Assembly: GCA_008080735.1 (NCBI GenBank)
Contig: SHMW01000037.1
Location: forward strand, 1 to 38,188
Direction: 5' to 3'
Length of the DNA: 38,188 nt
DNA from: Promethearchaeota archaeon
Lineage (GTDB): Archaea; Asgardarchaeota; Lokiarchaeia; Sigyniarchaeales; SOKP01
The notes under the pieces are model-generated. The model was not told where the DNA came from. It searched no databases and worked only from the letters and a program-made list of their open reading frames with translations. Below, piece by piece: positions 1 through 38,188 of this stretch. Numbering within the stretch: position 1 is the stretch's first letter; each line of letters starts with the position of its first letter. A program made the position numbers and the translations under genes.

Positions 1-175
1 TTTTTATGTATTTAATGAAGAATGGCTTTAATTATTACAAAATGTTTTTGTATAAACAATCATCTAGGGAAAGCTATATCTATTTTCTAAAAGCTATTTA
101 AAGAATTAAAATTTAAACTTCTATATCCTAGTAAAATTAGGAAATCAAAATTTTATAATCCGAGAATTAAGCAAA

Positions 176-1615
176 ATGTCAGATGATAATGAAGAGATTG
201 AGGAGAAGAATAGTAAACCAGAGAATGAAGTTGAACGGGTTGATAAGGAATCGTTAACAAAAGCAAAAGATTCCCGAGATATAATTGATAAAAATCTAAG
301 AACTTTTGAAAGCAGCATTGAAGCTATTGAAAAAGATTTAGAAAAAAAGGAGATCAGCAAAACCGCTGTCGAAGAAATAAGTAAGGAAATTGAAGAAGCT
401 AGGGAACAATTTGATAAAATTCAAAAGAAAACCCAAGATAAACAGCAATATTTAGAAGCACTACAGGAAACTATTTCAGATCTTGAAGAAAAGTATAACA
501 GGAAAAATGAAGAATTACAAAATCTAGAAGATAGGTTAGATATCATAAAGGAAAGCAAGGAAAATCTGGAGGAAGAATATCAAGAACTTATTAAAAATAA
601 TGAACAACTGGTTAAAAATTACGAACAACGCCAAGTAGATTTAATGGTTTTATCTGATAATGTTAAGGAAAAAATCGCGACACGAGATGACTTAAGACAA
701 GAGCTTTCAAAAATTAAGGAGGAAATGCAAGAGAAGGAAAAAGAAATTGAAAAGAAAAAGGAAGAAGCGGAAGCTTTGGAAAAAAAACTGAAAAGCTTAA
801 AAGCAGAAAATGAGGCTGTTAAAGTTTCGATAGATAAGAATAAAGTTGAATTGGAGCATTCAAATAATTTAATTGAAGCGAAAGAAGATGAATTAGAAAC
901 GTTAAATGACCAATTGGATAAAAAAGAAAATCGGCTGGGGGAAATAGAAAAAGAGATACAAGAATATCACGAAGGTTTTCCAGAAATAAGAGAACAGAAA
1001 AAGACTTATGAAGAGTTGTTGGAAAAATATAAATTTCAGATGACAGAAAAACAGCAACAAGTAGTTGAGCTGGAATCTCGAATTCAAGATGCAAAAGATA
1101 AATTAGAGAATCTCAAATCGGAAATATCCAATAAAGAAGATTTAGTAGAAAAAAATGATAAACGATTAGAAGATATAAAACAAAATATTGAGAATTCAAA
1201 ACGAGAATATGACGAACGTGAAGAGAGATTGGAAGCAGTAACAGATAAACTAGACGCAATCTCAGAAGAGCATAATAAATTAGTCAAAGCGAATGAAACT
1301 ATTGAAAAGAGTATTAGCGAATCGAGAGAAGTTTTTCAAGACTTAAAAGGAGAGCTGGAAACTCAAGAAAGAGAAATTAGAGATAAAGAGAGCCGTATAC
1401 ATCGATTAGAAGTTCTTTCTTTAATATATAGATTATCGAAATTCTTTGGTGGTATTTTGATTTGTTTTGGGATTTTCTTCATAATATGGTCCTTGGGAAC
1501 TTTATTTGGATTAATAGATTTAGGAGGTATTAATAAAGATATTATAATTTGGCTTTTATTTACGGGGTCAATTCTTACGATTATCTCTGGTATTTTTCAC
1601 CTTGAAAAGTCCTAG
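176..1615 (+). CDS. Long coiled-coil protein with C-terminal two-helix membrane anchor
   Basis: ~420 aa of E/K/Q/L-rich heptad sequence with no Walker motifs, then two hydrophobic segments (FFGGILICFGIFFIIWSLGTLFGLI; IIIWLLFTGSILTIISGIFHL). Confidence 0.85.
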   Translation: MSDDNEEIEEKNSKPENEVERVDKESLTKAKDSRDIIDKNLRTFESSIEAIEKDLEKKEISKTAVEEISKEIEEAREQFDKIQKKTQDKQQYLEALQETISDLEEKYNRKNEELQNLEDRLDIIKESKENLEEEYQELIKNNEQLVKNYEQRQVDLMVLSDNVKEKIATRDDLRQELSKIKEEMQEKEKEIEKKKEEAEALEKKLKSLKAENEAVKVSIDKNKVELEHSNNLIEAKEDELETLNDQLDKKENRLGEIEKEIQEYHEGFPEIREQKKTYEELLEKYKFQMTEKQQQVVELESRIQDAKDKLENLKSEISNKEDLVEKNDKRLEDIKQNIENSKREYDEREERLEAVTDKLDAISEEHNKLVKANETIEKSISESREVFQDLKGELETQEREIRDKESRIHRLEVLSLIYRLSKFFGGILICFGIFFIIWSLGTLFGLIDLGGINKDIIIWLLFTGSILTIISGIFHLEKS

Positions 1616-1662
1616 TATTATATCATTTAACGCAAAAAATAAATAAAAAATTTTGAAGAACC

Positions 1663-3543
1663 TTGAGTAATCAAAATAAAGAAAAAGAAGTGGAAGTTCC
1701 ACCCGAAAAACCTTTGGGGTTACTAAATGGGTCCCTTTATGGTATTGGCTGCGGTATTGGGGGCAGTATCTTTATATTATTAGGTGGAGCAATTGAAATC
1801 GCGGGTCCTGGAGTTTTGATTAGTTTAGGATTAGGAGGATTTTTAATTTTTATAACGGCATTAAATTATTCAGAATTATCAACTAGCCTACCATATTCTG
1901 GTGGGGCCTATAATTTTAGTAAAGAAGCACTCGGAGGGTTTTTAGCCTATATAATTGGCTTCTTTTTATGGATGGCTAACATCGGAACATGTGTATTTTC
2001 CTCTCTAGCATTTTCTCTGGTCATGTTTCAAATATTTCCCGTCTTAGCTCCTGCACAATTGATTATAGCAATAGTATCAACATTATTTATCTCGGCTGTG
2101 GTGTTTCGAACTCAAGATATCGCAATTAAATCGCTTATAGTTTTAACGGTTGTGATATTAATTATTTTTGCTTTTTTTTCAATTTCAGGTTTTTTTATCG
2201 CCCCGATAACGAATGAAACTAATTTTAATCCCGCGTTCCTTCTAAAAGGATTTAATATTTTTGGTATGGTTCAAATGTTTTCTTTACTATTTATCAGTTA
2301 TACTTCTATTACTTCAAATTTAGCTCATTTAAATCCTATTCTTAAAAATCGTTCCAAAAATATTCCTCGCGTAAACATGTTAGCGATTGCCGCTACAGCG
2401 TTAACATACCTAATTGTTTCGACCGTAGTATTGATTAACCTTGGTGAACAAACTGGAGATTTAGTTGAGTCCCCTATTCTGCTTGCACAAGTACTGGGAG
2501 ACATACTAGGGCCATTTGGATACTATCTCATGGGAGCGGCAGGGATAATTTCTACTCTAATTGCGATGAATGCTGCCCTTGGATCTGCTACAAATGTATT
2601 ACATGCATTAGCACGAGATAAGTATGTAGCAGAAAAAATAGAAAAAGTAAATAAGAAGAGGAATGTTCCCGTATATTCTCTGATGATCACGTCCGCAGTA
2701 AGCGTACTAATAACTTTAGTGGTGGATATTAATGTAGCAGCAGAAATGACCAGTTTTATTTATTTCTTTGGATTGGCGTTTGTCAATTTTGCTGCGGTCA
2801 TATTAAGATACAAAAGAAAGGAATTGGATCGCCCCTTTAAAGCTCCTTTATTTCCTTATCTACCCATCATTGTGGGAGCTAGCTGCCTGATTTTCTCATT
2901 TGTGTTATCATTCTTAGCAATTATCATTGGGTTGATGATTTTTTTTATTGGATTGACATATTATCTAATAACATTAGCAGATAGACATTCGATTCTCATC
3001 ACCGTTGCCGGAATAAAGTTCTTTAGCTTAATTTTTCTGACTATTTCCATTTTAGCTCTTAATAATTACGCAATATTAGATTCTTCAGTGTCTTGGGGAG
3101 TATCCTTTTTTCAACTATTCCTAATTAGGGTTTTAATTTTTTTTGGGATATTCGCTATATGTACGCTTATATTTGATATAATACCCTTAAGGGAGTTTAT
3201 ATATTACTTTGTCAAGAAAATAGATAAAGAGAAAGTAGCGATAACTATTGGGGGTGGGCAAATTATTGAATTAGAACGAAAACGTGTCAAAATCATTTAT
3301 TATTTCAATCTATTTATCAGTTTAGTCCAACTTATCGGAGCATTCTTTTCTCTTTTCCTTGCTTTTTTGGTTTATACAGATTTTACCAATATTGAGTCGC
3401 TAATATTTTTCGATACATTCATCAATAAGACGGGGAGTGAATTTATTTTCATAACAATCTTTATGGTTTTTGGCTTCAGTATGCTTTTCTCCAGCATAGC
3501 GCAAATATATTACAATAAAGAACTGAAATCACTAGGGGTCTAA
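1663..3543 (+). CDS. APC-superfamily amino acid permease with extra C-terminal TM helices
   Basis: GCGIGGSIF TM1 motif, YSELSTSLPYSGGAY, ALARD, RPFKAPLFPYLP motifs typical of APC/cationic amino acid permeases; TTG start. Confidence 0.9.
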   Translation: MSNQNKEKEVEVPPEKPLGLLNGSLYGIGCGIGGSIFILLGGAIEIAGPGVLISLGLGGFLIFITALNYSELSTSLPYSGGAYNFSKEALGGFLAYIIGFFLWMANIGTCVFSSLAFSLVMFQIFPVLAPAQLIIAIVSTLFISAVVFRTQDIAIKSLIVLTVVILIIFAFFSISGFFIAPITNETNFNPAFLLKGFNIFGMVQMFSLLFISYTSITSNLAHLNPILKNRSKNIPRVNMLAIAATALTYLIVSTVVLINLGEQTGDLVESPILLAQVLGDILGPFGYYLMGAAGIISTLIAMNAALGSATNVLHALARDKYVAEKIEKVNKKRNVPVYSLMITSAVSVLITLVVDINVAAEMTSFIYFFGLAFVNFAAVILRYKRKELDRPFKAPLFPYLPIIVGASCLIFSFVLSFLAIIIGLMIFFIGLTYYLITLADRHSILITVAGIKFFSLIFLTISILALNNYAILDSSVSWGVSFFQLFLIRVLIFFGIFAICTLIFDIIPLREFIYYFVKKIDKEKVAITIGGGQIIELERKRVKIIYYFNLFISLVQLIGAFFSLFLAFLVYTDFTNIESLIFFDTFINKTGSEFIFITIFMVFGFSMLFSSIAQIYYNKELKSLGV

Positions 3544-3559
3544 GGTAAGGTGAGAAAAA

Positions 3560-4180
3560 TTGGTAGACCTAAAGCGTAGTGTAATAAAAACTGTCATATA
3601 TAGAATGATCACTCTTGTCTTGGGAACTATCACGGCATATGTTGGAACAGGAGATCTTGCGGCCGCAGGAGGGGTTGCTCTTTTAACTGAAGCGGTTCAA
3701 TCGGTAAACTATTTTATATACGAAATGATATGGAGCCATTTTGAAGAGAGACGCTTACGCCGAGAAATTGAAAAGGAAATTATGAGTCGAGAAATTGAAA
3801 TGAGAATCGATTATAATTTTCTTAGAGATCTCTCTTATGAAATGTCTCAAATGGATACATTTGTTGCAGAGGTCTATAATTCTATTTTAGATTTCTATAA
3901 TCGAATGCTTAAAAACGAAGAACTTAAGGATATCCATGATGAAATACTAAAACACAAAGAGCATTTTAAAAAGGTGCATGAAGGAAGAAATTTTCCAAAA
4001 CGAGAAGACCTTGAAGATTTCACAGGTTTAGCTGGTGAAGAAGAAGAGGAAGAAGAAAAAGACGAAGAAACGGAAGAGGAAAAAGAGGGCGAAGAACAAA
4101 AAGATGAGAAGGAAGAAGTAGAAAATGTTGAAATGGAGCAAACAGAAAACGCAAAAGATGAAGAAGAAGCTTCAACTTAG
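3560..4180 (+). CDS. DUF2061-like membrane protein with acidic low-complexity tail
   Basis: RSVIKTVIYR...YFIYEMIW pattern of DUF2061; C-terminal ~50 aa Glu-rich; AGGTGA SD upstream of TTG. Confidence 0.7.
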   Translation: MVDLKRSVIKTVIYRMITLVLGTITAYVGTGDLAAAGGVALLTEAVQSVNYFIYEMIWSHFEERRLRREIEKEIMSREIEMRIDYNFLRDLSYEMSQMDTFVAEVYNSILDFYNRMLKNEELKDIHDEILKHKEHFKKVHEGRNFPKREDLEDFTGLAGEEEEEEEKDEETEEEKEGEEQKDEKEEVENVEMEQTENAKDEEEAST

Positions 4181-4201
4181 TTTATTTTTATATCTATGAA
4201 A

Positions 4202-5047
4202 CTAAAAATGATTAAGCGATTCAATTTCTAAGTCATCTAGTAATATCTCTGCTGCTTTGGCATTTTCTTTTAAGTGAGAGACGTTTGATGTTCTCGGAAT
4301 CGCTATAACATCTTGATGATTTATTAACCATGCCAAGGCGATTTGCAGCTTAGAGCACTCATATTTTTTGCTTAAATGGTCTAACTTTTTTTGCAATATG
4401 TTGGGTAAACCTTTTAAACTGGCTTTTGCTAATGGGGTGTATGCGGTGAGCATTATTTTGTTATTTTGGTAAAAAGAGAGATTTCTCAGCTCTTTTTGGT
4501 TTTTTATATTAATTTCCACCTGATTCGTCACTAAATCATATTTTTTCAAATATTTTATCGCTTCCTTTACCTCAGATATAGAAAAATTACTTACCCCTAC
4601 ATACCGCGTTTTTCCCTCATCAACAAAGGTTTCAAACATCTTCATTATATTTTTAATTGAGCTATCGCTTTCTAACCAGTGAATCAAATAAAGGTCTACA
4701 TATTCTAAACTTAGGCGATCAAGACTTTGATTAATCGCTTTTCTCATCTGACGCTCTGTTTTATGTGAAGGAAGCATTTTTGTAGTTATAAAAATCTCCT
4801 CTCTGTCATACTCCTTGATTATTTGACCAATAATTTTCTCGGAATGACCGCTTCCATATAATTCTGCGGTATCTATATGATTCATCCCTAACTCAATCCC
4901 GTTTCTTAATACCTTCTTCCATTGTTCATATACTTCATTCGATTCTCCCGGAAAAATTCCATAAGTTCCCATCCCCAACACGGGAATATTTTCTTTCGTA
5001 TTATTGAACTGAATGGTTCTCATACCAATAGTCTGACCATCAAACAA
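4202..5047 (-). CDS. Aldo/keto reductase
   Basis: LGMGTY, IDTAELYG, TTK, DLYLIHW, GVSNF, AYTPL motifs; D/Y/K/H catalytic tetrad present; true start may be ATG at 5023. Confidence 0.93.
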   Translation of the reverse strand: MFDGQTIGMRTIQFNNTKENIPVLGMGTYGIFPGESNEVYEQWKKVLRNGIELGMNHIDTAELYGSGHSEKIIGQIIKEYDREEIFITTKMLPSHKTERQMRKAINQSLDRLSLEYVDLYLIHWLESDSSIKNIMKMFETFVDEGKTRYVGVSNFSISEVKEAIKYLKKYDLVTNQVEINIKNQKELRNLSFYQNNKIMLTAYTPLAKASLKGLPNILQKKLDHLSKKYECSKLQIALAWLINHQDVIAIPRTSNVSHLKENAKAAEILLDDLEIESLNHF

Positions 5048-5143
5048 TAAAATTATTTCGATTAAATATTTATCAAATTTATTGGAAAATCATTATTAGA
5101 TAAAATAAAAATCTCCGAAAAGCTACTGAAGTATAAATTCAAC

Positions 5144-5899
5144 ATGATGAGTGGATTCCCGGGATTTCCAAAAATAAATTTGCATATTCATACAATTTAT
5201 TCAGATGGACGTAATGATATAGAAACTATGGTCCATAAAGCAAAAGAATTGAATTTTGATTATATTGCGATTACTGATCACTTTTCAAATGCCTGGAAAG
5301 CTGATATCATTAAAACATTGGATTCTTACAAAAAGATTAATCTGTATTTGGAAAGAATAAAAGCTCAAAATAATGCACTTATTAAAAAGAAACAGAATTT
5401 ACGAGTGTTAAAGGGAATAGAAGTAGATCTAGGGAGTTCAAAGAAATATGTTTTGAAATTGGTTGATCCAACTAAGTTCGATCTTATTCTATTTGAATAT
5501 CTTGAAAGTCCAGAATCAATAGAATTTATTGAAAATCTAATTGAGCAATGGATAAATCAAGGGAATAATAAAAAACCGCTTCCGATATTTGGGTTAGCTC
5601 ATTTTGATCCTTCTAAATTCATTTATGGAGAAATTGACGTATTGCGTGATTTTCTTCAAAAATATGATATATATTTTGAATTTAATTCCGCTTATTCCCA
5701 ATTTTATGCATCTAAATATAAAGAGCTCTTTTTTGATATTATAAAAGACCATAGAATCGCTGTTGGAATCGGTGCGGATTCGCATAATGTCTCAGAATTA
5801 CAATTTGTTAACGATCCATTCCAGATGATTGTATATTACGGATTAGAGCAAAATCTTAAATTACTTACTAATAAACTACGCGAGATCTCCTTCTATTAG
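5144..5899 (+). CDS. PHP-domain phosphoesterase
   Basis: NLHIHTIYSDG, AITDH, GIEVD, LAH, GADSH metal-binding motifs. Confidence 0.9.
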   Translation: MMSGFPGFPKINLHIHTIYSDGRNDIETMVHKAKELNFDYIAITDHFSNAWKADIIKTLDSYKKINLYLERIKAQNNALIKKKQNLRVLKGIEVDLGSSKKYVLKLVDPTKFDLILFEYLESPESIEFIENLIEQWINQGNNKKPLPIFGLAHFDPSKFIYGEIDVLRDFLQKYDIYFEFNSAYSQFYASKYKELFFDIIKDHRIAVGIGADSHNVSELQFVNDPFQMIVYYGLEQNLKLLTNKLREISFY

Positions 5900-5986
5900 C
5901 CAATTAAAAATTGGACTATGATAAAGATTTATATGGCATTTTCCTTATTCTACATAGAAAAATAATACATAAAAAAATAGTCTAAA

Positions 5987-6778
5987 ATGTATTGTCCTAA
6001 CTGTGGAGAGGAAATTTCTGATAGAAATCAAAAATTTTGTGAAAATTGCGGATCAAAATTGGAGTTTGCTCAACAAAAACATAATCAACCTTCCCAGCAA
6101 TCCCCCCAACCACAATCGTCTAAAGGACCTGTAACTGATGGATTGGGGTTATTTGATTTAAAAAGAAAATATTATGTGTTGAAGGAAAAATATTGGGATT
6201 GGGGAAGCGGAGATATTCTTGATGAAAATGGTCATATTATTGGAAAAATGAATCGAATAATTTTTAGCATCCGCCGTAGAATCGAATTAATGGAAAATGA
6301 TGGTTCTATTGCAGCAACAATTCATGAGAAAATAATATCAGCTCGCGGAGCTCAAGATCTAAAAGATTCTCAAGGAAATTTAATCGCACGAATAAAGAAA
6401 AAGATAACAAGCTTTTTCCGACCAAAATTCTGGCTAGAAAGTCCTGATGGGCGAAGATGGTATGAAGCGCAAGGGGAATTCATGGGTTGGAGCTACAAGA
6501 TCAAGGACTTAAGTACTGGTAATATTGTTGCCGAGATAGAAAAAGCAGATCGATGGAGGGATGTATTTCTGGGAGGATTATTTGATTTTCAAGATACTTA
6601 TGCATTGAAAATACTTGATAATGAGACAGACCGAAGGATTTTAGTAGGATTTGTACTTTCGATTGATAATGTACTCCATGATAATCGACATGGAGGATTC
6701 ATGCATACACATTGGGGTCCAGGCCCCTTCGGACGAAGACGACCAGGTCGATTTCCGGGCCCAGGACGATGGCCTTGA
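5987..6778 (+). CDS. Zinc-ribbon + LURP1/scramblase (Tubby C-like) domain protein
   Basis: N-terminal CPNCG..FCENCG, Q/P linker, beta-rich body (YVLKEK..., GEFMGWSYKI, DTYALKI) ending in a hydrophobic helix (RILVGFVLSID); G/P/R-rich tail. Confidence 0.75.
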   Translation: MYCPNCGEEISDRNQKFCENCGSKLEFAQQKHNQPSQQSPQPQSSKGPVTDGLGLFDLKRKYYVLKEKYWDWGSGDILDENGHIIGKMNRIIFSIRRRIELMENDGSIAATIHEKIISARGAQDLKDSQGNLIARIKKKITSFFRPKFWLESPDGRRWYEAQGEFMGWSYKIKDLSTGNIVAEIEKADRWRDVFLGGLFDFQDTYALKILDNETDRRILVGFVLSIDNVLHDNRHGGFMHTHWGPGPFGRRRPGRFPGPGRWP

Positions 6779-6936
6779 ATCCCTGAAAGAAATATTATAA
6801 TTTTTTTGAATATCCCATTTTTTCTTGAAGTTATGTTTAAATAGTTTTCTTAATCGAAAATATAATACATTTTTAACAAATCCTTTTTATATCATATAAT
6901 AATTAAATCTTTTAGAACAAATTTCTTGTAAATGAT

Positions 6937-7698
6937 ATGGATTTAGAAGAAAAAATAGAGCTTGCCGCAGAGTGGATTATAGAATCTGACAGATTTGTGG
7001 CGTTCACGGGCGCGGGTATCTCAACACATAGCGGACTTCCAGATTACAGAGGTCCCGATGGTGTATGGACTCGACGAGATAAAGGACTTCCTCCCCCGAA
7101 AATGAAAGTCTCATGGGATGAGGTCCAACCAAATGAAGGACATTATGCCTTAGTAGAGTTAATGGAGATGGAAATATTAGATTATGTGATTAGTCAGAAT
7201 GTTGACGGACTTCACGCAAAATCGGGAATTCCTTTTGATAAATTAGCTGAACTCCATGGTAACCAATTTTTTATGAAATGTATCCAGTGTAATAAGAAAA
7301 TGACCTTTGAAGAAGCAGGATGGGATAAATCTAAACATGGCCTAGGATATCGCACCAGTCCGATTACAAAAGACCAACCCGAATGCCCTTATTGTGGGGG
7401 AAGATTGATATCTAGTATAGTTAATTTTGGTGATCCATTACCCCAAGATGAACTATATGAAGCTATCGAGCAATCTAAAAAAGCAGATGTGTTTTTTGTT
7501 ATAGGATCTTCCCTTGTGGTGACACCTGCGGCAGATTTACCGGGAGCTGCGCAAAATAATGGAGCAAAATTAATAATTTTGAACCAAGGCGAGACTCCTT
7601 ATGATAATCGGGCAGATCTTAGGTTTTTTAATGATATAAAAAATGTTTTAAACCCGATAGTCGAAAAGATAAAAGAAAAGATTGATCAAAATCAATAG
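6937..7698 (+). CDS. Sir2-family NAD-dependent protein deacylase (SIRT6/class IV-like)
   Basis: [25 protein letters not shown], ELHGN, CxxC..CxxC, GSSLVV, LN motifs. Confidence 0.95.
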   Translation: [253 protein letters not shown]

Positions 7699-7704
7699 AA
7701 TAAA

Positions 7705-9363
7705 TTATTTAACCTTCCCATGAAGATCCTTATTTCTATCATATTCTTTTAGGATTTTTTGTCCTTCGCGCGTGGATAAAGAAAGATTTATATCTGAATT
7801 TCTACTCAAAGCTCCTGTAAAGATCAATTGGGAATTTGAATAAATTTCGATATTTGTGGAAGAATACCTCTCAGGAGCGTTGATAATAATCTTATTTCCC
7901 CTAATATCAATATCTAATGGTATTCGTTCTCCTTTAGACTCTCTCCTTCTTCCCATTGAATGATGTTCAAATTTGCGAAATCCCCTGTTTGATGAGATGG
8001 GATTAATTGGATTTAAAACTATGTCTTGCCCAAAGGAATAAATTTCAAAAGCGAGTTTTCTGGTATGGAAATCTCTCACCTCAATGACGGGTCGTGATAG
8101 ATCCTTATCTCTAAATCCAGTAGGAACCTTGACGGTCATCTTAACTACTAAGACCGTGGATACATCACCGCCTTCAATGAAAATAATAGTATCTATGATC
8201 GATGGTAACACTCCTAATTCCACTCTTCCAATAAATCTCTGAATGGCATCTATTGCTGAGGAACTATGCACTACTCCCACCATCCCCACACCAGATAAGC
8301 GAAAATCAGAATAAATCTTAAAATCTTCTAATACTCTTACTTCGTCGAAAATAGTAAAATCAGGTCGAACAAGGAGTAATACATCAGCGGAATTTTCTAA
8401 ACTCCCTTCTAATTTTGTATATTGAGTGATCTCTGGTCTCACTTGGAGATCTCGTACACTTTCTAAAGTTTTCACTACTTTCTCACGATCTAAGTAATAA
8501 TTAGCTAGAGCCGCACAAAATGTAGACTTTCCCGCTCCAGGAGAGCCACACACTAAGATTCCTTCCGCTCTGTCCAATCTCTGGCGCAATTGTTCATTAA
8601 TTGTATAATCTGAGAGCTCTAAGTTAACAAGAGGTCGAACAGCTGTAATTTCCACATCATTCGAAAATGGAGGACGAGTTATCACAATTCGGAATTCTCG
8701 CATTTGTGCTACCATTGCTCCAGTTTTTTCTATCTCGATAAATGAATGCTCATCTTCCCTTACGAATTCTACAATCTCATACGCAACATCCTCTATTTCT
8801 TGTTTTAATATTGGATCGTTTGAAACTTTCTCCAATCGCCAGTTTCCCGGTGAACCTTTCTTCGCATAGGGTGTGTTATTGCGCTTTAAGTGTACACTCA
8901 TAGTGGTGTCATCGAAAAATCGTAATAATTGTAATTCTCTCACTTCACGCTGTTTACGTGGGGATCGATCTCGCACATAAAAAACTTCTAATCCTTCAAA
9001 TATGCCAATATCACCTTGTATTCGATCAGTGGTGACTAAAACGGCGTTGTTTTTCATTGCTTCCTCCCTAATAAGCGCATCAAGCTCCCCTCCTGGTGAT
9101 AATTTAATTTGTTCTCTAGTTGGACGCTCTCCACTTATAATTAGGTTTATTTCTCCTTTTTTATGAAATTCTCTCAAATCTTTGAGAATATTTATCCCAT
9201 AAAATCCTATTTCCTTTTGAATGTTTGATCGATATTCAATTTCTGCTACTACTACATTTGGGATTATTATATTTGGCTTGACACCTAAATCTCCATCCTC
9301 AATAAGTCTCATAATTTGCCCATTGAAAATTACGGAGGTATCGCATACAAATTTATCATTCAT
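7705..9363 (-). CDS. PIN-domain ATPase (PINA / PINc-VapC family ATPase)
   Basis: N-terminal PIN (CDTSV...LDALIR...TTD), Walker A GSPGAGKST, FDEVR, GVVHSS, VKVPTG..DLSRPV conserved in archaeal PINA. Confidence 0.9.
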   Translation of the reverse strand: MNDKFVCDTSVIFNGQIMRLIEDGDLGVKPNIIIPNVVVAEIEYRSNIQKEIGFYGINILKDLREFHKKGEINLIISGERPTREQIKLSPGGELDALIREEAMKNNAVLVTTDRIQGDIGIFEGLEVFYVRDRSPRKQREVRELQLLRFFDDTTMSVHLKRNNTPYAKKGSPGNWRLEKVSNDPILKQEIEDVAYEIVEFVREDEHSFIEIEKTGAMVAQMREFRIVITRPPFSNDVEITAVRPLVNLELSDYTINEQLRQRLDRAEGILVCGSPGAGKSTFCAALANYYLDREKVVKTLESVRDLQVRPEITQYTKLEGSLENSADVLLLVRPDFTIFDEVRVLEDFKIYSDFRLSGVGMVGVVHSSSAIDAIQRFIGRVELGVLPSIIDTIIFIEGGDVSTVLVVKMTVKVPTGFRDKDLSRPVIEVRDFHTRKLAFEIYSFGQDIVLNPINPISSNRGFRKFEHHSMGRRRESKGERIPLDIDIRGNKIIINAPERYSSTNIEIYSNSQLIFTGALSRNSDINLSLSTREGQKILKEYDRNKDLHGKVK

Positions 9364-9508
9364 AATCGTTTAACTATTCTTTTTCAATCTTTAATCGGCA
9401 TTTCTTCCTACTTAAATAGATATAGGGATTTTTTCCTAATCAAATTTATCTATTTAAATTATTAAATCCTAAAAGTAGATTAATCCAAACCTATATGATT
9501 TGTTGTAT

Positions 9509-10126
9509 CTAGCGTTTATCTCCACTAATATCTCTGCTAAGAATCTCAAATTTTTTGACACTGTAATAAATTGGTTTACTTAGTCTATCTACAGTTGCTA
9601 CCACCAAATCTTTCCGAGAGCTAAGTGCTACGCGAGATATCTTGTCTAAATCCCTAAGTTCAATTGGTGAACCTTCAAATACTGGATAGATAAGATATTT
9701 AGCCACATCCTCTCGAAAATCCGCCCCTCGTTTAAAAACTCTGAATTCAATTCCGTCTCCAAATCCCGATCTGACGATATATCCTCTTCTTCGCAAATCC
9801 ATGTATATCACATATTTTTGCCATAAATTTGTATCAAATTGGGAAAAATACGAAATTAACCCCTCAAAATCATATTGATCTTTGGATTTATCGTTATCCT
9901 CCCAGAGAATTATCCGTTTTCGCTCGCAGAGTAATAATACTTCAATCGGATCAAGAATGAGAGTCTTTTCATCCAGTCCCTCTTCCAGATTGCCGATGAA
10001 ACTGCCTTCATAAAATTCCTCGATTCCATCGGGGTCTGTAATTATGACCTTGTCTTTTTTGACTGTTCCCTCAACTTGAATTTTTTCTTTTTCATCAGAC
10101 TCTTCGGTCATTTTTCTATTACTCAC
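9509..10126 (-). CDS. endA: tRNA-splicing endonuclease subunit (probably non-catalytic/structural)
   Basis: LILDPIEVLLL, YMDLRRRGYIVRSG, FRVFKRG, SRVALSSRKDLVVATVD match the EndA fold; catalytic Tyr/His positions are substituted. Confidence 0.85.
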   Translation of the reverse strand: MSNRKMTEESDEKEKIQVEGTVKKDKVIITDPDGIEEFYEGSFIGNLEEGLDEKTLILDPIEVLLLCERKRIILWEDNDKSKDQYDFEGLISYFSQFDTNLWQKYVIYMDLRRRGYIVRSGFGDGIEFRVFKRGADFREDVAKYLIYPVFEGSPIELRDLDKISRVALSSRKDLVVATVDRLSKPIYYSVKKFEILSRDISGDKR

Positions 10127-10206
10127 TAGTAAAGCTTATTTAATGAATTTTTCTTTGACTTCTAAAATAAAAATTAATCTTGTATCGTGTATTTTCACAT
10201 ATAGAA

Positions 10207-10779
10207 ATGAATGAGCTATACGAAAAACTCTTTGAAAGATTAAAGAATGCGAAACGAGTTGTGTTCTTGGGAATTGGGGAGACAAAAATGACCGATGATG
10301 CCGTTGGACCCTACATTATTACTGAATTGCTCGATAATAATGGTGAGAAATTTCTATTTATTAACGCAAAAATAGACCCACTTGCTCGTATGGGTGAGAT
10401 CGTTGAGTTCAGACCATCGCATTTAGTTGTCCTCGATACTTGCACTTTACAAAAAGACCCAGGGACTGTGGCAATAATTGAACGCGAAAATATGCATGAT
10501 CTTGTACCGATCAGCTCTCATACAATGCCGATCCATATTGTAATTGATTATCTTTTAGAACAAATTCCAGATTTAAAGGACGTATTTATGATTGGATTTG
10601 TACCTAAAAGTCTTGAGGGGTTTGTAGAACTCACGCAATATAAAGAAGGAGAACTCTCAATTGAAGAGATAAATGAAAATGAGGATTTACCCTTTTTTGA
10701 TTTTCAACTTACAGAACAAATTAAGAATGCTGCTGATCAGATTATCGCAATTATCAAAAAATTAATGAGAGAATTATAG
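10207..10779 (+). CDS. Hydrogenase maturation protease (HycI-like)
   Basis: VVFLGIGE..TDDAVGP, LVVLD, SSHTMP motifs; ATG at 10207 preferred over upstream TTG at 10180. Confidence 0.85.
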   Translation: MNELYEKLFERLKNAKRVVFLGIGETKMTDDAVGPYIITELLDNNGEKFLFINAKIDPLARMGEIVEFRPSHLVVLDTCTLQKDPGTVAIIERENMHDLVPISSHTMPIHIVIDYLLEQIPDLKDVFMIGFVPKSLEGFVELTQYKEGELSIEEINENEDLPFFDFQLTEQIKNAADQIIAIIKKLMREL

Positions 10780-10787
10780 AAAAGTAA

Positions 10788-11027
10788 TTATTCTTGTTCT
10801 TCAGATAATCTATTAATATAATCGGAAATAATGTCAATTGTTTTTCGAATATAATGTTTTTCTTCTGAGCGAATTTTTTCTTTTAGCTTCTCGAGAAATC
10901 CCACCACTTTATCCGCTTCTCTTATTTTTCTCAAATACTCTGATCCTCTTGAATTTAAAGAGCCGCCCCACACCATTATGAAAACATCTGTAAAGATATC
11001 ATATATTGTGTTGAATAAAGCTACCAT
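10788..11027 (-). CDS. Hypothetical small helical protein
   Basis: 79-aa ATG ORF filling an otherwise empty gap; amphipathic, E/K-rich composition like neighbouring genes. Confidence 0.55.
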   Translation of the reverse strand: MVALFNTIYDIFTDVFIMVWGGSLNSRGSEYLRKIREADKVVGFLEKLKEKIRSEEKHYIRKTIDIISDYINRLSEEQE

Positions 11028-11214
11028 AATATAAATATATTAATCCAAATTGAATGATTACTCAAAATCAAAAAATTATATTGGCTGTCACAAAAGCATT
11101 TAAAAAAGGATCAAATTCAAAAAACACCACTTTATGAAACTGTTTAATCATTTATTTAGTTGGAACTCCAAACTATTACTATAACAATTAATAAAGATTT
11201 TATGCTATATCAAA

Positions 11215-12045
11215 ATGAAAAGAGATCATTTAAAAAACAAAGTAGCTGTAATCACTGGAGCATCTGGCGGGATAGGGCGAGAGATTGTAAAATTATTTGA
11301 TAAGAAAGGAATTAATTTAGCTTTGGCTGATATTAATATCACTTCTTTAAAGGAATTATCTAAAAAATTAAGCCAAGACATTCTTTCTATTGAATGTGAT
11401 ATAACCGATCTGGAACAAGTCCAACAACTCTACAGGAAAACGTTAGAAAGATATGAAAAAATAGATTATTTGATAAATACAGTTGGAATTATCGTGCCAG
11501 GGTTATTTGAAAATCTTTCTTACGAAGAAATTGAAAGACAAATTAATGTTAACCTTTTAGGAACAATACACTGCACAAAAGAAATTATTCCCATCATGAA
11601 GGAAGCTGGTGGAGGGCATATCGTGACCATTTCTTCCTTGGCAGGTATTGTACCCGAAACGTATAGCTCGATTTATACTGCTACAAAATTTGCATTAAGA
11701 GGATTAGATTGGACATTGCATTTAGAACTTAAACAATATAATATCAAAATAAGCACGATTTTTCCAGATTCTGTTGATACTCCGATGCTCGAGTTTGAAG
11801 CGAAACATGGCGGGTCGCCTCTTACCTTTCTTCATGACCCAGTTCCACCAGAAGAGGTTGCAGAAGGCGTTTTAAAAGCCATCCTAAAAGAAAAAGTGGA
11901 AGTGTGCGTGCCCCAAGCAGAAGGCATTCTTTCTAAATTAATTATGTGTATGCCCAGCCAAGTTAAGAGACTTTGGCCAAAATATGAGGAAAAGGGAGAA
12001 AAAAAGCGTGAAGAATACTTAAAAGATTTAGAACTAAAAGGATGA
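11215..12045 (+). CDS. Short-chain dehydrogenase/reductase (SDR)
   Basis: TGASGGIG, ISSLAG, YTATK (YxxxK), FPDSVDT. Confidence 0.95.
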   Translation: MKRDHLKNKVAVITGASGGIGREIVKLFDKKGINLALADINITSLKELSKKLSQDILSIECDITDLEQVQQLYRKTLERYEKIDYLINTVGIIVPGLFENLSYEEIERQINVNLLGTIHCTKEIIPIMKEAGGGHIVTISSLAGIVPETYSSIYTATKFALRGLDWTLHLELKQYNIKISTIFPDSVDTPMLEFEAKHGGSPLTFLHDPVPPEEVAEGVLKAILKEKVEVCVPQAEGILSKLIMCMPSQVKRLWPKYEEKGEKKREEYLKDLELKG

Positions 12046-12134
12046 AAATTAATTGATTTTTTATCTTTATTGACAAAATTTTTTTATTTTTCATTAAAGG
12101 AATTTTTAATAAGTAAGTATCTGAATAAGATCCT

Positions 12135-12698
12135 ATGACTAAATTAGTACGCTGTAAAAACTGTAATTTTGTTATTGAAGAAGGTAAATTAGGTGAGGTT
12201 TGTCCCGCGTGCGGAGTTCCGAGGAGTGCCTTCGAGGAATTTACTCCTCTTGTTTCGGAGAAACGAAGGAAATTGATGGAATTAAACTCACACCCAATCA
12301 TACTTCACTTTGCGCTGGGCTTTATCTTATTTATCTTGCTCCTAACAGTTATAAGCCTCATTTTTCCTACCTTCTATGCCACGGAAATTTATGCGACCAT
12401 TAAAGTACTTTCATTCACGCTACCATTTGCTGTTATTCTTGCAATGCTTACGGGAATATTTGACGCTAATACGAGGTTTAAAAAAATCACCACTCCCCGA
12501 CTAAAGAAAAAGATAATATTTGGCTCCGCTTTTCTAGTGGATTCTTTTATCTTACTTTTTGTCACCTATTTTATTCCGAAATCCACAGTCTTACTGATAG
12601 TGGTACTAATCTTAAGTTTGATTGGGGAAATGTTTGGTGGGATTAATGGGTTTCTCGGTAGCTCCCTTATGTGTTCGAGAGTACCTAATGGGACTTAA
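12135..12698 (+). CDS. Rubredoxin-like domain + DUF2231-type membrane protein
   Basis: CKNC...CPACG..F metal site followed by HPIILHF and four TM helices. Confidence 0.8.
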   Translation: MTKLVRCKNCNFVIEEGKLGEVCPACGVPRSAFEEFTPLVSEKRRKLMELNSHPIILHFALGFILFILLLTVISLIFPTFYATEIYATIKVLSFTLPFAVILAMLTGIFDANTRFKKITTPRLKKKIIFGSAFLVDSFILLFVTYFIPKSTVLLIVVLILSLIGEMFGGINGFLGSSLMCSRVPNGT

Positions 12699-12712
12699 AT
12701 ACAAAATTTTAT

Positions 12713-14002
12713 TTATTTTTTTAATTTTATGTGAATTAGATATCCAAAAATATCATTATTATACAAAATTTCGTTCTGTCTAATCCTTTGGGTAAATTTT
12801 ACGCTTTTTATTTTTTTAAGGTATTTTTCCTCAAAAAACCATGTTCGAGGTAGATCAAAAACAAAATAAAACAAGGGAGATTTAAGCTGTTTAAAATCAT
12901 TGATATTGTTTTGTACTTTTCCACAGCATTCAATCCAAAAACGGAAAATATCTGGAGAGATATGAAAATTATTATCGATAGATGTTCGCTGGAAAGTCTC
13001 CATTGCTAATATCATCATTATTGATAACGAATATTTAAATTGAATTCTTGGATGTACTTTTCCCAATTTTCTTTCGAACTCTTCCCATTTCATATTCAAA
13101 TTCCTTAGTCCTTCCTCAACTTTAGAATAATAAAATTGACTGGTAAGATTTTTTTTAGTATTAATGAATTGAAAAATTCGTAGGGAACACGCAATACGCC
13201 ATTTTAGGTTGTTTCTATCAATTTCTGAAAGTTTACCGTTTAAATATGTCATTCGTAAGTCTCTCTTTGTATGGTATGTCTCTTTAAACGTTTCTGATAG
13301 GGTTCTGCAAATTTGAGAATAATAATCAAAATAATGGTCATAAATTGTCGAATAATCATATCCCCAAATATCAATAACAGTAAATGCCTTTAGACACTTA
13401 AAAATCACATCAACAACCTTTTCTGAGAGGAATTTTCCAAGATTTTCTAATGAATTCCATAATGAAATACCTCCCAGATAGGACGCTTCTCCCGTAAAAA
13501 TGGTGCCAATAAGGAGATGTTGTTCAATTACCACCAAAATTATGCGTTTCTCCAACTCTGATAAGTTGAATTTTTGTAAAAGAGAAAATCTTTGAATAAT
13601 TTTTTTAGATTCGAGAGGATGCCAAGTCCGATTGAAGGGTCTCGCTATATCATGTAATAATAAAATCAATGGAAAAAGGAGCGGATTTGATTGATGTATT
13701 TCTGTTAACTGACTTTTAACTAAATTTAGATTACTTTTATGCACATTTGATTTGTAAACATTCTTCATAATTTGAAAATAGACTTTTACAGTTTTGAAAA
13801 TATGCTTAATAGTCCTAGTTGCCTCAGCTTTGTCTCTATTAAATCCTTCTTTCATGATTTTACCCCATCCGGGATAAATTTGTGAGATCAATCTAAATTC
13901 CTTAGAATTAAAAACCTCTTCATCGGATAATCTAAAAAAATCTTGATCTAAGGATAAAAATATTTCGTGGAGTTCAACATAGACCTTATTTTCACACTTC
14001 AT
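12713..14002 (-). CDS. HD-domain protein of unknown function
   Basis: IKH...LLLHDIARP...WHP...IEQHLLIG...IDIWG arrangement resembling GlnD-type HD domains; starts 3 nt after the upstream gene's stop. Confidence 0.65.
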   Translation of the reverse strand: MKCENKVYVELHEIFLSLDQDFFRLSDEEVFNSKEFRLISQIYPGWGKIMKEGFNRDKAEATRTIKHIFKTVKVYFQIMKNVYKSNVHKSNLNLVKSQLTEIHQSNPLLFPLILLLHDIARPFNRTWHPLESKKIIQRFSLLQKFNLSELEKRIILVVIEQHLLIGTIFTGEASYLGGISLWNSLENLGKFLSEKVVDVIFKCLKAFTVIDIWGYDYSTIYDHYFDYYSQICRTLSETFKETYHTKRDLRMTYLNGKLSEIDRNNLKWRIACSLRIFQFINTKKNLTSQFYYSKVEEGLRNLNMKWEEFERKLGKVHPRIQFKYSLSIMMILAMETFQRTSIDNNFHISPDIFRFWIECCGKVQNNINDFKQLKSPLFYFVFDLPRTWFFEEKYLKKIKSVKFTQRIRQNEILYNNDIFGYLIHIKLKK

Positions 14003-14005
14003 TTT

Positions 14006-15238
14006 TCATAAAATTAGTGAGAGTATAAACCACAAAAGTAACCCTATTATCCCCGCGAGCATAATTAGGAAAATAACTCCTACTTTTGAGTATAAAAAGT
14101 TTCTTACATAATTGATTTCAAAATCAACAGCTTCATGCGGACACAATTCCGCACAGCAATAACAAAAAATACACTCATTTTTGACCCAATTTGGTACATT
14201 TCCTTTTTTAATCTCATCTGCAGGGGAAATCGCATTAGCGGGACAATTCTCCCAACATGTTGCGCATAATTTGCATTTATTTGGATCAAATTTCACTCGG
14301 GCTCTGAAAATCACATTACTCATATAATCTGCTAACCAATCTGGAAGAGGGACTGATACAGGTCTTTGCTTGGCCATTTTAAATTTTCGGGTCACATCGT
14401 CGATTTTCTCTCCGACAATCTCAAAGGTTTCCAAATCAGAAGTTCCAAGCCCTCTTTCCTCTGCTTTTTGTATTTGAATGACATCTTCGGGATCAAATTG
14501 AATAATTTTGCATACAGTGGTATCTAAAGCTACGGGATCATACCCTGCAAGAATTAAATCCAATTTCACGACATCACCTTTACTGGGGCCTGATCCTTCT
14601 TGACATAGATATCCATCTACGACGGTTAATTGAGGATTAGAAACGGAATGAATATCTGCAAGAGCAGCAGAAAAATCTTCTAACTTAGGAAAACGTGCAT
14701 GAGTTTTTGGCTTGTTTCCTAATATTAACGTTCCAAACATATTTTTGATACAACAAGTCAATACACATTGCCAATGGGTTTTGATTTTTGGAATATTAAT
14801 TATTAAATCTGCCTCTTCTAAAAGTACAGAGGAAGAAATCTGGTCTAAAACTAAAGGATCCTTAATTTGGTATATTTTTCTCTTTGTCTGTTCAAACGGA
14901 GTCCATTCCACATTCTCTTCCTCACAGACATCCTTAATTCCACTCCCTTGGAACGCTTTTTCGGTAGCCCCGGGATTTGTAGTTCCGCTTGATTCTCCTA
15001 CGACAATCTTGTGTTTACCGTGTTTCTTTATCCATCTGATAACGGCACGAATGATCTCTGGATGTGTGGTGACTGCCCGTTCTGGTTCTTCTCCCTTTAA
15101 AATATTTGGTTTTATTAAAATTGTCATATTCTCTTTAATAAATAAATTTTCCGCGTTAATTAATTCTAAAGCCTTATTAACGGCTTTTGATATCCGTTCC
15201 TCTTTAATTCGCACGATTGAGATTTTATTTTTATCCAA
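14006..15238 (-). CDS. DUF362 family protein with 2x[4Fe-4S] ferredoxin domain and C-terminal TM anchor
   Basis: LIKPN, TTHP, PKIKTH, KNMFG, DPVALD; CKLCATCWENCP and CIFCYCCAELCP; hydrophobic C-terminus. Confidence 0.92.
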   Translation of the reverse strand: MDKNKISIVRIKEERISKAVNKALELINAENLFIKENMTILIKPNILKGEEPERAVTTHPEIIRAVIRWIKKHGKHKIVVGESSGTTNPGATEKAFQGSGIKDVCEEENVEWTPFEQTKRKIYQIKDPLVLDQISSSVLLEEADLIINIPKIKTHWQCVLTCCIKNMFGTLILGNKPKTHARFPKLEDFSAALADIHSVSNPQLTVVDGYLCQEGSGPSKGDVVKLDLILAGYDPVALDTTVCKIIQFDPEDVIQIQKAEERGLGTSDLETFEIVGEKIDDVTRKFKMAKQRPVSVPLPDWLADYMSNVIFRARVKFDPNKCKLCATCWENCPANAISPADEIKKGNVPNWVKNECIFCYCCAELCPHEAVDFEINYVRNFLYSKVGVIFLIMLAGIIGLLLWFILSLIL

Positions 15239-15343
15239 AATTTATCACCGATGAATCTTATCCCAAGTTTTATAAAAAATTATTTGCATTAACTAATCAA
15301 ATACATCCTATTTTGTAATTTTTAGCATTAAAATAATAAAAAG

Positions 15344-15559
15344 GTGATTATTTTGAATGAAAAAATTAATATTAAAAGTGTGAAAGGTATTGGTATTATG
15401 GTTGCTATTGTCGGTGGGTTAGTAGCATTTATCGGAGGTGTCCAAACAGGTAATGCGGGAGCAAATATTTGGAACCTACTCTCTGGGATGTGCTTGGCAG
15501 CCATTGGTGGTCTTATTGCGGCTATAGGTGGACATATCATGAATCTATTTAAAAAATAA
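15344..15559 (+). CDS. Small two-TM Gly-rich membrane protein
   Basis: Two similar hydrophobic segments (AIVGGLVAFIGG / AAIGGLIAAIGG); AGGTGA SD suggests a TTG start at 15353. Confidence 0.6.
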   Translation: MIILNEKINIKSVKGIGIMVAIVGGLVAFIGGVQTGNAGANIWNLLSGMCLAAIGGLIAAIGGHIMNLFKK

Positions 15560-15739
15560 CTAACCATCTTCATTTTTTTTATATCTCCATTATAATACAT
15601 TAGGCTTAGAAAATGATAATGAAAAATTATAATTTTTAGACGATTTTAGGAATCCTTTTCTTAATTATTAAAAAAATTTTTAAAAAGAGTTTCAAATTTA
15701 TATGGATAAGAAAAAATTTTCACCACCATAGTTAAAAGG

Positions 15740-16297
15740 ATGAAGAAAATGAAACAAATGACAGAACAAAATTTAATTAATGCTTTCGGCGGAGAAAGTA
15801 TGGCACATATGAGATATTTACACTTTGCCAATACCGCTGAAAAGGAGGGATATTCTAACGTTGCCCGCTTATTTAGAGCAATTTCGCACGCTGAATATAT
15901 CCACGCAGGCGATCATTATCGAGAAATTGATCATCTGAATGACGGGTTGGTCGCCAATAGTATGGGTGCCTTTGGACCAGGTGATACACTTAAGAATATA
16001 CAACTGGGCATAGACGGCGAAACTTTTGAAATCATGGAGATGTATCCTGTTTATATCGAAACTGCACGATTTCAAGGAGAAAACGGCGCCGTGCGCACTT
16101 TTGAATGGGCTTTAAACACAGAAAAGGAGCATAAAAAACTCTATGAAAAAGCGAAAAAAGCCGTAGAAGCCGGAGATGATGTTGAGTTAGATTCTGTACA
16201 AGTATGTGAAGTTTGCGGATTTACCTTAGAAGGAGATGCTCCAGATAAATGTCCTATTTGTGGAGCAAAAAGAGAAAAATTCAAAAGTTTTGAATAA
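15740..16297 (+). CDS. rbr: Rubrerythrin
   Basis: AFGGESMA, AEYIHA, GETFE..MYP, EKEH di-iron ligands plus C-terminal CEVCG..CPICG. Confidence 0.93.
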   Translation: MKKMKQMTEQNLINAFGGESMAHMRYLHFANTAEKEGYSNVARLFRAISHAEYIHAGDHYREIDHLNDGLVANSMGAFGPGDTLKNIQLGIDGETFEIMEMYPVYIETARFQGENGAVRTFEWALNTEKEHKKLYEKAKKAVEAGDDVELDSVQVCEVCGFTLEGDAPDKCPICGAKREKFKSFE

Positions 16298-16811
16298 TAC
16301 TCATTTTTTCCCCTTGATGTCTTAGATTTAACTCATATTTATCCATTAAACCACTTTTTTTTATAATTTATTCTTAGAGAGACTGGATTTAAGTTTTTGC
16401 TAACAGCGATCGTGGTTTTTATAAATTTTAGACTTTGAATTTAAATACCAACTATTCTATTTCAGATATGTAAAAATATATTTCCTAATGGTGTGTGTGA
16501 TTGTGATTTTTATCTTTTGGTTTTTCCTATCCCTTCCCCTCAAATATTTGTAATTAGACTAGGGAATATATTTTTATTTTCTCCTTCTTCTTGTTTTCCT
16601 ATATTTAAAACTCTCATTTACCCATGTATAAATAAAATATCGCTTTTATCTATTAGAACTATTCCTAACAATCTCATCGATAACAATTTCTTGGTTTAAA
16701 TCTAAAATATTAAATCTTCTAATAGAAATTATCATTAAGACGCTTATAATAACTAAATTTTAAGTAAAAACATAAAAATTTGAGAAGAAAAATATAAAAA
16801 AAAACAATTCA

Positions 16812-16857
16812 ATGGCTTAAAGCTGGGCGGAGCTTAACCGCCAGCTTGAGTAGCCAT
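16812..16857 (-). other. GC-rich stem-loop spanning the ubiquitin stop codon
   Basis: mRNA AUGGCU-acuc-AAGCUGG-CGG[UUAAGCU]CCG-c-CCAGCUU-ua-AGCCAU gives 6+7+3 bp helices with UAA in the loop. Confidence 0.7.
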
Positions 16858-17085
16858 AACGGTTATCACATCTTTTTTCGGATGGATACCGATTTTTGAG
16901 AACTTTAAATCATCAGGTAAAACTTTTCCCTTAAAGATAAACTGTATAGCGAGAATTGGGTTAAGCTTATATTCTCTCTGCACAGTCTTCTTGATTTCCC
17001 CAATGGACTGATTTGGATCAATCTCAATTTGTTTGATGGCTTGATCCGGAGGAACCCCTGTTAATCTAAAACGATATTGTGTCAT
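16834..17085 (-). CDS. Ubiquitin-like protein (eukaryotic ubiquitin type, free C-terminal GG)
   Basis: SIGEIK, QFIFKGKVLPDD (cf. ubiquitin RLIFAGKQLEDG), ends ATQAGG*; GAGG SD upstream. Confidence 0.88.
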   Translation of the reverse strand: MTQYRFRLTGVPPDQAIKQIEIDPNQSIGEIKKTVQREYKLNPILAIQFIFKGKVLPDDLKFSKIGIHPKKDVITVMATQAGG

Positions 17086-17255
17086 ATTCTAACCTCTTTT
17101 TTTGAATATTATTATAATATTAATTCCTAATAATAAGATTGACTAAAAATATTAAAATACTCTTGTTGGAATACACGAACTAAGGTTCAAGATAATTTCT
17201 ATCATACCTAATTCGATTAGAACCGTTCAAATGCCAGATTCAGAAGAAAACTAAT

Positions 17256-19295
17256 TCAAGGTAATGTATGGGTTTTTAACATAACTAAAAAGGTCTTTTC
17301 ATCTAATATCGTTGTTCCTTCTCGTTTTGCCATTTCAAACTTTGAACCTGGATTCTCTCCGACCACCAGATAATCAGTTTCACCACTCACGCTTGAAGTG
17401 ACCCTCCCACCTAGTTCTCGCACCTTTTCTGATGCTTCTGCCCGAGTGTAATTTTCAAGAGCTCCCGTAAATACAAACTTTTTCCCCTGTAAAAATTGTT
17501 CCTTCTTGCCCGACTCTATTTCCATTTGTACTCCGTTTGATCTTAATTCCTCAATGAGATCTCGGTTTTTTTCTTCCGTGAAGAACAACTCCACACTTTC
17601 GGCAATTTTTGGACCAATTTCGTCGATCTCTTCTAAGTCGCTTTTACTGGTTTCTATAAGACTATCGATAGAATCATAATGTTCGGTAATCACTCTGGCA
17701 ATATGATCACCAACATATGTAATACCGAGTCCATATAAGACCTTACTTAATCCCCTCTCTTTGCTCTGCTCAATCTCTTTTAATAGATTCTGAGCCGATT
17801 TATGACCCATCCGTTCTATATCTGCTAAATCACTCTCACTCAACTTATATATATCAGCAATATTTTTCACTACTCCATTATCTACGAGCCGATCTAAAAG
17901 TTTTGGGCCTAATCCTTTGATATTCATTGCTCCCCTGTCACCCCAGTGTTCAATCCTTTGCTTTACCTGAGCTGGGCATTGAGCATTCACACAACGGCGC
18001 GCAACTTCATCTCCAAATCGTCTTGCTTTACTGCCACAAACCGGGCATGTATGAGGCATTTGGAACTTTTCTTCATTTCCATCTCGTTTATCCTTAATAA
18101 CCTTTACCACTTGGGGGATAATCTCACCTGCTTTCTGGATTAACGCAACATCTCCGATGCGGATATCTTTCCTTTCGACTTCATCTTCGTTATGGAGTGA
18201 TGCTCTTCCGACCGTCGTCCCTGATAATTCGATAGGTTTCAATATCGCAATTGGGGTCAATTTCCCTGTTCTTCCCACAGAGACACGTATATCTTTGATC
18301 TCTGTCGTTTTTCTCGTAGGGGGATATTTATATGCAATTGCCCATCTCGGGTGATGAGTAGTATGTCCAAGTATTTTATGTGCTTCCAAATCATTAACCT
18401 TTATTACCATTCCATCAATTTCATAATTTAAGGTATCTTTTTGCTCTTCAAATTCTTTTAGATATTCATAGACCTCCTCAATTCCTCTTTTTACAACATA
18501 TTTATTTACTCTTAATCCCGCTTTTTTCATTTCCTCTATAGTTTCCTGATGAGTTGAAAAATCTCCTTCTTCATGATAACTCATCGAATAAATAAAAATG
18601 TTTAATGGTCGTTTTGCTACAATCTTGGGGTCCTTTGTTCGTACCGTCCCCGCAGCAGCATTACGTGGATTTGCAAATGGTTCCTCTCCCTTCTTTAATC
18701 GCTCCGCATTCATCTCATCAAAGGCTTCTCGAGGCATATAGATCTCTCCTCGAAATTCTGCGTTCCTTAAAATAGATTCTTCAGAAAGCTTCAAAGGTAT
18801 CGCATGGATTGTGCGAATATTAGGAGTAATATCATCCCCGCTGGCACCATCCCCCCGAGTAGCGCCCCTTTTTAATGATTTATCTTCATACAATAAAGCA
18901 ACCCCTAATCCATCTATTTTTGTCTCAACCACGTATTCAATCTCGGTTTGTTTCCAATTCCTTCTCACTCTTTCGTCGAAATCTTTTAATCCTTCATAAT
19001 CAAAGGCTTTATCTAAGCTTAACATCACTGATTTATGCTTGACCGTTTGAAACTCGTCAATCTCCCCTACTCCGACGCGTTGGGTGGGTGAATCTTCTGT
19101 TATATATTCTGGATATGCTTCCTCCAAGGCTTTTAATTCTCTTACAAGCTCATCATATTCCGCATCGCTAATTACAGGTTGATTTTCAACAAAATATTTT
19201 TTATCATGATATCTGATTTCTTTTCTTAAATCTTGTATGCGTTGTTCCGCATCATGTTTATTTTCTGGAATATTAGGTTCATTATTATCTGACAT
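17256..19295 (-). CDS. ligA: NAD-dependent DNA ligase
   Basis: ISDAEYD, SPTQRVG, MLSL, ETKIDG (KxDG), ATRGDG, ANPRNAAAG, PRWAIAYKY, VGRTGK, Cys4 Zn finger, HhH, BRCT (FVFTG..GSK). Confidence 0.98.
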   Translation of the reverse strand: MSDNNEPNIPENKHDAEQRIQDLRKEIRYHDKKYFVENQPVISDAEYDELVRELKALEEAYPEYITEDSPTQRVGVGEIDEFQTVKHKSVMLSLDKAFDYEGLKDFDERVRRNWKQTEIEYVVETKIDGLGVALLYEDKSLKRGATRGDGASGDDITPNIRTIHAIPLKLSEESILRNAEFRGEIYMPREAFDEMNAERLKKGEEPFANPRNAAAGTVRTKDPKIVAKRPLNIFIYSMSYHEEGDFSTHQETIEEMKKAGLRVNKYVVKRGIEEVYEYLKEFEEQKDTLNYEIDGMVIKVNDLEAHKILGHTTHHPRWAIAYKYPPTRKTTEIKDIRVSVGRTGKLTPIAILKPIELSGTTVGRASLHNEDEVERKDIRIGDVALIQKAGEIIPQVVKVIKDKRDGNEEKFQMPHTCPVCGSKARRFGDEVARRCVNAQCPAQVKQRIEHWGDRGAMNIKGLGPKLLDRLVDNGVVKNIADIYKLSESDLADIERMGHKSAQNLLKEIEQSKERGLSKVLYGLGITYVGDHIARVITEHYDSIDSLIETSKSDLEEIDEIGPKIAESVELFFTEEKNRDLIEELRSNGVQMEIESGKKEQFLQGKKFVFTGALENYTRAEASEKVRELGGRVTSSVSGETDYLVVGENPGSKFEMAKREGTTILDEKTFLVMLKTHTLP

Positions 19296-19337
19296 TATCT
19301 CTTCCTTTTTTATTGGGAATATGGATTATAAATTCCA

Positions 19338-19514
19338 CTAAAATTTAAACGGCTCTGGAGGCTTTGGACCCTTTCCAGGAAAAGGACGTCGATCAGATGG
19401 ACCGGGAGTTCTTCTTAATAATTTCTCCAAATTTGAAATTCTTCTTTCCAGTTCGTCCAATCGGGATTCTATTTTATTTATCCTTTCGATTAAATTAGGA
19501 TTATTTACAGACAT
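19338..19514 (-). CDS. Unannotated 58-aa small protein (coiled coil + Pro/Gly/Arg tail)
   Basis: Hand translation: MSVNNPNLIERINKIESRLDELERRISNLEKLLRRTPGPSDRRPFPGKGPKPPEPFKF*; clean heptads; GC-rich coding-like tail in an AT-rich gap. Confidence 0.75.
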   Translation of the reverse strand: MSVNNPNLIERINKIESRLDELERRISNLEKLLRRTPGPSDRRPFPGKGPKPPEPFKF

Positions 19515-19694
19515 AAGTATTTTTAATTGTGAGTTATTAGTTGATGAGATTTGGATATAATCTCAATAGATTGCGTTCGATTTAAGGTATAAACCTAAGT
19601 TATATAAATTTATTGGCTAAGTGTTATAAATTGTGGATTATGGGGTTTTATGCTCAAAATTCTCAATTCAAAATAAAGTTCGCCTACCACCTTT

Positions 19695-19706
19695 AGGTTC
19701 GAACCT
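19695..19706. promoter_or_regulatory. Perfect palindrome AGGTTCGAACCT, candidate operator
   Basis: 12-bp dyad between the divergent small ORF/ligA unit and the wHTH gene. Confidence 0.35.
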
Positions 19707-19766
19707 CAAGAACTAATATCCGTACTTTTGTTCAAGTTTAAGTACTTGATTTTCAATTATATACAT

Positions 19767-21068
19767 ATGGAGAGTTATAATATCTCTGAAGAAATTGGAA
19801 AAAGTGTTTCAGACCTAATCAAAGAACTTGATTATGATAAACGCATCCTATTCATTTTAAAAAACTTAGGACCACATAGATTCTCTGATTTAGAAGAAAA
19901 AGCCGAGATGAGTAAATCTACGCTTTCAAAATACATAAAAATCCATCTTCAAAAAAATAATATAGAAAAAAAAATTTATGAGAAATCTCCCCACTATTTC
20001 ATAACTGAAAAAGGGATTGAAAAACTTAATGAGGATCCAGCTGTCAATGAAAATGAATTGTTTGATCGAAACAAGATAAATGATACAGTTATTAAAACAT
20101 CGGAATTAATCGATTTTTACAATCAAATTGGTGTTGAAGAATCGATTCTCTTTCAAATTCTTCGAAAGATTTCAAAAATCGGAGATGAGTTTTTTAAATT
20201 GAATCAGAACCGGGAATTATTTTTAGCATTATTTTATATGTTTTTAAATTCAGCGTTAACGCGGGATTATAAGTTCGAAATAAATGAATTTTGTAAATAT
20301 TATGGCGTGAAACGATTACGGATTGATTTTTATGTGGATAAGATCATGTCGAGCAATTTTGGATTTTATATGTTCACTAGAGACAATGATGTGTTCTTTT
20401 TTCATAAGGATGATATTTTAGGCACAACCACCAATCGTTTGATTAAAGACCAGCTTATTGAGGAGATTATTCATATTAATCTAAAGGGTTATCGTCAGTT
20501 TTACGATTTAGACAATATGGCAGAGGAAATAGCAGATAAACTTATAGATATGAACTTAATATGGGATAAAATTCGAGAACCGTTTGAAATGCTCATTGAA
20601 AAATTAATTATCCGTACTGCGATGGATATGGGACTCTCCAAAACCTTCCTAATGGATATTGTAGTCCAATCAGAGAAGTTGGCAAAATCAGAAGAGGGAG
20701 TTAATTCTCTAGTCAATATAATTAAGGGATCAGAGAAATATGAAGATCTGAATATTGTTTCTATTTCCGAATCTCATGAAGAGAAATTAGAGGAACTCTT
20801 AGATAAGATTAAAGGCTTTTGCCCGAACTGTGGAAAATCAATCCTTCGAAGGGATATCTCCAAAATATGCACGAGATGTGGAAATAAATTCGAAATCTCA
20901 AGTCTCTTAAAAAGTATCGATAAGGCGAATCAAGCCAGTATCGAATATAAACAAGCACTCTTAAAACAAGAAGAACTAATCATATGTCCGAATCCCGATT
21001 GTGAAGCAAAAGTTTCACTTAATTGGGAAGAATGTCCAATCTGTCATACACAAATAAAGGAAAATTAA
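19767..21068 (+). CDS. Winged-helix (ArsR/MarR-like) regulator with C-terminal zinc ribbons
   Basis: RILFILKNLGPHRFSDLEEKAEMSKSTLSKYI...YFITEKG; CPNC..CTRC and CPNPDC..CPIC; ATG at 19767 preferred over TTG at 19728. Confidence 0.8.
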   Translation: MESYNISEEIGKSVSDLIKELDYDKRILFILKNLGPHRFSDLEEKAEMSKSTLSKYIKIHLQKNNIEKKIYEKSPHYFITEKGIEKLNEDPAVNENELFDRNKINDTVIKTSELIDFYNQIGVEESILFQILRKISKIGDEFFKLNQNRELFLALFYMFLNSALTRDYKFEINEFCKYYGVKRLRIDFYVDKIMSSNFGFYMFTRDNDVFFFHKDDILGTTTNRLIKDQLIEEIIHINLKGYRQFYDLDNMAEEIADKLIDMNLIWDKIREPFEMLIEKLIIRTAMDMGLSKTFLMDIVVQSEKLAKSEEGVNSLVNIIKGSEKYEDLNIVSISESHEEKLEELLDKIKGFCPNCGKSILRRDISKICTRCGNKFEISSLLKSIDKANQASIEYKQALLKQEELIICPNPDCEAKVSLNWEECPICHTQIKEN

Positions 21069-21080
21069 TATATATGGGTT

Positions 21081-22028
21081 TTAGGTTGAGAATTTGAGCA
21101 TCTTTTCAATGGGATTATATGCTTTCTTAGCAATATCCTCGGGAACTTTTACCTCATATCTCTCATTATCTAAATTTTCCAAGAGCATTTTGATTGTTTC
21201 CAGCTTATTCTTTTTCATATCCTCACATATAAGCCCATCAGAGGCTAAATTAAATTTATTTTTAGGAAAATCAACAGTTAATCTATCCAATAATCCTTTT
21301 TCCGTTCCAATAATAAAATCCTTCTGGCCAGTATGATGCTCTTCTACAAAGCTGTAAATTCCCGCAGTTGAGCCAATATAATCCGCATAATCTCTTACAC
21401 TTTTCTCACATTCTGGATGGACTAAAACTTGGGCACTAGGATGCTCCTCTCTAACTTCTTGAATGTCATCTATATTCAAATGAGAATGTACATAACAATG
21501 CCCCTTTCCTGGCATTTTTATCACACTAATTTCGGAACGTTCTTCTGCATATTCAGCTAAATTCTTATCAGGTCCAAATAATACCTCCTCCACCCCAAAT
21601 TCTTTACTTATCTTCTTAATAATATTCACTGAATTTGATGAGGTACAACAAATATCAGATTCTGCTTTTACTTCAGCCGTACTATTTACGTAAGTAATTA
21701 CCGGAAGCTCGGGATACTCTTTTCTGTATTGGTTCACAATATCTCGATTTAAAAAATTCGCTAAAGGACAACAGGCTTCAAGGGACGGGATGATTATATG
21801 TTTATCTTGATTTAGGATAGACGCGGTTTCCGCCATAAAAAGTACACCAGCAAAAATGATATATTTGGTTTTTGCTTTTTCCTTCGCGATACGCGATAAA
21901 CCTAGAGAATCTCCTAAATGATCCGCTATTTCCTGTATTTCGAGTTCCTGATAATAATGCGCTAAAATCGTGACATCCTTCTGATTCCTTAATTCAACAA
22001 TCTCATTCTGGAGTTGATTCAATTTCAT
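21081..22028 (-). CDS. nadA: Quinolinate synthase
   Basis: LAHYYQ, GDSL, GVLFMAE, YVNS, CTSSN, GPDKNL, CYVH, VHPEC, GST, GTEKG, ICEDMK. Confidence 0.97.
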   Translation of the reverse strand: MKLNQLQNEIVELRNQKDVTILAHYYQELEIQEIADHLGDSLGLSRIAKEKAKTKYIIFAGVLFMAETASILNQDKHIIIPSLEACCPLANFLNRDIVNQYRKEYPELPVITYVNSTAEVKAESDICCTSSNSVNIIKKISKEFGVEEVLFGPDKNLAEYAEERSEISVIKMPGKGHCYVHSHLNIDDIQEVREEHPSAQVLVHPECEKSVRDYADYIGSTAGIYSFVEEHHTGQKDFIIGTEKGLLDRLTVDFPKNKFNLASDGLICEDMKKNKLETIKMLLENLDNERYEVKVPEDIAKKAYNPIEKMLKFST

Positions 22029-22110
22029 AATTAATCATATCAATATTGATTTGATGGGAAGAAGAGAATTTTATAACAAATAATTAATGCTAAATTTTAA
22101 GATATATGAT

Positions 22111-23481
22111 TTAGGATTCTAAATTCGTAGGGAGAAATACGCGAAAAATGCTTCCTTGCCCTTCATGACTCTCTACATTAATCCAGCCATTATGGTCTTC
22201 TGTGAAGGTTTTGACAATTGTTAAACCTAATCCAGTACCTTTTCCTTCGTCTTTAGTAGTAAAAAATGGTTGGAAAATATTATCTAATGTATGTTTATCC
22301 ATTCCAATCCCATTATCTTCAATATATATTTGTATATAGTTCTCTGATTCCCCTCTATCTTTTAAATTATAATCTAAATCCTCCTTTTTCAGAAGCAGAG
22401 TTTTGATGATAATCTTACCCCCATCTGGCAACGCATCTCTAGCATTTATCATGAGGTTTAATAGGATTTGTTCGATTTTTCCCACATCGCCTTGGATGTT
22501 CGGGAGGTTGGAATCTAATTTAGTTAGTATTATAATATCTTCCGCGATGAAATAATTCATCATTTCTAACAATTCTTTGATAATATCATTGATATTTATT
22601 ATCTTCAAATCCATTTGCCGTGAGTCTTCTTTACTGTATACCAGTAGTCGATGAATTAATTTTGCAGAACTCTTAATAGAAAGACTAATTTCGTTGAGGT
22701 AACTATTGATTTGGTCATCGCTTTCAATTTCCATTCGAGCCATATCAGCATAACTTTTTATTATAGAGAGTAGATTGTTAAAATCATGGGCAATGCTGCT
22801 TGTAAGCACCCCTATATTATTTATACGTTGCAAATTTTGCATTTGTAATTGGATTTCTCTTTTTTCTTGCTCTATATCTTCTCTTTCTGAACGTTTTATA
22901 ATTTTTAATCCATCATTTCTATCAAATAATGAAAAATCATGGGTATTTGCAATGCTTAAAATATCAGCTTTGATAAATTTATTGATTGGATAGGTACAAA
23001 GCATCATCATATCCCATTTACTTTTTGCATCATCTATTTTTAACTCATAGCACATAAAATCTTCAAAATCTTCCTTTCTTAACCAATTGGTATCCCCGGT
23101 AAGTCTTATTCCATTATACTTATGCTCTAATCCATCTGCAAGGATTTTATCCAGAAATGTAATTGGATTTTTATCGCTAATCGCTTGATTTTCTAAAAAA
23201 AATTCATCATAATCAATAATCTTCAATTGCTCCTTGAGATTAACCTTTGATGATCTTCCATTTAATTCATTCACGATTATGTCATATGCATCCTCAATGT
23301 TGATTTCATTTGAAGTTATCCAGATACAGATTTCATTGGAAATTAGACCCTCAATTATAAAATCAAGTAAAAGTTTCAAGAGTTCCTCAACTGAATAATA
23401 AAAATAGCAAAAATGAGTTCCCCAAGGAATCTGACCAACAATACTAATTCCACTATTTCTTAAATTGTCTGTGTTTCCCAT
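22111..23481 (-). CDS. MEDS-domain sensor histidine kinase
   Basis: IPWGTHFCYFY..GIRLTGD..LCTY (MEDS); H-box AHDFNNLL, N-box NLMINARDA, DNGIGM, FQPFFTTK, GKGTGLGL. Confidence 0.93.
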   Translation of the reverse strand: MGNTDNLRNSGISIVGQIPWGTHFCYFYYSVEELLKLLLDFIIEGLISNEICIWITSNEINIEDAYDIIVNELNGRSSKVNLKEQLKIIDYDEFFLENQAISDKNPITFLDKILADGLEHKYNGIRLTGDTNWLRKEDFEDFMCYELKIDDAKSKWDMMMLCTYPINKFIKADILSIANTHDFSLFDRNDGLKIIKRSEREDIEQEKREIQLQMQNLQRINNIGVLTSSIAHDFNNLLSIIKSYADMARMEIESDDQINSYLNEISLSIKSSAKLIHRLLVYSKEDSRQMDLKIININDIIKELLEMMNYFIAEDIIILTKLDSNLPNIQGDVGKIEQILLNLMINARDALPDGGKIIIKTLLLKKEDLDYNLKDRGESENYIQIYIEDNGIGMDKHTLDNIFQPFFTTKDEGKGTGLGLTIVKTFTEDHNGWINVESHEGQGSIFRVFLPTNLES

Positions 23482-23715
23482 GTTATATCTTAAATCGATT
23501 TGAATTAATCTTTCATGATTTTTTTCTTATAGTAGCTTTATCTCTGGTGATATTCATATATATTAAGAGCATTTGAATATATAAATCTGCACAATTTTTT
23601 ACGGATTTAAAACTATAGGTGAATATTTTTTAGAGGATAATATAAGATGGTTTAAAATAAATTTAGACTTTTCAGATCATTTAAAATGGGTTGAGGGACT
23701 TCAAATATGAAAAAA

Positions 23716-24933
23716 TTACACTAAATTATATTTTTCAGCAATTTCTACAAAGGAATCTGCAAAATACTTAACTTGCTCCCAAGTAAGACCATATGTGTTG
23801 AATTTGATCTCTTTAGAAATCCCTGGTAATAAGCCTAGAATTCCTCTTTCTTTAAATTCATCTCGAAGAAAGAATCCTCTACGTGGATGAGATTTAGCAA
23901 CCTCTTCAAAACACTTAGTCTCCACATTAGTGAGTGGATGAACTTTTGGAAGTTTCCCTAATACTTTCAGATCTTGGATTTTTTGTATTTTCTCAATTAC
24001 ATAATTCGCCTTTTTAGATTCCTCTTCAACGAATTTCTTCTGAGTTCTTTTCACGATCGTGGGAAAACTAGCCATCAGAGTAATTAGCGGTGCGCCATAA
24101 ACGGGAGGACAACCCATGAAGGTACATATCTTATTTGAGAACGACTTGTTTGTTAAATTACCTTGGATTTGTGAGTGAACCATCACATCATCGTAATATT
24201 TGTCCTTAAAGCCAAGGAGACCAATTGGACCTGATGATGCCATAGATTTATGTCCGCTGCAAGCGATAAAATCGATATTCGCATCATCACAATCTATGGG
24301 TAGGATACCTCCAGAATAAGCAGAATTCAGTAAAAATGGGATGTCATAATTTTTACATATTTCCCCAATTGGGTTTGGATCATTATAATTGCCATATTTG
24401 TAATCGACATGTGTCAAGACTACCAAGAGAGGCAATTCTCCTTCATCTTCGCGGACTTGATTGATGATAGTCTCAAAATCTTCGTTCATTAATTTAAATT
24501 CGGGATAACCCTTGTGAGGGACTTCTTTTACTTTTAATTTATTCGTTTCAATTGCTAGATATGTGGTATAATGTGCTAAGCTGTCAACAACCACCACTTT
24601 CCGTTCTGGATATCTTTCAGCCAAAACAGACATTGTAATTTGTTTGGATTTTCTTGCGGCGGCAGTGGGCATCACATTTTCGATATTCAGATATTTCGAT
24701 AGATCATCTAAAAAATCGACGACTGGAGGATTTTCGATCTTATCAATCCTTCCTTTCAAACAATTATCACATAAACTATAGCCGTCAGCATAAGCAACTA
24801 ATGCTTTATGTGCTTCTGGGGTTAATAATCCTCCTCTCTGGATGGGATGGATATTAATAAATTCTTCATTTATCGTTCTGCTCAAATATGAATATTTTTG
24901 CTCCAGCTCTTTATTGTATTTCAAATTCACCAA
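23716..24933 (-). CDS. pscS: O-phosphoseryl-tRNA:Cys-tRNA synthase (SepCysS)
   Basis: INIHPIQRGG, DGYSLCDNC, AHYTT, HVDYKYGN, NSAY, PLP-lysine motif SGHKSMASSGPIG, GC, HPRRGFFL. Confidence 0.93.
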   Translation of the reverse strand: MVNLKYNKELEQKYSYLSRTINEEFINIHPIQRGGLLTPEAHKALVAYADGYSLCDNCLKGRIDKIENPPVVDFLDDLSKYLNIENVMPTAAARKSKQITMSVLAERYPERKVVVVDSLAHYTTYLAIETNKLKVKEVPHKGYPEFKLMNEDFETIINQVREDEGELPLLVVLTHVDYKYGNYNDPNPIGEICKNYDIPFLLNSAYSGGILPIDCDDANIDFIACSGHKSMASSGPIGLLGFKDKYYDDVMVHSQIQGNLTNKSFSNKICTFMGCPPVYGAPLITLMASFPTIVKRTQKKFVEEESKKANYVIEKIQKIQDLKVLGKLPKVHPLTNVETKCFEEVAKSHPRRGFFLRDEFKERGILGLLPGISKEIKFNTYGLTWEQVKYFADSFVEIAEKYNLV

Positions 24934-25319
24934 GATCTTTCAACTATTTTTCTATTTTTTATTACTTCTAATAATTCTCAAAAAATTAAAAGAATTTTTA
25001 AAACTTCTAATATGATTCATTCGACTTAAGAAGTTCAAGTAATTTATAATTACAATTCTTTAAATGATCCAAGAATTTATGAAAGAACTTAATCAATAGA
25101 TTTGGATTCCTTAGCTATATTTACCAGAGGAAAGCGGAAATGAATTTGATTTCAATCCGAGGATTAGATACGTAATTTCTGAAAACCCTATTTTATTTTT
25201 ACGATAAGATTCTATCTGCTCTCTACTTTTCAATTTAAACCAAACAATAAAATGAATTGGAAATTTTACATAATTACAAAAAAATGGATTAATATTATTT
25301 TAAAAAATTAATTGAAAAG

Positions 25320-25874
25320 GTGATAAAAGAAAAAATGCCAATAATGCCGAGCCCTCGTACGGGTAAAGAACCGAAAATCCACGAGTCTGTTTTTATCGCC
25401 CCTAATGCTATGGTTATAGGTGATGTCGAGTTAGAGGATGGTGTAAATATTTGGTTTGGAGCGATTCTGAGAGGAGATTGGGGGACAATAAAAGTAGGAA
25501 AGAATACAAGCATCCAAGAAAATGTCACTATTCATCTAGAGATGGGAAGGGGCGTAACTATCGGTGCTGATTGTATTATAGGACATCATGCCATGGTTCA
25601 TGGTCCATGTGAGATTGGAGATGGGTGCATAGTAGGAATAGGCTCTAATCTTTTACATAATTCAAAACTAGGCGATGGATCTGTATTAGCTGCTGGTGCT
25701 GTATTATTAAATAAAGAGATACCTCCACGTAGCTTAGCTGTGGGGATACCCGCTGAAACGAAAAAGGAGGGAATTTATACGGGGAAATTACAAGGAGCAA
25801 AAACATCTGGAGAATATGTAAAAAATGGAGCTGCATTTAAAAAATATTTTGAAGAAAATCAAAATTGTTTCTAA
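25320..25874 (+). CDS. Gamma-carbonic anhydrase family (hexapeptide repeat) protein
   Basis: FIAPNAMVIGDV, WFGAILRGD, IQENVTIH, IGHHAMVHG (Zn His ligands), GIPA. Confidence 0.92.
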   Translation: MIKEKMPIMPSPRTGKEPKIHESVFIAPNAMVIGDVELEDGVNIWFGAILRGDWGTIKVGKNTSIQENVTIHLEMGRGVTIGADCIIGHHAMVHGPCEIGDGCIVGIGSNLLHNSKLGDGSVLAAGAVLLNKEIPPRSLAVGIPAETKKEGIYTGKLQGAKTSGEYVKNGAAFKKYFEENQNCF

Positions 25875-25895
25875 CTAATTCTCTTTATTTTTCTT

Positions 25896-26645
25896 TCATT
25901 CCATACAATAGCAAAAACAATTTTCATCCTTGATTACTTTTATCTTATTAAATGTCATATTAAGCAAGTTTACCATTAAGAGCTGATTTTCCAAATTTGG
26001 AAGGCCAAGAACGGTTTTAATTACTTCTAATGCTTCTAATGTACCCAAAACTCCCGCAGTCACTCCAATCACAGGAAGAGGGCTTTCAGAATCATCTTCC
26101 TCTTCTGGCTCGGAAAAGACACATTGATAACATGCGCTTTCTTTTGGATTGATTGTAAGAATTTGACCATAAAAGTCTTTTATTCCCGCGATAACAGTGC
26201 GAATGTTATTTTGGATTCCAGTTCTATTAACGAGGAACTTTGTTTTCATATTATCGCTGCAATCTATAAGGAAGTCAATATCATTGATATATTTTTTTAT
26301 GGACTCATCATCTACGTAATCCTTATATGCCTTTATATTTACTGAAGAGTTTAATGACGATAAACGTTCTTTTGCCACCTTTACCTTCTCTTGTCCGACA
26401 TCTGCTTCGCTATATAATATTTGTCTTTGTAAATTTGAAACAGAAACAGTATCATTATCAATAATCCTTAATTCTCCGATCCCCGCAGCTGTTAAGTATA
26501 GCGCACACGGAGATCCTAATCCCCCGGTTCCGATTTGGAGGATTTTTATTTTGGATAACTTTTGTTGCCCTTCTTCTCCTATTGATTCTGAAAGTATTTG
26601 TCTAGAATACCTTTCAAATTCTTTTTCATTTAACATAATCTTCAA
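25896..26645 (-). CDS. ThiF/MoeB/HesA-family (E1-like) adenylyltransferase
   Basis: RYSRQI, GTGGLG, DNDTVSVSNLQRQ, DCSDN, CYQC. Confidence 0.93.
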   Translation of the reverse strand: MKIMLNEKEFERYSRQILSESIGEEGQQKLSKIKILQIGTGGLGSPCALYLTAAGIGELRIIDNDTVSVSNLQRQILYSEADVGQEKVKVAKERLSSLNSSVNIKAYKDYVDDESIKKYINDIDFLIDCSDNMKTKFLVNRTGIQNNIRTVIAGIKDFYGQILTINPKESACYQCVFSEPEEEDDSESPLPVIGVTAGVLGTLEALEVIKTVLGLPNLENQLLMVNLLNMTFNKIKVIKDENCFCYCME

Positions 26646-27031
26646 TTATTTATTATGGTTTTAAATTTATTAAGCGTTTGCTCCATCTCAATTAGGGCAA
26701 TCGCTAAGTTTTTGTTTATCTCCAATAATGATATCAAGATTAATTTGTCTAATCCCATTACAATCAATTCATAGCCTTCTAATTCAATTGTTATATGATT
26801 TATATTCTCTCCTTCGATATGGGTAAGTGCAGTCTCAAAAGCACCATGAATCGTTGCAGCCATCGCCCCGAATTTTCTTTCATCAATATCTCGTGGTAAT
26901 CGTGAAGTTATAAGTAACCCGTTTTTCTTTACTATTGCCGTCCCGATAATCCCTCCGGTAAATTCTAATTTCCGGAGTTCTTCATTTAATCTATCGACAA
27001 TAATGGGTTCCATTACATAAATACCTTTCAA
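26642..27031 (-). CDS. Roadblock/LC7 domain protein
   Basis: GIIGTAIVKKNGLLITSRLP..DERKFGAMAATI..; stop overlaps the ThiF TTG (TTGA). Confidence 0.88.
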   Translation of the reverse strand: MKGIYVMEPIIVDRLNEELRKLEFTGGIIGTAIVKKNGLLITSRLPRDIDERKFGAMAATIHGAFETALTHIEGENINHITIELEGYELIVMGLDKLILISLLEINKNLAIALIEMEQTLNKFKTIINN

Positions 27032-27310
27032 TATTTAATTGAATAAATATTTGTATGTAAGTTAAGAAAATTTGGATATAAAAAAATATGTGTGGTCTTC
27101 TAAAAACGAATAAATTAAAATAAAATTCCTAAAAACAATATTTTTAAAAAAATCTGAAAATCGTATTTCTCTTTGCTAATGTTATTTCTATCTATTCTAA
27201 TGAATCTTATTAATTAGTATTATAGCAAGTGAGCCCTATTTTGCATGAATTTACTGAAAGACAAGAAATAGAATAGAATTAGTGCAGAGGTTGAGGTAAA
27301 ACAAATATAA

Positions 27311-27511
27311 TCATTTACAAAAACTTTTATTTCCGTTTGACGCACGTACGCGATTTCTCCAGCTTGGATTCCTAAGTTTTGCAGATTTCCCAAATCCACA
27401 ACTTGCACAAAATCCTTTTCGTCTATTGTAAGAATGATTTCCACACCTTCGACAAGTTGTATGTGTTGCCGTCTTATTTTTTTTTCCCTTACTGGCTGTT
27501 CCTTTTCCCAT
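27311..27511 (-). CDS. rpl37e: 50S ribosomal protein L37e
   Basis: [28 protein letters not shown]. Confidence 0.96.
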
Positions 27512-27528
27512 ATATTTTCACCTCTTAG

Positions 27529-27846
27529 TTATTCTTCTTCGTCTTCTTCATCTTCCTCTTTTCGATGCAGGAGTTTATCCTCATTAGAGTCAGAATCAGA
27601 AAACATGAGTTTTTGTCGATCTTGCCCTATTAGGATAATTGAAGCGCCTCGAATCATAACGGTCCCAAGGTCTTTACTTCTTTTTCCACCACGACCGAAA
27701 TAAATCTCTTTCGCATTCTCGACAATTAAATTCATATAATTATCAAATTTAACGAGTTTTCCAGTCAGATAGGTGTTCCAAATTTTAAGCTTGATTCTGA
27801 CTTCTTCTTTAAGTATTGCTTTCGATAATGTCCGTTGAATTGCCAA
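27529..27846 (-). CDS. Sm-like (LSm/SmAP1) protein with acidic tail
   Basis: Sm1 GKLVKFDNYMNLIVENAKE, Sm2 LGTVMIRGASI; directly upstream of rpl37e as is usual in archaea. Confidence 0.92.
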   Translation of the reverse strand: MAIQRTLSKAILKEEVRIKLKIWNTYLTGKLVKFDNYMNLIVENAKEIYFGRGGKRSKDLGTVMIRGASIILIGQDRQKLMFSDSDSNEDKLLHRKEEDEEDEEE

Positions 27847-28147
27847 CCTTGAGAACCTCGAGTTTTTATTGCTCTAAGAAAACTAAATATTCAATCTAAT
27901 TACTAATATTAAAATACGATATAATTAATATTTTGGGATTTTGAGATTTAGAATTCGGGAGAAGCAATCTTGATAAGTTTTGTGATATGAAATATTAATG
28001 AATTTGAGGATTTCTTTAGAGACTTCCCTGATGCAGAGAATTCTTACTATATTGATAAAAACCAAAACTATATTTGAATATCATTAATTTTTAATAGTTT
28101 AAAGAATAAAAAAAAACATTATAGTATAATTTAGTAGGCAGTTAGTT

Positions 28148-29188
28148 ATGAAAAAGATTGGAATTATTGACACATGCGTCGATACTCCTGAAGAACTTAT
28201 TCTCGCTGCGGGATTTATTCCATATAGACTTTTTGGAGATCCAACAATCACTCATGAACATGCTGATGAACATGTCCCCGCAACTCATTGTGTATGGTCT
28301 CGTAATGTTTTAGAGCAAGGATTAAAGGGGCTTGATAATGATATAGTAGGAATGGTTTCTGTTCATGGGTGCGATTGTACAAATAGGCAATTTGATATTT
28401 GGCTGGATTGTGTCGATTTAGATTTTATGCACTTCCTCAATTGTCCCCTCAAGCGAACCAAAATAGCGAGGGAATTTTATATTGACGATATGAAAGAATT
28501 CATAAACCATATGGAAAATTATTTTAATATAGAAATAACTGAAGAAAAAATTTGGGAAAATATTCGATTAACGAATAAAATCCGGACCATTTTGCGGGAT
28601 ATCTCGGAATATCGAAGTAAAATGGTCTTAAAAGGCTCAGAATTTCACAAACTCATCAAGGATGTTATGACTCAAGATAGAAATGAAGCACTAGAAGTTC
28701 TTAAAAACGCCTTAGAAAAACTCAAATCTAAAGAGCCATTTCCGAATAAGCATCTCAAGAAAGTGCTCGTCACGGGCTCTCTCATAGATGATACCAGTTT
28801 TCTTGAACATATGGAAGAATCAGGTTATCAAATAGTTGTTGATGACTTATGCCTCGGAACACATTATTTCTGGACAGAGATCGACGAATCGCACGAAGAC
28901 CCTCTCCAAGCACTTGCAGATTATCATTTTAATAAGCCATTATATTCCACCAAGATTCCGTCCCATTCACGGTATGAGTTCATAGAGGAATTATCTAAAA
29001 AATATCAAGTTGATGGAGTAATTAATATTGCGCAAAAGTTTTGCGAAACAATTCTCTATGATCATCCCTATATGAATAGACAATTCAAGGAAAAAGGAAT
29101 GCCATATCTTTTTATTGAGAAAGAATATAATACTGAGGCTTATAAACAACTAAAAACGAGGTTTGAGGCATTTGCCGAAATTATATGA
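28148..29188 (+). CDS. 2-hydroxyacyl-CoA dehydratase subunit (HgdB/HadC/BcrC-like)
   Basis: PEELILAAG..P, HC, GCDC, DDLCLG, VDGVI..KFCE, TRFEAFAE. Confidence 0.88.
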   Translation: MKKIGIIDTCVDTPEELILAAGFIPYRLFGDPTITHEHADEHVPATHCVWSRNVLEQGLKGLDNDIVGMVSVHGCDCTNRQFDIWLDCVDLDFMHFLNCPLKRTKIAREFYIDDMKEFINHMENYFNIEITEEKIWENIRLTNKIRTILRDISEYRSKMVLKGSEFHKLIKDVMTQDRNEALEVLKNALEKLKSKEPFPNKHLKKVLVTGSLIDDTSFLEHMEESGYQIVVDDLCLGTHYFWTEIDESHEDPLQALADYHFNKPLYSTKIPSHSRYEFIEELSKKYQVDGVINIAQKFCETILYDHPYMNRQFKEKGMPYLFIEKEYNTEAYKQLKTRFEAFAEII

Positions 29189-29205
29189 AATGGAGGAATT
29201 AAAAC

Positions 29206-30471
29206 ATGTCAAAAATTGAAAAACAAGGAAAAGGTAAGGCTCTCGAGGCTACACAGGGATTAAAAAATATAATGGGACGGCATATTCTTGCCATTGAGCA
29301 GGCGTTTAGAGACGGAAACCCCACAGCATGGGCAACTTCTGGAACTCCCGTCGAATTATTGTATGCGATGGATGTGCAACCTATGCTTCCCGAAAATTCG
29401 GCAACTATGTCGGCCGCTCAAAAACTTTCTAAGGGTTTTATTGAACTGGCTGAGGAGGAGGGCTTTTCATATGATTTATGTTCGTACTTTAAAACAAATG
29501 TAGGTGCTGTATTAAGTGATGCGGATATGATTGAAGGAGGTACACGAAAACCCACTTTTATGCTGTCTAGTGATGTGATTTGCGATACTCATGTGGATTG
29601 GTTTCAAACTCAGGCGGAACGAATGAATGTTCCACATTATACAATTGATGTACCTCATATCGTGAGCAATACAAACCAAAAACAATATAATTATTACAAA
29701 AAATACGTTCAAGAACAATTATGGGAATTTCTAGAATTTGTTGAGGATATTACGAGTCATGAAATCGACATGGAAAAATCTAAGAAAGTTGCTAAAAATT
29801 CCTATGTATTAGGCAAACTATGGCAAGATATTTTTGAATTAAGGAAACATGAACCTTCTCCGCTCTCAACTCGAGATACATTTGGAGGGCTTTTCCCACT
29901 TTTTACAATGCCTGGACTAAAGGCCCCCATACGGTTATATAAGCGGATGTATAGAGAGGCGCAAGAGCGAATTGAGAACGGAATTGGCGCACTGGAAAAC
30001 GAAAAATATCGTCTTATGTTTGAAGGGATACCTTTCTGGCATGCGTTGAAATACTTTAGTACGTTAGAGACCTATGGAGCTAACATAGTTTATGAAACCT
30101 ACACTTATGCGTTTTCAAAGTACATGAACCCAAAAGTCACAAAGGAGATGGTCTTGAACAAACCGATCGAGGCAATGTCAGAGCTCATGCTGAGCTTTTG
30201 GTACATTTACGATTTAGACACAAGAATAAAAAAATTTAAAGAAACCGTGGATGAATGGAAAATTGATGGTGTAGTGCTCCATAACAATTTGTCATGTAGA
30301 CCGAATTCATGCGGGATGTATGATTTAAAACGACATTTGCAAGAAGATTATGATATCCCTTGTTTGATTATAACTGCTGATATGAATGACCCCAGAAAAT
30401 TTAATGAGGTCCAAATAACGAATCAAATAGAAAGCTTTATCGAGATTTTGGAGCGAAAAAAAGCTCATTAA
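29206..30471 (+). CDS. 2-hydroxyacyl-CoA dehydratase subunit (HgdA/HadB/BcrB-like)
   Basis: PVELLYAMD..PEN, DLCSY, ICD, IDVP, DGVVLH..SCRP, QIESFIE. Confidence 0.9.
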   Translation: MSKIEKQGKGKALEATQGLKNIMGRHILAIEQAFRDGNPTAWATSGTPVELLYAMDVQPMLPENSATMSAAQKLSKGFIELAEEEGFSYDLCSYFKTNVGAVLSDADMIEGGTRKPTFMLSSDVICDTHVDWFQTQAERMNVPHYTIDVPHIVSNTNQKQYNYYKKYVQEQLWEFLEFVEDITSHEIDMEKSKKVAKNSYVLGKLWQDIFELRKHEPSPLSTRDTFGGLFPLFTMPGLKAPIRLYKRMYREAQERIENGIGALENEKYRLMFEGIPFWHALKYFSTLETYGANIVYETYTYAFSKYMNPKVTKEMVLNKPIEAMSELMLSFWYIYDLDTRIKKFKETVDEWKIDGVVLHNNLSCRPNSCGMYDLKRHLQEDYDIPCLIITADMNDPRKFNEVQITNQIESFIEILERKKAH

Positions 30472-30536
30472 AAGACTTTTTCTTTTCTTATCCCTTTTTT
30501 CTATGGTCGAATTAAACCTGGAATAATTTACCTGTT

Positions 30537-31256
30537 TTAATCCAGGTTCTTTGCAATTCCATAATAGATGAGATATAACCAAAATGGTGTTAGTAGAGAA
30601 TAGATGCTTGTGATTAATCTCAAGAGATAATTGTCAAGAAAATTTGAGAGAAAAATCAAAAATAAGAGAGGGGAAAAGCAAAAGATTCCAACATAAAACA
30701 GAAAATAACGCCTTTTTAATATTCTATATTTCATCATTGAAAATACTTTATATGAGACCGCCAAGATCGGCAATATAGCACAGCCACCCACCAAAATGAT
30801 AATGAAAAGGAAAAACCATAGACTCCATACAGGATAACCATACCTTGAGATATGAATTGCATCTGTGAAATATCCTATAGTTAACCCAATTGCTAATAAT
30901 ATCGCATAAAGTAGGAAAAATAGCCTTTTTTTAAATTGGTCTTCAATAAAATTTGGTCGAATTAAGAAGAGATTCATCGCAAGTAGGAATCTAAAAGCAT
31001 AATATGTAAAAAAACTCGCTATTAGATGCATTATTATGATAACTTCCTTATTTTTAACGAATAAAAACACAATACTATGAATAATATTTATAATTAAACC
31101 TATTAGCGTTAATATCAAAAAGCTCATCAGATAAACTTTTAATCTTGTCGAGCTTCTCTTACGAATCTTATTTAAAAGTAATATAAACCCAAATACTATG
31201 ATGGATTCCCCAATAAAAATAAATAAAATTCGTTCGATAGGTAAGTTCGTTATTAT
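30537..31256 (-). CDS. Stand-alone 7-TM membrane protein, paralog 1 (N-terminus extends beyond the ORF-track call; ATA start inferred)
   Basis: Frame stays open 43 codons upstream of ATG 31127 (IITNLPIERILFIFIGESIIVFGFILLLNKIRKRSSTRLKVYL) and aligns with TM1 of the two paralogs; shares the GYPVWS, RRY and IYYG motifs. Confidence 0.75.
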   Translation of the reverse strand: MITNLPIERILFIFIGESIIVFGFILLLNKIRKRSSTRLKVYLMSFLILTLIGLIINIIHSIVFLFVKNKEVIIIMHLIASFFTYYAFRFLLAMNLFLIRPNFIEDQFKKRLFFLLYAILLAIGLTIGYFTDAIHISRYGYPVWSLWFFLFIIILVGGCAILPILAVSYKVFSMMKYRILKRRYFLFYVGIFCFSPLLFLIFLSNFLDNYLLRLITSIYSLLTPFWLYLIYYGIAKNLD

Positions 31257-31386
31257 TCACCTATTTTCCAGAAAATAATATTTTTAAAAAGTAAGAATAA
31301 TATTTAATTTTTAAAAATTTGTAAAAAGAGAAAAATGAGTTAAAAAAGAATTCAATTGAAAACAACCAGGAGAGAAATATATTAAT

Positions 31387-31737
31387 CTAATTAGCTATTC
31401 GGATATGGGAGTTTGGGGTTAAAATCAGATACTTATCCCCTATACGTCCTAACGAACCTCCATTCCTCCTTAAAAACTGTTTTAACTCATCAATCGCACG
31501 TTTAAGTTCTAATACCGGAACTTTTCCACTCTCTAAAATCTTATTTGCATTTATTATCAACACCCGTCTATTCATCAGTTGCTTTTTGATATCTTCTATT
31601 TGGTCTAAATTCGAGAAATCATATTTCTTAATAAGGAAATCTTGAATTACCGAACCAAAATCCTTTGTAAAGCCTAATGTTTCTTTCGGAGATTCTGCCA
31701 ATTCATCATCATCTTTTTTTCCGAATATGCTAACCAT
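31387..31737 (-). CDS. sepF: Cell division protein SepF (archaeal type)
   Basis: DIKKQLMNRRVLIIN...LKRAIDELK...GGSLGRIGDKYLILTP, the conserved SepF C-terminal motif. Confidence 0.85.
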   Translation of the reverse strand: MVSIFGKKDDDELAESPKETLGFTKDFGSVIQDFLIKKYDFSNLDQIEDIKKQLMNRRVLIINANKILESGKVPVLELKRAIDELKQFLRRNGGSLGRIGDKYLILTPNSHIRIAN

Positions 31738-32217
31738 ATCTCACATAGCCACCTCACAATAATAAAATATAGTTTTTTATTTAAGAGTGATAAATATTTA
31801 GATAATATGGTAATATTATGATATTTTAATCGGGCTTAACTATCTTTCAAAATTAGTTAAACTATGTTAATGAAAACAACATAAAACGTTATCAAAATAG
31901 AGAAGATTAGTTTAGTTAAAAGCTTTCAAGGTCTTTATTATTGCCATAAATCGGATTATACTTATTTATTATTTAGATAAACTAATTAATCGAACTAACT
32001 TTTCATCTTTTTGATTATTACTGTTTTTAGATAGATTTTTAAGATAAATCTAGTTAACTTAAATACAAGTTCTTTTATTAAAAAACTTAAACAGTAATAG
32101 TTTCTAATTGAAATAATTTATTATCCCATTATTTTAAACTATATGGGGATATAGATAAATCTTAGATAATAGATTATGAGATTATTTAGCTACTTGATTA
32201 AATGAGTTTGATAACCA

Positions 32218-32922
32218 ATGACTACAGAAACAAAAATCGATGGATTTAAAAGTTTAATGTATAGCAGTCCTCTCTTCTATAACTTCATGACACAAAAACT
32301 GCATGATTATGAGAAGAAATACAGAATCTTAGCAAGAATGGTGTGCTCAGATGATGAAACCAAGATTTTAGACCTTCCTTGTGGCACGGGTAATTTAGCG
32401 CGTTTCTTGAAACCTCATATTTCATACGAAGGATGGGACTTAAACCAAATGTTTCTTGAAAAAATTAAGAAGGATTGGAAAAAAGGGGTATGCAAACCAA
32501 AGAATATTATTTTAAAGCAAAAAGACATATTTGAGTACCAAGATTATCCTGATGTAGATTGTGTGCTTTTGTGTGATATCTTGCATCATATATCTCCGAG
32601 ACATGAAGAATTAGTGGAGAAAGTTAAAATTTGCACGAATAAGGTAGTTATATGCGAACCTATTAGTATTAAACCTGAAAATATGAATGGAAATGGCCTT
32701 CTAGGTCGTCTAATAATGGTAATAGGGCGATATCTCCCAGAATCACTTATTAAAACAATAGATTTTCTTTTTGGTGATAATGATGGAATTAATAGCTATG
32801 CGACCAGATCTAAATGGGCACATACCGATGATGCTCTAAAGCTCTTCTATAGGAAGATTGGAATCGAAGAAAAGCAGATTTTTAAGCTCGGAGATGAATT
32901 GATTGGAATTTGGAAAAAATAA
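32218..32922 (+). CDS. Class I SAM-dependent methyltransferase
   Basis: ILDLPCGTG motif I, GWD, DIF, DCVLLCDILHH, ICEP. Confidence 0.88.
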   Translation: MTTETKIDGFKSLMYSSPLFYNFMTQKLHDYEKKYRILARMVCSDDETKILDLPCGTGNLARFLKPHISYEGWDLNQMFLEKIKKDWKKGVCKPKNIILKQKDIFEYQDYPDVDCVLLCDILHHISPRHEELVEKVKICTNKVVICEPISIKPENMNGNGLLGRLIMVIGRYLPESLIKTIDFLFGDNDGINSYATRSKWAHTDDALKLFYRKIGIEEKQIFKLGDELIGIWKK

Positions 32923-33424
32923 CCTCCCTAGCTCAGAAATTAGGAATATTGATAAATCACTATTTAATTAAGAACACGATAAATTTTTTTCACTTTATTT
33001 AATGAGATAAAACTAATAATTAAATCTCATATTATGATGATATATCTACGATCATAATTGTGATATTTTTGATTCAAAAAAAATATTGAAATCCTTTACA
33101 GTAGTGTAATATTACAATAGAATAGTATCGTTTTTTTTTAATTTTTAGTATTTTGAGATATTCAAACACTTAATTTCACATTTCTCCTAAGAAAAAAACG
33201 AAGAGTTATATATTTGATTTATTTTATTAAATATAAGAAGGACTTTACTTAAAAAAAAGGATAATTGATTTTCTAATGGATATTTATTGGTGAATGTCAT
33301 ACCAATTTCATGATTAACGATACTAATCAATTATAAAGTAAGGTTCTTTCGATAACAATTTGAAATGTTTTGAAAATTAGGATCAAAATATATATAAAAT
33401 ATCGTTTTAGAGATTGATATTAAA

Positions 33425-34138
33425 ATGTTTATCACCACAGAGAGAGTTGTTTTAACTTTTATTGTACAAGCAATATTATCATTAGTATTTGGATATATTG
33501 CACAGAACATTTTAAGGAGAAAAAAGAATCAACTTAACAAGTACTTCGCTCTTTTTTTTATCTTTCTAACTGTTGGAAATGTAATTAACATAATATATGT
33601 ACTGATATTTGCATATAGTGGCCTAGGTAATATTGTAGTTATTTTGCATCTAATTACAAATTTTTTCAATTTTTTTGGTTTAGGTTTTCTTTATGTGGTA
33701 AATCAAATTATATTAAAATCAGCAATGGTTTTTTCAAAAAAAGATATAATGAATTACCTAATAGGATATGGGTTGATCCTAATTGTGGGTTCCATAATAA
33801 TACAACTATTTGACGGTGTCTCAATGAGTTCTTCTGGATATCCTGTTTGGAGCATATATTACTTCATATTCATTTTAGGTATTACCGTTATCATTGCATT
33901 AATCCCAATTATTATCAGCTCATTCCGAATATATCAACAGTTAGAAGGAAAAGAAATTAAACGGCGCTATCTTTCCTTTTTTGCTGGAATCCTTGGTTTA
34001 ATACCTTTACTCATTACAATATTCATATCTAATTACTTAAACATAGCAAATATGCGAACGATAGTTAGCTTTGTATCTGTTTCAATGATTCTTTGGGTTC
34101 TTTTAATCTATTATGGACTAAGAAGAAGAACAAAATAA
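33425..34138 (+). CDS. Stand-alone 7-TM membrane protein, paralog 2
   Basis: Seven hydrophobic segments, basic loops (RRKK, KRRY, RRRTK), no cytoplasmic output domain. Confidence 0.85.
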   Translation: MFITTERVVLTFIVQAILSLVFGYIAQNILRRKKNQLNKYFALFFIFLTVGNVINIIYVLIFAYSGLGNIVVILHLITNFFNFFGLGFLYVVNQIILKSAMVFSKKDIMNYLIGYGLILIVGSIIIQLFDGVSMSSSGYPVWSIYYFIFILGITVIIALIPIIISSFRIYQQLEGKEIKRRYLSFFAGILGLIPLLITIFISNYLNIANMRTIVSFVSVSMILWVLLIYYGLRRRTK

Positions 34139-34200
34139 ATTATTTCTAATTTTTTTTAATTTCAAAATATTCAATAAAAAGGAAAATAGGGGTCAAGCAA

Positions 34201-35295
34201 ATGCAGAAACAAGAAAGTATAGAATATTTTTATATCTATGAGGGGGAAAACGAAAAATATGGTCTTAGATATGCGATTCCTGAAGATGCTGAGAAAATAT
34301 CAAGGCTTTATGTGCAGGAATATGATTATAATTACATAAATCCAAAGGTGTATGATCCAGGCGAATTGCAAGAAATTATTTCTGAAAAAAAAAACATTTG
34401 GATTGTAGGAGAAAATCTGAAAAACCAACAGATATTTGCAACAAGTCTGATGGAACTAAAAGAGAATTATGCCTTCTCTAGTAAAACTATAATAGATAAG
34501 GATTATCGTGGTTTAGGTTTAGGGTCTCGATTTGGCTTTAGGAGTGTGAATCATCTTAATGAATCGCACATATTTGATGATAGAATTAAAATCGACTCTG
34601 ATGTAAGAGCTGTTCAAATTGAAGCTCAAAAATTAACGGAAAGAGCTGGAGGGATACCATATGGATTTATTCCATTCTATAATAATTTTGGAGATAAGAG
34701 GAAATTAAACACGGATTATTATAAACCTTATCCCGTCCAAAATGAGGAAAGTGCATTCCTTTATTTTGTGCCTTTGACAAATCTTATTGAAAATAGAGTT
34801 AATAGAGTTTTTCTATTAGACGATGAATTGATATCACCACTATATAATCTTATAAAGAATTCAAGACGGATAATTAAGGTTTTAATGAAAAAAGATGATA
34901 TTTCCCTACTTAAGAAAAATACGACACCTGGTTATGTTGAACATAATGACATTTCTGTCTCAATAGATATGTATGGTTCAAAAATTAAACTTGTTGGAGT
35001 TTCAGATATTAGCGTTGTAAACTTTTTGCTCAATAAGTTCAAAGACTATCGAATGCTAATTTGGCATATTCCTACAACTCAAAAAGGAGTGAAATCTATG
35101 CAACAAGCCTTAGAAGAGGGCTTTATCGTATGTGGTTATAATGTAGGAAGTTTTAAACCTCGATATTCTGAAGGTCTTATAGATTCCTTAATTTTTGTAA
35201 AATATCTAAATGATATATCAAAGAATCCACTTGGTGATATCAATTTGACCAGTAAAAACAAACCATTTTATGAGCATGTAATAACCCAACTATAA
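34201..35295 (+). CDS. GNAT-family acyltransferase (N-terminal GNAT + second domain), copy A
   Basis: LRYAIPEDAEKISRLY (GNAT beta1-alpha1), acyl-CoA motif A IIDKDYRGLGLG; second GNAT-like end EEGFIVCGY. Confidence 0.82.
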   Translation: MQKQESIEYFYIYEGENEKYGLRYAIPEDAEKISRLYVQEYDYNYINPKVYDPGELQEIISEKKNIWIVGENLKNQQIFATSLMELKENYAFSSKTIIDKDYRGLGLGSRFGFRSVNHLNESHIFDDRIKIDSDVRAVQIEAQKLTERAGGIPYGFIPFYNNFGDKRKLNTDYYKPYPVQNEESAFLYFVPLTNLIENRVNRVFLLDDELISPLYNLIKNSRRIIKVLMKKDDISLLKKNTTPGYVEHNDISVSIDMYGSKIKLVGVSDISVVNFLLNKFKDYRMLIWHIPTTQKGVKSMQQALEEGFIVCGYNVGSFKPRYSEGLIDSLIFVKYLNDISKNPLGDINLTSKNKPFYEHVITQL

Positions 35296-35314
35296 TTTTT
35301 TCCTCTCTCTAATT

Positions 35315-35770
35315 TTAGAAAAACAGATTTGAGATCTTTTCTTCCGTTGTTTTTGTCGAAGAGCCGATAATTTTATCAATTATTCCCACAAATGCCTCAA
35401 ATTTTGAGGGATCAGAGTATTCTAATCCGCGATATTCTGAAATAAATTTATTTAAAATTTCCTCCAGCTTTTTTATGAAGATATTTTTTTGCTTTTGAGT
35501 AAGGGTTATATTTCTATCTAATACACCATATGCAATTATTTGAGCACCTTCGGTTCTCTTGGTTTTAATTTTACTCTTCTTAAAGAAGATATGATATTTA
35601 TTACTTTCAAAAGATTCTATTGGTTCTATTAGATTTTCAGCAAATTTCATAATACTTGAGATGACCGCACTTTTACAGATAAAATCAACTGTCTTATCAC
35701 CTGTTTTATGATAATTTATACAGATAATAGGTATTCCCTCGACAATAATTCCAAATTCTCTGAGTAACAT
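35315..35770 (-). CDS. Longin-like domain protein
   Basis: beta-beta-alpha-beta-beta-beta-alpha-alpha pattern (FGIIVEGIPII / SAVISSIMKFAE / IESFE / HIFFK / IIAYGVLD / LEEILNKF / FEAFVGIIDKII) typical of Asgard longin-fold proteins. Confidence 0.6.
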   Translation of the reverse strand: MLLREFGIIVEGIPIICINYHKTGDKTVDFICKSAVISSIMKFAENLIEPIESFESNKYHIFFKKSKIKTKRTEGAQIIAYGVLDRNITLTQKQKNIFIKKLEEILNKFISEYRGLEYSDPSKFEAFVGIIDKIIGSSTKTTEEKISNLFF

Positions 35771-36274
35771 ACAGTTTCCATTCCCTCCATATAATAATGT
35801 TGATTTACCTATTACTAGAGACAGATTTCTTATTTAATCTTTTCCGTTAAATTTTCAACTTAGCTATTTAATTGGTCTAATTCTGAAACGATATTCTGAA
35901 TTTATATCTAATATATGAAAATTACCCACTTTTTCATAAACTTATGTAATTTAATAGCCATAAAAGAGGAAAATTAGAAATACTTGGAAATAAAAGAAAT
36001 TACATAGTTAGAAAATAAAACAATAAATATTTAAGATTTTAATTAGTCATAATAATTGCTTGAAATTTGAATATTGGACTACATTTTTGTCCTTTAGATA
36101 TTATTTAGTCATATAAAAAGATTGTATTATGTATATTGGCAAAGAACATTTTTTTTAAAAATAAACTATTAATAGTAAAACTTTCATAATATATTAAAAG
36201 TGAAAATCTTAGAATTTAAAGCTCCAATTGAGATTTAAAACTTTGACTATGACTTAATTAAAAAGGTGTGATAA

Positions 36275-36997
36275 ATGGCAATCGGCATTGAGAGAATCGT
36301 TTTAACCTTTATCGTCCAAACCATATTGATTTTGACATTTGGTTATATAGGAACAAACATTATGAAAAGAAAAAAGACGAAGCTAAACCTTTATTTTAGC
36401 ATGTTTTTCTTTTCTTTAACAATTGGAAATATTATAAATATAATATATGTTCTAATCTACGCATATGGAGGGACTTCTCTAGAACTCGTGGTTGTAATAA
36501 TGCATTTGATTACAAATTTCTTTAATTTCTTTGGATTAGCATTCCTTTTTGTGGTAAACCAAATTATTCTCAAATCAGCAATGGTTTTTACACAAAAGGA
36601 TATTTTACGATATTTTCTGATATATGGAGGCATTTTAATCGTAGGAACAATACTCATTCAGATTTTTGAGGGTGTCACCATGAGTAGTTCAGGGTATCCT
36701 AAATGGAGTATTTACTACTTTTTATTCATACTTCTATCAGTTGTGGGAATTGCTCTTTTCCCTATCTTAAATACATCTTACAAGATTTTTAACCAATTAG
36801 AAGGAGAGGAAATTCGAAGGAGGTATTTATATTTTCTTTTGGGAATTTTTGGGTTAAGCCCATTATTAGTAGTAATAATTTTTTCCAATCTTTTAGATAT
36901 ACCAATATTCCGGACGATAACGAGCATACTGTCAATTTCAATGATCCTATGGGTTATTCTGATCTATTATGGTCTTAGAAGGCAAACTACAAAGTAA
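36275..36997 (+). CDS. Stand-alone 7-TM membrane protein, paralog 3
   Basis: Colinear with 33425..34138 (ER.VLTFIVQ, HLITNFFNFFG, VVNQIILKSAMVF, MSSSGYP.WSIYYF, IYYGLRR); AGGTG SD. Confidence 0.87.
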   Translation: MAIGIERIVLTFIVQTILILTFGYIGTNIMKRKKTKLNLYFSMFFFSLTIGNIINIIYVLIYAYGGTSLELVVVIMHLITNFFNFFGLAFLFVVNQIILKSAMVFTQKDILRYFLIYGGILIVGTILIQIFEGVTMSSSGYPKWSIYYFLFILLSVVGIALFPILNTSYKIFNQLEGEEIRRRYLYFLLGIFGLSPLLVVIIFSNLLDIPIFRTITSILSISMILWVILIYYGLRRQTTK

Positions 36998-37074
36998 ATT
37001 AAAATTTTAATTATAATTTTTTTTCCACTGGAATAGGAATTTTAGCAAATAATTAGGAAATTAGGGAGGATTTT

Positions 37075-38178
37075 ATGCAGAAACAAGAAAGTATAGAATA
37101 TTTTTATTTATACGAGACAAATAATAAAGAGAAATACGGCTTGAGATATGCAATCCCCGAAGATGCTGACAGAATCTCTGAACTTTATATCCAAGAATAC
37201 GGTTATAATTATGTGAACCCTATTATCTATGATCAACATGAATTAGAGGGACATATCGCAGATGAGGAAAATATATGGATCATTGGAGAGAATTTAGAGA
37301 ATGGGGAATTAATCGCGATCAGTTTGATGGAATTGAAGGAGAATTATGCCTTTTCTAGCAAAACCATTATAAGGAAAAGCTATAGGGGTTTAGGTTTAGG
37401 GTCTCGATTTGGCTTTAGGAGTGTGAAAGAGCTTCATGAATCTGGAGCTTTAGATAATCGAATTAAAATCGATTCTGATGTAAGAGGAGTACAAATTACT
37501 GCACAAAGATTATCTGAAAATTCTAGGGGGTTGGCTTACGGGTTTATTCCCTTGTATAATAATTTTGGAGATAAAAGAGATTTGAGTAGCGATTATTATA
37601 ATCCATACCCCACTCAAGATGAAGAAAGCGCATATCTTTATTTTTCACCACTACCACGTCTTTCGAATAATAGGTCAAATGAAGTCTATTTATTAGATAA
37701 TGAGCTAATTACTTTCTTCTATGATTATATGAAAAACATCAAGCGAGTGACAAAAAATATAATGAAACGAGATACAGTTTACTTGACAAAAGTTAAGGAA
37801 ACACCCGAATATTTAGAAAAGGAAGATATTTCAGTGTCTATTGATCTTTACGGTTCAAGAGTAAAACTTTTGGGAGTGACTGATTATAAAGTCGTAGAAT
37901 TCTTGATGGATAAGTTCAAAAATTACAGGATGCTAATTTGGCACATTCCAGCCACCCTAAAAGGTGTCAAATCAATGCAACAAGTATTAGATAACGGATT
38001 TATCGTCTGCGGATATAATCTCGGGGGTTTTAAGCCTCGTTATTCTGATGTATTGGTAGACTCGGTGATTTTTGCTAAGTATCTCAATGAAATGTCAAGA
38101 AATTCTCTAAAGGAAAATATTTCTTGTACCGAGATGAATGAGCCTATACTTAAACACGTATTAAAACAGTTAAAGTAA
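37075..38178 (+). CDS. GNAT-family acyltransferase, copy B
   Basis: Colinear with 34201..35295; motif A IIRKSYRGLGLG; GGAGG SD. Confidence 0.82.
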   Translation: MQKQESIEYFYLYETNNKEKYGLRYAIPEDADRISELYIQEYGYNYVNPIIYDQHELEGHIADEENIWIIGENLENGELIAISLMELKENYAFSSKTIIRKSYRGLGLGSRFGFRSVKELHESGALDNRIKIDSDVRGVQITAQRLSENSRGLAYGFIPLYNNFGDKRDLSSDYYNPYPTQDEESAYLYFSPLPRLSNNRSNEVYLLDNELITFFYDYMKNIKRVTKNIMKRDTVYLTKVKETPEYLEKEDISVSIDLYGSRVKLLGVTDYKVVEFLMDKFKNYRMLIWHIPATLKGVKSMQQVLDNGFIVCGYNLGGFKPRYSDVLVDSVIFAKYLNEMSRNSLKENISCTEMNEPILKHVLKQLK

Positions 38179-38188
38179 TTCTGTTAAT

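Follow-up and report, generated by a model that had tools for sequence, protein, structure and literature searches.

Two stand-alone seven-transmembrane (7TM) proteins, each followed on the same strand by a GNAT acyltransferase, are encoded at the end of a contig from a Promethearchaeota archaeon, and the question raised by this locus is what a receptor-like protein and its neighbouring enzyme have in common. The window, i.e. the whole stretch of DNA analysed here, comprises 38,188 nucleotides (contig SHMW01000037.1 of assembly GCA_008080735.1, positions 1-38,188, + strand), and its source is placed by GTDB in Asgardarchaeota; Lokiarchaeia; Sigyniarchaeales; SOKP01. To our knowledge, Asgard GPCR-shaped proteins have no known ligands or partners, and an enzyme co-inherited with a single clade of receptors gives direct access to a possible ligand. 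In our analysis the pair is most likely a signal-making enzyme and its sensor (with a probability of roughly 0.4), the GNAT making or acylating a small molecule that the 7TM protein would sense.

The duplicated block

The features considered are the following:
30537..31250 (-): third 7TM paralog, of the GNAT-linked clade but lacking a GNAT; start codon probably a non-standard ACG
33180..33213 (+): weak operator-like palindrome, then BRE/TATA-like sequence, ahead of 7TM copy A
33425..34138 (+): 7TM copy A, stand-alone, 237 aa; modelled GPCR fold, HisKA_7TM-like
34201..35295 (+): GNAT copy A, two-domain acyltransferase, 364 aa
35315..35770 (-): longin-like 151-aa gene, third gene of the duplicated block; fold assignment weak
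36275..36997 (+): 7TM copy B, stand-alone, 240 aa
37019..37036 (+): possible degenerate operator remnant before GNAT copy B, weak (score 5.9)
37075..38178 (+): GNAT copy B, two-domain acyltransferase, 367 aa
Contig C126, 588-1046 (-): longin-like copy B, just beyond the window end

The initial annotation described two co-oriented copies of a two-gene unit. Both copies are real, with four + strand open reading frames and spacers of 62 nt (copy A) and 77 nt (copy B) between 7TM and GNAT, and the motifs that it quoted are present in both. The duplication also stands, but the block consists of three genes and not two: 7TM, GNAT and, convergent to the latter, the longin-like gene. Contig C126 shares 77 nt with the end of the window, and both trios are contiguous in a sister assembly. 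The 7TM and GNAT copies are 66-67% identical (62% for the longin-like gene) at a dS of 1.7-2.1, and they have stayed intact while diverging, as was proposed: dN/dS between copies is 0.12 for the 7TM and 0.15 for the GNAT, and all three block genes are under purifying selection (0.12-0.15). Searching Pfam, NCBIfam, PADLOC and PDB sequences with the window proteins yielded no significant family, the PADLOC anti-phage defence models matching neither the 7TM, the GNAT nor the longin-like protein, and an Rfam search found nothing.

The 7TM protein

The predicted structure has seven helices (pLDDT 94), with 16 K/R residues on the cytoplasmic side versus one in the outer loops, which bears out the N-out, GPCR-like topology suggested earlier. 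The best 50 fold matches of the model are GPCRs or GPCR-like proteins (VIA Z 15-19 for the seven-helix N-out bundle) and support the receptor-like character ascribed to it; within the modelled GPCR fold, the sensors of HisKA_7TM type come nearest. The searches matched it to no known family of enzymes or transporters, and, unlike in 7TM hydrolases, there is no conserved His set. In both copies, as in every aligned relative, the reading frame stops 7-10 residues past TM7, in agreement with the reported lack of a kinase or cyclase domain; longer, fused forms were sought and none turned up, a weak piece of evidence.

This genome holds nine full-length 7TM paralogs and one fragment, most of them without a GNAT. 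Loop conservation is 0.71-0.77 on the cytoplasmic side versus 0.23-0.50 outside. The cytoplasmic loops are about equally conserved in GNAT-less and GNAT-linked paralogs, which points to a shared output other than the GNAT, and residues specific to the GNAT-linked clade are largely kept in 7TMs that lost it. No genes for heterotrimeric G proteins or arrestins occur in the loci examined. GPCR-like and 7TM clusters in Asgard archaea were reported previously (bioRxiv 10.64898/2026.10.28.762692).

The initial annotation further suggested that the copies diversify into orthogonal channels. This was rejected for the window copies: identity is 0.70 in the outer and 0.66 in the inner half, and the two copies share most of their putative-pocket polar residues as well as the ECL2 loop, so that orthogonal channels are not supported. 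Between pair types, fixed differences number six in the inner versus one in the outer half of the 7TM, the latter being too variable for a fair count. This inner-half bias (6 vs 1) was counted against the small-molecule reading.

The acyltransferase

The GNAT domain is N-terminal (about residues 13-199), and its fold was recovered by Foldseek (E 3e-9) and by VIA (Z up to 13.6, over the N-terminal half). Acyl-CoA motif A (R/Q-x-x-G-x-small) is intact here and retained in most members of the clade. The C-terminal half, searched only within the longer query, gave no solved-fold match. The structures nearest to it are generic N-acetyltransferases of proteins and of small molecules, and no match to LuxI, LuxM or FeeM appeared in Pfam, NCBIfam or among the top fold matches. 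The generic neighbours were likewise counted against the small-molecule reading. Distant relatives in bacteria carry fused cNMP-binding or RsbW-like (HATPase_c_2) domains, which favours a regulated enzyme. In sister GNATs of 620-680 aa the fused part is a DUF998 membrane domain. These sister GNATs were considered as GNAT-7TM fusions and rejected, their tail being DUF998 and not the 7TM family; a 276-aa membrane neighbour of these fusions gave an unconvincing alignment to that family (hhalign 19%).

The pair across genomes

Forty-nine genomes from five genera possess the pair. One genus (g11) accounts for 42 of them, which are all of its GNAT-bearing genomes; the 7TM-GNAT adjacency is conserved beyond this genome and is not a one-off. 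All 23 sampled GNATs that adjoin a 7TM form one clade (SH-aLRT 99), and the pair has a single origin. The 20 sampled GNATs outside this clade have no adjoining 7TM, and such close relatives indicate that the enzyme works without one. The single origin was also counted against the small-molecule reading, neighbouring genes sharing a history by linkage alone.

Several gene orders and flanks are found, with gaps of 5-290 nt between the paired genes. Only the 7TM and the GNAT are common to all five genera, the other flanking genes being variable, and the trees of the two proteins agree, a congruence that the initial annotation had named as a check. The pair was separated jointly from the longin-like gene on two occasions: in G025 and G093 the 7TM and GNAT group with this genome and the longin with its own genus (AU p=0.004), and in G157 and G159 the pair moved out of the locus and the longin remained. 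In G085 two different pair types stand in tandem, each cognate in both trees. The genes are co-inherited as cognate pairs, as a synthase and its receptor should be. The 7TM and GNAT have been inherited, moved and duplicated together, yet are separately transcribable.

The longin-like gene adjoins the 7TM in four of the five genera, and in genus g3 it stands beside a 7TM without a GNAT. Its fold assignment is weak (a cluster with 22% Fuz_longin_1 reached an Atlas feature score of 0.89; weak matches to PDB 8yqg at E 0.27 and, in one of 48 proteins, to Pfam Longin at E 0.039), and the locus has no GTPase gene. The partial distance correlation is 0.65 for 7TM-GNAT given the longin, and 0.17 for 7TM-longin given the GNAT. 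A complex prediction of the 7TM and longin-like proteins with the GNAT as partner scored 0.01 and was counted neither for nor against binding.

A second system consists of a distant GNAT clade and the separate 7TM clade paired with it; of the best 45 matches, 37 lie within 3.5 kb. Here the 7TM lies within co-oriented enzyme clusters, in shuffled gene orders, together with a second GNAT and often ThiF.

Promoters and the palindromic operator

A separate promoter bearing a palindromic operator precedes the GNAT in most relatives, and in three the 7TM and GNAT genes are convergent. The palindrome occurs upstream of 43 of 48 GNATs versus 3% of shuffles. It was also considered as a terminator of the 7TM gene; this was rejected, since at inverted GNATs it still accompanies the 5' end of the gene. 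In the window, the palindrome at 33180..33213 has a weak score of 9.5 (in the sister strain, 12) and is not significant alone. A wider regulon was sought for the palindrome and none could be defined, and a sigma-70 promoter scan remained at chance level. Co-transcription as the basis of the pair is not supported: with separate GNAT promoters in most relatives it does not explain the linkage. The initial annotation had named separate transcription as a refutation; it refutes an operon and not the pairing, because the pair stays linked in spite of it.

What the pair may do

The initial annotation offered either protein acylation by the GNAT or a signal synthase with its receptor; the context leans towards the second. 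By motif and models, a cytoplasmic GNAT with an intact acyl-CoA motif stands beside an N-out protein of GPCR fold without an output domain; the two are co-inherited, co-moved and co-duplicated, the GNAT being presumably expressed from its own operator-bearing promoter. The enzyme would acylate an amine, an amino acid or a lipid-like acceptor, by which a signal is made or quenched, and the 7TM would bind this signal in a pocket open to the outside. Polar residues found throughout the family would line the pocket, R7 and R211 among them, and an anionic head group would fit such a lining. The output may run through a partner that all members of the 7TM family share, a longin-like protein being plausible, and not through the GNAT; the GNAT-less paralogs would be solo receptors. 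In favour of this reading we counted the unbroken adjacency within the sampled clade and in g11, the joint departures from the longin, the tandem pair types of G085, the second GNAT-7TM pairing with its ThiF genes and the OxzAB parallel, the palindrome at the GNAT promoter and the equal loop conservation in GNAT-less paralogs. A fuller version, in which Lokiarchaeia make an acylated signal with the GNAT and sense it through a stand-alone GPCR-fold receptor with longin-type output, as cell-to-cell signalling with exchangeable pair types, we regard as doubtful.

The closest competitor of the small-molecule reading, itself rather unlikely, is a physically coupled pair in which the 7TM recruits or switches the GNAT, protein acetylation being the output, or an adaptation mark on the Lys-rich cytoplasmic 7TM loops or the longin. 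The one-way dependence (this GNAT clade always with a 7TM, which can lose its GNAT), the correlation of 0.65 as against 0.17, the conserved cytoplasmic loops, the fusion of GNAT relatives to input or DUF998 domains and the usual fusion of HisKA_7TM-type modules to an output enzyme would all suit such coupling. However, one would not usually expect convergent genes or separate promoters for the partners of a stoichiometric complex, the linked-clade residues largely persist without a GNAT, and the second pairing is accompanied by biosynthetic-looking enzymes. We consider it improbable that functional coupling is absent altogether, with one ancestral GNAT insertion beside one of many 7TMs hitchhiking through block duplications and transfers. 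Although the single origin, the 42 of 49 genomes in one genus, short gaps that favour co-transfer, a window duplication that carried the longin too and the numerous 7TM paralogs would fit this, adjacency outlasted GNAT inversion, relocation and replacement of all other flanks (0 exceptions in the 23 sampled), and a second GNAT clade is paired with a second 7TM clade. That the 7TM is a membrane accessory, presenting a lipid-like acceptor to the GNAT or exporting its product, is suggested by the DUF998 fusions and the co-oriented clusters of the second system, but it is very unlikely given the GPCR-like fold matches, Atlas neighbours that are sensor domains of kinases and cyclases, the absent His set and the lack of such an enzyme neighbour in most paralogs.

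Should it prove true that the cells make their own acyl signal, or that the receptor is coupled to acylation of proteins, this would show how a GPCR fold can signal with no kinase fused to it, and would bear on the origin of eukaryotic GPCR signalling.

Comparison with known systems

No description of 7TM-GNAT pairing was found in the literature searched, a coverage that left out most subscription journals. Compared with Asgard 7TM-longin pairs (for Asgard longins see PMC10933270), the present loci have an acyltransferase in addition, and it follows the 7TM more closely than does the longin. The N-acyltransferase and ThiF of OxzAB, which yield N-acyl amino-acid derivatives (bioRxiv 10.1101/2020.06.11.147165), recall the second-system cluster by gene pairing alone; the window cassette lacks ThiF, and OxzAB lacks a receptor gene. 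With HisKA_7TM (PF16927) the 7TM protein shares the predicted fold (Atlas TM 0.74-0.79 to the 7TM domains of HisKA_7TM- or GGDEF-bearing proteins), the N-out topology and a beta-hairpin between TM4 and TM5, but it is not fused to a kinase, cyclase or phosphodiesterase; the Pfam cut-off is not reached (best E=0.005, in 3 of 52 relatives), and neither window copy matches. The fold is likewise that of eukaryotic GPCRs (natural GPCRs at VIA Z 15-17 over about 213-236 residues, rmsd 3.2-4.1), at only 5-14% identity and with no class A motifs evident. Mycobacterial cNMP-GNAT Pat resembles the distant relatives with cNMP-binding or RsbW-like domains, whereas the GNAT here has no fused input domain, and domain order and family differ.

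In Vibrio, the synthase genes of LuxM/LuxN and AinS/AinR lie beside those of their own membrane receptors, and LuxI/LuxR are known both as pairs and as solos. The GNAT matched neither the LuxI nor the LuxM family in the searches run, and the receptor differs in being a stand-alone GPCR-fold 7TM without a kinase or DNA-binding domain. Common to these systems and the present one are an acyltransferase gene kept beside a sensor gene, separate or convergent transcription, a palindromic operator at the enzyme promoter, and orphan receptors.

The duplicated block

The four open reading frames, their gaps of 62 and 77 nt and the motifs quoted in the initial annotation are all present in the window. 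The proposed two-gene unit, however, proved to be a block of three genes, the third being a 151-aa reverse-strand ORF whose product looks faintly longin-like. The relevant features of the window are:

30537-31250, minus strand: third 7TM paralog, GNAT lost, frame intact here and in the sister strain
31387-31737, minus strand: SepF, upstream of the cassette
32218-32922, plus strand: class I methyltransferase, upstream of the cassette
33425-34138, 34201-35295, plus strand: 7TM A, GNAT A
35315-35770, minus strand: longin-like ORF A
36275-36997, 37075-38178, plus strand: 7TM B, GNAT B

Copies A and B are 66-67% identical (7TM, GNAT), with near-saturated synonymous sites and a dN/dS of 0.12 (7TM) and 0.15 (GNAT), so the duplication is old and neither copy has been lost. 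The 151-aa ORF 3' of GNAT A has a 62%-identical counterpart (dN/dS 0.12) beyond GNAT B, on a contig (C126) that overlaps the end of the window, and both trios are contiguous in a sister assembly. Close homologs carry Lokiarchaeota or Promethearchaeota labels, and the window DNA is present in marine sediment sequencing runs. SepF and the methyltransferase were not found at cassette loci of other genera. GNAT B and longin B are separated by a ~490-nt insert just past the window end (C126, L195:78-590), missing from the sister strain and with 12 further matches in the genome (80-97% identity); it appears to encode the C-terminus of a TnpB-type protein. No standard start codon is present near the 5' end of the third 7TM paralog; this genome and the sister strain both have an ACG 6 nt after a Shine-Dalgarno-like GGTGA.

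The 7TM and GNAT proteins

The confident 7TM structure model (pLDDT 94) matches the GPCR fold (Z 15-19). Outside Lokiarchaeia, the predicted structures closest to it are 7TM sensor domains of kinases and cyclases from bacteria and a Dicty_CAR-type receptor; in the family search it falls below the HisKA_7TM cut-off. A shared fold proves no function, and the receptor role is putative. GPCR-like proteins (bioRxiv 10.64898/2026.10.28.762692) and longins (PMC10933270) have already been reported in Asgard archaea. The multi-copy 7TM family (matches in 48 of 61 genomes; conserved residues R7, N55, N203 and R211) has nine full-length members in this genome, only two of which adjoin this GNAT. In linked and unlinked paralogs alike, conservation is higher in the cytoplasmic loops than in the outer ones. 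At the commonest family locus (L039-L060) the flanks, read by eye, are a heterodisulfide-reductase-like gene and a small helix-hairpin-helix-like gene, the latter followed by Sir2-like or cation-exchanger-like genes. In genus g3 (L137, L139, L142), 7TMs of the GNAT-linked clade are paired with a longin, without GNAT, and have lost the otherwise conserved polar residues R7, N55 and partly N203; these genomes hold seven longin copies each.

The N-terminal half of the GNAT protein shows the GNAT fold, with motif A retained and no close solved relative among the structure-search matches. Of 161 genomes of the class, 58 encode members of the close subfamily, and distant relatives from bacteria come with RsbW-like or cNMP-binding domains. 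A sister GNAT of genus g11 (L252:2404-4329, minus strand; L253-L259) ends in a fused DUF998 membrane domain, and its gene is often convergent with that of a 276-aa membrane protein.

Conservation of the pairing

The adjacency seen in the window recurs well beyond this genome, in 49 genomes of five genera that are kin and not independent cases: the 7TM directly adjoins the GNAT in all 42 GNAT-bearing genomes of g11, and in G017, G011, G065, G157, G159, G160 and this genome. All 23 sampled 7TM-adjacent GNATs fall into a single clade (SH-aLRT 99) that has no unlinked member, and the 20 unlinked GNATs in the tree lie outside it. The congruence of trees expected for such a pairing was likewise recovered, the 7TM tree repeating the GNAT subclades and including also a few GNAT-losing 7TMs, the third window paralog among them. 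Gene order varies (in genus g2 the GNAT is inverted, facing the 7TM), and no flanking gene besides the two is common to all five genera.

The 7TM and GNAT hold together more closely than the three genes do. In G025 and G093 these two group with this genome and G017; the longin remains within g11, and a constraint to follow the pair is rejected (AU p=0.004). G157 and G159 keep the longin at the locus where G160 has the trio, with 7TM and GNAT together elsewhere. Both trees recover as a single clade a 12-member g11 subgroup that was chosen after inspecting distances, and in G085 one pair of each type lies in tandem. Since physical linkage contributes throughout, this agreement reflects co-inheritance, not contact.

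Regulation

Of the 48 linked GNATs, 43 have a palindrome on their 5' side (consensus T6-CACGTG-A6, in g11 with a BRE/TATA-like stretch after it), vs 3% of shuffles, 5 of 56 7TM genes and none of 45 longins. It moves with inverted GNATs and also precedes a few unlinked ones; in most cases, therefore, the GNAT has a regulated promoter to itself. In the window, the spacers are short, the palindrome is absent or degenerate, and 7TM A is preceded by a weak copy; 7TM and GNAT may be co-transcribed there. The best two operator matches in this genome (contig C50:8732 and 8826) lie 5' of a 152-aa gene, away from the cassette.

Proposed function

The likeliest single reading (about 0.4) is that the GNAT, as enzyme, and the 7TM, as receptor, have a small acylated molecule in common. 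Several observations jointly fit it: the two genes are strictly co-inherited without co-transcription, there are orphan receptors, the enzyme gene carries an operator, GNAT-less paralogs share the cytoplasmic face, and the enzymes of a sister system look biosynthetic. Receptor-coupled protein acylation is plausible at lower odds, given the sensor fusions within the GNAT family and the one-way dependence between GNAT and 7TM. Hitchhiking of the two genes without functional coupling is less likely, and a 7TM serving as membrane accessory less likely again. The suggestion that the two window copies are orthogonal channels finds no support, since both keep nearly the same putative pocket. The pairing is real and conserved, and no description was found in the literature searched (most subscription journals were outside coverage); the proposed mechanism is read from its context.

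Comparison with known systems

By its context, the pair appears to work like a synthase/receptor pair, and it did not qualify for any named family tested. A second pairing was taken up only after being noticed among locus readings: of the 45 best matches of another 7TM subfamily, 37 have a distant ~408-aa GNAT no more than 3.5 kb away (a cross-count of two match lists). Another GNAT-domain protein is encoded at these loci, frequently together with a ThiF enzyme, and the genes come in many different orders. A sister-GNAT cluster is also present in this genome (L210, contig C43:1297-5636), with a 405-aa GNAT, a 280-aa membrane protein, a 389-aa protein and a ThiF-like gene. In OxzAB, an acyltransferase and a ThiF protein produce N-acyl amino-acid derivatives (bioRxiv 10.1101/2020.06.11.147165); the second-pairing loci may resemble it in combining acyltransferase and ThiF, a likeness of analogy and not a test of homology.
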